This document shows positions 1 to 64,000 of a stretch of 64,000 nucleotides of DNA, in pieces (position 1 is the stretch's first letter; every line of letters starts with the position of its first letter). The position numbers and the translations under genes were made by a program. The notes under the pieces are model-generated. The model was not told where the DNA came from. It worked only from the letters and a program-made list of their open reading frames with translations, and made no database searches. The DNA comes from Spirochaetia bacterium (lineage in GTDB: Bacteria; Spirochaetota; Spirochaetia; UBA9216), in assembly GCA_963675665.1 (NCBI GenBank), contig OY776510.1, positions 2,304,001-2,368,000 on the forward strand. The letters run 5' to 3'.

Positions 1-1
1 G

Positions 2-301
2 ACAGCTGCAATCAGACATATGCAGGCCTTTTCACAGCATCCGTTTCGAACATGGAAAACAATACACGATAGTTTGATACCTTATATTCAAAAGGTTAAA
101 GGAAGTTTTGCCTTTGATGAAATTCAAGCTGTGAATAAACTTTTTATACCCGGTGAATACGAGAAGGATCTGCCGTTAAGTGGTTCCTATTTGATCGGGT
201 ATTACCATGAACGCGCCTACATTGAGAATTTGGCTAAGATTGCCAGTGATAAAAAGAAAGGAAAAAATGGTAGCGAAAAGGAGAATAACAATGACAGATA
301 A
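2..301 (+). CDS. cas8c: Type I-C Cas8c/Csd1 large subunit, C-terminal end (5' truncated by window edge)
   Basis: Open frame from position 2 (TAAIRHMQAFSQHPFRTW...LSGSYLIGYYHER) resembles the Csd1 C-terminus and overlaps the cas7c start. Confidence 0.85.
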   Translation, partial: TAAIRHMQAFSQHPFRTWKTIHDSLIPYIQKVKGSFAFDEIQAVNKLFIPGEYEKDLPLSGSYLIGYYHERAYIENLAKIASDKKKGKNGSEKENNNDR

Positions 302-1142
302 TAACACACTTACAAACAAGATTGATTTTGCGGTAATTATTTCTGTAAAAAGAGCGAACCCTAACGGAGATCCCCTGAATGGGAATCGCCCCCGTCAGAC
401 GTATGATGGATATGGTGAAATTTCTGATGTTTGCCTTAAACGTAAAATTCGTAATCGCCTCCAAGATTTGGGCGAATCAATTTTTGTTCAGTCGGATGAT
501 AACCGTGTCGATGATTTCCGTTCGCTAAACGATCGTTTTAAAGCAGCAAACCTTGGTAAAGATACAAGAGACGAATCTTGTAAAAAATGGTTTGATGTAC
601 GGGCTTTTGGACAGGTTTTTGCCTTTAAATCAAAAAAGAATAAAGAAGCGGATAGCTCAGAAGAAAATGCCGATGCAGTGTCTGTAGGAATACGTGGTCC
701 AGTAAGCATTCAGAGTGCTTTCAGTTTGGAATCGATTACACCTGAAAGTTTACAGATAACGAAAAGTGTCAATTTGGAAACTAACATAAAAGAACCGGAT
801 AAAAAAGGCTCCGACACAATGGGTATGAAACATAGGGTTGATAAGGGAATTTATGTAACCTATGGAGCTATCAATACCCAGCTTGCTAGTAAAACCGGCT
901 TTTCTGATGATGATGCAGAAAAAGTAAAATTGGCTTTACAAACTTTGTTTGTAAATGATGCTTCTTCTGCCCGTCCTGAAGGCAGTATGGAAGTGAAAAA
1001 AGTTATCTGGTGGGAACACAGTTCCAAAACAGGGCAATACTCGTCAGCAAAGGTTCATGGCTCCCTCATTGTGAATTCTGATGGTAGCTATACATTGAAT
1101 AATCTTGATGGTCTGGTTCCAAAAGAACTAGATGGTCAGTAA
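291..1142 (+). CDS. cas7c: Type I-C Cas7c/Csd2 backbone subunit
   Basis: ANPNGDPLNGNRPR, SDVCLKRKIRN, FDVRAFGQVFA, GPVSI and DTMGMKHRV motifs; ATG 291 follows an AAGGAG RBS. Confidence 0.95.
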   Translation: MTDNNTLTNKIDFAVIISVKRANPNGDPLNGNRPRQTYDGYGEISDVCLKRKIRNRLQDLGESIFVQSDDNRVDDFRSLNDRFKAANLGKDTRDESCKKWFDVRAFGQVFAFKSKKNKEADSSEENADAVSVGIRGPVSIQSAFSLESITPESLQITKSVNLETNIKEPDKKGSDTMGMKHRVDKGIYVTYGAINTQLASKTGFSDDDAEKVKLALQTLFVNDASSARPEGSMEVKKVIWWEHSSKTGQYSSAKVHGSLIVNSDGSYTLNNLDGLVPKELDGQ

Positions 1143-1159
1143 TCCTAAGGAGTCACCCC

Positions 1160-1993
1160 ATGTCTGATCAAATCGCCGTCTTTCAGGGAAAATCGATCCG
1201 TAAAACCATCTATCAAAACGAATGGTGGTTTTCCGTTGCTGATGTTGTCGAAATCTTGAGCGACACTAGTGATCCCAAACAGTACATCAAGAAAATGAGA
1301 CAACGGGACCAGGAACTGAACTCCAAGTGGGGTACAATTTGTACCCCACTTGAATTGTTAGCTCCCGACGGGAAGAAAAGGAAAACCAACTGCGCCAACA
1401 CTGAAGGAATATTCCGCATCATCCAGTCCATTCCCTCTCCCAAAGCGGAACCATTCAAACGCTGGCTGGCCAAAGTCGGATACGAACGGATACAGGAAAT
1501 TGAAGATCCTGAACTGACCATCCGGAGGATGAGGGAAACCTACATCATTAAGGGATACAGCGAAGAATGGATTGAAAAACGTCTTCGTGGAATGGAAGTA
1601 CGAAAGGACCTGACGGAAGAGTGGGACAAGAGGGGAGTTAAGGAAGAAAAGGACTATGCCATCTTAACGGCGGAGATCAGTAAAGCGGCTTTCGGTATGA
1701 CGCCGGAACAATACAAACACCATAAAGGTCTGGATAAACCCTCTGAAAACCTTCGGGACCATATGACCGATCTTGAGCTGATCTTTACCATGCTGGGAGA
1801 AGCCTCGACAACCGAAATAGCCCGAAACAGAGATGCTCAGGGTTTTGAGCAAAACAAAAAAGCTTCCAGAGAAGGTGGAGAGGTTGCGGGAAGTGCAAGA
1901 AATGAACTGGAAAAGCGTTCGGGGCGTATGGTGGTATCCAAGAACAACTATAAGGGAATTCCTGAAAAAGAAATGAGGAAAAAACTGGAATAA
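1160..1993 (+). CDS. BRO-N domain protein (phage antirepressor-like)
   Basis: IRK..EWWFSVADVVEIL, IFRIIQSIPSPKAEPFKRWLA and LRDHMTDLELIF motifs; AAGGAG RBS. Confidence 0.85.
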   Translation: MSDQIAVFQGKSIRKTIYQNEWWFSVADVVEILSDTSDPKQYIKKMRQRDQELNSKWGTICTPLELLAPDGKKRKTNCANTEGIFRIIQSIPSPKAEPFKRWLAKVGYERIQEIEDPELTIRRMRETYIIKGYSEEWIEKRLRGMEVRKDLTEEWDKRGVKEEKDYAILTAEISKAAFGMTPEQYKHHKGLDKPSENLRDHMTDLELIFTMLGEASTTEIARNRDAQGFEQNKKASREGGEVAGSARNELEKRSGRMVVSKNNYKGIPEKEMRKKLE

Positions 1994-1996
1994 GGC

Positions 1997-2089
1997 ATGT
2001 ATACTAATGACTCGGACTTGCTCATGATCTACGCCCCGCGATATTACATATTCTGTCCCAGTCAATGCGCGTTGATTCATATAGAGTAG
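1997..2089 (+). pseudogene. Relic 5' fragment of a second cas4
   Basis: Translates MYTNDSDLLMIYAPRYYIFCPSQCALIHIE*, which aligns with the intact Cas4 N-terminus MFDEEDLVPISALQHVLFCERQYALIHLEQ. Confidence 0.75.
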
Positions 2090-2135
2090 GCTTGAACAGT
2101 TTTAATGGGTACATACGTTTAAATTCTTTTCCTAA

Positions 2136-2192
2136 TTGACGCCAACTCTATTGGCGATTATTATAATATATGCCAACTCTATTGGCGATTAT
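2136..2192 (+). promoter_or_regulatory. Sigma70-type promoter with two tandem palindromic operator-like repeats
   Basis: TTGACG(2136)-17 bp-TATTAT(2159). The 21-bp repeat GCCAACTCTATTGGCGATTAT occurs at 2141 and 2172, each copy containing GCCAA-N5-TTGGC. Confidence 0.7.
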
Positions 2193-2220
2193 AAGCATTT
2201 TCGACTATTTAGGGGAGTTT

Positions 2221-3402
2221 ATGAGTGAGTACAGGAACCGTGCTATTGATTTAAGGGAGTTGCTTGCCGAAAGGTCGCTTTTTTTACTGGGACCGAGGCA
2301 GACGGGGAAGTCTTCTTTTGTACGGGAAGAATTATCCGGAGTTCCTGCGCTTTCATATAATCTGCTTGACAACAGTCTTCGTTTCAGGCTTACAGCTGAT
2401 CCGTCATATATGCGTCAGGAAATTGAGGCAAAGGGGTTTAGAGACTGTGTTGTTTTCATCGACGAGATTCAGAAGTGTCCGTTTCTGCTGGATGAGGTGC
2501 ATCTTCTTATCGAGGAAAGGGGTGTTCGGTTTCTCCTTACCGGCTCAAGCGCCAGAAAGCTCCGAAGCGCTGGGGTAAATCTTCTGGGTGGAAGGGCCAG
2601 AACCAGGGCTATGCATCCATTTGTTTATCCCGAAGTAGCCGGAACGGATTTTTCCCTTGAACGGATGATGAACAGCGGCCTGTTGCCTCCACACTATCTG
2701 TCTTCAAACCCTGTCGAGGATCTGGATGCTTATGTGAATACTTATCTTGCGGAAGAGATAGCGGCTGAAGGCGCTTCGAGAAATATTCCTGCTTTTGCAC
2801 GATTTTTGCAGGTTGCAGCAGCTACTAATGCGAGAATGATTAATTATACCAATGTGGCAGGCGATGCCCAGGTGCCCCGGCAGACTGTGCGGTCATGGTA
2901 TCAGATTTTAACCGACACGCTTCTTGGTTATGAACTGTCTCCGTATACCAGGACTGTAAAGAGAAAACCGATAGAAACTGCCAAGTTTTATTTCTTTGAT
3001 ATCGGAATTGTCAGAATACTGCGAAGACTCCCCGCGGTTGTTCCGGAAAGTTCCGATTTCGGCGAGTTTTTTGAGCATTTTATTTTTATGGAACTGCGTG
3101 CGTGGATTGATTACCGTAAACCAAATACCGGATTGTCCTACTGGCGTTCAAATACGGGTTTTGAGGTTGATTTTATCCTGGACAATAATATTGCCGTTGA
3201 GGTTAAATCGGCGACTGTTATCCATGACAAGCATTTGAAGGGACTTAAGGCTTTGAGGGAAGAGGGGATAATAAGCAGATACTTTCTGGTCTGCAGGGAA
3301 CCAAGGCAGCGTCTTGTTGACGGTATCCATATAATGCCGTGGCAGGATTTCCTTGAGCGCCTGTGGTCTGATGAGTTTTCCAGGGATTTGGGGAATGTTT
3401 GA
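2221..3402 (+). CDS. AAA+ ATPase (AAA_14 + DUF4143) with C-terminal PD-(D/E)XK-like motif
   Basis: Walker A GPRQTGKS, Walker B VFIDEIQ, LTGSSAR, KFYFFDIG, YWR...EVDFI...AVEVK. ATG 2221 follows a GGGGAG RBS. Confidence 0.88.
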   Translation: MSEYRNRAIDLRELLAERSLFLLGPRQTGKSSFVREELSGVPALSYNLLDNSLRFRLTADPSYMRQEIEAKGFRDCVVFIDEIQKCPFLLDEVHLLIEERGVRFLLTGSSARKLRSAGVNLLGGRARTRAMHPFVYPEVAGTDFSLERMMNSGLLPPHYLSSNPVEDLDAYVNTYLAEEIAAEGASRNIPAFARFLQVAAATNARMINYTNVAGDAQVPRQTVRSWYQILTDTLLGYELSPYTRTVKRKPIETAKFYFFDIGIVRILRRLPAVVPESSDFGEFFEHFIFMELRAWIDYRKPNTGLSYWRSNTGFEVDFILDNNIAVEVKSATVIHDKHLKGLKALREEGIISRYFLVCREPRQRLVDGIHIMPWQDFLERLWSDEFSRDLGNV

Positions 3403-4054
3403 CGAGGAAGATCTTGTCCCGATTTCAGCTTTGCAGCATGTTTTATTCTGTGAGCGCCAGTACGCGCTGATCCATCTTGAGCAGTTGTGGGAAGAGAACC
3501 TTTTCACCGCGGAGGGCAGGATCCTGCATGAACGTGTGGATATTGAGCATCACGAGTCGCGTAGAGATTTTAAAGTTGAATACGGGATGGCTATAAGATC
3601 GCTTGAGTACGGATTAATAGGCAAGGCTGATGTAGTTGAATTCCGGAAAAGCAGTGATGGGGGTTATGTGGAAATTACTCCTGTTGAGTTCAAGCGGGGG
3701 AAAACCAAGACAGAGGACTGGGATAATATTCAGCTTTGTGCTCAGGCTTTATGTCTTGAAGAGATGTTTTTAATCGATATTCAATACGGGCAATTTTACT
3801 ATTTTCAGGAGCATAGACGGAGTGATGTGGATTTTTCGGGAGAGCTTCGGCGTAAAACCACAGATATGATTGACCGGATAAGGGCAATTAACTCACTTAG
3901 AAAAACTCCTGCTGCCGTATATAATAAAAAACGATGTGATTGCTGTTCTATTTCTGACATTTGTATGCCAAGGGCTTTAAACGGCGGAGGTAAAAATGTT
4001 TCAAAATATATGTCGATACAAACCAGCAAAACATTGGCGGATGGTACGGAATAA
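3395..4054 (+). CDS. cas4: CRISPR-associated Cas4
   Basis: ISALQH..FCERQ, GKADVVE, PVEFKRG, QLCAQALCLEEM, C-terminal CxxCxxxxxC; ATG overlaps the ATPase stop. Confidence 0.95.
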   Translation: MFDEEDLVPISALQHVLFCERQYALIHLEQLWEENLFTAEGRILHERVDIEHHESRRDFKVEYGMAIRSLEYGLIGKADVVEFRKSSDGGYVEITPVEFKRGKTKTEDWDNIQLCAQALCLEEMFLIDIQYGQFYYFQEHRRSDVDFSGELRRKTTDMIDRIRAINSLRKTPAAVYNKKRCDCCSISDICMPRALNGGGKNVSKYMSIQTSKTLADGTE

Positions 4055-5085
4055 TGAGAAAGCTTCTGAATAATCTGTATGTCAGTACACAGGGCAGTTA
4101 TCTGCACAGAGAGGGTGAAACTATTGTAATTGAACAGGAACAGAAGAAGGTACTTCAACTTCCTATTCATACAATAGGAAATATTGTCTGTTTCGGCAAT
4201 GTGATGTGTTCTCCGCCTCTTTTAGGGTTATGCGCAGAGCGTGATGTAAGTGTGTCGTTTATGACTGAATACGGACGTTTTCTTGCCGCAGTAAGGGGTC
4301 CCGTACGGGGAAATGTTTTACTCAGAAGAGAGCAGTACAGAAAGGCTGATAATGCTGCTATTGTAAGGGATGTAGCAGCAAATATTATAACTGTAAAGCT
4401 GGCAAACTCAAAGGTAGTGCTGAAACGAGCCTATCGTGATCATAATGACAAAGTCGATACTGAAGTTCTTAAAGGCGCTTCGTCACAGATTAACGGTCTT
4501 CTTCAGCTGCTTGATAAAGCAGGGGATACCGAGGAGGTAAGGGGTATTGAAGGAATGGCGGCTGTTCGTTATTTTGGAGTCTTCAATAATCTGATTATCG
4601 ATCAGAAAGAGGATTTTATTTTTAACGACAGGAATCGCAGACCTCCCCTTGATGAGGTAAACGCTCTTTTATCTTTTGCATATACCGTCTTGTCTCATGA
4701 TGTCAGATCTGCACTGGAAACAGTTGGGCTTGATCCTGCTGTGGGTTTTCTTCATCGCGATCGTCCCGGCAGATACGGGTTGGCCCTTGATTTGATGGAA
4801 GAGTTTAGGTCGGTAATTGCCGATCGGCTTGTGTTGTCTTTAATTAATAGAAGGCAAGTTAGCAGATCCGGATTTAAGAAAGCGGAAAACGGCGCTGTAG
4901 TTATGGATCAGGATACTAAAAAAATACTTCTAACAGAGTATCAAAACCGAAAGCAGACTGAGATATATCATCCATATATCGAAGAGAAAATACCTATCGG
5001 TCTTTTATTTTTTATTCAGGCAAATTTAATGGCCAGGTTCATAAGAGGCGACATAGACGGATATCCCGCTTTTTTTTGGAGGTGA
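4054..5085 (+). CDS. cas1: Type I-C Cas1
   Basis: MRKLLNNLYV, RGIEG, NALLSF, LALDLMEEFR; 343 aa. Confidence 0.97.
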   Translation: MRKLLNNLYVSTQGSYLHREGETIVIEQEQKKVLQLPIHTIGNIVCFGNVMCSPPLLGLCAERDVSVSFMTEYGRFLAAVRGPVRGNVLLRREQYRKADNAAIVRDVAANIITVKLANSKVVLKRAYRDHNDKVDTEVLKGASSQINGLLQLLDKAGDTEEVRGIEGMAAVRYFGVFNNLIIDQKEDFIFNDRNRRPPLDEVNALLSFAYTVLSHDVRSALETVGLDPAVGFLHRDRPGRYGLALDLMEEFRSVIADRLVLSLINRRQVSRSGFKKAENGAVVMDQDTKKILLTEYQNRKQTEIYHPYIEEKIPIGLLFFIQANLMARFIRGDIDGYPAFFWR

Positions 5086-5088
5086 GTT

Positions 5089-5379
5089 ATGATGGTTTTA
5101 GTAAGCTACGATGTAGCCGTATCAACAGACGGCGGGCAGAGAAGGCTAAGGCGAATTGCTAAGGCTTGCCAAAATTATGGTCAGAGAGTCCAATTTTCAG
5201 TATTTGAATGCGTAGTTGATCCGGCCCAGTGGGCAAAATTAAAGAACAATCTGGAAAAAATAATTGATAAGGATAAAGACAGCTTACGGTATTACTACTT
5301 GGGAGCAAATTATAAAAAAAGAGTGGAACATGTCGGAGCAAAGGCTTCCATTGATATCGACAGCCCTATAATTGTCTGA
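5089..5379 (+). CDS. cas2: Cas2
   Basis: MMVLVSYDV, GQRVQFSVFEC, DSLRYYYLG; 96 aa. Confidence 0.97.
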   Translation: MMVLVSYDVAVSTDGGQRRLRRIAKACQNYGQRVQFSVFECVVDPAQWAKLKNNLEKIIDKDKDSLRYYYLGANYKKRVEHVGAKASIDIDSPIIV

Positions 5380-5554
5380 TGCGAACCCCGATGATACATG
5401 AAAACAAGCGAAACTCGCAACTGGAGTAATTCTTTATAATACAATGATCTATGAAAATTAAGAGAAGGATTTTTAAAGAAATCTTGCCTACTTTTAGAGG
5501 TTCGCAATATTGACATTTTAATTTATTATTATATAAATAATTATATAAAGTATA
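5380..5554 (+). promoter_or_regulatory. CRISPR leader
   Basis: AT-rich 175 bp between cas2 and the first repeat. Inverted motifs TGCGAACC (5380) and GGTTCGCA (5499); TTGACA at 5510 with TATAAA at 5532. Confidence 0.85.
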
Positions 5555-8500
5555 GTCGCTCCCTTCGCGGGAGCGTGGATTGAAACATTAAATGGATGTG
5601 TGAGAAGGCTGATGATTTTAAGTCGCTCCCTTCGCGGGAGCGTGGATTGAAACGTGATTACGCATTCTGCGGCTACTGTCATGACCGAGTCGCTCCCTTC
5701 GCGGGAGCGTGGATTGAAACAAATCTAAGGATCGGCTGTATTCCAATTTATAAGGTCGCTCCCTTCGCGGGAGCGTGGATTGAAACTTATACAATGTAAC
5801 ATATAAATAACCTTGCTCATGTCGCTCCCTTCGCGGGAGCGTGGATTGAAACAATCCGTCTGCTTTGAGCCTCATTATTAGCGCGTGTCGCTCCCTTCGC
5901 GGGAGCGTGGATTGAAACGATTTAAAGATTAAAGTATCGCTGAGAAAGGGAAGGTCGCTCCCTTCGCGGGAGCGTGGATTGAAACACAACATCAAGCCTC
6001 AGGATGATTCGTGGTCAAGTCGCTCCCTTCGCGGGAGCGTGGATTGAAACCATTTCCCGGCTTTCGCATCGGCTATTGAATCAGGTCGCTCCCTTCGCGG
6101 GAGCGTGGATTGAAACAGGATAACAATGCTACAAATGCCGGCTCGATTGAGTCGCTCCCTTCGCGGGAGCGTGGATTGAAACAGGATAACAATGCTACAA
6201 ATGCCGGCTCGATTGAGTCGCTCCCTTCGCGGGAGCGTGGATTGAAACAATTATTATCCACTTGGGGATTTTGCAGATGCAGAGTCGCTCCCTTCGCGGG
6301 AGCGTGGATTGAAACAGGCTCCCGCTGGAACAATGGTATGTAACGAGCCTGTCGCTCCCTTCGCGGGAGCGTGGATTGAAACATTTAATAAAATCTTGCC
6401 GTCCTAAACAAATAAACGTCGCTCCCTTCGCGGGAGCGTGGATTGAAACTCTTGTATATTTCTGACCTGTTAAATCATCTGTAGTCGCTCCCTTCGCGGG
6501 AGCGTGGATTGAAACCAGTTATGAGGATAATTTTACAACCCTTGCTGCAGGTCGCTCCCTTCGCGGGAGCGTGGATTGAAACACACGAGTACTGACAATG
6601 GCGGTTATTACAGTAGGTCGCTCCCTTCGCGGGAGCGTGGATTGAAACATCTCATCCCAAGATTTACAGAGTTCCCTTTCAAGGTCGCTCCCTTCGCGGG
6701 AGCGTGGATTGAAACAGTATAAACGTGGCTTTGGGTTTGTTGAGGCTGAGTCGCTCCCTTCGCGGGAGCGTGGATTGAAACAATCATACAGGTGTTTATA
6801 TCCCTACATTACCCGGTCGCTCCCTTCGCGGGAGCGTGGATTGAAACCCTCCAAAATTTCATCTAACGTCTCGCGAATAAAGTCGCTCCCTTCGCGGGAG
6901 CGTGGATTGAAACACACGTTTAAAGAGGGTGACGATGTATATGTCGGGTCGCTCCCTTCGCGGGAGCGTGGATTGAAACAAGTTCTCCGAATATAGGGAC
7001 CTCAAGAGATCCACGTCGCTCCCTTCGCGGGAGCGTGGATTGAAACTAATAGGATATGGCGGTATTGAGAATATATCATGGTCGCTCCCTTCGCGGGAGC
7101 GTGGATTGAAACCTCGGGTAGCATGTAGCAATGCCTGCCCCTGATAGTCGCTCCCTTCGCGGGAGCGTGGATTGAAACATGTACTGACTCTGGCGTCTCC
7201 CACGGATACCCAAGTCGCTCCCTTCGCGGGAGCGTGGATTGAAACAAAGTCCTTTAGCGTCTCTTTACGGAAAGTAACGGGTCGCTCCCTTCGCGGGAGC
7301 GTGGATTGAAACCCGCTATCCGGGCAAACGGTGGTTAAATCCCGGCGTCGCTCCCTTCGCGGGAGCGTGGATTGAAACATTTGGATTATAATCATCACAA
7401 TAGAAGTCGTTGGTCGCTCCCTTCGCGGGAGCGTGGATTGAAACTCACAAGCGATAAGCGTTGAGCCTGAGCCGAGAAAGTCGCTCCCTTCGCGGGAGCG
7501 TGGATTGAAACATCAACAGTCAGCATCCGCGCCTTATCAGACGAAAGTCGCTCCCTTCGCGGGAGCGTGGATTGAAACTCTGATCGCAATATGTAGTGAT
7601 GGCCCAGAGAGAGTCGCTCCCTTCGCGGGAGCGTGGATTGAAACAGATAAATCAGTTTTTTGCACAACTATTGAAACTAGTCGCTCCCTTCGCGGGAGCG
7701 TGGATTGAAACCCGGCAATAAGATAGGAAACCCCGGACTACCCGGGTCGCTCCCTTCGCGGGAGCGTGGATTGAAACATATTGATAGCCAAGACTAACTA
7801 ATTTCCCTATAGGTCGCTCCCTTCGCGGGAGCGTGGATTGAAACTTTCATTGGTTGAGACATGTTGTCTTTAGCGTCAGTCGCTCCCTTCGCGGGAGCGT
7901 GGATTGAAACGATATCTATCTGGTAAGTAGATCGATAAACACAAAGTCGCTCCCTTCGCGGGAGCGTGGATTGAAACCTTCTAATGCTGCGGCGCACCCG
8001 GTTGAACCTGAGTCGCTCCCTTCGCGGGAGCGTGGATTGAAACTTTGCTCATCTGTTAAAATCTGTCCGGATGGTAAGTCGCTCCCTTCGCGGGAGCGTG
8101 GATTGAAACATGCCGAGCTTTTAAGCCGGGACACCGAATATAAAGTCGCTCCCTTCGCGGGAGCGTGGATTGAAACCGACTACAGCAGGTACATATTACA
8201 TCCGCGCCGGAAGTCGCTCCCTTCGCGGGAGCGTGGATTGAAACCATTATGGGCCGAACTTACAGCCCGACCACGTAAGTCGCTCCCTTCGCGGGAGCGT
8301 GGATTGAAACTTTTTACCAAATCCTGCCAAGAGATTTGTCCATCGTCGCTCCCTTCGCGGGAGCGTGGATTGAAACTATTCATGAAACCCCCACTTTATC
8401 GTGTCTATAACGTCGCTCCCTTCGCGGGAGCGTGGATTGAAACGACCTCTACTACATTGTCAGTAAGTTCCAACCATCGTCGCTCCCTTCGCGGGAGCGT

Positions 8501-10898
8501 GGATTGAAACTTCCCTCTTGTCGATGTCAACTACATCATATCTGGTCGCTCCCTTCGCGGGAGCGTGGATTGAAACCGTATTCTTAAATTAAGTATTATG
8601 CGTGAAATTCGTCGCTCCCTTCGCGGGAGCGTGGATTGAAACCAAGCAAAAGATGTTTTGCTGTACAGGATGAGGAGTCGCTCCCTTCGCGGGAGCGTGG
8701 ATTGAAACACTGCATCATTGCCGTGGCAGCAAAGAGGAACTGGTCGCTCCCTTCGCGGGAGCGTGGATTGAAACGATGCAAAATGTAATAGTCTCGGAAG
8801 TACTACAAAGTCGCTCCCTTCGCGGGAGCGTGGATTGAAACGTTGCTTGATATGATGTCTAAAAACTCGATAGGCAGTCGCTCCCTTCGCGGGAGCGTGG
8901 ATTGAAACTCACCGACTGCTAACGTTGCACAGCTAATTCTCAAGTCGCTCCCTTCGCGGGAGCGTGGATTGAAACTGGTATAACGCAAGTATTGAATTAG
9001 GCAAACAAGTCGCTCCCTTCGCGGGAGCGTGGATTGAAACGGAATTACTCCGAAAAGTGGAAATGGAATAATAAAGTCGCTCCCTTCGCGGGAGCGTGGA
9101 TTGAAACCAGACCAGCAAACTGCAAACTAATATCCTCATCCCCTGAGTCGCTCCCTTCGCGGGAGCGTGGATTGAAACACGCTCACAATGTCGGACGAGG
9201 CACTTGTCAGGCGTCGCTCCCTTCGCGGGAGCGTGGATTGAAACACTATATCAGTACGGACACAGGAAGGGTTACGATTGTCGCTCCCTTCGCGGGAGCG
9301 TGGATTGAAACTTCTGTGCAATCAAAAGGCTTGAAAACTTCGTCGGTCGCTCCCTTCGCGGGAGCGTGGATTGAAACCAGTTCTTTTCCAAGATGATACC
9401 TGAAAATAAAGTCGCTCCCTTCGCGGGAGCGTGGATTGAAACGCTGCATCAAGCACGGCCTGAGTCATGCCGGTGTGTCGCTCCCTTCGCGGGAGCGTGG
9501 ATTGAAACTCAATTTGAGAGCAATGCGGCAAATGAAAGCGTAAGTCGCTCCCTTCGCGGGAGCGTGGATTGAAACATGAGGCAGGGAAAAGGCAGGGCTT
9601 TAAACTCAGGTCGCTCCCTTCGCGGGAGCGTGGATTGAAACTTCCCAGTAGTCAAGCACCTTTGCAATGTCGTCGGTCGCTCCCTTCGCGGGAGCGTGGA
9701 TTGAAACTTTAATCCATTTTTTAATCTGTTCGTTTGTCATAGTCGCTCCCTTCGCGGGAGCGTGGATTGAAACGCGGATATAATGACGTTAAACAGTATG
9801 TGCATTGGTCGCTCCCTTCGCGGGAGCGTGGATTGAAACTTCTTTGAAGCGTACAGGCATTATAACCCCGCTTGTCGCTCCCTTCGCGGGAGCGTGGATT
9901 GAAACAGAACTTGTATACCAGCTAAACGTTGGAGAATCCCGTCGCTCCCTTCGCGGGAGCGTGGATTGAAACACTTGTATTGCGAGTAGCGCCGTAGATT
10001 TAACTAGTCGCTCCCTTCGCGGGAGCGTGGATTGAAACTTGAGTATGTGGAAGCCAACCCCCCGGATGCTCAGGTCGCTCCCTTCGCAAGGGAGCGTGGA
10101 TTGAAACTTGATATAGTCAATTTCTTTCTGTAACAATGGCAAGTCGCTCCCTTCGCGGGAGCGTGGATTGAAACATACCATTCAACTAAAATATTTTCAT
10201 CTTCTACGTCGCTCCCTTCGCGGGAGCGTGGATTGAAACTCTTAATGAGTTTTTATTAAGCCGTTTTAAACAAGTCGCTCCCTTCGCGGGAGCGTGGATT
10301 GAAACCCAACTCCTCCGCGTGAATAAACAACCATAACAAGTCGCTCCCTTCGCGGGAGCGTGGATTGAAACATACAATACCCGCTGTCCATGTATTTATC
10401 ACCGTGTCGCTCCCTTCGCGGGAGCGTGGATTGAAACCGAATTACATATCTTTCACTCATACTGTTTTCCTGTCGCTCCCTTCGCGGGAGCGTGGATTGA
10501 AACATGCTGTCAAGTTTTAACTTTGCTGCTGCCAATAGTCGCTCCCTTCGCGGGAGCGTGGATTGAAACCCGGAGCGTTTGCCGCAATAGTTTCTGTGGT
10601 GAAGTCGCTCCCTTCGCGGGAGCGTGGATTGAAACGGAACTATTCCGAAAAATGGAAATGGAATAATAAGTCGCTCCCTTCGCGGGAGCGTGGATTGAAA
10701 CCTATAGTTTAGCGACGAATGCATAAAGTAATCTAGTCGCTCCCTTCGCGGGAGCGTGGATTGAAACCTTATCAAGATTAAACAGACCACACAAGCTGTT
10801 AGTCGCTCCCTTCGCGGGAGCGTGGATTGAAACTCAAGATCAATATCTGTACGGAGAGGGAACAAGGTCGCTCCCTTCGCGGGAGCGTGGATTGAAAT
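5555..10898 (+). CRISPR. Type I-C CRISPR array, 81 repeats / 80 spacers (manual count)
   Basis: 32-bp repeat GTCGCTCCCTTCGCGGGAGCGTGGATTGAAAC. Spacers are mostly 33-36 bp (one is 39 bp). One repeat has an AA insertion (10074-10107), and the terminal repeat at 10867 ends GAAAT. Confidence 0.99.
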
Positions 10899-11066
10899 CT
10901 CCCAAACAGCATCAGCAATATCATCAATCGGTATAAATAAAAAAAGGGGTCCGGGTTGGGCCTTATCCTCTGCAGGGAATTTATTGAAAAGCATCAGAGA
11001 ACCATAACAGTCGAAAGCGCCGGGGGAAAGGGTTCTGTTTTTACTTTCAGGATTCCGTCGCAGTAA
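10899..11066 (+). pseudogene. Remnant C-terminus (HATPase_c G2 box) of a sensor histidine kinase
   Basis: 10941-11066 translates KKGSGLGLILCREFIEKHQRTITVESAGGKGSVFTFRIPSQ*. The upstream part appears frameshifted at a poly-A run and has no start. Confidence 0.8.
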
Positions 11067-11171
11067 ACCTTGAAACAGTATTGAAGTATAACTCATTATT
11101 AACTTTTCAGTCGCCGGAATGGATGATAAACTTACTGCACCCCTGTTTTTCGGGACAGGACCGGAGGGAAG

Positions 11172-12668
11172 ATGAAAAAAAGAGAAGCGTTATTGTTTCT
11201 GCCTGTATTAATAATTCTGATAATTACCGGCTGCACGACGACCGGGCGCGGGGCCCCGGAATCAGGATATTCATGGAACGACGGTCCTTACCTGATCCAG
11301 TCGGGGCCTGCAGGCAGTTCGGTAACCGTCTGCTGGATAACTTCCGGGGTAAAAGATTCTGTATTGAAATGGGGGTCTTCCGGGTCCGAACTGATAAATA
11401 CAGAGGTTTCCCGGGATTCCCGGGTCCATTCGGTCATGCTGGATAATCTTCTTCCCGGCAGCGAATACTTCTATTCCGTCGATGAGGATCTTTTTCTGTA
11501 CGGGAAGAACAGGGTTTTCAGTTTTTCAACCCCGCCTGCTGTGCCGGAGGACGGTCCGCTTGAATTTATTATTGCCGGAGATCTTCAACCGAAAAACGTG
11601 TATACCCTGAAAACAAACAGGGTTGTTGCCGAACAGATTGCAGCCGAGGACCCAGATTTTATCATTCAGGTGGGCGATGCCGTGCAGATCGGAAGTTCGC
11701 CGGACGACTGGCATTTGCTGATGCATTCTCTGCCGCTCATGGCTTCGGAACGGCCGTTAATTCCCGCTGTCGGCAACCATGAGTATTATCTTTTTCATAA
11801 CAACGGAAGTTTCAGGTCCGTTTTTCCCTATGATTTTGCCGACGACGGAAGCTGTTATTATTCGCTGGATATAGGCGAGGTCCATATTACGGTTCTGGAT
11901 CCTTACGAGGGCGGGCCTGCGGGGCTTAATTCAAAGATGGGCCGAAAACAGAAGGAATGGTTTGTTTCGGATCTTGAAAATGCAGTAGAGAAAAACGCCG
12001 GATGGATCTTTGTGGTTATTCACCAGACGGTGCTGACCAGCGGAGAGTTTCATGACGACGTCAAACTCAGAAAATGGATCCTTCCGATTCTGTCCGACTA
12101 TGATGTCGATGCCGCCTTCTGGGGCCATACGCATTTTTATGAACACTGGAGATATCAGTACGGAAAAAACGGATACCTGCTGAATGCCGGCGACAAAGCA
12201 GGGAGGAACCCTATAGACTATTTTGTTATAGGCACCTCCGGGGCAAGCCTGGAAAGCAACTACGACCTTCTTACGCACCGCCCGTTTACTGATGAATCGC
12301 ACCAATGGTACAACCTAGCCTCCGGACAAATGGAGGATATCGACACAATACAGTATCCATGGGACACAGGCGTCTTTTTTGCCGGGGTGATGGGTGTCAA
12401 TCAGTTTAATGATACCGATCTTCATTATTACCAGTTGCCTTTTGATGAAGACGGCGGCTATTCGGATGATCCGTCAATTTCGTATGCAACTGATAACGAG
12501 TGGTTCGGTTATCAATACGGAGAGAACACCCTGAATTACGCGAAAATGTCTATATCTGGGGACGAATGCCGTATTTCAATTCACTACCCTGACGGCAGCA
12601 TTATTGCCGGTCCCGACGGTTCAATACCCCAGGTTTTTACGCTGCATAAAAAGACAAGAAACAAGTAA
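11172..12668 (+). CDS. Purple-acid-phosphatase-like metallophosphoesterase, probable lipoprotein
   Basis: Lipobox IITGC, FN3-like N-terminal region, and GDLQ, GDAV, GNHE, GHTH motifs. Confidence 0.85.
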   Translation: MKKREALLFLPVLIILIITGCTTTGRGAPESGYSWNDGPYLIQSGPAGSSVTVCWITSGVKDSVLKWGSSGSELINTEVSRDSRVHSVMLDNLLPGSEYFYSVDEDLFLYGKNRVFSFSTPPAVPEDGPLEFIIAGDLQPKNVYTLKTNRVVAEQIAAEDPDFIIQVGDAVQIGSSPDDWHLLMHSLPLMASERPLIPAVGNHEYYLFHNNGSFRSVFPYDFADDGSCYYSLDIGEVHITVLDPYEGGPAGLNSKMGRKQKEWFVSDLENAVEKNAGWIFVVIHQTVLTSGEFHDDVKLRKWILPILSDYDVDAAFWGHTHFYEHWRYQYGKNGYLLNAGDKAGRNPIDYFVIGTSGASLESNYDLLTHRPFTDESHQWYNLASGQMEDIDTIQYPWDTGVFFAGVMGVNQFNDTDLHYYQLPFDEDGGYSDDPSISYATDNEWFGYQYGENTLNYAKMSISGDECRISIHYPDGSIIAGPDGSIPQVFTLHKKTRNK

Positions 12669-12826
12669 TTGGCCGCGGATTACACGAATGTGTATTGGGT
12701 AAGGGCCGGGAGAGATTTAAGAGAGAAATACCAGGGGGCCCTTTGGTTTTCTGAAATTCTCCTTAAAGTTTTTTCTAAACTTCATCTTTTATTGATTAAT
12801 AATCGCTTGCTAATTAATATTGAATT

Positions 12827-13921
12827 ATGAGCAAAGCCGGATTTTTTTACTTCAAGGGACTGCTGAACAGATTGATTATTATACTGAGGGCTTACTGGAA
12901 AGGCCGGCGGTATCTGGAAACGATATTTTATGCTGTTGTTTTTATTCCTCTGCATTACTTTATGCAATTGCTGTTCAGGCTGGATAATATTTTTTACCGC
13001 GATATAAAGAATACTGAAGTCCGGGAACCGATTATAGTAATAGGTCACCCTCGCAGCGGCACTACATCACTTCAAAATTATATTGCCCAAACAGGCGAAG
13101 TGGCATTCAGTACTTTTCAAACACTTCTTTTTCCCTCGATTTTGATGCGGAAACTTCTTACGCCTGCAGCCATGCTGTTTAATAAATTCAATATCCTGGA
13201 CTCCGAGAAAAAAGGTCACCGCATGGAACTTTTCAGCATTGAGGAAGACGAGGGGCTTTTTCTCCATTCCCTGAATACTGAAATTCTGACAATTTTTTGT
13301 CCGTGGCTTCTTTTAAATCCCGAAACCAGGAAAAAGGGGATCAGGGCAGGTTGGCATGACTTTAACGGTGAAGAAAGCGATATGCCTTTTTTCAGGGAGT
13401 ATCTCAAGAGGCAGCTGGTAACACAGAAAAAGAGACGGGTGCTTTTAAAAACAAACCCGTCGGTTTTGCGCATACAGAAAATTCTGAAATATTTTCCCGA
13501 TGCAAAATTTGTTTATATATACCGTGACCCTGTGGAGACAATCCCGTCTTTTTTTTCAATGCATTACAATTTTATAAATGAACGTTTGACAGAAAATGAG
13601 TTGAATACTTATTTTACTCATAAATACAAATATTCATTTATGTTGTATCACTATTTTGAAAAAATTAGTAAAAAGATTCCTGCCGAACAGTTGCTGTCTG
13701 TGGAGTTTGAAGAACTCAAGAATGATCCGGGTTCTCTTATGAAAAAAATATCCGATTTTACCCGACTCGCTATGTCCGAATCATACCAGGAATATATGGA
13801 AAATAGAAGCCTGCAGAAGCATCAGAAGAAACACCGTAATTTGGATTTCAGCTTTTTCGGAATATCACCAGAGGCGATAAAAAAGGATTTTGGAAAGATT
13901 AGGGCAAAGTACAGCTGCTGA
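12827..13921 (+). CDS. Sulfotransferase family protein
   Basis: PAPS-binding GHPRSGTT, LLKTNP, and YIYRDPVETIPS motifs. Confidence 0.85.
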   Translation: MSKAGFFYFKGLLNRLIIILRAYWKGRRYLETIFYAVVFIPLHYFMQLLFRLDNIFYRDIKNTEVREPIIVIGHPRSGTTSLQNYIAQTGEVAFSTFQTLLFPSILMRKLLTPAAMLFNKFNILDSEKKGHRMELFSIEEDEGLFLHSLNTEILTIFCPWLLLNPETRKKGIRAGWHDFNGEESDMPFFREYLKRQLVTQKKRRVLLKTNPSVLRIQKILKYFPDAKFVYIYRDPVETIPSFFSMHYNFINERLTENELNTYFTHKYKYSFMLYHYFEKISKKIPAEQLLSVEFEELKNDPGSLMKKISDFTRLAMSESYQEYMENRSLQKHQKKHRNLDFSFFGISPEAIKKDFGKIRAKYSC

Positions 13922-13955
13922 AAACAGAGGGCCGGCTGAGCAGGGATGTATTCAC

Positions 13956-14009
13956 AGCTTCTGGCAGATGCCGCAAAAGTATACGCTTACGCCCATGTAT
14001 GCTGCTTTT
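13956..14009. repeat. Left direct repeat (displaced 3' end of the nei-like gene)
   Basis: 51/54 identical to 43961-44014. The minus strand reads KAAYMGVSVYFCGICQKL* (13952-14008). Confidence 0.9.
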
Positions 14010-14168
14010 CCTGTAAAGCAATGAAGCAGACAAGGTTTTCAGAAAGAAACGCTCTAAATAATCTGTATTGAAGAATTAGTGCTGATTCTATTAATTGACA
14101 GTTTCAGAAATAACAGTTAGATTAAATTGGTCGATTAGTTGATTAGAAGCATAGAATGGGTGGTGTTG

Positions 14169-14894
14169 ATGAAACTGGACCCCTTTACAGAAATAGATGT
14201 TCCGAAAATCTCAGATTTAATAATCCGGCAAATTCTTAATCTTATGCATAACGGGGCATTGCAGCCTGGTGATAAACTTCCTTCGGAACTTCAGTTGCAG
14301 AAATCGCTTGGTGTTGCAAAACAGCAGCTTAAGGCTGCTTTTAAAAAGCTTGAGCTGTACGGAGTTCTTGAAACAAAACCGCAAAGCGGTTCCTTTATTG
14401 CTAATATGGAGTCTAAAATCCTCTGCGGATTGATTTCAAATATTCTGGACATTGAAGATACTCTTGATCCTGTGTCGGTGATGGATACTCGTATGGTTCT
14501 TGAATTAAGAGCAGTTGAGCTTGCTGCAGACCGAATGACAGAGCAGGAGCTTGATAGCGTCAAGAAGGCAAATGACATCTTTTTAAGTAAATCCAGAATA
14601 GAAAAAAGAGCAATCGAAGATGATATATACTTTCATCTCGAAATTGTTAAATATTCTCACAGTACAGCTTTGATTGCTCTTTTCTCCTTTATTACCAGGC
14701 AGATAGTGGATATCTGGAAACAAATGGATGTTTTCAGTAAGGATAAAACCAGAAAAAGAATTAAGGAAACATACTCGGAACATGTACAGATAATTAAATA
14801 TTTGGAGAAACGGGATGTCTCCGGAAGCGTGGAAGCAATGAGAATTCATTTACTGAATGTATGTAAAGACACTGAAGCCCTGAGGAGATGTTAA
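14169..14894 (+). CDS. GntR/FadR family transcriptional regulator
   Basis: N-terminal LQPGDKLPSE wHTH and FCD domain (FHLEIV, EH..I). Confidence 0.9.
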   Translation: MKLDPFTEIDVPKISDLIIRQILNLMHNGALQPGDKLPSELQLQKSLGVAKQQLKAAFKKLELYGVLETKPQSGSFIANMESKILCGLISNILDIEDTLDPVSVMDTRMVLELRAVELAADRMTEQELDSVKKANDIFLSKSRIEKRAIEDDIYFHLEIVKYSHSTALIALFSFITRQIVDIWKQMDVFSKDKTRKRIKETYSEHVQIIKYLEKRDVSGSVEAMRIHLLNVCKDTEALRRC

Positions 14895-15979
14895 TGGAAG
14901 TGCGTGTAAAAAGAGAGGATTTAATCGCATATATTTCAGAAATATTTGTAGCTAAGGGGTTGAATGCTGCTGATGCAGGAATAATTGCAGATGTTCTTGT
15001 TGCTGCTGATTCAAGGGGTATTCCCTCGCATGGAATCGGCCGTTTATGGCGGTATCTTGCCGGAATTGATAAAGGTGTAATGAAACTTGATGCTATTCCG
15101 GAACCGGTATATGATACTTCAGTTTCGCTGGTCGTAGATGCTAAAGGTGTAATGGGACCTCCTGTAAGCTACAGAACAATGAAAGCTACTATAGAAAAAG
15201 CTGAAGAAAGCGGGTTGGCATTTTCCTGTGTACGAGATTCAAATCATTTTGGAATTGCCGGGTATTATGCGATGATGGCTATGGATTCTGATATGATCGG
15301 TTTCTGTATGACAAACACCGCAGCTCTTGGTGTTCCTACTTTCGGTAGAAACGTGATGTTCGGAACTAATCCTCTTGCTGTGGCGGTTCCATCATTAACA
15401 GAAATCCCTTATGTTCTCGATATGTCTACAACGGTTGTCTCCCGCGGAAAAATAGAGGTGTATGAGCGGAATGGGGAAGAGCTTCCTGCAGGTTGGGCTG
15501 TAAATGAAAAGGGCTTGAGCGCTGTTGAACCTGGCCCGTTGCTTGAAAATATGCTGTTTCGCAGGGGGGGCGGAATTATGCCTCTGGGCGGTGAAGGTGA
15601 GGCTTTTGGAGGTTATAAAGGATACGGGTTGGCACTTTTTGTGGATATAATGACCGCTGTTCTTTCGGGAGCTGATTTTGGTCCCGACGTAGCCGATTCG
15701 CAGGAAACTTCTGCAAGGGTATCGCATTTCTTCGGGGCAATGAAAATATCCCGCTTTCGTGAAGTCGAAAGTTTCAAATCAGATATGGATAAAATGCTAA
15801 GACAGTTGAAAAAATCTCAACCGGCAGAAGGACAAACCCGTGTTTATTATCCCGGATTGAAAGAAGCCGAGAATGAGATTAATGCTGCTTCAAAAGGAGT
15901 TCTGTTAAGTAAAAAGATTTGGGCTTCCGTTACAGGCTTCGGCGACGGGTTAAATGTTAAAAGACCGAAAATAATCTAA
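14894..15979 (+). CDS. Ldh_2 family NAD(P)-dependent oxidoreductase
   Basis: RGIPSHG, SNHFGIAGYY, FGTNPLA, GGYKGYGL motifs. Confidence 0.9.
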   Translation: MEVRVKREDLIAYISEIFVAKGLNAADAGIIADVLVAADSRGIPSHGIGRLWRYLAGIDKGVMKLDAIPEPVYDTSVSLVVDAKGVMGPPVSYRTMKATIEKAEESGLAFSCVRDSNHFGIAGYYAMMAMDSDMIGFCMTNTAALGVPTFGRNVMFGTNPLAVAVPSLTEIPYVLDMSTTVVSRGKIEVYERNGEELPAGWAVNEKGLSAVEPGPLLENMLFRRGGGIMPLGGEGEAFGGYKGYGLALFVDIMTAVLSGADFGPDVADSQETSARVSHFFGAMKISRFREVESFKSDMDKMLRQLKKSQPAEGQTRVYYPGLKEAENEINAASKGVLLSKKIWASVTGFGDGLNVKRPKII

Positions 15980-15985
15980 TTTGTT

Positions 15986-16909
15986 TTATATCTGAAGTTT
16001 GTTTTTGTTTTTTATTATGATCCTGCATCCGTACAGCAGAGTCAGGCCGCCGGTAATTTGAATCAGGTTTATTGTTTCCCCGAAAAAAAAGTACGAGAGA
16101 ATCCCTGTAGCGAATGGTACAAGTAATTGTACAGATGCTGCAATAATGATCCCGATTCTCGGAAGCAGGTAGTAGTATAATCCCTGTCCGCCGGCAATAC
16201 CCAGAAGGCCGGATCCGATTAATACGGTCCACTTCAATATCCCGGGGTTGCCGATAACAGCTTCCCCGGTCAGAAATGCAAAAGGTGTCAGTATTATCGA
16301 AACCATACTGAAGATAATTGTTACTATCAGAACAGGGGGCAGATGATCGGTAAGCCACATCCGGGTAGTAAGTCCTACGAAAGACCATGAGACAGCCGCA
16401 AGAAGAGCCATAAACACTCCTGCATTCATAGAGAAACCTACCTTTTCATCCTTAAATAAAATAACTGCAAGGGCGCCTGAGACTGCCATCACGATGGCAG
16501 TTATGGTTGTTCCGGATTTCAGCAGTTTTCTTTCTGCTGTAATAAAGATTGCTCCCGTTAAAAGAGAAAAAACAGCCTGTGACTGGTACAGAAGTATACC
16601 AAAAGCCGGTTGAATCAGAAAAAAACAGTATGTGTAAAACAATTGAAACGATATTGTACAGATGGCAATAACCAACATTCTGCTTAAGAAATAACCTGAT
16701 TTCTGCTTTATTATTGAAAGTTCTAGTCTGAGTTTTTTATTGATTATTACTACTGCCCATAGCACAGCAGAGGAGCTGAGGTAACGCAACCATACCTGGA
16801 AAGTCAGGGAAAAGTCCGCTTTAACCCATGCAATAGTTACCGGTGTAATAGCCCAGAAGAGAACCATGCCGGTAATAGGGACGATATCGGAAAATCTTCT
16901 TTTATTCAT
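15986..16909 (-). CDS. DMT/EamA family transporter
   Basis: About 10 hydrophobic helices in two repeats; FFGETINLIQITGGL. Confidence 0.85.
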   Translation of the reverse strand: MNKRRFSDIVPITGMVLFWAITPVTIAWVKADFSLTFQVWLRYLSSSAVLWAVVIINKKLRLELSIIKQKSGYFLSRMLVIAICTISFQLFYTYCFFLIQPAFGILLYQSQAVFSLLTGAIFITAERKLLKSGTTITAIVMAVSGALAVILFKDEKVGFSMNAGVFMALLAAVSWSFVGLTTRMWLTDHLPPVLIVTIIFSMVSIILTPFAFLTGEAVIGNPGILKWTVLIGSGLLGIAGGQGLYYYLLPRIGIIIAASVQLLVPFATGILSYFFFGETINLIQITGGLTLLYGCRIIIKNKNKLQI

Positions 16910-16914
16910 TGAAA

Positions 16915-17769
16915 TTAAAATTTAAGATATGAAAGAGCCTGTTTTGTTTTATTAAGTCTGTTCACTACCGAGTCGCCCATTTGTATTGTAACTGCAATAT
17001 AGATCATATCAAGAAACATGTTTTGTACATGACGCGCCATCATAGCATCAGTTCGGTAATTCAGTTCTTCTGTATGTGATATAAGACAAACATCAGCAAG
17101 CTGTCCTAAAGTAGATTTTGCAGATCCTGTTATTGCTATTACTTTGGCTACAGGTTTCGATTCCTGAGCAGGTACAATCACATCTTTTGTAAGTCCTGAG
17201 AAAGAAATGCAAATCAGCAAATCTCCATCTTTTGGTTCAGTGAGCAGCATTGTATTAAAATGGCTGTCAGGACTGTAAAAACAGTTAAAGCCGAGACGTG
17301 TGAATTTGAATTTAGCGTTTTCACACATATATCCTGATTGTCCAAAGCCAAGAAAAATTATTCTCTTGGCTTTGAATATCAGATCGACCGCTTTTTCCAG
17401 AGAATTGTCATCAATCAGTGAATAATTGTCATGCAGAGTTTTTATAATTCCATTATAAATTTTTTCTTTTACCGTTGAGACATTGTCGTTTTCAGTCAAC
17501 TCGGAGTAAGCATGATAAAATGATTTGCCTGCAATTTCTGTTGCCAACGCAACCTTGAAATCATGATAACCGGAGAATCCCAGAATCCTGTAGAAACGCA
17601 CTATGGATGATTCACTTTTATTGCCGGTAGCTTCAGCAAGATCTGAAATAGACATTCGTATTACCTGGGATGAGTTTTTGCGAATGAAATCCGCAATCTT
17701 CTGTTGCATCTTTGTGAGTTCATCATACTTTTCGTTTATCTTGGCTAAAACAGGCGTATTAGTTGGCAT
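16915..17769 (-). CDS. RpiR/MurR family regulator (HTH + SIS)
   Basis: SIVRFYRILGFSGYHDFK; SIS motifs GFGQS and ISFSG. Confidence 0.92.
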   Translation of the reverse strand: MPTNTPVLAKINEKYDELTKMQQKIADFIRKNSSQVIRMSISDLAEATGNKSESSIVRFYRILGFSGYHDFKVALATEIAGKSFYHAYSELTENDNVSTVKEKIYNGIIKTLHDNYSLIDDNSLEKAVDLIFKAKRIIFLGFGQSGYMCENAKFKFTRLGFNCFYSPDSHFNTMLLTEPKDGDLLICISFSGLTKDVIVPAQESKPVAKVIAITGSAKSTLGQLADVCLISHTEELNYRTDAMMARHVQNMFLDMIYIAVTIQMGDSVVNRLNKTKQALSYLKF

Positions 17770-17816
17770 AACAATAATATGATATGTTATAAAAGCTTAT
17801 CTGTAAACCCGAATAT

Positions 17817-18258
17817 AAGAAATTATTTCTTTTGCTCAATTGGAAAATTTAGAAATATTTTCTTATATTACCGATTTTTAAAAACTTATTAGCATATTGC
17901 GCCAGCGATGATATACTTCTCCGGTAAAATTCTTTGAAATCATAAGAAATTTTTTTCTATAATATTTTTTAGATTGAGATTAATATTTATTTTTACTCTG
18001 ATCATAAAGGCAATTTTTTTATAATTTATTGCATCACGATTATAAATAATTATATTACAAGAAATTACAATAAAGATGTTTTGAACCGTCGAGTTTCTGC
18101 TTTTTTGTAACCTCACGAGATAAGAATAATCCTGGACATTAATTATGTTTTGAGAGGAAATTATTTCTATTCTTATTAAAAAAATACCTAAAAAAGAAAT
18201 AATTTCCCTTGACATCACGCTATTTTATGATAATCTATTAAAAAAGGAAAAAATTTCT
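17817..18258. promoter_or_regulatory. Divergent control region with repeated (A/G)GAAA-N3-4-TTTC(T/C) palindromes and promoter
   Basis: Sites at 17817, 17851, 17945, 18156, 18195 and 18246. TTGACA 18209, extended -10 TGaTAATCT 18228. Confidence 0.65.
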
Positions 18259-18281
18259 TTTTTTAATAATTCGGAGGCACA

Positions 18282-18959
18282 ATGCTTATAGAACTTTCAT
18301 ATCCTTTATCGGAGGATTCTCCCGTATATCCGGGGAGTCCTGCAGAACGATTCAGGGCTATTAACAGGATTAGTAATGGTGATGATTGCAATACTACAGT
18401 AATAGAACATTATATTCATGCCGGAACACATGTTGATGCGCCTTTCCATTTTTCAGCTACAGGAAAGACTATTGATCTGCTTCCGATTGAAGATTTCTGT
18501 TATGAAAGAGTAGCTCTGGTTGATTGTCCGCTTGAAAAGTCGGGTCTTGTAAGCAGAAATCAAATTAAAAATTGCCCCGATGCTGAAAATGCTGAAATTT
18601 TATTCCTTGATACAGGTTACGCATCAAGGAGAGGAAAAAAGAAAGAATATTGTGATGATTTTCCGGCTCTGTCGGAGGAAGCTGCATTGTTTATAAGGAC
18701 GGAACTGTTGAATGTGAAGGCTGTAGCAATAGACAGCCTGAGTATTGAAAGCGCTGTTTTGGGGGCTGTAAACGGATTTTCAGTACACCGGACCCTGCTT
18801 GACCCGGGTGTCTCGGAAGCTCGTCCGGTGATTATATTTGAAGATGTCAATATTGAGCTTCTTCGGGGTAAAAATGTCTTAAGGGTTTATGCTTTTCCTC
18901 TTAGGCTGAAGGGTGTAGACGGCTCTCCGGTAAATATTGTTGCGGAGGTTCAAGTATGA
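18282..18959 (+). CDS. Cyclase family metal-dependent hydrolase (kynurenine formamidase-like)
   Basis: HAGTHVDAPFHF and DGSPV motifs. Confidence 0.9.
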   Translation: MLIELSYPLSEDSPVYPGSPAERFRAINRISNGDDCNTTVIEHYIHAGTHVDAPFHFSATGKTIDLLPIEDFCYERVALVDCPLEKSGLVSRNQIKNCPDAENAEILFLDTGYASRRGKKKEYCDDFPALSEEAALFIRTELLNVKAVAIDSLSIESAVLGAVNGFSVHRTLLDPGVSEARPVIIFEDVNIELLRGKNVLRVYAFPLRLKGVDGSPVNIVAEVQV

Positions 18960-20206
18960 CAAAAGGTTTGGAGCGAAAAAGATCGGATAAAAAATCTATT
19001 GTAACAATTATCAAGTCGAAAACCTTGTCCTATAGTAATACTGATTTTTACTTTATGGTTAATGAGGCAATTGAAAATCTTGAAGCCAACGGGGTTAAAA
19101 TACCTTCCGCCGGCACGGTATTCATTAAGCCGAACCTGATCCTGAGCGCAACTGCAAAAGAGAGTATCACAACAGAACCCCGGTTTGTGTCAGCTTTGGT
19201 TTCCATATTAAAAGAGCGTGGAGTTGCTACTGTCTATGTCGGAGATTCTTCTGCCGGTTTCGCAGAAAGCAGCGAGGCTCTTGAGGCTACCGGAATGGGT
19301 AGAGCGGTTAAAGCCGCCGGTGCTGAACTTGTAAACATAGATGATCCTTCCGAGCGAAGAAATGTGCAGATGCCTGACAGCGATATTATGGCTGAAATAT
19401 CACTTCCGGTGAAAATGCTGGAAGCTGATGCAATTATAAATTTTGCAAAGCTTAAAACACACCGTTTTGGAGCTATGACCGGATCCACTAAGAACTGGGT
19501 AGGTTTGATTGATCAAAAAACCAGGCTGAAATACCATCAGGGGCAGCTGCCGAAGCTGGTGTCTGAAATTCATGGAATATTACCTGAAAGTATCTGTTTT
19601 ACTGATGGGGTTGTTATTGGAGAGGGTGATGGCCCGGATTTATCTGTTCCCCGGTTTCTGGGTGTACTTTTAGCATCAAATGATCCGGTGGCAAATGATT
19701 CCATTTCTTCGGAACTTTTATCCATTGATAAGAATGAACTGATTTTCCCATGGACTGCATATCTTGATGGTCATGGAGAGATCCTGAGAAACAATATCAC
19801 TCTTATAGGGCCTGATATTCAGGATATTGCGATCAAGGTTGAAAAACCGGTAGAAGTTCTTTATAACCGATTTCCATGTAATATGATAATCGGCGGAATG
19901 TGTCCGGGCTGTTTTGTCTGGTTTATCGGGCCGGCTCTTTTTTGGGAAAAGGAAGGGCTTTGGGAAAAGATAAACGAGAAAAAAGGCAGACCAACCTTTA
20001 TGCTCGGTTTTAATGCGGAAGATGTCCATTTTGAAAAACATCTGAAGGAAGGTCCATATTTTGTAATCGGTGATTGTACGAAAGAAAAATATCGTAACCA
20101 TCCCGAGACAGTTCATATTCCGGGGTGTACACCGGGTCCCGCTATCCCTGATATAGTGCTCAAGCATTGCGGAGAGCATTTGGCAATATGGGGGGATGAT
20201 GAATAA
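18956..20206 (+). CDS. DUF362 domain protein with Cys-rich C-terminal extension
   Basis: VFIKPNL, TEP, AKLKTH, KNWVG, GEGDGP, DPVAND; C-terminal CPGC, GDC, GCTP. Confidence 0.8.
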   Translation: MTKGLERKRSDKKSIVTIIKSKTLSYSNTDFYFMVNEAIENLEANGVKIPSAGTVFIKPNLILSATAKESITTEPRFVSALVSILKERGVATVYVGDSSAGFAESSEALEATGMGRAVKAAGAELVNIDDPSERRNVQMPDSDIMAEISLPVKMLEADAIINFAKLKTHRFGAMTGSTKNWVGLIDQKTRLKYHQGQLPKLVSEIHGILPESICFTDGVVIGEGDGPDLSVPRFLGVLLASNDPVANDSISSELLSIDKNELIFPWTAYLDGHGEILRNNITLIGPDIQDIAIKVEKPVEVLYNRFPCNMIIGGMCPGCFVWFIGPALFWEKEGLWEKINEKKGRPTFMLGFNAEDVHFEKHLKEGPYFVIGDCTKEKYRNHPETVHIPGCTPGPAIPDIVLKHCGEHLAIWGDDE

Positions 20207-20846
20207 AAAGATAATTGATTTAAGTTATCCTGTTACGGATTCAATGCTTGTATATCCCAATACCGAGCGACCTTCTTTCTCCTGGAAGGCAAGGGTTAAT
20301 TCGGAAGGTTATAATTTAACAAGGATAACAATGTTGGTTCATACAGGAACACATGTTGATTCGCCTCTCCATTTTCTTGCGGACGGAAAACCAGTTGATG
20401 AGATGTCTTTGAAATATTTTTATGGTGAAACTATTATTTTCAGGCTTAAAAAAAATATTTACGGGCAGGAATTCGGCGCTGAGGAATTGGAGCCTTCGCT
20501 TGACGAGTTAAAAGAGGGTGAGATTTTTGTTGTAGAAACCGGAATAGGGCATTATGCAGAGACTGCGGATTATAACCGCCTTTATCCGTGGCCTTCGAAG
20601 AATCTTGTAAATCTTCTTGTAAGAAAAAAAATATGTTCATATATGACAGATGCAACGGCAGTTGACCCTGTTGGTTCTCCCGACAACGGCATTCATAAGG
20701 CCCTGTTTAAAGCCGGAATTCCTATTGTTGAGAATCTGGCTAATCTGGATAAAATTCCCGCTGGAAAGAGATGGATTATAAGTGCATTACCGTTGAAACT
20801 GTCCGGCCGGGAAGGTTCTCCTTGCAGGGCCGTGGCAATTCTTTAG
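20199..20846 (+). CDS. Cyclase family hydrolase (second copy)
   Basis: HTGTHVDSPLHF, IVENL, EGSPCRAVA. Confidence 0.9.
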   Translation: MNKKIIDLSYPVTDSMLVYPNTERPSFSWKARVNSEGYNLTRITMLVHTGTHVDSPLHFLADGKPVDEMSLKYFYGETIIFRLKKNIYGQEFGAEELEPSLDELKEGEIFVVETGIGHYAETADYNRLYPWPSKNLVNLLVRKKICSYMTDATAVDPVGSPDNGIHKALFKAGIPIVENLANLDKIPAGKRWIISALPLKLSGREGSPCRAVAIL

Positions 20847-20893
20847 CGCATTAAACGGCTGTTTGCCGGATTAAGTTTTTATGGAGGTTTAAA

Positions 20894-21925
20894 ATGATTA
20901 AACGAATGTTTTTGGTACTTTTGGTACTGATGGTTGGGATTGGATTCTCTGCGTTTGCCGAAGGGCAGCAGGAATCTTCAGCTGGAAGCGGAGACGGCTA
21001 TGTTATCGGCCTGAGTAATTACAGCCTCGGTAATTCATGGCGGGTTCAGATGATGGAAGAAGCTCGCTTTGAAGCTGACAATAATCCAATGGTTAAGCAG
21101 CTTATTACTACTGAGGCAAACGGCGATACCGCAAAGCAGATAGCTGATATTGAAGACCTTATCGCACGCGGTGTAGATGCTATTTGCATAACCGCATCAA
21201 ACCCGAAAGCCCTTATCCCGGTAGTTGATAAGGCAATGGCGGCCGGCATTGTAGTTGTTGACTTCGACAATGTTGTTGATACGGATAATATTACCTCGCA
21301 TGTTATTGTAGATCAAATTGATTTTGGTCGTGTTCAGGCTGAATGGCTTGTTGAAGCAATGGGCGGCAAGGGTAATGTAGTAGCTTTTAACGGAATCAAG
21401 GGTACTTCGGTATCAGCAGGAAGATATGCCGGCGCAATGTCTGTGCTTGATCAGTATCCGGAGATTGAAATAATCAATGTTGTTTATGCCGACTGGGATT
21501 TTGCCAAGGCAAAAAGAGCAATGGAGAATATAATAGCTTCAAACGCGCAGGTCGACGGTGTTTGGTCGCAGGGCGGCGCAATGAGTGAGGCCGTAGTAAA
21601 AGCCTATAATGAAAGAGGATTGGATATACCGCCTGTTACCGGTGAAGATGGAAACGGGTTCCTGAAGGTATGGAAAAAGCTTAAGGACGGCGGCAGCAGT
21701 TTTGATTCAATAGCTACTTCAATGCCGACATGGATAAGCAAAAAAGCTATGCAGGTTGCAATTGATGCTCTTGACGGCAAAGCTGTTGCAAAAGAAATTA
21801 CTCTTCCGATTCCTACTATAAATGCAGCGGAACTGGATGACTATGTACGGACCAGCCTTTCCGACGCATTCTGGTGTAATTCTCAATTACCCGATGAGCG
21901 TGTAAAGGCTCTTTTCGAGAATTAA
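20894..21925 (+). CDS. Sugar ABC transporter substrate-binding protein (RbsB-like)
   Basis: Signal peptide; GNSWRVQM, QIADIEDLIARGVDAI. Confidence 0.92.
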   Translation: MIKRMFLVLLVLMVGIGFSAFAEGQQESSAGSGDGYVIGLSNYSLGNSWRVQMMEEARFEADNNPMVKQLITTEANGDTAKQIADIEDLIARGVDAICITASNPKALIPVVDKAMAAGIVVVDFDNVVDTDNITSHVIVDQIDFGRVQAEWLVEAMGGKGNVVAFNGIKGTSVSAGRYAGAMSVLDQYPEIEIINVVYADWDFAKAKRAMENIIASNAQVDGVWSQGGAMSEAVVKAYNERGLDIPPVTGEDGNGFLKVWKKLKDGGSSFDSIATSMPTWISKKAMQVAIDALDGKAVAKEITLPIPTINAAELDDYVRTSLSDAFWCNSQLPDERVKALFEN

Positions 21926-21980
21926 AAGTAGTGGAATATGTTCCCGGATTATACCGGGAACAATATTTTTATCTTAAAGG

Positions 21981-23513
21981 ATGACAGACCAGATGCATAA
22001 AACAGATATTCTGTTGGAAATGAAAAATATTACTAAAAGTTTTCCCGGCACCTTAGCTGTTGATTCTGTAGGTTTCGATTGCAGGTCCGGAGAGGTTCAT
22101 TGTCTGGTAGGAGAAAACGGCGCCGGCAAGAGTACCCTTATGAAGATGCTGGCAGGTATTCATCAGCCTGATTCGGGTACGATTTTTATAGATGGAGCAA
22201 AATGTATTCTGCGTAATAATGCTGAAGCCCGTAAAAACGGTATAGGAGTGGTATACCAGGAGTTGTCACTTCTGCCGGACTGTTCGGTAGCAGAGAATAT
22301 ATCGATGGGAATGTGGCCCAGGAGGGGCATTCGAATCGATTGGCAGAAAATAAATAAAATCGCTGAAGATGTCCTTTCCGGTGTAAACCTTAGAATTAAA
22401 CCCGATGAACTTATAAGCGGTCTTCCGATGGCTGTGCGGCAAATGGTTGAAATTGGAAAGGTCCTGTCTCAGCAGCCCAAACTGATAATTTTTGACGAGC
22501 CCACAGCGTCACTTTCAAAAGAGGAAGTCAAAATTCTATTCGGGATAATCAGGAAACTTAGGGATGAGGGCAAGGGTATAATATATATATCACACCGGCT
22601 TGAAGAGGTTTTTGAGCTTGCTGATCGTGTAACAGTCATGAAAGACGGTAAAAAAGTGGTTACAGATAATATTTCAGCTTTTGATGAAAATAAATTGATC
22701 TCAAAGATGGTAGGAAGAGATCTGAAAGAAGTTTTTCCGCCAAAAGCTGAAAAAAGTAATGATAAAAAAATATTTTCAATGTCGGTCAAATACTTGCCTG
22801 AATCAAAACCTGTTTCGCTTTCGGTAAATGAAGGGGAGGTCCTTGGGATTGGGGGACTGCAGGGACAGGGGCAGATTAAACTGTTGCAGTCAATTTTCGG
22901 GCTTGAGGCGGTTGATGAACTTTCTGTTATGATTCATGGCCGTAAGTTGAACGTCAGAAACCAGGCTGATGCCGTTCGATTAAAAATTGCATTAGTACCG
23001 GAAAACCGAGGTGAAGAGGGGGTATTCTCCGGAGCTTCCGTTTATGAGAATCTGGCTGCTGCAACTTTGGACATGCGCAAGAAAGCAGGTTTTATTAAGA
23101 AAAAACAAGAGAAGTCTGATGTAGACAGAATGGTGAAAGAGCTTGCTGTGAAGATCAGCAGTGACTTGCAACCGGCTGATTCGCTATCCGGCGGTAATAT
23201 GCAGAAACTGGTTATCGGTAAATGGCTTCTCGCTGATCCGGATGTAATTATTCTTTTGGAACCGACCAGGGGAGTAGATGTAGGAACCAAACAGCAGATC
23301 TACAGGATTATAAGGAAACTTGCAGATGAAAAAGCTGCAGTAATTATTTATACAAGCGACATGCTTGAATTGATTGGCGTAAGCGACAGGGTTATGGTGA
23401 TGAACCATAATTGTTTTACGGCAGAACTGCAGGGTGATGAGATTACAGAAGAGAATATCATGAAAGGAGCAGTTGCTGCTTTTGATATTAATGGAAATGA
23501 GGTTAGAGAATGA
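21981..23513 (+). CDS. Sugar ABC transporter ATP-binding protein (CUT2, tandem NBD)
   Basis: GENGAGKSTL, DEPT, LSGGNMQK. Confidence 0.95.
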   Translation: MTDQMHKTDILLEMKNITKSFPGTLAVDSVGFDCRSGEVHCLVGENGAGKSTLMKMLAGIHQPDSGTIFIDGAKCILRNNAEARKNGIGVVYQELSLLPDCSVAENISMGMWPRRGIRIDWQKINKIAEDVLSGVNLRIKPDELISGLPMAVRQMVEIGKVLSQQPKLIIFDEPTASLSKEEVKILFGIIRKLRDEGKGIIYISHRLEEVFELADRVTVMKDGKKVVTDNISAFDENKLISKMVGRDLKEVFPPKAEKSNDKKIFSMSVKYLPESKPVSLSVNEGEVLGIGGLQGQGQIKLLQSIFGLEAVDELSVMIHGRKLNVRNQADAVRLKIALVPENRGEEGVFSGASVYENLAAATLDMRKKAGFIKKKQEKSDVDRMVKELAVKISSDLQPADSLSGGNMQKLVIGKWLLADPDVIILLEPTRGVDVGTKQQIYRIIRKLADEKAAVIIYTSDMLELIGVSDRVMVMNHNCFTAELQGDEITEENIMKGAVAAFDINGNEVRE

Positions 23514-24508
23514 GAGTACAGCAACGCGACAGAATGATGTATGTCCCCGTATATGTAATTGCGGTACTTATTTATATTACAGCATGTATATTACAGCCAA
23601 GGTTTTTGACCTGGGCCAATAATGTAAACCTCTTAACTCGGATTACCCCGCTTTTACTTGCCGGTATTGCACAGATGTTTGTGCTTCTGACAGGCGGGAT
23701 TGATTTATCAGTTGGGGCTATAATAGGTTTTACAAATGTAATAGCCGCAAGTTTGCCTTTTGTAGATACGCCGGCGAATATTATACTTTGGGCAATCATT
23801 CCAGTTATTGCCGGCCTTCTGATAGGGTTATCAAACGGTTTTATAATTGCACATTGGGGGTTTCCTCCGTTTATAGTGACACTTGCTACAAGCACAATAT
23901 GGACCGGTGCTACGCTGTTTATTATGGATGTTCCGGGCGGTGAAATTTCGACGGCAGTTTACCGATCGCTCACAGGAAAGTTATTCGGTGTTGTCCCGAT
24001 GCCGCTTCTGATAATAATAACAGTGCTCTTTTTAACCGGGTTTATTTTAAAGAAAACTGTTTTTGGTCGTTCGGTTTATGCAATCGGAGGTAATAAGCAA
24101 ATTGCTGTTGAATCCGGAATTAACGCAAATAGAATCGAAATATCGGTATATGGAGTCAGCGGGATGTACTCTGCTCTTGCGGGTATGTTTTTATCGGCAA
24201 TGATGATATCCGCCGATCCGCTGGTTGGCGAACCTTATGTAATGAACTCCATTGCAGTTGCCGTTATCGGCGGGGTAGCTCTGTCCGGTGGACGCGGAGG
24301 GGTTACAGGGATCCTCGGAGCGGCATATATCTTCTATTTAATAGATAATATTTTAAACCTGGTAGGGGTGTCAACATTTTACCAGTATGTTGCCAAGGGG
24401 CTGGTGATTATAATTGCTCTGACAATAACATCATTGAATAGTGAAGATAATACGAACCGGAACTTGTTCTCCGGAATAAAGAATGCACTTCGACTGGGGG
24501 GCAGATAA
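23510..24508 (+). CDS. Sugar ABC permease (RbsC-like)
   Basis: GGIDLSVG, FGRSVYAIGGN, AVIGG. Confidence 0.93.
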   Translation: MRVQQRDRMMYVPVYVIAVLIYITACILQPRFLTWANNVNLLTRITPLLLAGIAQMFVLLTGGIDLSVGAIIGFTNVIAASLPFVDTPANIILWAIIPVIAGLLIGLSNGFIIAHWGFPPFIVTLATSTIWTGATLFIMDVPGGEISTAVYRSLTGKLFGVVPMPLLIIITVLFLTGFILKKTVFGRSVYAIGGNKQIAVESGINANRIEISVYGVSGMYSALAGMFLSAMMISADPLVGEPYVMNSIAVAVIGGVALSGGRGGVTGILGAAYIFYLIDNILNLVGVSTFYQYVAKGLVIIIALTITSLNSEDNTNRNLFSGIKNALRLGGR

Positions 24509-24509
24509 T

Positions 24510-25481
24510 ATGGTCAATACACTGCAGCAGAACAGTCTCCTCGAGGTACTGAAAAGAAATAAAATTATTGTCTTGCTTTTAGCAGTTATTATCGGAATGT
24601 TTGTAATTGGAGAATTTCTGTCGGCCGGTTTCGCTTCTTTTGGACATATAAAAGATATTCTAAGAACCGCTTCTTTTGTAGGTATTTGTGCAATAGGTCA
24701 GACGCTTGTTATTCTTACCGGTGGAATAGATTTGACTATCGGTTCGTTGATTACAATGGGTCAGATATACGGTTGTATGTTTGTGAACGGATATGATGCA
24801 AATACCGGATGGGCGTTTCTTCTTGTTCTGTTGATGGGCGCAGGATTCGGGTTGTTAAACGGTGCAGGTATTTCATTTGTCAGGATTTCTCCACTTGTAA
24901 TGACGCTGGCTACGAGTTCACTGGTAAACGGGGTTATGCTGATCTCCATAAACGGCGCGCCGCGCGGCGTTGCGTCTCCGATTCTGGAGCATATCGGTGC
25001 AAGAACAACAGCCGGTTTGCCGTCTATCTTATGGGTATGGATAATTATGTCTGCCATAACCCTGATCTTTTTACGTAAGACGGTAGTCGGCAGGAAAATA
25101 TATCACCTGGGAATGAATCCGACAGCTGCAAAGTTTACCGGAATTAAAATTAGGGGATTGAGAACCCTTGTTTACTGTATCAGCGGAGTCTTGTCTACGC
25201 TAACAGGGTTTTTACTTGCCGGCAACACGTCCAGGGCATTTCTGGAATCGGGAACAGAGTACACAATGTGGTCCATTACGGCAGTCGTTATCGGCGGTAC
25301 AGCTATGACCGGCGGGAAAGGCGGTTATCTTGGAACTGCGGCCGGGGCAGTAATTATAATAATGCTGGAAGGTATTTTAACGGTGGTTAAAATGCCCGAG
25401 GCCGGAAGAAAAATGGCAAACGGAATAATTGTTCTTATAATGATTATGATTTACTACAGAAAGAAAAAGAACGGTAAATAG
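24510..25481 (+). CDS. Sugar ABC permease (RbsC-like)
   Basis: GGIDLTIG, AVVIGGTAMTGGKG. Confidence 0.93.
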   Translation: MVNTLQQNSLLEVLKRNKIIVLLLAVIIGMFVIGEFLSAGFASFGHIKDILRTASFVGICAIGQTLVILTGGIDLTIGSLITMGQIYGCMFVNGYDANTGWAFLLVLLMGAGFGLLNGAGISFVRISPLVMTLATSSLVNGVMLISINGAPRGVASPILEHIGARTTAGLPSILWVWIIMSAITLIFLRKTVVGRKIYHLGMNPTAAKFTGIKIRGLRTLVYCISGVLSTLTGFLLAGNTSRAFLESGTEYTMWSITAVVIGGTAMTGGKGGYLGTAAGAVIIIMLEGILTVVKMPEAGRKMANGIIVLIMIMIYYRKKKNGK

Positions 25482-25489
25482 GAGACAGT

Positions 25490-26518
25490 ATGTATTTAGC
25501 ATCAATCGACTGCGGAACTACCAATTCAAGAGTTTATATAATAGATAAGGATGAAAGGATTGTAGGGAAGGGAGTCAGAAAGGTCGGTGTTCGTGATACC
25601 TCAATGACAGGAAGCAAGGATACTTTGAAAAATGGACTTAAAGATGCTTTTCATGAGGCAGTTGGAAATGCAGGACTGAAAGTAGAAGATATAAGTTTTG
25701 CAGTATCGGCAGGAATGATCACATCTGAGATTGGCCTGATTGAGATACCGCATCTCTGGGTGCCCGCCGGACCTGAAGAACTGGCTGCCGGATTAAAAAA
25801 AGTCCACGATCTTAATATTTTTCCTGTGGATATTCCCATATATTTCATTCCGGGAATAAAAAATAAATTTGATCCGGAGAATACAAAACCGGAGCAAGTC
25901 GGAATGCTTGATTTTATGAGAGGTGAAGAGGCTCAGGTTGCGGGAATACTTGCCGGTTTTGGAATTGAATTGCCTTTTACGATGGTTATTCTTTCTTCTC
26001 ATACAAAGTTTATATCTTTAAGTAAGGAAGGAAAGGTCCTCAGCAGCTTAACAACTCTTTCCGGACAAGTGTATGAAGCAATCAAGAAAGAAACATTTCT
26101 GGGAAAATCAATCGAAGCTCCGGAAGGTGAGAATGAGCCCGACGGTTATTTTGATACCGGTGTTATAGATTATGGTTTTAAATGGATTGAAAGCGGAGGA
26201 TTTCTGAGATCTCTTTTAATGACACGTTTTCTTGATGTTCTGCTTAAAACAAAATGGTATGAACGAAAGTTGTTTGTTGAGTCTCTCATTGCTTCAGAGG
26301 ACATGCACTCTCTTAATCAGTTTGACGAGATGGGTCTTCCGAAGGATTCAAACATTGTGCTCGTCGGGCATGAAGGCCGCTGCAGGATCTATGAACATAT
26401 ATTGAAAAATAAAATGAACTGGAACGGCGGAGTCCGGTCAATAACAAATGTGGACGACATCGATATGCTTAATATAAAGGGATCTATCGATATTCTGAAA
26501 AGAGCGGGTGTACTGTAA
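25490..26518 (+). CDS. dgoK: 2-dehydro-3-deoxygalactonokinase-like sugar-acid kinase
   Basis: IDCGTTNSR, AGMITS, DFMRGEE, SHTKF. Confidence 0.8.
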   Translation: MYLASIDCGTTNSRVYIIDKDERIVGKGVRKVGVRDTSMTGSKDTLKNGLKDAFHEAVGNAGLKVEDISFAVSAGMITSEIGLIEIPHLWVPAGPEELAAGLKKVHDLNIFPVDIPIYFIPGIKNKFDPENTKPEQVGMLDFMRGEEAQVAGILAGFGIELPFTMVILSSHTKFISLSKEGKVLSSLTTLSGQVYEAIKKETFLGKSIEAPEGENEPDGYFDTGVIDYGFKWIESGGFLRSLLMTRFLDVLLKTKWYERKLFVESLIASEDMHSLNQFDEMGLPKDSNIVLVGHEGRCRIYEHILKNKMNWNGGVRSITNVDDIDMLNIKGSIDILKRAGVL

Positions 26519-27495
26519 TGTCTTTTAAAGTTGTTTTTACTGATTACTATTATCCTGATAATGCACAGGAAGTTGAGATTCTTAAACAGATTGAGGATAT
26601 TGAGATTATTGATTTAACAAAGCTGAAACCCGGAGGTGTTATTGAACCTGATGAAATTATACCTTATGTGAAAGATGCTGATGCTGTGATTGTTCAGTTC
26701 GGAAAGATTAATGAAGAAGTTATTGCAGCGATGGAAAAATGTAAAATTATTGCACGTTATGCAATCGGTGTTGACGTAGTGGATCTGAACGCTGCAAAAC
26801 AGAAGGGCATAGCAGTTGCAAATGTACCAGATTATTGTATTGAGGAAGTATCGGATACTGCGGTTGCCCATATTATGAACTGTTTAAGGGCGATAACAAG
26901 GGCTAATTATCTTATTCATGAAAACATTTGGGAATATAACAAAATTAAACCGTTGAAAAGGTTTTCGGAGTGTACAGTCGGGTTGCTCGCTTTTGGTAAT
27001 ATCGGACGACGTACAGCTGAAAAACTGCGTGCATTCAATTGCAGGATACTGACCTTCGATCCGGGATTTGCTGAGCAGAATGCCTGGGACTGGGTTGAAT
27101 TTGTTTCATTTGAAGAACTCCTTCAGCAGTCGGAGGTCTTGTCGGTGCATGCTCCGTTAAACGATAAAACACATCATATACTTAACGAAAAGGCTTTTGC
27201 TTTAATGCAGGATGGAGTGTCCATAGTTAATACTTCGCGTGGAGGTATAATAAATGAGGAGGCTTTATTGAAAGCTATTAAATCAGGAAAAGTGAGAAAT
27301 GCCAGCCTTGATGTGCTTGATATGCAGGATTCAGATTACAATGTTTCAGAACTGCTGAAGTTTCCGACGCAAGTAACCATTACGCCGCATCTTGGCTGGT
27401 ATTCTGAGACATCGATTGCCGAGCTGAGGCGGAAAGTCGGTGAGAATGTATACAGCATGCTTAAGGAAGGTAAGCCTGTTTATCAGGTGGTGTAG
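26518..27495 (+). CDS. D-2-hydroxyacid dehydrogenase family (CtBP-like)
   Basis: NVPDYCIEEV, AFGNIG, NTSRG, TPHLGWYS. Confidence 0.9.
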   Translation: MSFKVVFTDYYYPDNAQEVEILKQIEDIEIIDLTKLKPGGVIEPDEIIPYVKDADAVIVQFGKINEEVIAAMEKCKIIARYAIGVDVVDLNAAKQKGIAVANVPDYCIEEVSDTAVAHIMNCLRAITRANYLIHENIWEYNKIKPLKRFSECTVGLLAFGNIGRRTAEKLRAFNCRILTFDPGFAEQNAWDWVEFVSFEELLQQSEVLSVHAPLNDKTHHILNEKAFALMQDGVSIVNTSRGGIINEEALLKAIKSGKVRNASLDVLDMQDSDYNVSELLKFPTQVTITPHLGWYSETSIAELRRKVGENVYSMLKEGKPVYQVV

Positions 27496-27572
27496 TCTTA
27501 CAGCTTTATTATAGACAGAAAATTATAATTTAATTACTCGAAAATAAATATTTACATGCTAAGGAGAGAAAT

Positions 27573-28454
27573 ATGTTCAAAATGAAAGGGGTTACCCCTC
27601 CAATGATCACACCTTTTAAAGAAAATGGAGAGCTTGATGTAGAGAACCTAAAAACCCTCGTTACTTATCTTAAAAAAGAAGTTAACGGGTTATTTATTAC
27701 CGGTTCATACGGAGCCGGTCCAATGATGAATCTTTCGGAAAGGAAGCAGGTCGTAGAAACTACTATGTCTATTACTAAAGGAGACATACCAGTAATACCG
27801 ATGGTGGGAACAACGAATAATATTGAATCAATTGAACTTGCAAAACATGCGGAATCAGCCGGAGTAGATGCTGTAGCAGCAGTCGGTCCGTTTTACTTTT
27901 CACATAAAGAAGATGATCTTATTGATTTTTATACTGATCTGATTGAATCGGTAAAAATACCGGTTTATTTGTATAACAATCCGGGGTTTCAGGGTTATGA
28001 GATTGGACTTGAAACACTTAAAAAGCTTAAATCACGCGGACTTGCAGGAGTTAAGGATGCAACATTCGATATTCTTGTTCATGCGACATACCACAGGGTT
28101 CTTAAAGATGAGAATTTCGATGTAGCGCTAGGAACTGAGGCAATGTTTGCTTCCGCCAGGGTTCTCGGCTGTGAAGCATTTATTCCTGGTCTTGCAAATG
28201 CGTTTCCTGAAATTAATATGAAAATGTTCGAAGAGGGTATGAAATGGGACATGGCGGCATGTGCTGAAACCCAGTTCAAGATAAATGAATTGCGGGATGT
28301 AATGTATCTTGCACGTTCAACTCAACTTGCAGTTTACGCAATGCTTGAAATCAGGGGCATTATAAAATCATTTCCCCGCAAGCCTTTTGTTCCGGCATCA
28401 GCCGCGGAAATCGGGGCGATAAAAAAAGAATTAATACGGTTGAAAATGATTTGA
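27573..28454 (+). CDS. DHDPS/NAL family aldolase or dehydratase
   Basis: ITPF, GSYG, YLYNNP, GVKDA (Schiff-base Lys). Confidence 0.88.
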   Translation: MFKMKGVTPPMITPFKENGELDVENLKTLVTYLKKEVNGLFITGSYGAGPMMNLSERKQVVETTMSITKGDIPVIPMVGTTNNIESIELAKHAESAGVDAVAAVGPFYFSHKEDDLIDFYTDLIESVKIPVYLYNNPGFQGYEIGLETLKKLKSRGLAGVKDATFDILVHATYHRVLKDENFDVALGTEAMFASARVLGCEAFIPGLANAFPEINMKMFEEGMKWDMAACAETQFKINELRDVMYLARSTQLAVYAMLEIRGIIKSFPRKPFVPASAAEIGAIKKELIRLKMI

Positions 28455-28506
28455 AAACAACGGAAAAGGGGGGCGGATGCCCCTCTGTTGTCCAGTGGAG
28501 TTTGAA

Positions 28507-29790
28507 ATGGTTTATGAACTTGTTTTCCATGATGACGGTATAGCGTCAGTTTTGGTTCCTTCAGAAAACATTATAAATATTATTGAACCAAATGATGTCA
28601 TGATCGATTGCCGTCCAGCTGAACAACTTGTTGTGGAATGTCTTGAGAATCCGATTGGAATGGGCAGACTTAGTGAAGAGCTTAAAGGAAATGAAAAAGT
28701 TCTTATACTTGTTGATGATTATACACGGCTTACGCCGACTGATGTAATTCTGCCGGTAATGATTAAGGAAATAATATCAACAGGAGTGCCTCTGAAAAAT
28801 ATTGAGCTTCTGATCGCTTCAGGTACCCATCGTGCAATGAATGAGAATGAGAAAATAAAGAAATACGGTCGATGGGTAATGGAGAATGTAAAGGTTCGGG
28901 ATCACCTCTGGTACGAAAAGAATCAATTGACTGAAATAGGCAGAACCGATAACGGCACAGACGTTGTGATAAATAGCAGGCTGTTGGAAGCGGATTTTAT
29001 AATAGGTATAGGTCATATTGTCCCTCATCGGGTTGCAGGTTTTTCAGGCGGCGCAAAAATTGTTCAGCCGGGCGTCTGTGGGGCCGTAACGACCGGACAG
29101 ACCCACTGGCTGAGTGCGAAAGATTATGTAGGCAGGGATATAATGGGTAAAATTGATAATCCTGTCAGGGATGAAATAAATCAGGTGGGCATTGAAGCCG
29201 GTCTGAAGTTTATTTTTAATACTGTTCAGGCAGGAAACGGGAAAGTATATGCCTGTGTTTGCGGTGAGCCGGTAAAAGCTTATAGGGCCGGGTGCCGGGC
29301 TGCAAAGGATGTTTACGGTTGTGAGATTAAAGAGCTGGCGGATATCGTGATTTCTGATGCTTACCCGTCTAATATGAATATGTGGCAGTCTGCTAAAGGT
29401 GTATATTCAGGAGATCTGGCTCTTAAAGACGACGGTATTCTTATACTTGTTTCACCATGCAAGGAGGGGATAGCGGTGGAGCATCCCGAAGTAGGCGAAC
29501 TAGGTTACTCGCATCCCCGGAAGATTGCGAAAATGGTTGAATCAGGAGAATTTAATGATTTAACTGTTGCTGCCCACATCCTTCATGTTGGAAGGGTTAT
29601 TACAGGCAAACGGAAAGCGATTATTGTTTCAGACGGTATAAACAGGGAAGATTCTGAGCGGATAGGATTTATTAAAGCTGATACTGTAAAAGAAGCTCTG
29701 GATACAGCAATAAAATTAAAAGGCAGTAATGCTTCAATCACAATAATAAAACATGGCGGTGAAGTTATGCCTGTATACAGGAGCAAATAA
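28507..29790 (+). CDS. LarA-family nickel-pincer 2-hydroxyacid racemase/epimerase
   Basis: DDYTRLTP, ASGTHR, PHRVAGFSGGAK, QSAKG motifs. Confidence 0.88.
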   Translation: MVYELVFHDDGIASVLVPSENIINIIEPNDVMIDCRPAEQLVVECLENPIGMGRLSEELKGNEKVLILVDDYTRLTPTDVILPVMIKEIISTGVPLKNIELLIASGTHRAMNENEKIKKYGRWVMENVKVRDHLWYEKNQLTEIGRTDNGTDVVINSRLLEADFIIGIGHIVPHRVAGFSGGAKIVQPGVCGAVTTGQTHWLSAKDYVGRDIMGKIDNPVRDEINQVGIEAGLKFIFNTVQAGNGKVYACVCGEPVKAYRAGCRAAKDVYGCEIKELADIVISDAYPSNMNMWQSAKGVYSGDLALKDDGILILVSPCKEGIAVEHPEVGELGYSHPRKIAKMVESGEFNDLTVAAHILHVGRVITGKRKAIIVSDGINREDSERIGFIKADTVKEALDTAIKLKGSNASITIIKHGGEVMPVYRSK

Positions 29791-30764
29791 TGTCAAAAGT
29801 ATATATAAGTGATTATGATTATGAGGATTTGGAGATTGAAAAAACCATTCTTGAGCCGATTGGGGCTGAGGTGATTGGTCTTCAATGCAGTACTGGAGAG
29901 GGGTTGGGAGATCTTGCGCGCGATGCCGATGTGCTTATGACACGATATGCCAAGGTGACCAGAGAAACCTGCGAAAAGCTTGAACATTGCATCGGTATAT
30001 GCAGATACGGAATAGGTGTTGATACGGTAGATGTGCAGGCAGTTTACGATAACGGTATGGTGCTCACTAATATTCCGGATTTTTGTATAGAGGAGGTGGC
30101 TGAGCACAGTATTGCCATGGGATTATCGCTATGCAGAAGACTTCCGCATTATGATGCAGCGACAAAGTCCGGAAGGTGGGAGTTTCAGGATGCGGTACAG
30201 CCGATTAGGAAATTCAGAAATACTGTATGGGGGCTGATAGGGTTCGGCAAGATCGCCCAGATTATTGCCCGGAAAATTATAGGCTGTGGAATGACTGTAA
30301 TATCTTCTGATCCATATGTGTCTGAAAACTATATGGCGGCAATGGGCGTCAGAAAAGTTGAGCTTAACGAGCTTGTGAAAGAATCTGATGTTGTGAATGT
30401 AATGTGCCCCTACACAAAAGCTACTCACCATATCATAAATGAAGAAAAACTCAGGATGATGAAAAAAAATGCTGTTGTAGTAAATTGCTCAAGGGGCAAG
30501 CTGGTTGATAATAAGGCGTTGTACAAGGCTCTTGCGGAAGCGTGGATTGTGGGCGCCGGTCTTGATGATACGGAAGAAGAGCCGGCAAAAAATCCCGACT
30601 GGAAACCTTCAGATAATCCGCTGTTTTCATTATCAAACTGCATTATCTCACCGCATTCGGCTTTTTATTCAGAGCAGTCGCTGGTGGACAATAGAAGACT
30701 TACGGCTATAAACGCGAAGGCTCTGCTGGAAGGTTCGCCTCCTATCAATATAGTAAGACCATAA
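29790..30764 (+). CDS. D-2-hydroxyacid dehydrogenase family (second copy)
   Basis: NIPDFCIEEV, GFGKIA, NCSRG, SPHSAFYS. Confidence 0.9.
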   Translation: MSKVYISDYDYEDLEIEKTILEPIGAEVIGLQCSTGEGLGDLARDADVLMTRYAKVTRETCEKLEHCIGICRYGIGVDTVDVQAVYDNGMVLTNIPDFCIEEVAEHSIAMGLSLCRRLPHYDAATKSGRWEFQDAVQPIRKFRNTVWGLIGFGKIAQIIARKIIGCGMTVISSDPYVSENYMAAMGVRKVELNELVKESDVVNVMCPYTKATHHIINEEKLRMMKKNAVVVNCSRGKLVDNKALYKALAEAWIVGAGLDDTEEEPAKNPDWKPSDNPLFSLSNCIISPHSAFYSEQSLVDNRRLTAINAKALLEGSPPINIVRP

Positions 30765-30790
30765 AACAAATAATATACAAGGAGACTTTT

Positions 30791-31558
30791 ATGCAAATTG
30801 TAAGGTACGAAAAAGATGGTGATGTTTTTTACGGTTCTCTTAACGGGGATAAAATTAACAGGATTGAAGGCTCAATCTATGACAATTATGAGGTTACGAG
30901 GGAAACTGCGGAAGTTAGCGATGTTAAGCTGCTTTATCCCTGTGAACCTACAAACCTCTACTGTGTCGGGCTGAATTTTAAAGCTCATATAGCTGAACTT
31001 GATCTTCCGACCCCCGAACTCCCTGCGAATTTTATGAAACCGGTAACGGGTGTAATCAATCCCGGTGAAGCTATAGTAATACCTGCTGTTGCAAACAGGG
31101 TGGATTACGAAGGTGAAATGGCTCTGGTTATCAAGAACAAGATAAAAAATGTAAGCGTGGAAGAAGCAAAGCAGCACATCTTAGGTATAACTCCGTTAAA
31201 TGATGTTACAGAGCGTGAGATGAGTTATAACTCTACACAGGTTACATACAGCAAGAGCTTTGATACATTCACTTCATTCGGCCCTGTTCTTGATACCGAT
31301 ATTGATCCGGATAACGCTACTGTCAGAACATATCTGAACGGCGAAAAGGTTCAGGAAGGCAATACATCTGATCTGCTTTTCAATGCGGCTTACATTGTTT
31401 CATATTTTTCGCAGAGTAGAACCCTTTTCCCCGGTGATATTATTTCTACCGGTACTCCTTATAATGTGAAGCCCATGAAAGACGGTGATGTTGTTGAAAT
31501 TGAGATTGACGGAATTGAAATGCGCTGTGTTAACCCGGTAGAAGATCCTGAAAAATAA
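30791..31558 (+). CDS. Fumarylacetoacetate hydrolase family protein
   Basis: VGLNF, DYEGE, NDVTER, KSFDTF, PGDIISTGTP. Confidence 0.92.
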   Translation: MQIVRYEKDGDVFYGSLNGDKINRIEGSIYDNYEVTRETAEVSDVKLLYPCEPTNLYCVGLNFKAHIAELDLPTPELPANFMKPVTGVINPGEAIVIPAVANRVDYEGEMALVIKNKIKNVSVEEAKQHILGITPLNDVTEREMSYNSTQVTYSKSFDTFTSFGPVLDTDIDPDNATVRTYLNGEKVQEGNTSDLLFNAAYIVSYFSQSRTLFPGDIISTGTPYNVKPMKDGDVVEIEIDGIEMRCVNPVEDPEK

Positions 31559-31631
31559 ATCTTTCATCAGATTAGATCGCAACTGTCATTGCTGTGATCT
31601 AATCTTTAATGATAAAAGGAGAATTTAACGC

Positions 31632-32243
31632 ATGAATAAATCAATTGCCGCTGAAAGCGCATTACTTGTAATGCATTGCCAGAATGATATTGTTGATCCG
31701 AACGGGTTGTATAACGACTCAGGGGCATATTGTGAAGTAAAGAGGCGCGGGGTTCTTGAAAAAATTGCCGATGTTCTTGAAAAAGCCAGAGCTGCTGGGG
31801 TTTTGATCGTTTTTGTGAATAATGCTTTCAGCCGGGGGTATCCGGAGTTGAAGGGAAATACGCTTCCTATCTGCGATGCCGCCAAAAAAAGCAATTCTTT
31901 TCTCGAGGGTACATGGGGTGTAGAGAATCCGACAATAATCAAGCCTGTAGACGGAGATATCGTGTTGAGGAATTTTAACACAAGCTCTTTTTCGTATACC
32001 AACCTGGACCAGATCCTTCGTGCAGGAAGTATAGAGAAGCTGTATTTGACGGGAGTGGCTACAAACTTTGTTGTGGAAAGTACAGCCAGATATGGCGCGG
32101 AACTTAACTATGAAATTCACATATTAAAGGACTGTTGTGCTTCGTGGACTGCTGAAATGCATGATTTTGCAATTATAAACACGCTTCCGCAATTCGGAAT
32201 TGTGGAGAGCTTACTTGATTTTTATAACTATTTGAAATTCTGA
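31632..32243 (+). CDS. Isochorismatase/cysteine hydrolase family protein
   Basis: LLVMHCQND, SSFSYTNLD, GVATNFVVESTAR; the usual catalytic residues look altered. Confidence 0.85.
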   Translation: MNKSIAAESALLVMHCQNDIVDPNGLYNDSGAYCEVKRRGVLEKIADVLEKARAAGVLIVFVNNAFSRGYPELKGNTLPICDAAKKSNSFLEGTWGVENPTIIKPVDGDIVLRNFNTSSFSYTNLDQILRAGSIEKLYLTGVATNFVVESTARYGAELNYEIHILKDCCASWTAEMHDFAIINTLPQFGIVESLLDFYNYLKF

Positions 32244-32336
32244 AAGTGTTTTATGCTATACAAATTAATTACATGCAGGAGAGATGAAACTGTCAAAATA
32301 TTACACAAACGATAATTTATCGGATATAATACTTCA

Positions 32337-33368
32337 ATGGAAATAGGATTCAGATGGTACGGCCCAAGTGATTCAATACCTTTAAAGTATATTCACCAGA
32401 TTCCCGGTATTGACTGTATAGTAGGCAGTTTTTTCAGTACGCCTCCTGACGAGCTGATTCCCGAGCAGAATATACAAAACCTGAAGATGCATATAGAAGA
32501 ATACGGTTTTAAATTCGACAGTGTAGAAAGCCTTCCTGTACATGAGAGTATAAAGTTAGGCCAACATGAACGAGATGAATATATTGATATCTGGTGCGAG
32601 AATCTCAGGCAATTTGCTGAAGCCGGTATAGAAACAGTATGTTATAATTTTATGCTGGCGTTTGACTGGCTTCGTACTGACCTTTATTTAAGGCTTGCCG
32701 ATGATTCCATATCAAATGGTTACAACCACAATGATCTTGGTAAAATTGATATCTATACAGGTCTTCCGGACTGGAGCCAGACTTATATGCCGTCTGAGAT
32801 TGACGAGGTTTTTAAAGTAAGCCGTAAGGTAACGCTTGATCAGTTCTGGAAGAATTTTGAATATTTTCTGAAAGCGGTTGTTCCTGTAGCGGAGCAGCTG
32901 GGAATTAAACTTGCGCTTCATCCTGATGATCCTCCATGGGATGCCATGGGAATTGTTCGCCCGCTGGGAACCAGGGAAGGTCTTGAAAGGTGTATTAATA
33001 TAATAAAAAGTCCAAGCAACGGGATAGCATTCTGCACCGGAACTCTTGCCGCCCGAGAAGATAATGATGTATATCAGATGCTTGAAGATTTCTGTAAAAA
33101 AGGCTGGGTAAACTACCTGCATTTACGGAATATTCTTGTGACTGGTGAAAAAGAATTTCATGAGACAGCCCATAACAGCGAGTATGGAGATCTTGATATG
33201 TATCTGCTGTTAAAAAGTGTTTATGACAACAGGTATGAAGGTGTCATGAGAGTCGATCATGCCCGCAGCATCTGGGATGAAGATCGAAAACCCGGTTACG
33301 GTCTTTATGATAGAGCGCTTGGTGTCAGTTATGTTGTCGGTATCCTTGAAGCTTTAACAAAAAGCTGA
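32337..33368 (+). CDS. uxuA: Mannonate dehydratase
   Basis: FRWYGP, ESLPVHE, CYNFM, LHPDDPP, HLRN, GYGLYDRALG. Confidence 0.9.
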   Translation: MEIGFRWYGPSDSIPLKYIHQIPGIDCIVGSFFSTPPDELIPEQNIQNLKMHIEEYGFKFDSVESLPVHESIKLGQHERDEYIDIWCENLRQFAEAGIETVCYNFMLAFDWLRTDLYLRLADDSISNGYNHNDLGKIDIYTGLPDWSQTYMPSEIDEVFKVSRKVTLDQFWKNFEYFLKAVVPVAEQLGIKLALHPDDPPWDAMGIVRPLGTREGLERCINIIKSPSNGIAFCTGTLAAREDNDVYQMLEDFCKKGWVNYLHLRNILVTGEKEFHETAHNSEYGDLDMYLLLKSVYDNRYEGVMRVDHARSIWDEDRKPGYGLYDRALGVSYVVGILEALTKS

Positions 33369-33476
33369 TTTTTCCTGATATTCTATTCATATAAAGCAAC
33401 TCTGCAGTTTAAGCTTATCTTTTTCCGTCTACCCAATAAAAAAATATATTTCTAATCTGTGGGTAATATTAACAAT

Positions 33477-33546
33477 AAAAAAGAAAATATTTTCTTGACA
33501 ATCCTTAAAATTATGCTAAGCTGTTAAAAAGAAAGAAATTTTTTCC
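33477..33546 (+). promoter_or_regulatory. Promoter of the second island operon, same architecture as 18191-18258
   Basis: Perfect palindrome AAGAAAATATTTTCTT (33481) abutting TTGACA (33495), TGcTAAGCT (33514), and downstream AGAAA-TTT-TTTCC (33534). Confidence 0.7.
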
Positions 33547-33629
33547 AATATCATAATATATGCTTTTAATAGCAAAATATTTTTATATTTAGGTTGATAT
33601 TAGAAGAAATTTTATTCAAATCATGAGAG

Positions 33630-34403
33630 GTGAATGTGAAGAAATTTTCCGGAAAAACTGCGGTAGTTACCGGGGGCGGCCAGGGGATTGGCGCGGAGAT
33701 CGCAATTGAGCTGGCTTCTCAGGGGGCTTCTATAGCATTGGCAAACAGAAAGCCGGAGGGGATGGCAAAAGTAAAAGAGAAAATAATCAATGCCGGAGGA
33801 TGCTGTATAGCAGTACCAACAGATATAACCGTAAAAAAGGATATCCAGAACCTGTTTCAGATAGTAATGAAAGAGTTCGGGCGGGTAGATGTTCTGGTTA
33901 ATAATGCAGGCACAATAAGACCTGCACTTTTTTCAAAAATGGATGAAGAAGATTGGGATTTTATTCAACGTGTTGATCTGAAAGGACTTGTATTCTGTAC
34001 GCAGGCTGCGGCGGCAATTATGAAAAAGCAAAAGTATGGAAAGATTGTTAATATTTCCTCAATGTCTGCAGACGGTGTGTATATGCCTGGTTTTGCAAGT
34101 TATTCAGCTGCAAAAGCTGCAGTGAATAATTTTACAAAAACTTCAGCCAGGGAGTTAGGTGAATGGAATATAAATGTAAATGCGGTAGCGCCGGGAGAGA
34201 TCCTTACAGATCTTACATACCAGGATCAAACTGAAGAAGAGGTTAAGCTGAAACTGGAAAGATCAACAAATATGACAATGTTGAAGCGACTGGGACAAAC
34301 AAAGGATGTAGCAAAGGCTGTATGCTTTTTTGCTTCTGATGAATCATCTTTTATTACCGGAACCATACTATCTGTGGACGGCGGCAGAATTGACAGGATG
34401 TAA
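33630..34403 (+). CDS. Short-chain dehydrogenase/reductase
   Basis: TGGGQGIG, NNAG, YSAAK. Confidence 0.93.
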   Translation: MNVKKFSGKTAVVTGGGQGIGAEIAIELASQGASIALANRKPEGMAKVKEKIINAGGCCIAVPTDITVKKDIQNLFQIVMKEFGRVDVLVNNAGTIRPALFSKMDEEDWDFIQRVDLKGLVFCTQAAAAIMKKQKYGKIVNISSMSADGVYMPGFASYSAAKAAVNNFTKTSARELGEWNINVNAVAPGEILTDLTYQDQTEEEVKLKLERSTNMTMLKRLGQTKDVAKAVCFFASDESSFITGTILSVDGGRIDRM

Positions 34404-34412
34404 CAAATTGAT

Positions 34413-35921
34413 ATGAGTATGAAAGAAGATTTGATTGTTCAGACAAAATCTATTACCAAGGTTTTTCCTGGTGTTGTAGCATTAAAATCAGTAGATTTTA
34501 AATGCCGCAGGGGTGAGATTCATGCTCTGCTTGGTGAAAATGGTGCAGGAAAGTCCACGCTGATAAAAATTCTAAGCGGAGTATATGTTCAGGAGAAAGG
34601 AGAAATTCTTTTAGAGAATGAATTGATGAGTTTCAAATCACCGCATGACGCCCAGGTGAAAGGTATCGGTGTTATTCATCAGGAACTCATTCTTGTGCCT
34701 TATATGAGTGTGGCGGAAAATATTTTCCTCGGGCAGGAACAGCGTAATAAGTATCGTTTTATAAATACGGCCCGTATGAATGAAAAAGCCCGGGAAATTC
34801 TTTCTTCGATAGGTTCGAATTTAAATCCGTCCGATATTGTAGCCGGTCTTGATTCCACCAATCAGAAGCTGGTGCAGATAGCGAAATCGCTTGTTAAGGA
34901 ACCCAGGATATTAATTGTCGACGAACCGACTGCTCCGCTCGGCGCCAAAGAAGTTGCAGATTTCTTTGCGGCATTAAGAAGGCTGAAAGCCAAAGGTACC
35001 ACAATTATCTATATTTCTCATCACCTTGAGGAGATCTTCGAAATTGCCGACCGGCTTACAGTTTTGAAGGATGGACAGAATGTCACTACAGTCGATGTAG
35101 CTGATACAAACATTGATGAAGTTATCAGATTTATGATAGGTCGTGAGTTAGGTGATTTGTTTCCGGAGAAAACAGCGGAAAAACGAATTGGTACGACAAT
35201 TCTTGAAGTGAAGAAGCTTAACCGGGGAAATGTACTGTTCGATATAGATTTCAACTTAAAAAGCGGAGAGATTCTCGGAATTGCCGGACTTGAGGGAAAT
35301 GGTCAGGATACGCTTCTCAGAGCGGTTTGCGGCTGCTTTGCCAAAGACAGCGGGGAAATATATATTGAGGGAACTAAAATTGATATATCCGATCCGACGG
35401 ATGCTATTAAAGCCGGAATAGTTCTTGTTACCGACAAGCGGCACGATGAAGGGCTGTGCCTGCAGTTGAGTGTTGCGGACAACCTTGTGCTTTCAACGCT
35501 TGGAAAGCGTCAGACTGCGGGCGTTATAGACCGTAAAAAGGAAAGAGCTCTTGTAGATAAGAATATTGGTGAGTTTAGTATAAAAACTCCTTCAGGTGAT
35601 AGACAGGCTAAATTCCTTTCCGGCGGGAATCAGCAGAAGATTGTAATAGGAAAATGGCTGAATAATGATCCAAAGATTATTTTTATGATGGAACCGACGC
35701 TCGGTGTTGATGTTGGTGCAAAAGCCGAGATTTATCAGTTTGCCAGGAAACTTGCTGATTCTGAAGGAAAAGGTGTTGTTATGGTAACGAGCGATATGCT
35801 CGAACTTCTCGGTTTATGTGATCGAATTCTTGTAATGCATAAAGGCCGGCTGGTTAAAGAGCTCAGTCGTGATGAAGCAACCGAAGAAAAGATCCTGAAA
35901 GCAGCAGTAGGGGTGAACTGA
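34413..35921 (+). CDS. Sugar ABC ATP-binding protein (CUT2)
   Basis: GENGAGKSTL, DEPT, LSGGNQQK. Confidence 0.95.
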   Translation: MSMKEDLIVQTKSITKVFPGVVALKSVDFKCRRGEIHALLGENGAGKSTLIKILSGVYVQEKGEILLENELMSFKSPHDAQVKGIGVIHQELILVPYMSVAENIFLGQEQRNKYRFINTARMNEKAREILSSIGSNLNPSDIVAGLDSTNQKLVQIAKSLVKEPRILIVDEPTAPLGAKEVADFFAALRRLKAKGTTIIYISHHLEEIFEIADRLTVLKDGQNVTTVDVADTNIDEVIRFMIGRELGDLFPEKTAEKRIGTTILEVKKLNRGNVLFDIDFNLKSGEILGIAGLEGNGQDTLLRAVCGCFAKDSGEIYIEGTKIDISDPTDAIKAGIVLVTDKRHDEGLCLQLSVADNLVLSTLGKRQTAGVIDRKKERALVDKNIGEFSIKTPSGDRQAKFLSGGNQQKIVIGKWLNNDPKIIFMMEPTLGVDVGAKAEIYQFARKLADSEGKGVVMVTSDMLELLGLCDRILVMHKGRLVKELSRDEATEEKILKAAVGVN

Positions 35922-36902
35922 ATGCAGATTACCAAGTTACTTAAAAGAAAATCCGGAAACTCAAAATCCCAATTACAAACCTATATAGGTATAACTGTTC
36001 TTATAATTTTAATATTTTTTCTTGTACCGGGCTTTAGAGGGGCCGAGAATATTTCAAACCTGATTTGCCGTTCAGTTCCGCTTCTGTCTGTTGCAATAGG
36101 GCAGACTCTGGTCTTGCTTACGGCCGGCATCGATTTATCAGTAAGTTCAATGCTGGCGCTTTCAACTGCGCTTGCCTCAACGTTTATGCAATACGGCATA
36201 GGTTTCGGAGCGGGCATTGCGGTCATAGCGGGGCTTTTGGCGGGCCTGGTTAACGGTCTTGCTGTTACCAAGCTGAAGATAAATCCGTTTCTTGTTACGC
36301 TTAGTACAAATATTATAATCGGCGGTATTTGTCTCTTTATAAGACCCTACCCGGGCGGGTATATTCCAATTGAGTGGGTGAATTTCATCACCTTCAAAGT
36401 CGGACCTGTTCCCTCAACAGCTATTATTATCTTCATGCTTATAGTCGGCGTAAGTATCATCCTTTTAAAGAAAACCGTTTTCGGCAGGCATCTCTATGCA
36501 GTAGGGGGCAATTTTGATGCTGCCAGACTTGCAGGTATAAATGCAGACAGGGTTATGATTACGGCCTATATACTGAGCGGCTTTTTTTCAGCTCTTGGCG
36601 GATTATACATGGCGGCAAGGATGAGCTGTGGAGACCCCAATGTGGGTAATCCGTTTCAAATGGAATCAATAACAGCTGCTGTCATAGGCGGAACTGCTCT
36701 TACAGGGGGGAAAGGCGGTACTGTCGGAACTGTTCTTGGGGTAATCCTTGTTGTTATGCTTGGAAATATTTTCAATTTGCTCAATTTCAATATTTACTGG
36801 CAGCAGATAATCAGGGGAATTATTCTACTGATAGTAGTCGGTTATTCAGAATACCGGTTGACGGTAAAAGAAGAATTAAAATTAAAAAAGATGATCAATT
36901 AA
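35922..36902 (+). CDS. Sugar ABC permease
   Basis: AGIDLSV, FGRHLYAVGGN, AAVIGGT. Confidence 0.93.
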   Translation: MQITKLLKRKSGNSKSQLQTYIGITVLIILIFFLVPGFRGAENISNLICRSVPLLSVAIGQTLVLLTAGIDLSVSSMLALSTALASTFMQYGIGFGAGIAVIAGLLAGLVNGLAVTKLKINPFLVTLSTNIIIGGICLFIRPYPGGYIPIEWVNFITFKVGPVPSTAIIIFMLIVGVSIILLKKTVFGRHLYAVGGNFDAARLAGINADRVMITAYILSGFFSALGGLYMAARMSCGDPNVGNPFQMESITAAVIGGTALTGGKGGTVGTVLGVILVVMLGNIFNLLNFNIYWQQIIRGIILLIVVGYSEYRLTVKEELKLKKMIN

Positions 36903-36960
36903 TCTCAACAAAGTATATAGAGAATTCTATATAACATAAATTTCTGATAAGGAGTATTGA

Positions 36961-38097
36961 ATGAAAAAGATTGGTTCAGCAATGGTTTTGTTGGTCGTAG
37001 GAATGCTGCTTGTATTCAGCAGCTGCAGTCAGAGTTCTGCCGGTAGTGAGAAATCTGCAAGTGAACCTGTTGTACAGGAGAAAGCAGTAGAAGCTGCACG
37101 TGAAGGCGCTGAGCTGGAATTCAGTGATATGGGTCGGTACAAAAAGCAGCCGGGTTACAAGATAGGTTATTCTTTTCACGGCGGCGGGATTTCGTTTGAT
37201 ATCCAGAGTATCAATGCTTTTAAGTGGGTGGCGGAAGAAAAATTCGGAAATGTAATTGATGAGTTGTATGTAACGGAAGCCCAATTCGACGTTGCAAAAC
37301 AGATCTCTGATGTTGAAGATCTGATTGCAAAAGGAATCGACGGACTCGTTATCTCGCCGACCTCACCTTCTGCGGTTATTCCGGTTATTGATAAACTCTA
37401 TGATATGGGTATACCTGTAGTTATCGTTCTGGGTGAGTATGACGGAAGCAAATATACAGCATACAGGGCAACCGATGCACAGGCTTTCGGCCGTATGGGT
37501 GCGGAATGGATTGTTGAAAAACTGAAAGAAAAGAACGGTTCGGCAAAGGGTAATGTTATTGCTCTCCGCGGTGTTGCAGGCGCAGCAGCAGATGTCGGTC
37601 GTTGGGAACGCGGGGCAAAGCCGGTACTTGATCAGTATCCTGATATTAAAATCGTAGGTGATGCTGAAGGTAAATGGGCATATGACGAAGGTCGAAGAGT
37701 TTCTGAAAGCCTTCTTACTGCAAACCCCGATGTAGATGCAATCTGGAGCTGTGGCGGACAGATGTCGCTTGCTGCAGCAGAGGTGTGTGATGAAAAAGGC
37801 CTTGAAGGCATTTTTATTACAGGTGAAGACTATAACGGTTTTTATAAATACTGGGTTAAGAATAAGAGTAAGGGCTTTTCAAGTATTTCTCCGACATATC
37901 CTTCATGGATAGCAACCGAAGGTCTTAATACTCTGGTATCTGTATTGATGGGCGAATCTGTTGTTAAAACAATTCTATATCCGCCTCCAACGGTAACCGA
38001 CGATACAGTAGAGAATTATGTGATTCCTAGTTTGCCTGACAGTATCTGGGTCTCTACATCAGTGCCTCATGAAATTCTTGAGGAATGGTATAAATAA
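36961..38097 (+). CDS. Sugar ABC substrate-binding lipoprotein
   Basis: Lipobox FSSC; QISDVEDLIAKGIDG. Confidence 0.9.
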   Translation: MKKIGSAMVLLVVGMLLVFSSCSQSSAGSEKSASEPVVQEKAVEAAREGAELEFSDMGRYKKQPGYKIGYSFHGGGISFDIQSINAFKWVAEEKFGNVIDELYVTEAQFDVAKQISDVEDLIAKGIDGLVISPTSPSAVIPVIDKLYDMGIPVVIVLGEYDGSKYTAYRATDAQAFGRMGAEWIVEKLKEKNGSAKGNVIALRGVAGAAADVGRWERGAKPVLDQYPDIKIVGDAEGKWAYDEGRRVSESLLTANPDVDAIWSCGGQMSLAAAEVCDEKGLEGIFITGEDYNGFYKYWVKNKSKGFSSISPTYPSWIATEGLNTLVSVLMGESVVKTILYPPPTVTDDTVENYVIPSLPDSIWVSTSVPHEILEEWYK

Positions 38098-38168
38098 ATA
38101 ATTTATCAGCCGGAGCTGAAATACTACTTCGGTTTCGGCTGATTATAAATTGAGTGAGAAGGACAGGT

Positions 38169-39140
38169 ATGAATACAACAGCAGTAAACACAGAAGCATC
38201 AGGAAGAATAAAAGAGTTTCTTTCGAATCGTACAACAATAGTCTTTATAGCGCTACTTGTAATAGTTTTTATAGCCGGTATATTGATGCCTGTATCTGTC
38301 AGCGGGAGTAATATTAAGAATGTTCTCAGAGAAGCCTCAATTCTCGGAATAGTTGCAATAGGGCAGGGCATTGTGATGCTTAGCGGCGGAATGGATATTT
38401 CAGTCGGCAATATAATGTTCATGGTTATTATTTACGGTGGGAAGTTTATGGAATCGTCGGGAGAACGGTTTTTACCGGTGGCCCTGTTTTGTCTTGCAGC
38501 AGGCGCAGCAATCGGTTTTATAAACGGAATTGGAGTTTCGAAATTTAAAATATCACCGATAATAATGACCCTGGGAACAAGTTCAATTCTATATGGCGCA
38601 ATCTACATTCTCGGAGGCAGCATGATGAGTCAGGCCGCTCCGGAGATTTTACAGAGAATCGGTAAAAATATTCTTTTTAATATAATACCTGTAACGGGAC
38701 TTATCTGGCTTGTTATTGCAGCTGCGGCAATTTTTCTTCTTTTTAGAACGACATTTGGGAGAAAAGTTTATGCAACTGGAAATAACTTTCAGGCTGCGTG
38801 GTTTGCCGGAATAAAGCCGGTGCGTATTCAGGTCGCATCATATATTATCTGCGATCTACTTGCTGCGCTTGCCGGTCTATTACTTCTAGGGTATCTGGGA
38901 ACTCCTACTCTCAGATTTACGGATATCTATACAATGGGATCTATATCCGCCGTAGTTATTGGCGGCATAGAATTCTTTGCCGGTATCGGAAGCATTGTTG
39001 GTACAATTGCCGGTACTTTGATTGTAAGATTTCTTTTTAATGTTTTGGTTATGATGAATGTTCCTGCTGCAGGACGAATGATTGTGGAGGGAGTAATGAT
39101 CCTGGCTATTGTTTCATTTTACAATTTCAGATCCAAATAA
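38169..39140 (+). CDS. Sugar ABC permease
   Basis: GGMDISVG, FGRKVYATGNN, AVVIGG. Confidence 0.92.
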   Translation: MNTTAVNTEASGRIKEFLSNRTTIVFIALLVIVFIAGILMPVSVSGSNIKNVLREASILGIVAIGQGIVMLSGGMDISVGNIMFMVIIYGGKFMESSGERFLPVALFCLAAGAAIGFINGIGVSKFKISPIIMTLGTSSILYGAIYILGGSMMSQAAPEILQRIGKNILFNIIPVTGLIWLVIAAAAIFLLFRTTFGRKVYATGNNFQAAWFAGIKPVRIQVASYIICDLLAALAGLLLLGYLGTPTLRFTDIYTMGSISAVVIGGIEFFAGIGSIVGTIAGTLIVRFLFNVLVMMNVPAAGRMIVEGVMILAIVSFYNFRSK

Positions 39141-39150
39141 GGTACAACTG

Positions 39151-39936
39151 ATGGTGCTTAAAGATAAAACAAGTGTGATCACCGGAGGGACTTCGGGTAT
39201 TGGAAAAGCAACAGTCTTACGATTTGTTGAAGAAGGCGCTAAAGTAGTTTTTAACGGCAGACGTAAAGATAAGGGGCTTGAATTAGTAAAGGAAATTGAA
39301 GATTTAAATTATTCGGGACAAGTACGGTTTTTTCAGTGTGATGTCAGCATTGAAGAGGAGATTTGTGAATTAGCAAAATATGTAAAAAGCGAATTCGGAA
39401 ACTGTGAGGTTTTATTCAACAATGCAGGTATTCACCAGGCAGGCAGGTTGCATGAAACCAAACCCGAAGACTGGGATAAAATAATAAATATTGATGTACG
39501 TGGCGTTTATCTTTGTTCTTATTACTTTATTCCGCAGATGCTTGAAGAAAAATACGGCACAATAATTAATATGTCTTCTGTTTCCGGGTTATTGGGCGAC
39601 TCACATATGGTTGCGTATAATACTGCAAAAGGAGCAATCACCAATATGACCCGGTGTATGGCTATCGACTATGCAGCCGATGGTATCAGGGTAAACGCTG
39701 TATGCCCCGGAATTATTAGAAGTGAAATTGTTGAAAATACGTTTAAATCAATTCCGGACTCTGAAGAAAAGTTCAAAGCAGCATATCCGGTGCACTACAT
39801 TGCAGAAGCTGTAGAAGTTGCCAATACCGTGGTGTTTCTTGCCTCCAGAAAGTCCGATTTTATTAACGGTGTCAATCTGCCGATAGACGGCGGTATAACC
39901 GCACATACCGGGCAGCCATATATGGGAACTTACTAG
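39151..39936 (+). CDS. Short-chain dehydrogenase/reductase
   Basis: TGGTSGIG, NNAG, YNTAK. Confidence 0.93.
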   Translation: MVLKDKTSVITGGTSGIGKATVLRFVEEGAKVVFNGRRKDKGLELVKEIEDLNYSGQVRFFQCDVSIEEEICELAKYVKSEFGNCEVLFNNAGIHQAGRLHETKPEDWDKIINIDVRGVYLCSYYFIPQMLEEKYGTIINMSSVSGLLGDSHMVAYNTAKGAITNMTRCMAIDYAADGIRVNAVCPGIIRSEIVENTFKSIPDSEEKFKAAYPVHYIAEAVEVANTVVFLASRKSDFINGVNLPIDGGITAHTGQPYMGTY

Positions 39937-40082
39937 TTTCCGGTATTAAATGAGATGATTTGAATATGAATATTAGAGTGTTTTTATAATTCCCCAAATT
40001 AAAAGTATGCTTAAGAATTAAATGATTTCCTCATTCTAAAAAAATGTAAAAGTATGTTGATCCAAGTAAAACAGGAGAAAAA

Positions 40083-41612
40083 ATGAATGATGAAAGTATA
40101 AATACCTCCAAGGGTAAAACAGTATTATTGAATAATATCAGCAAACATTTTGGCGGTATTTATGCCTTAAAAGGCGTGAATTTTGATTTAACAAATGAGA
40201 TTCATTCGATTGTAGGTCACAACGGTGCCGGTAAGTCTACTTTGGTAAAGATCCTGATGGGTGCGGAACAGCCTGACGAAGGTACTATTTTCAAGAATGG
40301 AAAAGAAGTTTCATTCTCTTCTCCAAGAGAAGCGCAGGAAAGCGGAATTGCCATGGTTTGGCAAGAGCTGGCTAATTTTCCGAATTTGACTATTACCGAG
40401 AATCTTTTAATGCATCGATTCAAATACGATAAATTTAATAAAATTGACTGGAAGGCCAGTCATGAAACGGCTGAAACTTATCTGAAACGTATTAATATCA
40501 ATATTAGTCCGACCATGATTATGGGGAAACTGACTCTGGCCCAACAGCAGCTAATAGAGTTTGCAAAGGCGTTATCATATAATCCTAAAATTCTGATTCT
40601 TGATGAACCTACTTCGGCATTATCCGTTACCGAACAGCAAATTGTATATGAGAAAGTAAATATGATTAAATCGCAGAATGTTTCTGTTGTATTTATATCA
40701 CATAAACTTGATGAGATTCTTTCGCTTTCAGATCGAATTACGGTTTTACGAGACGGCAGAAAAATTTTTACAAAAAACATACGAGAGTTGGATAAACAGC
40801 AGATAATTGACGCTATAGTCGGGACTGATAAAAAATCAAACACAAATAACATTCTAAAACCTTTCCAAAAAATCAGCTTAAAGACCAGAAAAGAACCCGT
40901 TTTGAAAATAAAGAATTTGAATTTAAAACGCAGGCTTAATGATGTCTCGTTTAATCTCTATCCCGGTGAAGTATTGGGATTTTCAGGAGTCTCAGGCTCG
41001 GGAATATCTGATATCGGTAAAATCCTGTACGGTATTGAACAGGAGTATTCAGGAACAGTTATATTTAACGGAAATGAATACCTTCCCGCATCTCCCGGCA
41101 GAGCAGTTGAAGCCGGATTCGGTTATGTTCCCAAAAACAGAAAGGATGAAGGCATCATTCCCCAGATGACAGTCGGAGATAATATTGTTTTATCAGCACT
41201 CAGAAATATTTCGATTTGCGGTTTTGTCAACAGGAAAAGGCGAAATGAAATTATCAATGGTGTTATGGACATGATTGATTTAATACCAAGAGAGCCGGAA
41301 CTGCGTATTGATAAACTGAGCGGCGGCAACCAGCAGAAAGGCGTAATAGCGCGATGGATTAGCAAAGACTCCAGGGTGCTGATATTCGATGAGCCCACAA
41401 GAGGTGTTGATGTGGGAGCCATTGCAAAAATTTATTCTTTAATTCGGCAAATGGCAGAGAAGGGTTTAAGTGTAATCGTGATATCCAGTGAGTTTGAAGA
41501 AATTCATGATATTGCAGATCGTATAGTTGTGCTTAACAGGGGAAGGGTCGCCGGCGAGATTGATCCTTGCAAGCAGAGATGGGAAGACGCATTTGCACTT
41601 GCAATAAAGTAA
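40083..41612 (+). CDS. Sugar ABC ATP-binding protein (CUT2)
   Basis: GHNGAGKSTL, LSGGNQQK, FDEPTRGVD. Confidence 0.95.
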   Translation: MNDESINTSKGKTVLLNNISKHFGGIYALKGVNFDLTNEIHSIVGHNGAGKSTLVKILMGAEQPDEGTIFKNGKEVSFSSPREAQESGIAMVWQELANFPNLTITENLLMHRFKYDKFNKIDWKASHETAETYLKRININISPTMIMGKLTLAQQQLIEFAKALSYNPKILILDEPTSALSVTEQQIVYEKVNMIKSQNVSVVFISHKLDEILSLSDRITVLRDGRKIFTKNIRELDKQQIIDAIVGTDKKSNTNNILKPFQKISLKTRKEPVLKIKNLNLKRRLNDVSFNLYPGEVLGFSGVSGSGISDIGKILYGIEQEYSGTVIFNGNEYLPASPGRAVEAGFGYVPKNRKDEGIIPQMTVGDNIVLSALRNISICGFVNRKRRNEIINGVMDMIDLIPREPELRIDKLSGGNQQKGVIARWISKDSRVLIFDEPTRGVDVGAIAKIYSLIRQMAEKGLSVIVISSEFEEIHDIADRIVVLNRGRVAGEIDPCKQRWEDAFALAIK

Positions 41613-41628
41613 GACATGGAGAAAGTTT

Positions 41629-42603
41629 ATGGAAATTCATGATTCAAGGTTTAAACAAGTTACGAAAGAATTAGCCAAAAACGGTGTGGTGATCATTTTT
41701 ATCAGTATTGTAATAATTATTGCATTACTTACAAACGGCAAAAGTATAAAAATGTCGAATATCCTGAATATATTGGTTCAGACAACTACTACCGGGCTTA
41801 TCTCTATTGGCATGACCCTGGTTATTATCGACAGAGGGATAGATCTGTCCGTAGGCGGAATTGCGGCGCTTTCAAGCGCTGTAGGGGCTATCTGCATGAA
41901 ACAACTGGGGTTTTCATGGGGTATCTGTATTTTGATTATGCTGTTGATAGGATTGGTATTTGGCTTGCTGAATGGCCTTGCTGTCGCGCTTCTCCGGATG
42001 CCGGCATTTATCTGTACAATGGCTATGCTGCAAATAACCAGAGGGAGCGCACATTTCCTGCTTGGCGGTACTACTGTATACGGACTTCCTGAGGAACATT
42101 CTGTTTTCGGGCAGGGGACATTACTCCATATTCCACTATCAATATGGATACTTGTGCTGTTTACTGTTTCCGGAGCGGTATTCTTGAAATACACGCGTTT
42201 CGGCCGTGAACTCTATGCAATGGGAGGAAATCCAAAGGCAGCCTGGATCGCCGGCATTAATGTAAATAAAAACAGGATAATGATTTATGTTATCTCAGGG
42301 TTTATGAGTGCTGTTGCCGCGCTGATTATTACATCAAGAATAATGTGTGCGCAGATAACAATTGGTGAGGGTATTGAACTTGATGCCATAGCCAGCGCTG
42401 TGATTGGAGGCGTCAGTATGGCCGGTGGTGAGGGCGGAGTGATTGGAACTGTCGTAGGTGCATTAATTATAGTAATGGTAAACAACGGTCTTAATCTTCT
42501 TGCAGTTTCGCCATACATCCAGACTGCAATTAAAGGCCTTGTGATATTTTCTGCGATAACAGCAGATTTATTACGGCGAAGAAAACAGCTTAAAAATTCA
42601 TAA
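41629..42603 (+). CDS. Sugar ABC permease
   Basis: GIDLSVG, FGRELYAMGGN, ELDAIASAVIGG. Confidence 0.93.
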   Translation: MEIHDSRFKQVTKELAKNGVVIIFISIVIIIALLTNGKSIKMSNILNILVQTTTTGLISIGMTLVIIDRGIDLSVGGIAALSSAVGAICMKQLGFSWGICILIMLLIGLVFGLLNGLAVALLRMPAFICTMAMLQITRGSAHFLLGGTTVYGLPEEHSVFGQGTLLHIPLSIWILVLFTVSGAVFLKYTRFGRELYAMGGNPKAAWIAGINVNKNRIMIYVISGFMSAVAALIITSRIMCAQITIGEGIELDAIASAVIGGVSMAGGEGGVIGTVVGALIIVMVNNGLNLLAVSPYIQTAIKGLVIFSAITADLLRRRKQLKNS

Positions 42604-42663
42604 AAAGATTAATCATAAAAAACACAGCATATGGCTGTAAAAATTTTAAAAGAGGAGAGAATT

Positions 42664-43761
42664 ATGAAAAAGGTAGTGTTATTGGTCATAATGACGGCAC
42701 TTATCGCAAGCATCGGGGGGTTTGCTTCCGGTGAACAGGAAAGTACGCAAGCGGGAACTCAGAAAGCGGTAGTATCTGAAGGCCCATTGGCCGGCAAAGC
42801 TGTTGATGAGAACGGAAAGCCGTACATACTTGGGTATGTACTGAATGAAACCGGAAGCGGGTGGATGTCCGCAAACATGAATTATGTAAAAAGTCTTTGG
42901 GAGAGAGCCGGAGGAAAATTTTATTCATTTGTTTCCGATTACGATATGTACAAGGAAATATCAATGATGGACGATCTGATGCAGATGGAGCCCGATGCTA
43001 TTCTCCTGCATCCAAGCGATAGCTATGCAATAGCGCCTGCTGTGAAAAAAGCAAAAGCTGCCGGGTATCCGGTTTTTGCCATTGATATTGGAGTTATGGG
43101 TGAAAAGGTTAATTCCTTTGTTTCAACTGATCAGGCCGATATGGGTTATGCTTGCGGCAAGTATGTTCTTGATAATTCTTCTGCAAGTAAGCCAGCTCAG
43201 ATTCTTGAAATAGCTGGCGGACTTGAACAGGTAGCTGCACAGCTAAGACAGAAAGGTTTTTATGAAGCAGTAGAAACTTCTGATTATGCAGAAGTAGTAC
43301 AGACTATTGATACCGGATGGTCCAGTGATGTAGCGTTTGACGGTATTCAGGATGCTTTTGAAAGAAATCCGGATATAAATGTTATTTTTTCTCATTCCGA
43401 TTTTATGATGCAGGGAATACTCGAAGGACTTAGAGTAAAAGGCAAACTTGTTCCCAAGGGAGAGGAAGGACATATAACGGTTGTATCAATTGATGCGGAT
43501 CCTCTTGGTCTTCAGGGAATCCGTGAAGGTCATATCGATATGTGTGCTGAAAATAATCCTCTAACGCCATCAGCTGTTGTTATAAATATTATCCTGGCTG
43601 AACTTTACGGAGTGGATTATAAGGATGAATATGTAATCGAAGTCCCTGTGGTAACAGCAGAGAATGTTGATTCAGATGCCCGCTGGGCTAATTTACCGAG
43701 CGGCAAATATGATGAATGGTCAGTTGCCGATCAGGATCTTTTCCCCACACCAGTCAGGTAG
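42664..43761 (+). CDS. Sugar ABC substrate-binding protein
   Basis: Signal peptide (FASGEQE); periplasmic binding protein type 1 motifs. Confidence 0.9.
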   Translation: MKKVVLLVIMTALIASIGGFASGEQESTQAGTQKAVVSEGPLAGKAVDENGKPYILGYVLNETGSGWMSANMNYVKSLWERAGGKFYSFVSDYDMYKEISMMDDLMQMEPDAILLHPSDSYAIAPAVKKAKAAGYPVFAIDIGVMGEKVNSFVSTDQADMGYACGKYVLDNSSASKPAQILEIAGGLEQVAAQLRQKGFYEAVETSDYAEVVQTIDTGWSSDVAFDGIQDAFERNPDINVIFSHSDFMMQGILEGLRVKGKLVPKGEEGHITVVSIDADPLGLQGIREGHIDMCAENNPLTPSAVVINIILAELYGVDYKDEYVIEVPVVTAENVDSDARWANLPSGKYDEWSVADQDLFPTPVR

Positions 43762-43956
43762 AAGATGATTTAAGATGAAACTGCAGTCGGACTTACTTGC
43801 TCTTAAAAGGAAGTTCGGCTGCTTATTCATTTTCGGCTGATGAAAACATGTGGGCGGAGAGTAATGATCGGTATTTCATGTCTTTAATAAAAGGGTTGTT
43901 CAGGTATCGGGTTAATTCAGGAATCTATTCCTCCTTGTTTATATATCAGTTATAGG

Positions 43957-44784
43957 CTATAGCTTCTGGCAGCTGCCACAAAAGTATACGCTTCCGCCCA
44001 TGTATGCTGCTTTTTCAATAGGGGTGCCGCAGGTGACGCACTTTGTGCCTGCTGTGTTTTTGCTCATTTTTGTCCGGTAACCGCCCGGTTTTCCAAACAG
44101 GTCTTTTTCCGTGTCGCGGCCTCCCTTCTCAATGATTTCACCCATTGTGGTGCGGATTGATTCATAAAGGTTCTTTACCTCGCCTTGCGACAGACTGTCC
44201 CATCTGCGTTTCGGATGAATGCGGGCATTATACAATATGTCCTGAAGCACGCCGTTTCCGAGACCCGGAATGCGCTGTTCGGTTGCAATAACGAATTTCA
44301 CGCTTTTATTTTTTAATTCGCTTCCGCCGGTTAAAGACAAGAAATACTCCGGGCTAAAATCCGGGCCCAGCAGATCGGGTTTGCTGACGGCCCCCCGGTA
44401 GTAATCATTATCATAATCATCCGTGTCCGCGCAAATTATTCCGCCGTACATCTGTATTGAGGCGCTGAGGTATGACTTATCTGTAAACCTGACCAGCAGC
44501 TGGTGTTTTTTCGGAATATTGGAATCATCCGGGTGACTCGCAAGTTTTACGCCGTCGCTGAAAACAAGCATTTTGTCCCGGACCTGAACCTGAATCATCC
44601 CTCCGCGGCGCAGCGCTCCTTCAATTCTTTTCCCCGCAAGCTGCTGATGGTATTTCTCGGGTTTCCCGTTGTACCAGGCGAATTTATTCGGCGAGAAAGC
44701 TGCCGTAACGTTTTCAATTTTTTTACCTGTCAATACACGATTGATCTGTTCGGCAATAACTGCCGCTTCCGGAAGTTCCAGCAT
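43957..44784 (-). CDS. Fpg/Nei family DNA glycosylase-like protein
   Basis: MLELPE N-terminus, H2TH motif IPGLGNG..QDIL..ARIHP, C-terminal CxxC...FCxxCQ zinc finger. Confidence 0.88.
   Translation of the reverse strand: MLELPEAAVIAEQINRVLTGKKIENVTAAFSPNKFAWYNGKPEKYHQQLAGKRIEGALRRGGMIQVQVRDKMLVFSDGVKLASHPDDSNIPKKHQLLVRFTDKSYLSASIQMYGGIICADTDDYDNDYYRGAVSKPDLLGPDFSPEYFLSLTGGSELKNKSVKFVIATEQRIPGLGNGVLQDILYNARIHPKRRWDSLSQGEVKNLYESIRTTMGEIIEKGGRDTEKDLFGKPGGYRTKMSKNTAGTKCVTCGTPIEKAAYMGGSVYFCGSCQKL
43961..44014. repeat. Right direct repeat (within the 3' end of the nei-like gene)
   Basis: 51/54 identical to 13956-14009. Confidence 0.9.
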
Positions 44785-44938
44785 ATAAATACCCCCGTTT
44801 TCATTGTTGATTATACTATGAAAAGATTCCGGGCGATATATAAATTATGCTTTGCTGACCAGCAGCAGATATCCTGAAATCAGTGCAAATCGCTGCCCTG
44901 CGCATACCCGGTATTCATCCGTAGCTGTATGCACAGAT

Positions 44939-45030
44939 AAAAAATCCCCGCCCGATGAATGTTTATCGGGCGGGGTAAAAGGAGGTTATGAAAATTCAGC
45001 ATTACAGCACTTGTCCCTGTTGTAATGCCG
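44939..45030 (-). ncRNA. Candidate ~90-nt trans-acting sRNA with anti-SD/anti-start motif
   Basis: 5' hairpin (GCAUUACA/UGUAAUGC), single-stranded UUUUCAUAACCUCCUUUU, 11-bp GC terminator stem plus U6. An extended -10 and direct-repeat box lie upstream. Confidence 0.6.
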
Positions 45031-45035
45031 GTAAC

Positions 45036-45100
45036 AGGATACCAAAAAACTGAGGGGCGTTGGTTAAGGGCATGTAAACTGAATGTAAACAATGTAAAAA
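45036..45100 (-). promoter_or_regulatory. OmpR/PhoB-type direct-repeat box and -10 for the candidate sRNA
   Basis: Minus strand TTTACA-ttg-TTTACA-N5-TTTACA-N5-TTAACC, then TGgTATCCT. 33/41 identical to 57651-57691. Confidence 0.65.
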
Positions 45101-45149
45101 AGAAATGCTGTTTTATCGATTCCCCGTGGTTAATACTGTCTTAAAATTC

Positions 45150-45175
45150 AAAAAGACCGCCCTGCCGGGCGGCCT
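45150..45175 (-). terminator. Intrinsic terminator of asd
   Basis: Minus strand AGGCCGCCC-ggca-GGGCGGTCT followed by a T run. Confidence 0.8.
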
Positions 45176-45212
45176 GAAAAAATCGATATGTTTACTTGAA
45201 ATGAACGCTGCA

Positions 45213-46328
45213 TTACCCCAGATGCTCAAGCACAATCTTTATCATTCGTCTGACCGGTTCGGCGGCTCCCCAAAGCAGCTGATCTCCGACCGAAAAGGCT
45301 GTCAGGTATTCGTTACCCAGATTCATCTTGCGCACGCGGCCGACCGGAACGGTAAGGGTTCCGGTAACTGCAGCCGGAGTCAGCTCTGCCAAAGTGGCGG
45401 ATTTTTCGTTCGGAACGAATTTTACCCAGTCGTTATGAGAAGAGATGATATTCTGTATCTCATCAAGCGGAATATCTTTTTTCAGTTTAATTGTAAAAGC
45501 CTGGCTGTGACACCTCATTGAGCCTATTCTTACGCATTGCCCGTCTATCGGAATCGGCGAGTCTTCCCGGCCGAGTATCTTGTTTGTTTCCGAAATACCT
45601 TTCCATTCTTCTTTTGTCTGTCCGTTTTCCATTGGGGCGTCAATCCAGGGGATAAGGCTTGCGGCAAGCGGCGCTCCGAAGTTCTGGATCGGAAAAGTTT
45701 CATTGCGTAAGGTAGAAGTGATTGTCCGGTCAAGATCAAGTATAGCCGACGACAGGTTGTCCAGATCCGGCGAAGCGTTTCCTGTTATCTGCATTTGTTT
45801 AACCAGCTCGCGCATATTTTTTGCGCCGGCGCCCGATGCCGCCTGGTATGTCATTGACGTTAGCCATTCTACAAGATCTTTTTCAAAAAGTCCGCCGAGC
45901 GCCATAAGCATAAGCGATACTGTGCAGTTCCCGCCGATATAGTCTTTTATACCCGAAACAAGTCCGTTATCGATTACAGATTTGTTTACAGGATCAAGCA
46001 CTATTATACTGTCCTTGTTCATTCTGAGTGTTGAGGCAGCATCAATCCAGTAGCCTTCCCAACCGGCGGCTCTGAGTTCAGGATGCACCTTTGTAGTGTA
46101 AGAACCGCCCTGACATGTCACAATTACATCCATTGTCGACAGACTTTTAATGTCGTAAGCGTCTGCCAGAGGGGGCGTTGCAACGCCGATATCCGGCCCT
46201 TTCTGTCCGGCTTGTGAAGTCGAGAAGAAAAGCGGTTCAAAGCCGTTAAAGTCCTTTTCAGAAAGCATTCTTTCCATCAGAACCGAGCCGACCATGCCTC
46301 TCCATCCGATGAACCCTACTTTAACCAT
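45213..46328 (-). CDS. asd: Aspartate-semialdehyde dehydrogenase
   Basis: [44 protein letters not shown]. Confidence 0.97.
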
Positions 46329-46475
46329 GTTTAGGTCTCCTTATAATATTAGAGGTCCCGAAAATTCTGTTTCGGAGGCACTCCTTAAGTTTTTTGCTTT
46401 TAAATTAGTATAGATAAACTATGTGATATTAAAATATAGTATATTTATCAGGTTTTAGTCTATATTTCTGAATCA

Positions 46476-47801
46476 CTATATTTTATCCTGTCTGAAGAAA
46501 TATAACGCTATCAGCAGTGTCATACTTTCTGCAAACAGGAATGTAAGCCAGATGCCTCTGTTTCCCAGCAAAAGAGGCAACACGGCAAGACCGATCAGCA
46601 GCATAACAAGGCTGCGCGACAGCGCTATAACAGCAGACTGGGCAGGTCGGTCGATTGCAGTGAAAAACATGGCGGCAGTGATATTAACTCCCAGCAGAAG
46701 CAATGAAAAACTGTAATAGAAGGTAATCTCTGATGCAAGTGCAATGACCTGCAAATCCGATACAAATACAGCTGCAGCCTGGTTGCGGAAAAGTTGCAGC
46801 AGAATAAAGGCGATCAGTCCGAATCCGAGATTTGTCAGTATTGCGAGATTTCGAAAGCCTTTTACGCGTTTTATCATGCCTGCGCCCTTATTGAAGCTGA
46901 CGCCTGCATGAATTGCCTGTGCTGTGCCGTAAAAGATAATACCGAAAATTTCACCGACGTATGCTGCTATACTATAGGCGGCAACTCCGTGCGCTCCGAT
47001 ACGGTGCATCAACACCAGATTGAAGATATATACCGATATCCCGATCGATGTTTCGTCTACAAACTCGGATACTCCGTTATAACACATTCGTAAGAATTCC
47101 TTCAATCTGAAGACCGGTTTAACAAATTTCCATTTTGTACGGAATACAAGATAAAACTGCATTGCCGAGAATGGGATAACCTGTGAAAACCCTGTAGCAA
47201 GCGCCGCCCCTTCAATACCCAGTCCGAGACGACCTACCAGCAGGTAATCACAGATAACGTTTGTTAATGATCCTGCAAGCATCATCGCAACGGGAAAAAC
47301 CGGCGAGCCGTCTCCCCTGATAAAAAGATCCTGGGTGAAGGTAAACATAAAAAGAGGCGAGAACATCAGAATTATCCGCAGGTAATTCTGAACAAGCAGC
47401 TCTACACTGTCGTCGGCTCCCAGCAGGGCGGGAATAAAACGAAGCATACCAAGTCCGAGCAACAGCACAACTATACTGAAAGCGGCAAGTGAGAGCATTG
47501 TTACTGTATAGTAGTTATCGGCGTTCCGGTTTTTCCCTGCGCCCCTGGAAATGTTTGCGAGTGTCGAGCCGCCTATGCCTATCATCAGGCTTATTCCGGA
47601 AAAGACCATTACAAGCGGCCATGCCAAGTTGATGGCGGCCAGGCCGTCCGGGCCTACAAAACGACCGATAAAGATGCCGTCAATGACCTGCGCTGTAGAC
47701 ATCGCCAGCATACCCAGAACAGAAGGCACAGCGTAACGAATAAAGATTTTTAATATCGGATCTTTTCCAAGAGCCAGTTTGGACTTTTTCATTTTAATCA
47801 C
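46476..47801 (-). CDS. MATE family efflux transporter
   Basis: IDGIFIGRFVGPDGLAAINL, LGIEGAALAT; about 12 TM helices. Confidence 0.92.
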   Translation of the reverse strand: MIKMKKSKLALGKDPILKIFIRYAVPSVLGMLAMSTAQVIDGIFIGRFVGPDGLAAINLAWPLVMVFSGISLMIGIGGSTLANISRGAGKNRNADNYYTVTMLSLAAFSIVVLLLGLGMLRFIPALLGADDSVELLVQNYLRIILMFSPLFMFTFTQDLFIRGDGSPVFPVAMMLAGSLTNVICDYLLVGRLGLGIEGAALATGFSQVIPFSAMQFYLVFRTKWKFVKPVFRLKEFLRMCYNGVSEFVDETSIGISVYIFNLVLMHRIGAHGVAAYSIAAYVGEIFGIIFYGTAQAIHAGVSFNKGAGMIKRVKGFRNLAILTNLGFGLIAFILLQLFRNQAAAVFVSDLQVIALASEITFYYSFSLLLLGVNITAAMFFTAIDRPAQSAVIALSRSLVMLLIGLAVLPLLLGNRGIWLTFLFAESMTLLIALYFFRQDKI

Positions 47802-47860
47802 CCGGCGGCAAATTTGCCGCCGCTATGGATTATGATTATACAACTATAAATGCCGGAAGA

Positions 47861-48412
47861 TCAGTCTTTAATTTTTTCCCTTATATCTTCAAGCGACATT
47901 CCTCTTTTTTCAGCTTCCTCAAGGATTATCCTGACTGCTTCAGCTGCAGCTTTTCCTACTATGCCGGTGCATTTTTCAGTATGTGCTCCGTCAGCATTGA
48001 ACTGATCCATTTCAACCTGGCTCCACATATTATAATTTCGGCCGAAAAGTTTTTTATGAATGTCTTTGCATGTAATGGTCCCGTATTCCCTGATGAAAGA
48101 CTGTCGAAGCTTCAGCGTCATGTCGTAGGCGGTAGTTTTATCTTCAACGTCTCCGTCCATCGCCGAACGGCGTCTTCCGAATATGGATGCCATTGCAAGA
48201 CTTCCTCCAGCGTATCCGCCGCATATTCCGTCGCACATCCTTCCGCCGCCTCCTGCAAAACCGGTACAGGCTTTTATAAGGTTGGGGTTATCTATTCCAA
48301 GTGTGTCATAAATACCTATCATTGTACACTGCGCACAGCCGCCGTATTCTTTTTCGGCTTCAAAGCCCGATTCATATGCTTTTTGCATCAATTCTTTTTT
48401 GTTTTCGATCAT
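47861..48412 (-). CDS. C-GCAxxG-C-C family putative redox protein
   Basis: GCAQC, GFAGGG, ICGGYAGG, ITCKDI, KCTGIV. Confidence 0.88.
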   Translation of the reverse strand: MIENKKELMQKAYESGFEAEKEYGGCAQCTMIGIYDTLGIDNPNLIKACTGFAGGGGRMCDGICGGYAGGSLAMASIFGRRRSAMDGDVEDKTTAYDMTLKLRQSFIREYGTITCKDIHKKLFGRNYNMWSQVEMDQFNADGAHTEKCTGIVGKAAAEAVRIILEEAEKRGMSLEDIREKIKD

Positions 48413-48525
48413 ATGTTTACCTCTGATACCATATTACAGAAAAAAACTGCTTTTGACATTATTTGAAATTTTTTTTTGATCATAACCAATTTATGTTTAT
48501 AATTAATATATAAGGGGGATAGCTT

Positions 48526-48849
48526 ATGAAAATCAGATTATTAGCAGAATCTCCACTGGTTTTTGAAGACCACAACGTTCAGGGACGGGAGATGTATGAA
48601 AAAAGCGGTACAACCGTTGTTCATCTTCTGCTCGAAAAAGGCGGAATCCTTCCGTCCGTTGCACAACATCATGATGTATTCTTTTATGTTCTTGAAGGGA
48701 AAGGCCGGATATCGGTGGGTGATGAGTTATTTGATGTCGAATCCGACACACTTGTAAAATGTCCGATTGATATTCCACATGGCGCGGAGAATACCGGAAA
48801 GGACGTTTTAAAACTGTTGATGGTCAAATCTCCTACAAGTACTCCATAA
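48526..48849 (+). CDS. Cupin domain protein
   Basis: FFYVLEGKG, PIDIPHG. Confidence 0.85.
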   Translation: MKIRLLAESPLVFEDHNVQGREMYEKSGTTVVHLLLEKGGILPSVAQHHDVFFYVLEGKGRISVGDELFDVESDTLVKCPIDIPHGAENTGKDVLKLLMVKSPTSTP

Positions 48850-48862
48850 ATGGAGTACTCCA

Positions 48863-48887
48863 TAAAAGACCCGGCTAGGGTCTTTTA
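48863..48887. terminator. Bidirectional terminator between convergent genes
   Basis: TAAAAGACCC-ggcta-GGGTCTTTTA. Confidence 0.7.
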
Positions 48888-49729
48888 AACTCGCAGGGAA
48901 CTCCGGTCTGGCATAAACCGCATCCGTAAATACCCTGCCATTCGTAGAGTATGCCGTACTGCGCGCTGATGCGTATCATATCGTGCTCATTACACGGAGC
49001 TTTGTCCCTTTCCCGGTTGTTTTCTCCTATTGAGCCGACCGGGCAGCGGGTTATACATGCCCCGCACGTTCCTTTGGCAGTTTTAAGGCACCATGCAAAA
49101 GGATCATCGCCGTATTCCCTTATGTCGGGTTCAAGCGCAAGAGTGGTTACTACGCTTCCAAGACGGTGTGCGATTCCGCGCTTTGTAATCAGTCCGCCCG
49201 AGATTCCGAAGGTTCCGTGTCCGGCCGCCCAGGCATAATGCCGTTCCGACCAGGGTGATGCAATTCCGACCGGTGTGTTTTCAATAAATCCGAAGTCGTC
49301 CATAATTGCCGGCGCACACGACTGGTAGCCCGCTGCAGTCAGCCATTCGGACAGCCCGGAACGCATCCTTTCGTTCATGTTCTCTCCGAATGTGCGGGTC
49401 CAGGCCCAGTTTCTGGACGGGTAGTATTTTTCTTTTCGGTTTGATTTTCTTGCAGGTTCGGATATCGGTAAACACCAGCTTATAACTGAAGCGGCGTCTG
49501 CCGCTTTCACACTTCCATAAGCTTTTTGGAGGGCTTCATCAGGGCTCCAGTGAAAGTCGCCTATTATATTTTTGAACTCATCTATAACGTGATCTTTTAC
49601 GGAAGCTATACGCACATCCGGTTCGCTGAAAACAGGCCCTCCGCCCAGCTCTTCAGGTAATATCTCAAGCTCTTTGTTATATAACTCAAGCACTTTTTGA
49701 GTTATTGTTTTGCGGTTGATATCAGGCAT
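48875..49729 (-). CDS. QueG/reductive-dehalogenase-like Fe-S protein
   Basis: WSERHYAWAAGHGTFG, RLGSVVT, CGACITRCP, CGLCQTGVPC. Confidence 0.8.
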   Translation of the reverse strand: MPDINRKTITQKVLELYNKELEILPEELGGGPVFSEPDVRIASVKDHVIDEFKNIIGDFHWSPDEALQKAYGSVKAADAASVISWCLPISEPARKSNRKEKYYPSRNWAWTRTFGENMNERMRSGLSEWLTAAGYQSCAPAIMDDFGFIENTPVGIASPWSERHYAWAAGHGTFGISGGLITKRGIAHRLGSVVTTLALEPDIREYGDDPFAWCLKTAKGTCGACITRCPVGSIGENNRERDKAPCNEHDMIRISAQYGILYEWQGIYGCGLCQTGVPCEFKRP

Positions 49730-49782
49730 AATTGAAGTTATTTTATATTGGATCGATTTGTCAATATCAGTTATTCTAAGTA

Positions 49783-50685
49783 ATGAGCATTTTTCTGCTT
49801 TGGTTCAGCATATTTTCTTTTACTGTCTTTACGCTTTCAATAATGCCGGTTGTTTTAGGATGGAAACAGCGCGGCAGAAATAAAGCCGACAGTTTTTACC
49901 TGCTGTTGATGATTAGTTATTGTATATGGCTTATCATATTCTCAATATTATATTTCAGCGATGCTTTTGTCCGGCCGTTGAGTGCTTCTGTCAGAACTGT
50001 TTTTAGTATTTTCAGGATGACTATTACAATTGCAGTCGTTCTTCTTTATTCCATATTGGCAGGAGAACTTGCCGGACGTGGTTCTTCAGGCAGATATAAA
50101 TATCTTGTTTTTATTGCGCCTGCCGTTTATTCTGTTTTACTTTTCCCTGTCCTCTTGAAGTCCTCTGTTTTCTTTGCCGGGCTTGTAACATTTTTATTTT
50201 ATTTTTATATGGGCGGAATTTCAGCCTGTATATTTTATATATTTAAAAAGCATAAGAAAACTCAAAGAAATTTTGTCTGGTTTATAAGGTTGATGCTGAT
50301 ATATAATCTGGCCGGCCTTCTTCTGGTTATTCTTCCTCTACAAAACATCAGTTTGAATTGCGCAATGGTTTTAAGTGTTCTTCCGCGGGCTGCGTTTTGT
50401 CTTGCCTGGGGGATTCTTGAACTGGTTTATTTTATTCTGCGAGAATTCAAAAAAGAGCGTGAAGGAGCAGTTCTGATCCATTCAGTTTTTGCCGACGACT
50501 TTAAAATTACAGCCCGGGAGCAGGATGTTATTTCCTGTATTTTGACCGGTCTCAGCAACAGGCAGACTGCAGCGAAACTTTTTATCTCCGAAAAAACAGT
50601 GGAAACTCATATTTACAGCGTTTACCGAAAGTGCAATGTTAAAAATAAAATTGAGCTGTTAAATCTTATCTCAAATCACTGCTAA
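49783..50685 (+). CDS. Membrane-anchored LuxR-type HTH regulator
   Basis: About 7 TM helices plus C-terminal ITAREQDV...LFISEKTVETHIYSVYRK. Confidence 0.9.
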   Translation: MSIFLLWFSIFSFTVFTLSIMPVVLGWKQRGRNKADSFYLLLMISYCIWLIIFSILYFSDAFVRPLSASVRTVFSIFRMTITIAVVLLYSILAGELAGRGSSGRYKYLVFIAPAVYSVLLFPVLLKSSVFFAGLVTFLFYFYMGGISACIFYIFKKHKKTQRNFVWFIRLMLIYNLAGLLLVILPLQNISLNCAMVLSVLPRAAFCLAWGILELVYFILREFKKEREGAVLIHSVFADDFKITAREQDVISCILTGLSNRQTAAKLFISEKTVETHIYSVYRKCNVKNKIELLNLISNHC

Positions 50686-50734
50686 GGGTTTTCCCTTATA
50701 TACATTTTTTTGAAATTTTCAGTGATCCTCCTGA
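50683..50734. promoter_or_regulatory. Two LuxR/NarL-type 16-bp inverted-repeat boxes
   Basis: TAAGGGTTTTCCCTTA (50683) and TCAGTGATCCTCCTGA (50719) upstream of the CPBP gene. Confidence 0.6.
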
Positions 50735-50794
50735 TACCGGTTGAATTATGAACCGGTTAAAATCTGTAAGAAAAATAATATCGGGAGAATAAAA

Positions 50795-51574
50795 ATGAAA
50801 GATTTTTTATGGAAGGTTTATTTCATTATTATTGTGATGAGCCTGACAGGTGCAGCCGGGATTGTTCCCTATTCACTCTCTCTGGCTGGGGCCGGAACCG
50901 GAGGAGTACCGCTCTCACTGTTGATGCTGGCGACTTTTCTTCAGTCGTTTCTGATTTCCGCCGTGCTTGGTTTTTTCGGATTACGTCTCAGTCTGAATAC
51001 CGGTCTTGGGCTTCCGGTGGTTGAGAATCTTCTCTATCGGGGCAGGGGCCGGGTTATCAACATCAGAAGACATATTATTATGCCCGTCGTCTCCGGAATT
51101 CTATGCGGCCTTGTAATGATTATCTTTGATTTTGTATTGATGGAACTGTTTCAGCTTAAAGCGGCTTCGGACATTGCGGCTCCGGCCTGGTGGAAAGGAA
51201 TACTTGCAGCATTGTACGGAGGAATGTCGGAAGAAATAATGCTTCGTCTTTTTGCAATGAACCTCATTATCTTCATTCTCAATAAAATCGATAGAAACAA
51301 AAAGTCCCCGAAAGGAAAGGTGGTAACGGGAATGATAATTGCATCGGTTATTTTCGGAGCAGCACATCTTGCTGCGGTCTTTGCTTCCGGTCTTGCGTCT
51401 CCGGGATTTATTATCAGGACTCTGATTCTTAATTTTGTGCCCGGAATGGTTTTCGGCTGGCTGTACTGGAAACGCAGTTTTCTTTCCGCTGTTGTTGCTC
51501 ATTTTGCAGCCGATATTGTTGTTCATGTTGCAGCCCGCTTTATAATTGACGGCCTGATGCAGGCAGCTTACTAA
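50795..51574 (+). CDS. CPBP/Abi family intramembrane metalloprotease
   Basis: EEIMLR, FGAAH, AHFAAD motifs; hydrophobic. Confidence 0.9.
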   Translation: MKDFLWKVYFIIIVMSLTGAAGIVPYSLSLAGAGTGGVPLSLLMLATFLQSFLISAVLGFFGLRLSLNTGLGLPVVENLLYRGRGRVINIRRHIIMPVVSGILCGLVMIIFDFVLMELFQLKAASDIAAPAWWKGILAALYGGMSEEIMLRLFAMNLIIFILNKIDRNKKSPKGKVVTGMIIASVIFGAAHLAAVFASGLASPGFIIRTLILNFVPGMVFGWLYWKRSFLSAVVAHFAADIVVHVAARFIIDGLMQAAY

Positions 51575-52890
51575 ATGTAAGCTGCCAGTGCCCTCAGGGC
51601 AGCATAATGACTTGCCGCGGCAGAGAAGAGATTGTTCTTTATCTGTTCGTATTCCAGCCTGGTTTCTTCAAGTTCCGCGGCCGAATACTCGCCCAGTTCA
51701 TGAAGAAAATCAGCTTCATCAAGCAGCTCTTCAGCCTGTTCAAGTTCAATCACGGCTGCTTCATAGTTAATAGCCGCTGTTTCTGCGGCAGTAACAGCCT
51801 GTTTGAGACTCAGCTGTTCTGCGTTTATAGTCTGAACAGCCTGCCTGCGGCTTATTTCAAGCTCTGCTGCAAGCTCAGCGCGTTCCTCTGCATTCCAGTC
51901 GTCGAGCCCGAAGCTGACAGCTGCTGTGGCGGAGAATGTCGGCTGAAGATTGGACGGCGAGATGGAAAGGTTCCCGCTTATGCTTAGATCCGGCTCAAAA
52001 AGCCAGGTGTTCTTAAGCTGCAGCTCAAGACTTTGGGCAGCTGTTTCGGCGCTGTATACTGCGTAACTGCCGTTTATTGCAAGTTCTGCTGAATTTATTT
52101 CATTCTGCATCGTTTCAATATTATTAAACAGATCAGCCTCGGCAGGCAGTTCCAGATTTACGACCGCGGAGTCAATATTCAGTATGGAATACAGCTCTGC
52201 TTCGGCTGTCTGCAGTTTACTTAAAGCATCATTTGCTGATGTTCTTGATTCGGACCAGGCTGTAAACGCTTCCCTGACATCGTCAAGGGTTGATTCGCCT
52301 TTTTCAAAGCGTACTTTCTCATCCTCATAAAGGATCTGCTTCACATCCGCCGTATCAAGCTTGACATCGTAATCTGAAACTGCAGCAGCCCAGTCAAGAT
52401 AGCCCGCAACAGCGGCATCGGATATCTCCGTGGCCTTGTCTTCGGCGGCCGCCAGTTTTGATTCGTAAGCCAGCCTTGTCTCTTCGGTGCTGCCGGAATG
52501 AGAAAGTGGATTAAGGCTTATACTGAAAGTTCCGGTAAAATCCTCATCAACACTTGCTCCCAGGCTGAGTTGTTCGATTACCGGCAATGAAGCTGATGCC
52601 TGCCATCCGAATCCCGAATCATCTGCAGAAGCTTCTGCAGCATCGGTATTGTCGGTGTTTTTCTGTCCATATGAGCCCGACAGACTGATTGAAGAGCTGT
52701 CGAGTTTAATTATTCCCTCAAGCGCGTGTTCAGCTTTCAATACCTCCAGCACGGCGGATTTGTATTCAAGATTATTAAGCAGGGCTGTTTGTTCTGCCTG
52801 CTCTATTGTATTGATTGTTTCCGCGGATGCCGCAGCGGTAATAATTACCGCCGCGGAAATCACGGACACAAGTATTTTCCATAATTTCAT
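51571..52890 (-). CDS. TolC-like outer-membrane efflux protein
   Basis: Signal peptide, alternating helical/beta pattern, RFEKGESTLDDV; last gene of the exporter operon. Confidence 0.8.
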   Translation of the reverse strand: MKLWKILVSVISAAVIITAAASAETINTIEQAEQTALLNNLEYKSAVLEVLKAEHALEGIIKLDSSSISLSGSYGQKNTDNTDAAEASADDSGFGWQASASLPVIEQLSLGASVDEDFTGTFSISLNPLSHSGSTEETRLAYESKLAAAEDKATEISDAAVAGYLDWAAAVSDYDVKLDTADVKQILYEDEKVRFEKGESTLDDVREAFTAWSESRTSANDALSKLQTAEAELYSILNIDSAVVNLELPAEADLFNNIETMQNEINSAELAINGSYAVYSAETAAQSLELQLKNTWLFEPDLSISGNLSISPSNLQPTFSATAAVSFGLDDWNAEERAELAAELEISRRQAVQTINAEQLSLKQAVTAAETAAINYEAAVIELEQAEELLDEADFLHELGEYSAAELEETRLEYEQIKNNLFSAAASHYAALRALAAYI

Positions 52891-52900
52891 TTCGACCTTC

Positions 52901-54208
52901 CTATACTTCGCGGATTGTTTCCGCTATGTTGCCTTTTACTGCTGATATTGCAGGCAGTAGTCCAAGCACTCCGCCGAAACCAAGGGCCATGGCAAGCGCA
53001 GCCGCCAGCGCCGGGATTTTTATACCGGAATCGGCCTGGAACTGGCCGGAAATCTCGCCGAGAAGCGGCGAAAGATTATTCATAACCGGTTTTGCCAGAA
53101 TCAGCGAAAGAACTACTCCGATCAATGCCCCTGCAAGGCTCAGTGTCAAAGACCAGCTCCAGAACTCCTTTACAACAAGCTGTTGTGAAGCCCCGAGGGC
53201 TCTTTCAAGAGCTATTTCACGCCTTCGGCTTAACGACTCGACCACCATAATGCTGAATATTCCGAGTGAGCTTGTAAGCAACAGGACAATGCCGAGAATA
53301 TTGACGGATACGGTAAACATGTCAACTGTATTCCTCAGCTCTTCCATATAGCTTGACTGACCGTTCAGCGAACCTTCCCAGACAAGCACGTCAATATCAT
53401 CTCCGTAATTGGCGGCAAGCGTCTGGTTCAGTGCAGCTGTAGTCTGGGCAGCTGATGCTCCTTCACTTCGAACAATAAACATCCCGGACATAAAGTCGAG
53501 CGTTCTCTGAATATTTCCCCCTGAAGGCGTAAGCGCAGTGTATGGGAAAACCATATCGCCTATCCCGTAGGCTCTGCGGGCGACTTCCGACGGGGTTTCA
53601 TAGACGCCGGCAACTGTGAAATTTGTAATCACATTCTGCTCTCTGCCGCCCGGGCCCCTGTTCATCATCTCTCCGGGAGGCTGGATATATTTCCCTACGG
53701 CGGCTTCAGCTGAACCGTAAAGCAGGACAGCGGTTTCTTCGGAGATCCAGACCTTCTTCTGTCCCATTTCAATATCGTTTTCGGACATGGGTGTGCCTTC
53801 AATAATATCAAGCCCGAAAACTTCAAAGTACTGATAATCTGATCCTACTACGGATCGAAGATCATAACTTGTTGCATCGGTGGTTATGTTCTCAAACGGA
53901 AGCCGGTAAATGATCGCCGCATTTTTTACAGATTCAATATCGCTTACAACAATATCTGTTGCATTGCTGTCCCATTCAGAAGGACGGTTTTGATCTACCA
54001 TGCCGTCGCTGTCCCATTCTCCGTTGGCAACATAAAGGACAACTCCGTTTTTATCCAGCTGTGCGGATATTTCTTCATCAAGTATTCTGCTTGCTGAAAG
54101 CGAAAGGATAAGAATTCCGGTTCCAAGTGCAACAGCAGACAGGGTCAAAATTATCTTCAACGGAGATTTTGACCAATGGCGTAAAAGCATAGTTATAAAT
54201 TTTTTCAT
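52901..54208 (-). CDS. MacB/FtsX-type ABC permease
   Basis: N-terminal TM, periplasmic domain, RRREIALERALGAS. Confidence 0.9.
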   Translation of the reverse strand: MKKFITMLLRHWSKSPLKIILTLSAVALGTGILILSLSASRILDEEISAQLDKNGVVLYVANGEWDSDGMVDQNRPSEWDSNATDIVVSDIESVKNAAIIYRLPFENITTDATSYDLRSVVGSDYQYFEVFGLDIIEGTPMSENDIEMGQKKVWISEETAVLLYGSAEAAVGKYIQPPGEMMNRGPGGREQNVITNFTVAGVYETPSEVARRAYGIGDMVFPYTALTPSGGNIQRTLDFMSGMFIVRSEGASAAQTTAALNQTLAANYGDDIDVLVWEGSLNGQSSYMEELRNTVDMFTVSVNILGIVLLLTSSLGIFSIMVVESLSRRREIALERALGASQQLVVKEFWSWSLTLSLAGALIGVVLSLILAKPVMNNLSPLLGEISGQFQADSGIKIPALAAALAMALGFGGVLGLLPAISAVKGNIAETIREV

Positions 54209-55596
54209 GATGCGCTCCTCATGGCTTGTGCCGGATCAATTTTCATAAACTGCCTGGACGGTATCAGTCCGAACAAAACAGTCATCATTCCGGCCAGTAC
54301 GGCGCCCAATGCTATGTAAAGCCATGAACCTGTTTCAATTCCTGCAGCAGTTTCCATATAGCCGCTTAACGGTACGGCAAGCAGTGCGCCTGCAGCTCCG
54401 CCTGATATTGCAAGAATCAGGGCTTCAGACAGAAAAAGTTTTCTTATACTGTTTTTTGATGCTCCCAGGGCCATCAGAATGCCTACATTCTTTTTCATCC
54501 GAAGTACCCGGCTCATAAGAATGTTTGATACGTTTACAAGCGCAATAAAAAATCCGGCAGCTGAAAGAAACAGAATGAGCGCGCCTATACCGGTGTTCCT
54601 TGAAACAAGTTGCTCTGCTTCGGCGCGGGGATTGGATATTACCACCTGTTCGTCGCCGAACTGCGATGAAAACCAGTCGTTCAGCAGTGTTGCTGTTGAG
54701 TCAAGATCCTCAGGATCCGCAACCGCAAACCGAAGCTGGGTATTCATGAACATCCTTCTGAATCCTTCCATTCCGCCTGTCCGGTCCTTGTATGGAGCAA
54801 AGAACTGCATGTCATAGCTGTCTGAAACAGGGGCAAGTATTCCTATTATTGTCTGATAACCGTCTCTTGCAAGAAGCTTTTTGCCCAGCAGTTCCGAAAC
54901 GTCCATATCATCTCCGGCAATAAGTTCCGCAAGATCCGCGCCGAGGACAATCAGGTTATCGGTGCCCGACAGATCCGATTCGGAGAACAGGCTGCCGGCG
55001 GCGGCTGTTATGTCCCAGGAACTGAAGAACTGGGGTGTAACCTCGTACCCGGAAACCTCATCCAGATCAGACAGAATTATGTTTGAGTCGGCTTCAGCCG
55101 CAGCAAGATCTTCTTCTGAAATCATCTGGAAACCGGGGCCCGGGGCTCCTTCAGGCATTTCCGAATTGTCAGGGGCAGCAGCCCCGTCTTCTGCCGAAGC
55201 GTTCTCAGGCGCCTCCATTCCTTCGGGAGGTCCGAAATTATTTGAATCGGATGATATAAGATGCAGACGGCTGTGGTTCTGTACATACGCCCATTCTACT
55301 CCCGGCGCCAGTTCCGCCGCTTCAAGATCCGAAACGGTCAGAACCGCGGTTTCCTGAATAAGTTTTTCCTTTACCGGCGTCTCCATTTCACTCGATTCGC
55401 TTCTGGTGCTTACGATAAGTTCCTTGTATTCAGGTGATCTCATAATTTCATTGGAGAACTCGACAGTGTTCATTATCAGCGACAATCCTGCCGAGAATGC
55501 ACCGATACCAAGCGCCACCGCAATAATAAGCAGTCCCGACTCGAGCGTACGATTGCGGAACCTGCGCATTATGATTTTAAAGGGTTCGTTAAGCAT
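54205..55596 (-). CDS. MacB/FtsX-type ABC permease
   Basis: VGILMALGAS, FLSEA, IDPAQAMR. Confidence 0.9.
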   Translation of the reverse strand: MLNEPFKIIMRRFRNRTLESGLLIIAVALGIGAFSAGLSLIMNTVEFSNEIMRSPEYKELIVSTRSESSEMETPVKEKLIQETAVLTVSDLEAAELAPGVEWAYVQNHSRLHLISSDSNNFGPPEGMEAPENASAEDGAAAPDNSEMPEGAPGPGFQMISEEDLAAAEADSNIILSDLDEVSGYEVTPQFFSSWDITAAAGSLFSESDLSGTDNLIVLGADLAELIAGDDMDVSELLGKKLLARDGYQTIIGILAPVSDSYDMQFFAPYKDRTGGMEGFRRMFMNTQLRFAVADPEDLDSTATLLNDWFSSQFGDEQVVISNPRAEAEQLVSRNTGIGALILFLSAAGFFIALVNVSNILMSRVLRMKKNVGILMALGASKNSIRKLFLSEALILAISGGAAGALLAVPLSGYMETAAGIETGSWLYIALGAVLAGMMTVLFGLIPSRQFMKIDPAQAMRSAS

Positions 55597-56281
55597 TCCC
55601 GGCCTCCGCATACGAAGAGCTGCTGTTAAGAATTCCATCGTGAAGTTCGATTACATAACCGGCCCGCTTTCCCTGTTCAGGGTTATGGGTTACCATAACT
55701 ACGGTAACGCCCTTGCGGTTCAACGATTCAAGTATCTCCATAATTTCTTCGCCTTTGTCAGAAGGAAGGTTTCCGGTCGGCTCGTCGGCGAGAATAAGAT
55801 CCGGATCGTTTGAAAGGGAACGGGCAATTGCAACCCTTTGCTGTTCTCCTCCGGAAAGCATGGTTGGAAGATGCGTCAACCGGTGTCCAAGTCCCACTTC
55901 ATGAAGAAGCTGTACGGCTTTTTCCTTTCTTGTTTTGAATGGAAGCCCTGCGTAACTCATCGGCAGCATTACATTTTCTACGGCGGACAGTTCCGGAAAA
56001 AGGTTGAAACTCTGGAATATAAATCCGAAATGTTTATTGCGAATTCTCGCCTGCTCCTTATCCGGCAATGCCGTGATATCATAATCTTCAAGGTAATATT
56101 TTCCGCTGGTGGCACTGTCAAGAATGCCGAGTATATGCATCATGGTTGATTTTCCGGATCCCGACGGTCCCATTATTGCAGCATAATCGCCGCGGTTGAT
56201 TTCAAGTGATATATCTTTGAGAGCGGTTACTGTGGTGCCCCCAAGATCGTATTGTTTGCTGATTTGTTCTAATCTAATCAT
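55589..56281 (-). CDS. ABC ATP-binding protein (LolD/MacB type)
   Basis: GPSGSGKST, LSGGEQQRVAIAR, ADEPTGNL. Confidence 0.95.
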   Translation of the reverse strand: MIRLEQISKQYDLGGTTVTALKDISLEINRGDYAAIMGPSGSGKSTMMHILGILDSATSGKYYLEDYDITALPDKEQARIRNKHFGFIFQSFNLFPELSAVENVMLPMSYAGLPFKTRKEKAVQLLHEVGLGHRLTHLPTMLSGGEQQRVAIARSLSNDPDLILADEPTGNLPSDKGEEIMEILESLNRKGVTVVMVTHNPEQGKRAGYVIELHDGILNSSSSYAEAGNA

Positions 56282-56293
56282 AATAATCTCCAA

Positions 56294-57589
56294 TTACTTT
56301 AAGACGACAACGTCTTCGTCTATAAAATTCTGATAACTGCTTGTTATTATTTCATCACCGGCAGTCAAACCGCTGAGAACCTCAACAGTGGTTCCTTCAA
56401 TTGATCCGAAAGTAACCTTTGTTTTATACGCTTTTCCGTCTTCAACTTTATAAACCCATTTCTGGCTGCCGGTCGTCAGGTATGAGCCGCGCGGCAGCAT
56501 AATTACGTCTTCTTCCACACCCAGGGTAATACTTGCGACAGCCGACGCCCCGGGGGTCAAAGTCTCTTCAGTAACAGGCTTTGCCCTTACAGTTATCATT
56601 GCAGAAAGTCCGTCTGAATCCATTGATGCAATTTTTCCAATCTTTACAATTTCAGCCTTCATTGTGTCAGACCCGATAGTGACTGTCATTTCACCGCCGA
56701 TTTCAAGCTGATCCACGTACTGCTCATACACATCAAAGTCGATATAGGATTCGGTACGATCGGCTACAATAAAAAGTTCGTCCGCTTTTTCTATCACGCT
56801 GCCCGGAATAGCCAGATCTTCATTTATACTGAGAACTTCGCCTGCAATCGGGCTTTTAACTTTTGTGTCCTCAATATCTTCGTTTATATTCTGAAGGTTT
56901 GTTCGAATCTGGGTTATAGCGGCCTGCTGTTTTCGCAGAGCAATATCTTTCTTTATTTCAGTTTCTTCAAGGCTGATCTGATAGTCTTCTTTCTGTTCAT
57001 AAAGTGTTTCGAGTTCATCAACTGCTGTTTCGTAATCTGTCAGGCGGGAGCTTTTCAGTTCTGAAAGTTCCTTAAGAGCCTGCACGTCTTCTTCCGCTTC
57101 GGTAATATCCTGTTCAAGACGTTTCAGCTGGATATTCAGATCTTTCAGCTGATAATCATAATCAGTATTTACAGATTCAAGCTCAATCAGCGCCTGTTCA
57201 AGACTGACCGTGAGTTCTTCCTGAGTGTCTTCAAGATCAGGCACATCAAGAGTTGCAAGAATATCTTCTGTTGTTATCAGGGTTCCTTCTTCGGTAAGCA
57301 GTTCATCTGCATACCCGTCGGCAGTACTGACGATGGTAACCTGGGCAGGGAGCACTACAGTTCCGCTTGCTTCGGTTGTTGATACAAGTTCGCCTGAATA
57401 TACTTCGGCTGTTGTATACGACTTGATGCTGACCGCTTCCGCCGATGCCTGCATTCTGAAAAAGATGAATGCGGCTGCGCCTATTGCCACAACAGCGGCA
57501 ATAGTAATTATTCTGCCGGCGCGTTTCTTTTTGGAAGCTGCCGGCCGGATGTTTTCAATGTTTATTATTCTTTCCTGTTCTGATCCCAT
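56294..57589 (-). CDS. Periplasmic adaptor / membrane fusion protein (MacA-like)
   Basis: TM anchor, long coiled coil, VKSPIAGEV, VEVLSGLTAGDEII. Probable start MGSEQ follows a GAGGA RBS. Confidence 0.9.
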   Translation of the reverse strand: MGSEQERIINIENIRPAASKKKRAGRIITIAAVVAIGAAAFIFFRMQASAEAVSIKSYTTAEVYSGELVSTTEASGTVVLPAQVTIVSTADGYADELLTEEGTLITTEDILATLDVPDLEDTQEELTVSLEQALIELESVNTDYDYQLKDLNIQLKRLEQDITEAEEDVQALKELSELKSSRLTDYETAVDELETLYEQKEDYQISLEETEIKKDIALRKQQAAITQIRTNLQNINEDIEDTKVKSPIAGEVLSINEDLAIPGSVIEKADELFIVADRTESYIDFDVYEQYVDQLEIGGEMTVTIGSDTMKAEIVKIGKIASMDSDGLSAMITVRAKPVTEETLTPGASAVASITLGVEEDVIMLPRGSYLTTGSQKWVYKVEDGKAYKTKVTFGSIEGTTVEVLSGLTAGDEIITSSYQNFIDEDVVVLK

Positions 57590-57626
57590 AAAAATCCTCG
57601 ATTCTTTCTTTTGCTTTACGATGACA

Positions 57627-57691
57627 AATATACTTCGACGGACAGACGGTTTGGTTAAGGGAATGTAACTGTTTTGTAAACTATGTAAAAA
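57627..57691 (-). promoter_or_regulatory. OmpR-type direct-repeat box and -10 of the exporter operon
   Basis: Minus strand TTTACA-tag-TTTACA-N5-GTTACA-N5-TTAACC, with TATATT at the same offset as in 45036-45100. Confidence 0.65.
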
Positions 57692-57751
57692 GCGGAACCG
57701 TGAAAAAGAAGTTTTATAGCGAAAAAGTTGCAGAAAGGTTATTATAGTAGA

Positions 57752-59515
57752 ATGAAACATGAGAGAGTGCTTTCAAGAGCGTTTAACAGTCTTGTAGCGG
57801 TAATAGTTGCCTCAGTCTTGTCAATTGCAATATTTTTTGTGTATAAGACATATGAAAAAAGTGTCGAGACCGATATATTCAGGTATTCGCACAAACTTGA
57901 AGATTCGATAAGACGCATCGCAGCAGCAGAGTACCGAAGATATTTTCTGCTTGTCGATTTTGCAAAAACGGCCGGCACCAAGAACTCCGGAAATTCTATC
58001 GAGAAGATCCTTGAAGAGAAATCAACTATTCTGGGGAAGAACGGAGAGATTCCAAATCTTGTATCAAGTATAGGATATTATGACTCCTCTTCTCCTGAAT
58101 CTGCTTTGGAATATGATTTTGAATACCGTGAATGGTCGGAGCTGGATAATATTTTCAACAATGACGAACCTGATCGCAAGTCCGACTTTTTTTATGTCCG
58201 CTCCGGTTCCGCCCCGGAAAAATTGTACCTTGCGGTTGATAACGGCAGCACAGGCCGGGTGATTTTTTTCAGAGTGGATCCCCAGGGGTTTCTGGATAAT
58301 TATATCAGGGAAGTTGTGGAGAGTTCCAATGAAGAATTCAGGGTTGACTGGCTTAGAGGTTCCGATCCGGAATCACGCAGGATACTGGAAGATTATTTCG
58401 AATATGAATTGCTTCAATATCATTTCCGTCCGATGCAAATCCTTCTGAAAACCGGAAGTCAAAACCAGCCTTTGATAGTCGAAATTCCGATAATGTTCGA
58501 CATCAGACGTGTTTTTGATAACGGAAGTGCAGAACAGAAAGATGTAAATGATTTAAAACCGGGAAAGCCGATGTTTTTTGATTTCAGTTATTTCGTAAGG
58601 ATGATGCATAAAGATGGTTCCTACTATTATGAGATTGAACACGATGCGGCCGTAAGTTTTTTCGAAACAATCATAATCTTCATTACGATTGGAATACTTT
58701 TCATACTGCTGCTGTTCCAGCTTCAGAGGACCAGGCTTTTAAGAAGCAAGGAAAAGGAATTTGTTGCTTCAGTTACGCATGAGCTCAGAACTCCGTTGAC
58801 CGTCATTCGTTCTGCTGCTGATAACCTTTCAAACGGGATTGTGAACAAGGATAAATTGCCGGTTTACGGCGGGCTGATTATTGAGCAGTCGGAACGTCTG
58901 GGAAACATGATCGAAGAAATTCTGCTCTATTCAAATTTTGAGAATAAAAACAGTAATTCCGGAAAACCGGTGAAGTTCGATTTTAAGGAGGTTGTTTCAC
59001 AGTTTAAACCGGCTCTGGATGAGCTGGGTAATGCCGAAGGACTGAAACTTCACTGGGATATAAACGGACTGCCCGGAAAAGCCGAGAGTTTTCCTGATGT
59101 TATTACGCTTACTGTGAATAATCTTGTATCCAACGCTGTTAATCATGCTTATTCTGTTCCCGGCGGTGAAATCCGGATAATTATAAGATATCTGGTTCCG
59201 GGAAGATTGAGCATAACGGTTGAGGACGACGGACGGGGAATTGATCCGCGTGAGCTTAAGCATGTTTTTGAGCCTTTTTACAGAGACTATGTGAGCCGGA
59301 GCCGGCAGGAGAGGGGCAGCGGTCTGGGACTGTTTATTGCGCGGCGCAAAGCTGCTTTATGCGGAGGCAAGCTGACCGTCGAAAGCCCTTACAGAAGAAT
59401 CGACGGGAGCAAACTGTCAGGATGCAGGTTTGTATTGACGCTTCCCTGTACAGAGGCTGACGACTCCGCTAATATAAAACAAAAAACCTTAAAGGAGCCT
59501 GAAAATGGCCGCTGA
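57752..59515 (+). CDS. Sensor histidine kinase (HisKA + HATPase_c)
   Basis: Two TMs; THELRTPL, NLVSNA, DDGRGI, GSGLGL. Confidence 0.95.
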   Translation: MKHERVLSRAFNSLVAVIVASVLSIAIFFVYKTYEKSVETDIFRYSHKLEDSIRRIAAAEYRRYFLLVDFAKTAGTKNSGNSIEKILEEKSTILGKNGEIPNLVSSIGYYDSSSPESALEYDFEYREWSELDNIFNNDEPDRKSDFFYVRSGSAPEKLYLAVDNGSTGRVIFFRVDPQGFLDNYIREVVESSNEEFRVDWLRGSDPESRRILEDYFEYELLQYHFRPMQILLKTGSQNQPLIVEIPIMFDIRRVFDNGSAEQKDVNDLKPGKPMFFDFSYFVRMMHKDGSYYYEIEHDAAVSFFETIIIFITIGILFILLLFQLQRTRLLRSKEKEFVASVTHELRTPLTVIRSAADNLSNGIVNKDKLPVYGGLIIEQSERLGNMIEEILLYSNFENKNSNSGKPVKFDFKEVVSQFKPALDELGNAEGLKLHWDINGLPGKAESFPDVITLTVNNLVSNAVNHAYSVPGGEIRIIIRYLVPGRLSITVEDDGRGIDPRELKHVFEPFYRDYVSRSRQERGSGLGLFIARRKAALCGGKLTVESPYRRIDGSKLSGCRFVLTLPCTEADDSANIKQKTLKEPENGR

Positions 59516-60245
59516 AAAGAAACGAATACTGATAATTGAAGATGAACCCGGAGTTCAGATTACACTTGAGGACAGATTATCATCCGAAGGATACGAAGTT
59601 TCTGTCTGCGGCGACGGTATTGAAGGCGAAAAAGAAGCAAAAGCCGGCCGCCATGATCTGATACTGCTTGATGTGATGTTGCCGGGAAAGGACGGTTTTA
59701 CAATTTGCCAGGATCTTCGGAAGGCCGGGGAGGAAACTCCGATACTGATGCTGACCGCCCGCGATACCAGCATAGATACAATAATGGGGCTTCGTGTGGG
59801 TGCCGACGATTATCTGGCAAAACCGTTCGACATGCAGGTACTGCTGGCGCGGATTGAAGCGTTGTTGAGGAGAGCGGGCCGGCCCAATCCTGCAGCAACG
59901 CCGGAAAGCGGCTCTGTACGGGAAGGTTCTGGCGGGGACAATGATATCATCATTTTCGGCGGGTTTACTCTTGACCGCGGGAAGGGCCTTTTGGAGAACG
60001 ACGGGGCTGCTGTTGAACTGAATGCCCAGGAATATAAACTTCTTGAGTATCTTGCTGTCCACAGCGGGCGGATAATAAGCCGGAACGCCATTCTTGATGA
60101 TGTCTGGGGATATGAGAGTGAGGTAACGACCCGAACGGTAGATGTCCATGTCGCAAAACTCAGGCAGCGGTTGGGCGAATCGGAACGGCCTAAACATATT
60201 CAGACTTACAGAGGCAGGGGATATAAATTTGTTCTGAATGCGTGA
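59505..60245 (+). CDS. OmpR/PhoB family response regulator
   Basis: IEDE, LLDVMLP, GADDYLAKPF, TRTVDVHVAKLR, RGRGYKF. Confidence 0.96.
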   Translation: MAAEKKRILIIEDEPGVQITLEDRLSSEGYEVSVCGDGIEGEKEAKAGRHDLILLDVMLPGKDGFTICQDLRKAGEETPILMLTARDTSIDTIMGLRVGADDYLAKPFDMQVLLARIEALLRRAGRPNPAATPESGSVREGSGGDNDIIIFGGFTLDRGKGLLENDGAAVELNAQEYKLLEYLAVHSGRIISRNAILDDVWGYESEVTTRTVDVHVAKLRQRLGESERPKHIQTYRGRGYKFVLNA

Positions 60246-60355
60246 GCAACCTGTAATAGAATTTGATATATTAAAAAACCCTAATGTTGATTTCCAGTTT
60301 TCATTTCGTATAATTAAAATATCCATATATTCACATTTATGGTAGGAGGATATCA

Positions 60356-62761
60356 ATGGGGTTAAAAGACGTCAAATTGAAGACGAAACTGATCGGTCTT
60401 TTCGTTGCGATAGGCTTGATTCCGCTTGCGCTAATCGGGATTTGGAGCATCATTCAGTCAAGCGGTTCTTTAATGGAAAGCTCGTACAACCAACTTTTAA
60501 GTCTCAGAGAAGTAAAAAAACATCAAATTAATACATATTTTAAAGAACGTAAAAGTGATATGGAAGTTCTGAATGAAATTGTGGCCAGTCTGAAACAGAA
60601 TGCTGAAATACAGATTCAGAGCGTAAACAACCTTAAAAAGGAGGAGGTTGAAGAATATTTAAAAAACAGGGAACGGCGAAATATTTCCTATTTTGATGAT
60701 GGGGAATTGGAAAAGACGCTGAACGGTATTGTTCAGCGTCGTGACGGGCTCGGAAAGTCCGGTGAAACCTACCTGATGTTCAGGGAAAACGGGAGCATCT
60801 TTTTCGGCAGTACATTGCTTACAATGGGAAACGGTTCATATGTATTCGGAAAGGATATGACGGAGCTGGAAACCGGATATATGCGGCTGGCGTTTGAAGG
60901 GAAAGACAATATTGAGGTTTTCACTGATTCGGCGGGAATTCTGAATCTTGTCGCATATGCTCCGCTGGAAACCCCGGAAGGCGACTGGGTAATTATAACC
61001 AAGGGGTATCTCGAGGAATTTATAACGCCTGTATTAAAGGGAAGCAATGCTGATTTTTATACCAATTATATTGAAAAATACGGATACTATGATCTTTTTC
61101 TTATCCATCCGGACGGACAGGTATTTTATACTGTGGCTAAAGAGGCTGATTATAATACGAATATGCTGAATGGAAAGTATTCCGACAGCAATTTGGGAGA
61201 TCTGGTCAGAAATATAAAAAGCAACAAAGATTTTGAATTTGAAGATTTTAAGCCTTATGAACCAAGTAACGGCGCTCCTGCCGCATTTATAGGGGAGCCG
61301 CTGATCAGCAATGGAGAGATAGTACTGATAATAGCATTGCAGCTTCCGCTTGAAGGAATCAATGAAATAATGAATGAACGCGCCGGAATGGGTAATACCG
61401 GAGAGACTTATCTTGTAGGTTCCGACAAACTCATGCGTTCCGATTCATTTCTTGATCCGATTAATCATTCTGTTGCCGCTTCATTCAAAAATCCGGATAA
61501 GGGCAGTGTTGACACCGAAGCTTCACGCTCAGTTCTTGCCGGAGACACAGATGAGAAGATTATTACAGACTATAACGGGAATCCCGTCTTATCCGCTTTT
61601 ACTCCTGTTAATGTCTATAATTCTGTCTGGGGACTTATTGCCGAAATCGATGAAGCCGAGATTCGGGAACCGATTAATGCTTTATTGTTTTCAATTATAA
61701 TTGTTGCCGCAGTGATTCTGATAATTGTAGTGATAGTGGCGCTTTTAATAGCGCTCAGTATTGCAAGGCCTGTCCTTAAAGGCGTGACATTCGCCAAATC
61801 AATTTCAGAGGGGGATCTTACAACAATTATAGAAGTAAATCAGAAGGATGAGATCGGAATGCTCGCAGATGCTCTGAAGCAGATGCAGGCGAAACTTAAA
61901 CAGGTTGTAATAGATGTGCAGGCTGCGGCTAATCAGGTTGCCGGAGGAAGCGCCCAGCTGGCTGAAGGTTCGGAACAGATGTCCCAGGGGGCAACCGAAC
62001 AGGCCGCCAATGCTGAAGAGGTTTCCTCATCACTGGAAGAGATGGGGTCGGGTATACAGCAGAACGCGGATAATTCGGCACAGACAGAAAAAATTGCAAG
62101 TAAAGCTGCCGATGATGCATCAGGAGGCGGCGCCGCAGTAGCCGAGGCAGTCGAGGCAATGAAACAGATTGCCGAGAAGATTAATGTTGTTGAAGAGATT
62201 GCACGGCAGACGAACCTGCTTAGCCTGAATGCCGCAATAGAGGCGGCGAGGGCAGGGGAACACGGCAAGGGGTTTGCCGTTGTAGCCTCCGAGGTTGGGA
62301 AGCTTGCTGCAAACAGTCAGCGGGCTGCTGCTGAAATACAGGAGCTGGCAAGTTCAAGTGTGATAAAGGCGGACCAGGCTGGTAATCAGATACAGAACAT
62401 CATCCCCGATATCCAGAAAACAGCTGAACTGGTAATGGAGATAAGCGCCTCAAGTCAGGAGCAGAATGCGGGTATTGCACAGATTAATGAAGCCATGCTG
62501 CAGCTTGATAAGGTTATTCAGCAAAATGCCGCTTCTGCGGAAGAATCCTCTTCCATGTCTGAAGAACTTACCGCTCAGGCACAACAATTGATGGAACTGA
62601 TCAGTTTTTTCAAGGTCGACACTGGAGCTGAAAGAAATATCGTCAGGGATCTGGATAAAAAGAAGGAGAAGAACATCCATCAATTCAGAATAGAGAAAAA
62701 AACGTCCGTTTCTGAAAAAATAAAACCGGATCCTCTGGATTCAGATTTTGAAAGCTTCTGA
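60356..62761 (+). CDS. Methyl-accepting chemotaxis protein (Cache sensors, HAMP, MA domain)
   Basis: [30 protein letters not shown]; HAMP DEIGML. Confidence 0.96.
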
Positions 62762-62839
62762 TTTTGTTTTAATTGGAACTTGTTGAAATATTTGATTCGG
62801 GATACCGGTTTTATACAGCCGGTTTTCCCGAATCCAGGT

Positions 62840-63409
62840 TTATATATTGCCTGAAAGCCCGATGTCGCCGGCAACTGATTTCATGCCGTCGATTGTTAGC
62901 TGAATAAGTTCGGTAAGTTCAACTCCGAGCATTTCGGCACCTTTCTCGATAATGGAACGGTCTACTCCGGCTGCAAAACGTTTATCTTTCCACTTCTTTT
63001 TAACTGATTTCGGAGTCATATCAAGAACACTTTTGGACGGCCTGACAAGAGCTGTCGTAGTTACAAGACCTGTAAGTTCATCGGTTGCGAACAGGTATTT
63101 CTCCATCAGCTCTACCGGCTCAACTTCAGAGCAGATGCCCCAACCGTGAGAGACTACGGCATGAATATAATCATCCGGCCATCCTGCTTCAAGCATTATT
63201 TTATTGCTCATACTGCAGTGCTGATCAGGGTGTTTTTCATAATCAAGGTCATGCAGCAGCCCGATTATTCCCCATTTCTCAACATCTTCTCCTTTCAGCC
63301 CTGCAATATGTCTCATTACTGCTTCTACCGAAAGCGCATGTTTATAAAGACTGTCGGATTTATTGTACTGTTTAAAAAGTTTTAATGCTTCTTCGCGTGT
63401 CGGCATCAT
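62840..63409 (-). CDS. HD/HDIG domain phosphohydrolase
   Basis: KHALSVE, LLHDLDYE, DELTGL, RPSKS, FAAGVDR. Confidence 0.9.
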   Translation of the reverse strand: MMPTREEALKLFKQYNKSDSLYKHALSVEAVMRHIAGLKGEDVEKWGIIGLLHDLDYEKHPDQHCSMSNKIMLEAGWPDDYIHAVVSHGWGICSEVEPVELMEKYLFATDELTGLVTTTALVRPSKSVLDMTPKSVKKKWKDKRFAAGVDRSIIEKGAEMLGVELTELIQLTIDGMKSVAGDIGLSGNI

Positions 63410-63867
63410 GGCTGCTCAATATATTTTACAATGGCGGTACCGTTTTCCCAGTACTCTTCAATAAGCCATTCCCCGTTATCATCCTTAAACATTTTAAATG
63501 TAACATCCACGGGAGTTTCTGTTTTGGTGTCTCCGTTGGAATCGGTATAACTGGCGGTCATTGTCGCTTCAACAGCTGTAACATCAAGCGTACTACCCAC
63601 TTCAAAATTATAATCATAGTACGGATCGAACTGTATGTCCCAGAAATCATCCTCCAGAATCTGATCAGCATATGCTGTAGTGGGCGCCGGAGCAAAATTA
63701 TCAGCTATAAGTTCGGCGCTGCGCACGGGGGAATTCAGGGTTGCCTGAAAGGTTTCTATTCTCAGTATTATATCCGGTGAAGCCATCAACCCTTCAAGCA
63801 TACTGCAGCCTGTAACGGCTGTCATTATAAGTAGTACGGAAATTAAAAGAAAAATTGTTCTTTTCAT
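63406..63867 (-). CDS. Hypothetical lipoprotein
   Basis: Lipobox VTGC; GGAG RBS. Confidence 0.75.
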   Translation of the reverse strand: MKRTIFLLISVLLIMTAVTGCSMLEGLMASPDIILRIETFQATLNSPVRSAELIADNFAPAPTTAYADQILEDDFWDIQFDPYYDYNFEVGSTLDVTAVEATMTASYTDSNGDTKTETPVDVTFKMFKDDNGEWLIEEYWENGTAIVKYIEQP

Positions 63868-63891
63868 TTTTTATTTCTCCTGTTTGCAATT

Positions 63892-63999
63892 TTAATAGTC
63901 AGCCTGAACAAGGTACGGCTGAACCTTATCTTCATACTGCTTCAGCAGTTCGGAATAATCATTTAAAAAGCCGGTGTACACAGGATTTTCCGGTTCATT
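63892..63999 (-). CDS. 3' end of an unidentified gene running off the window
   Basis: Open frame ...NEPENPVYTGFLNDYSELLKQYEDKVQPYLVQADY* ending just before the lipoprotein RBS. Confidence 0.5.
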   Translation of the reverse strand, partial: NEPENPVYTGFLNDYSELLKQYEDKVQPYLVQADY

Positions 64000-64000
64000 G

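Follow-up and report, generated by a model that had tools for sequence, protein, structure and literature searches.

A predicted regulator-controlled small RNA with complementarity to the start of a porin-like gene in a Spirochaetia bacterium

Results

Organisation of the intergenic region downstream of asd

The DNA analysed here, referred to as the window, is a stretch of 64,000 nucleotides from a Spirochaetia bacterium; coordinates without a genome prefix are counted from its first letter. The genome that contains it (G000) is a single 5.15-Mb contig with 43% GC and carries three FlaA (PF04620) genes, compared with none in 14 control genomes. On the minus strand of the window, asd (45213–46328; Pfam Semialdhyde_dh/dhC) is followed by its terminator (45175–45154, minus strand reading) and, further downstream, by an fpg/nei-like gene (43957–44784). 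The intergenic DNA between the two genes holds a predicted small RNA (sRNA) of 92 nt (44937–45028, minus strand), whose 3′ end lies 152 nt before the fpg/nei-like gene on the same strand.

A candidate response-regulator box precedes the sRNA and consists of three TTTACA words (45098–45093, 45089–45084 and 45078–45073, minus strand). An earlier, sequence-only reading of this locus had recognised the direct-repeat array, and the three repeats are present, but the uniform 11-bp phasing that it described does not hold: the start-to-start distances are 9 and 11 bp (TTTACA-N3-TTTACA-N5-TTTACA). The −10 hexamer TATCCT (45036–45041, minus strand) stands exactly 31 nt after the last TTTACA, within the extended −10 stretch TGGTATCCT (45044–45036), and a TAACCA element (45061–45066, minus strand) is placed between the box and the −10, where it may lie in the −35 region. 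A sigma-70 consensus scan of both strands of 44600–45400 returned no promoter. Our promoter call is based on the conserved distance between the box and the −10; a −35 match plays no part in it.

We infer the 5′ end of the RNA to be 7 nt after the −10 hexamer and its 3′ end to be in the U tract. The transcript would begin with a 5′ hairpin (44999–45028), of which the loop and the 3′ strand read GGACAAGUGCUG. This is followed by the single-stranded tract UGAAUUUUCAUAACCUCCUUUUA (44976–44998), which contains UUUUCAUAACCUCCUUUU at 44993–44976 and, within it, an anti-start CAU (44990–44988) and an anti-Shine–Dalgarno (anti-SD) CCUCC (44985–44981). The intrinsic terminator (44937–44975) has an 11-bp stem with nine GC pairs and an 8-nt loop, and ends in AUUUUUUAU. 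Folding of the 92-nt RNA gave a minimum free energy (MFE) of −34.9 kcal/mol (z = −6.5), which none of 200 shuffled sequences equalled, and the tract is unpaired in both the MFE and the centroid structure. The elements that the sequence-only reading had listed downstream of the asd terminator, namely the box, the −10, and an RNA of about 90 nt in which an unpaired UUUUCAUAACCUCCUUUU stands between a 5′ hairpin and a strong terminator, are all confirmed on the minus strand by sequence and fold.

The RNA had been thought probably undescribed, and the comparison with Rfam agrees. No family reached its gathering score anywhere in the window; at E values up to 10, the best match at the locus, anti-hemB, scored 20.5 bits where 49.5 are required, and csRNA models were not among the matches listed.

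Between the sRNA terminator and the fpg/nei-like gene, we also observed a 26-nt element, GGTATGCGCAGGGCAGCGATTTGCAC (44883–44908, minus strand), which is single-copy in G000. The element occurs with 83–94% identity in intergenic DNA of two other genomes (twice in G008 and also in G010), and one of these copies precedes an unrelated gene by about 100 nt. An operator or promoter role is possible. A sigma-54 reading of 44883–44908, made by eye, was rejected, as one homologue lacks the GC of the −12 element.

Homologues of the sRNA

A blastn search over the 11 family genomes, a set identical to that of the order, found two full-length homologues, both in the congeneric genome G003 (L018:1496–1587 and L009:1458–1554, minus strand). 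A covariance model (R1) built from these two sequences and the window RNA returned just the three RNAs in the 11 genomes at E ≤ 0.001, the window RNA scoring 103.7 bits. The RNA family is present in two of the 11 genomes, and the strict pattern GGACAAGTGCTGN{6,30}TTTTCAT in two of 401 sampled genomes of the class. The phylogenetic depth is shallow and the two bearing genomes are kin. The shorter pattern GGACAAGTGCTGN{6,30}TTTCAT matched at least 117 and at least 120 stretches of metagenome and genome contigs; these were dismissed as chance matches, none of the 237 screened having more than one TTTAC-like word upstream.

The three copies share one architecture. Each has three TTTACA words, the TAACCA word, 31 nt to a TAnnnT hexamer, and a further 7 nt to GCA(U/A)(U/A)AC, followed by the hairpin, a U-rich tract with CAU and CUCC, and the terminator. 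The TG of the extended −10, which the sequence-only reading had correctly seen in the window, is absent from both homologues. The 12-nt GGACAAGUGCUG is invariant in all three copies and its opposite strand varies, and the gap from CAU to CUCC is 2, 3 or 5 nt. The stems differ in sequence among the copies (GCAUUACA/UGUAAUGC, GCAAU/AUUGC and GCAU/AUGC). Covariation, which had been proposed as a check of the RNA, could be examined and is weak, with a double change in just one of 19 pairs in an automatic three-sequence alignment that is itself partly misaligned. Both G003 RNAs have fold z-scores of −3.4, and the frequency of the MFE structure is 0.38–0.66. The layout with an unpaired tract is kept in the window RNA and in the copy on contig C12 of G003 (G003:C12), and the MFE structure of the copy on contig C15 (G003:C15) adds a weak hairpin that partly covers the tract.

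By its sequence, the locus has the features of a trans-encoded regulatory sRNA gene: a promoter of its own, an intrinsic terminator, and conservation that follows structure rather than codons. This comparison points to a genuine sRNA gene family, narrowly distributed and not filed before.

The TTTACA box in the two genomes

The box pattern TTTACANNNTTTACN{6,8}TTACA occurs five times in G000 and six times in G003, while the reversed pattern, used as a control, occurs in neither. The TTTACA box is more than chance would give and has the marks of a specific regulon motif. A 41-nt stretch of the sRNA promoter recurs with 86% identity in the same window (57691–57651), where the second box copy (57664–57689, minus strand), again 31 nt from a −10-like hexamer (TATATT), lies in the promoter of a macA-like/ABC efflux operon. 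Downstream of this box are genes on the minus strand for a HlyD/MacA-like membrane-fusion protein (56294–57589; Pfam HlyD_D23, HlyD_3) and an ABC ATPase (55589–56293; Pfam ABC_tran). Divergent from the operon, the plus strand encodes a histidine kinase (57728–59515; Pfam HisKA, HATPase_c) and an OmpR/PhoB-family response regulator (59505–60245; Pfam Response_reg, Trans_reg_C).

In G000, the box precedes the sRNA and the macA-like operon, as well as genes for an orphan OmpR-type regulator, a membrane protein and a TolC-like protein. In G003, it precedes the two sRNAs, a macA-like gene divergent from a kinase gene, a regulator gene and two TolC-like genes. The macA-like/kinase locus of G003 is about 10 kb from the asd-linked sRNA, as it is in G000. 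The distance of 31 nt to TAnnnT was found at 10 of 13 examined sites and at all four further sites in G003; the exceptions to this geometry comprise a box without a −10 (G010:C3:1566421) and three sites without a box match. The word (C)TTAACCA or TAACCA stands at an equal offset in the promoters of the window sRNA, the window macA-like operon, the macA-like genes of G005 and G001, and both G003 sRNAs.

The sequence-only reading had taken the box to be of OmpR type, and the array is indeed common to efflux genes that lie beside a histidine kinase/OmpR-family pair. On this evidence, the sRNA gene is very probably regulator-controlled, and the kinase/regulator pair at 57728–60245 is most likely the controller of the box. 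Two OmpR-type regulators, 32% identical to each other, adjoin such boxes and either could be the cognate one.

The orphan regulator gene has neighbours of its own. At G000:C1:1690061–1693050 (L329:560–3550), the boxed regulator gene is followed by genes for a 363-aa secreted protein, whose terminus, DVDF, is barrel-like, and for a 273-aa secreted protein. The region possibly represents another envelope module of this regulon.

Complementarity to the start of a porin-like gene

The predicted target came to notice through weak R1 matches (E = 0.32 in G000 and 0.046 in G003), both of which were antisense to the start of one gene. In G000, the gene (859447–861270) is strongly promoted (TTGACA/TATAAT) and has a structured leader and GGAGGAAG. 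Its protein of 607 aa bears a signal peptide and ends in F. A Pfam search of the protein returned no family, and its 14 sequence homologues, assigned to Spirochaeta or Spirochaetes by their sources, are unnamed or hypothetical. A congeneric relative with a 5.38-Mb genome encodes this protein at 93% identity. An AlphaFold model calculated from a 15-sequence alignment (mean pLDDT 71.8, pTM 0.49) has about 20 long strands and a helical insert. Nearly all of the top Foldseek matches listed are outer-membrane barrels; a porin of R. blastica is the best of them (E = 1.7e-6), followed by AlgE, OmpG, MOMP and OmpU. The TM-scores are low (0.2–0.5), and ‘porin’ is used here for the fold class only. The model predicts an outer-membrane β-barrel, which we take to be a channel.

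RNA nucleotides 1–53 were scored as duplexes with positions −35 to +45 of 12,826 heuristic initiation sites that had to combine an SD-like word with a start codon and no fewer than 70 codons, collected without a gene caller. Site 859447 had a raw duplex energy of −42.3, ranking second of 12,826 (mean −21.5, s.d. 4.3), and came first, at −16.0, when the top 400 sites were re-ranked with a crude accessibility correction; this ranking is not an independent discovery, because the gene had first been noticed by sequence similarity. Opening was estimated to cost 11.3 kcal/mol on the sRNA side and 15.0 on the mRNA side, for a net energy of about −16, and the long complementary block sits inside the RNA's own hairpin. 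The sites that come next after 859447 in the corrected ranking are mostly other signal-peptide-like genes (MKK..., MRKK...). With the antisense of the RNA as a blastn-short query, no single target stood out and many RBS-like partial matches were obtained.

The complementarity is exceptional in the second genome as well. The two G003 RNAs reach −57.8 and −50.3 with the orthologous G003 site, and none of 3,500 background sites, drawn at random from G000, was as low (minima −44.1 and −42.1). Extensive pairing with this one gene, over the SD, the start region and codons 4–10, is predicted for all three RNAs. For the window RNA, the predicted helices cover the SD (−17 to −13), the start region and +10 to +30, with sRNA nucleotides 10–25 pairing with mRNA +10 to +25 and nucleotides 5–8 with +27 to +30. 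The 5′ hairpin is complementary to codons 4–10.

The promoter, the 5′ UTR and the first eight codons of the target are conserved in six genomes of two genera, and the mature proteins diverge. UAGCACUUGUCCU is invariant at synonymous sites. Solely in G000 and G003, the two sRNA-bearing genomes of the six and themselves kin, a GCUGUAC extends the duplex, a co-occurrence with the RNA that is suggestive. No gene for Hfq (PF17209) was found in G000, which is 96% complete, and a control search matched five of 14 genomes. This result fits a long-duplex pairing that is independent of that chaperone.

The conserved upstream part of the target can also be described as a unit. The cassette at G000:C1:859317–859480 (orthologous loci L292–L296) comprises the promoter, the leader and eight codons, and is 84–93% identical in six genomes. 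The proteins that it drives are outer-membrane-barrel-like, and their mature parts are unalignable between G000 and G003. The cassette looks like a fixed expression unit ahead of a fast-evolving surface protein.

Related hairpin-loop elements

Elsewhere in G000, an sRNA-like unit (C1:1693126–1693196, plus strand; L329:3627–3697) combines a small 5′ hairpin with the anti-SD UUUCCUCC behind a TTGCCG-N17-TATTAT promoter, and its terminator loop carries UACAGGACAAGUGCUG, the 12-mer that the window RNA also has. The boxed orphan regulator gene and then the two secreted-protein genes lie upstream of this unit, the regulator gene at a distance of about 2 kb, and a homologue is present in L307 (G002:C278). 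A further element (C1:5124309–5124398, minus strand; L285/L330) follows directly after a stop codon and forms the hairpin GGGGGGACGUAAGGACAAGUGCGUUAUCCCU, with the same AAGGACAAGUG loop on a different stem; a second hairpin with CCCCUCC in its loop comes next. Three of the five GGACAAGTGC sites in G000 are in hairpin loops, those of the window RNA, the 1693126 unit and the 5124309 element, and the 10-mer itself occurs at background frequency in the family genomes. Scored whole against the porin-like site, the two other GGACAAGUGC-loop elements were not outstanding: the background was as low in 166 of 3,000 cases for 1693126–1693196 and in 85 of 3,000 for the other.

A separate sRNA-like element of about 100 nt was seen in three genomes of two genera (L277, G010:C1:170037–170137, plus strand; L278, G008:C6:1051658–1051758, minus strand; L284, G004:C15:72913–73016, minus strand). 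An unpaired UUUUCUAAACACCUCCUUUUUUAAUCAACCUCCUUU, carrying two anti-SD words, separates its 5′ hairpin from its terminator. The three copies agree letter for letter from this tract onward to the terminator, and L284 has a different 5′ hairpin. No TTTACA box accompanies the element, and no copy of it was found in G000.

A broader model, which we regard as speculative and rather doubtful, would connect several of these loci. In a spirochete envelope-stress regulon, one TTTACA-box regulator would induce MacAB/TolC-type efflux and at the same time turn on sRNAs that arose as inverted duplicates of the major porin-like gene's 5′ end. A portable, porin-silencing GGACAAGUGCUG loop would be reused in unrelated scaffolds (the window RNA, G000:1693126–1693196 with its G002 homologue, and G000:5124309–5124398), all converging on one deeply conserved leader/signal-peptide cassette that drives hypervariable surface barrels.

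Discussion

Proposed circuit

The sequence data are best read as a MicF-like sRNA that is induced by a regulator and silences a porin-like gene. We consider this reading reasonably probable as a whole, with a strong prediction of a single target; the expression of the RNA and the repression of the gene are predictions. An OmpR/PhoB-family response regulator would bind the three TTTACA words, 31 nt upstream of the −10, and switch on transcription of the RNA of about 92 nt. With the same box in front of the MacA-like, ABC and TolC-like efflux genes and a regulator gene, activation of the regulator would induce efflux genes and RNA together. The RNA would act in trans as an antisense regulator: its exposed loop GGGACAAG and the tract with CAU and CCUCC would nucleate pairing with the porin-like mRNA, from where the duplex, formed by the tract and the hairpin GGACAAGUGCUG, may spread over the SD, the start and the early codons and block ribosome loading. 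With the envelope/efflux regulon on, the porin-like channel would be off. The main interpretation of the sequence-only reading, a translation-repressing sRNA behind a response-regulator box, is supported in this form.

The same complementarity could belong to an RNA with many targets. Such a generic, csRNA-like blocker of ribosome-binding sites would be regulator-dependent and use a short anti-SD/anti-AUG seed against many mRNAs, especially those with AUGAAAA starts, and the long match to the porin-like gene would be a trace of origin. The unpaired and conserved tract and the many RBS-like partial BLAST matches are in keeping with this, as is the signal-peptide-like character of at least six of the 11 top corrected sites (e.g. 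MKKALSILIVML, MKKALFTAMMVL); csRNAs are described as acting in this way (PMC3091779). However, a seed would not account for the invariance of the 12-nt GGACAAGUGCUG opposite a varying strand, which indicates a constraint on sequence beyond the seed. The variable spacing between CAU and CUCC and the extreme duplex energies of all three copies with one orthologous site also argue against it, and we think a generic blocker unlikely. The complementarity could, moreover, come from ancestry as an inverted duplicate of the gene's 5′ end, rather than from function. Taken to its extreme, this would make the locus a decayed inverted copy of the porin-like RBS and signal-peptide start, without a functional RNA, left by chance between a box-like repeat and a terminator. 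The plus strand does mirror the GGAGG...ATGAAA...GCACTTGTCC of the target, and the distribution is narrow. Yet three copies in two species keep the exact promoter geometry, a hairpin that has survived changes in its stem and, on the antisense side, a terminator, and indels break the coding frame while promoter, hairpin and terminator persist. The box, for its part, appears to be a specific regulon motif. A relic of this kind is very unlikely.

The position of the RNA also allows it to be a cis-acting leader of the fpg/nei-like gene, with the terminator as a regulated attenuator. That gene is on the same strand, and in G003:C12 an unrelated same-strand ORF begins 36 nt away, after a weaker U tract. 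The syntenic copy, G003:C15, which lies directly after asd, faces a convergent gene, so the RNA is not the leader of whatever lies downstream, and the three copies precede three unrelated genes. No alternative antiterminator was seen, the frequency of the MFE structure is 0.38–0.66, no riboswitch or leader family of Rfam matched, and the fpg-like gene has a TATAAT-like element of its own just upstream. We find an attenuator highly improbable. On the plus strand, an open reading frame of 21 codons (44988–45053) encodes the Cys-rich peptide MKIQHYSTCPCCNAGNRIPKN, which had been offered as an alternative product, possibly with the RNA as its antisense partner. The ORF exists and AGGAGG precedes its ATG, but the gap between SD and ATG is 2 nt, and the scan of 44600–45400 showed no plus-strand promoter, nor was a terminator found on that strand. 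The corresponding peptides of the three copies (MKIQHYSTCPCCNAGNRIPKN, MKKLLQSQHLSLLYC and MKKVLSISALVPAVMLNIIY; 21, 15 and 20 residues) are unrelated. Because the conserved nucleotide block falls in a different reading frame in each copy (2, 0 and 1), conservation follows the RNA and not the codons, and we reject the peptide: a micro-protein is barely credible here. In our judgement the ORF does not code for protein and probably mirrors, in decayed form, the RBS, start and signal-peptide codons of the target.

Significance of the locus

We return to the proposed regulator-induced, porin-silencing sRNA. From sequence alone, the locus offers a complete candidate circuit that runs from a sensor kinase with its regulator through a DNA box to efflux genes and an sRNA, and the pairing of this sRNA with its one predicted outer-membrane target is mapped. 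Two-component-dependent sRNAs that occlude ribosome-binding sites are known; new here is the predicted pairing of all three RNAs with one outer-membrane barrel gene. The papers listed by a literature search on spirochete sRNAs of this type were reviews and work on Borrelia, none of them on a two-component-controlled anti-RBS sRNA in free-living or Treponema-like spirochetes, and little seems to have been written on the regulatory RNAs of spirochetes other than Borrelia. If the reading is true, the logic of porin down and efflux up through an sRNA would have arisen independently in a distant diderm phylum without Hfq, and the locus would illustrate clearly how an sRNA can derive from the 5′ end of the gene that it targets.

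Comparison with known systems

The csRNAs of streptococci, to which the sequence-only reading had likened the RNA, are present as several copies per genome and have two stem-loops that flank an unpaired stretch complementary to SD and AUG; their promoters carry a CiaR site, (N)TTAAG-N5-TTTAAG, that ends 10 nt before the −10 (PMC3091779). Measured against that description, the parallel stands for the layout: two stem-loops, an unpaired anti-SD/anti-AUG stretch, a direct-repeat response-regulator site and several copies per genome. It fails for the box, which here is TTTACA three times at 31 nt, in contrast to the CiaR site at 10 nt given there, and it fails for homology and host, with no match to a csRNA Rfam model and a diderm spirochete instead of a Streptococcus with CiaRH. 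Unlike that of the csRNAs, the complementarity here runs 20 nt into the coding region of one gene. The RNA is not a csRNA and resembles one in layout only.

The classical antisense RNAs CopA/CopT, RNAI/RNAII and Sok/hok start their pairing by loop–loop kissing and are encoded in cis, opposite their target. The window RNA is like them in that its 8-nt hairpin loop, GGGACAAG, is perfectly complementary to the target's CUUGUCCU. As the sRNA hairpin is nearly palindromic, the target stretch CUUGUCCU can itself sit in a hairpin loop, and the position of the longest helix within the sRNA hairpin suggests a loop–loop start. In contrast to the classical cases, the RNA gene and its predicted target lie about 1.5 Mb apart.

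MicF is about 93 nt long, and in E. coli MarA, SoxS and Rob raise both micF and acrAB-tolC, which would match the occurrence of efflux genes and the sRNA under one box here. EnvZ–OmpR is reported to control MicC, MicF and OmrA/B, and MicC and MicF to repress ompC and ompF (PMC5175337). The window RNA would share with MicF, MicC and OmrA/B the combination of an OmpR-family regulator and pairing at the translation-initiation region of an outer-membrane β-barrel gene, each a prediction in our case; the MicF-type pairing with a porin mRNA ranks second of 12,826 sites raw and first corrected. It differs from MicF in having no sequence or Rfam relationship to it, in its spirochete phylum with no Hfq gene found in G000, and in its TTTACA box at 31 nt from the −10. 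The pairing, too, is unlike that of MicF, being tripartite and with the longest helix inside the coding region and the sRNA's own hairpin. Since the complementarity reaches beyond SD and AUG into codons 4–10 of one porin-like gene, OmpR–MicF–ompF, rather than a generic blocker of ribosome-binding sites, appears to be the closest functional analogue of the proposed circuit.
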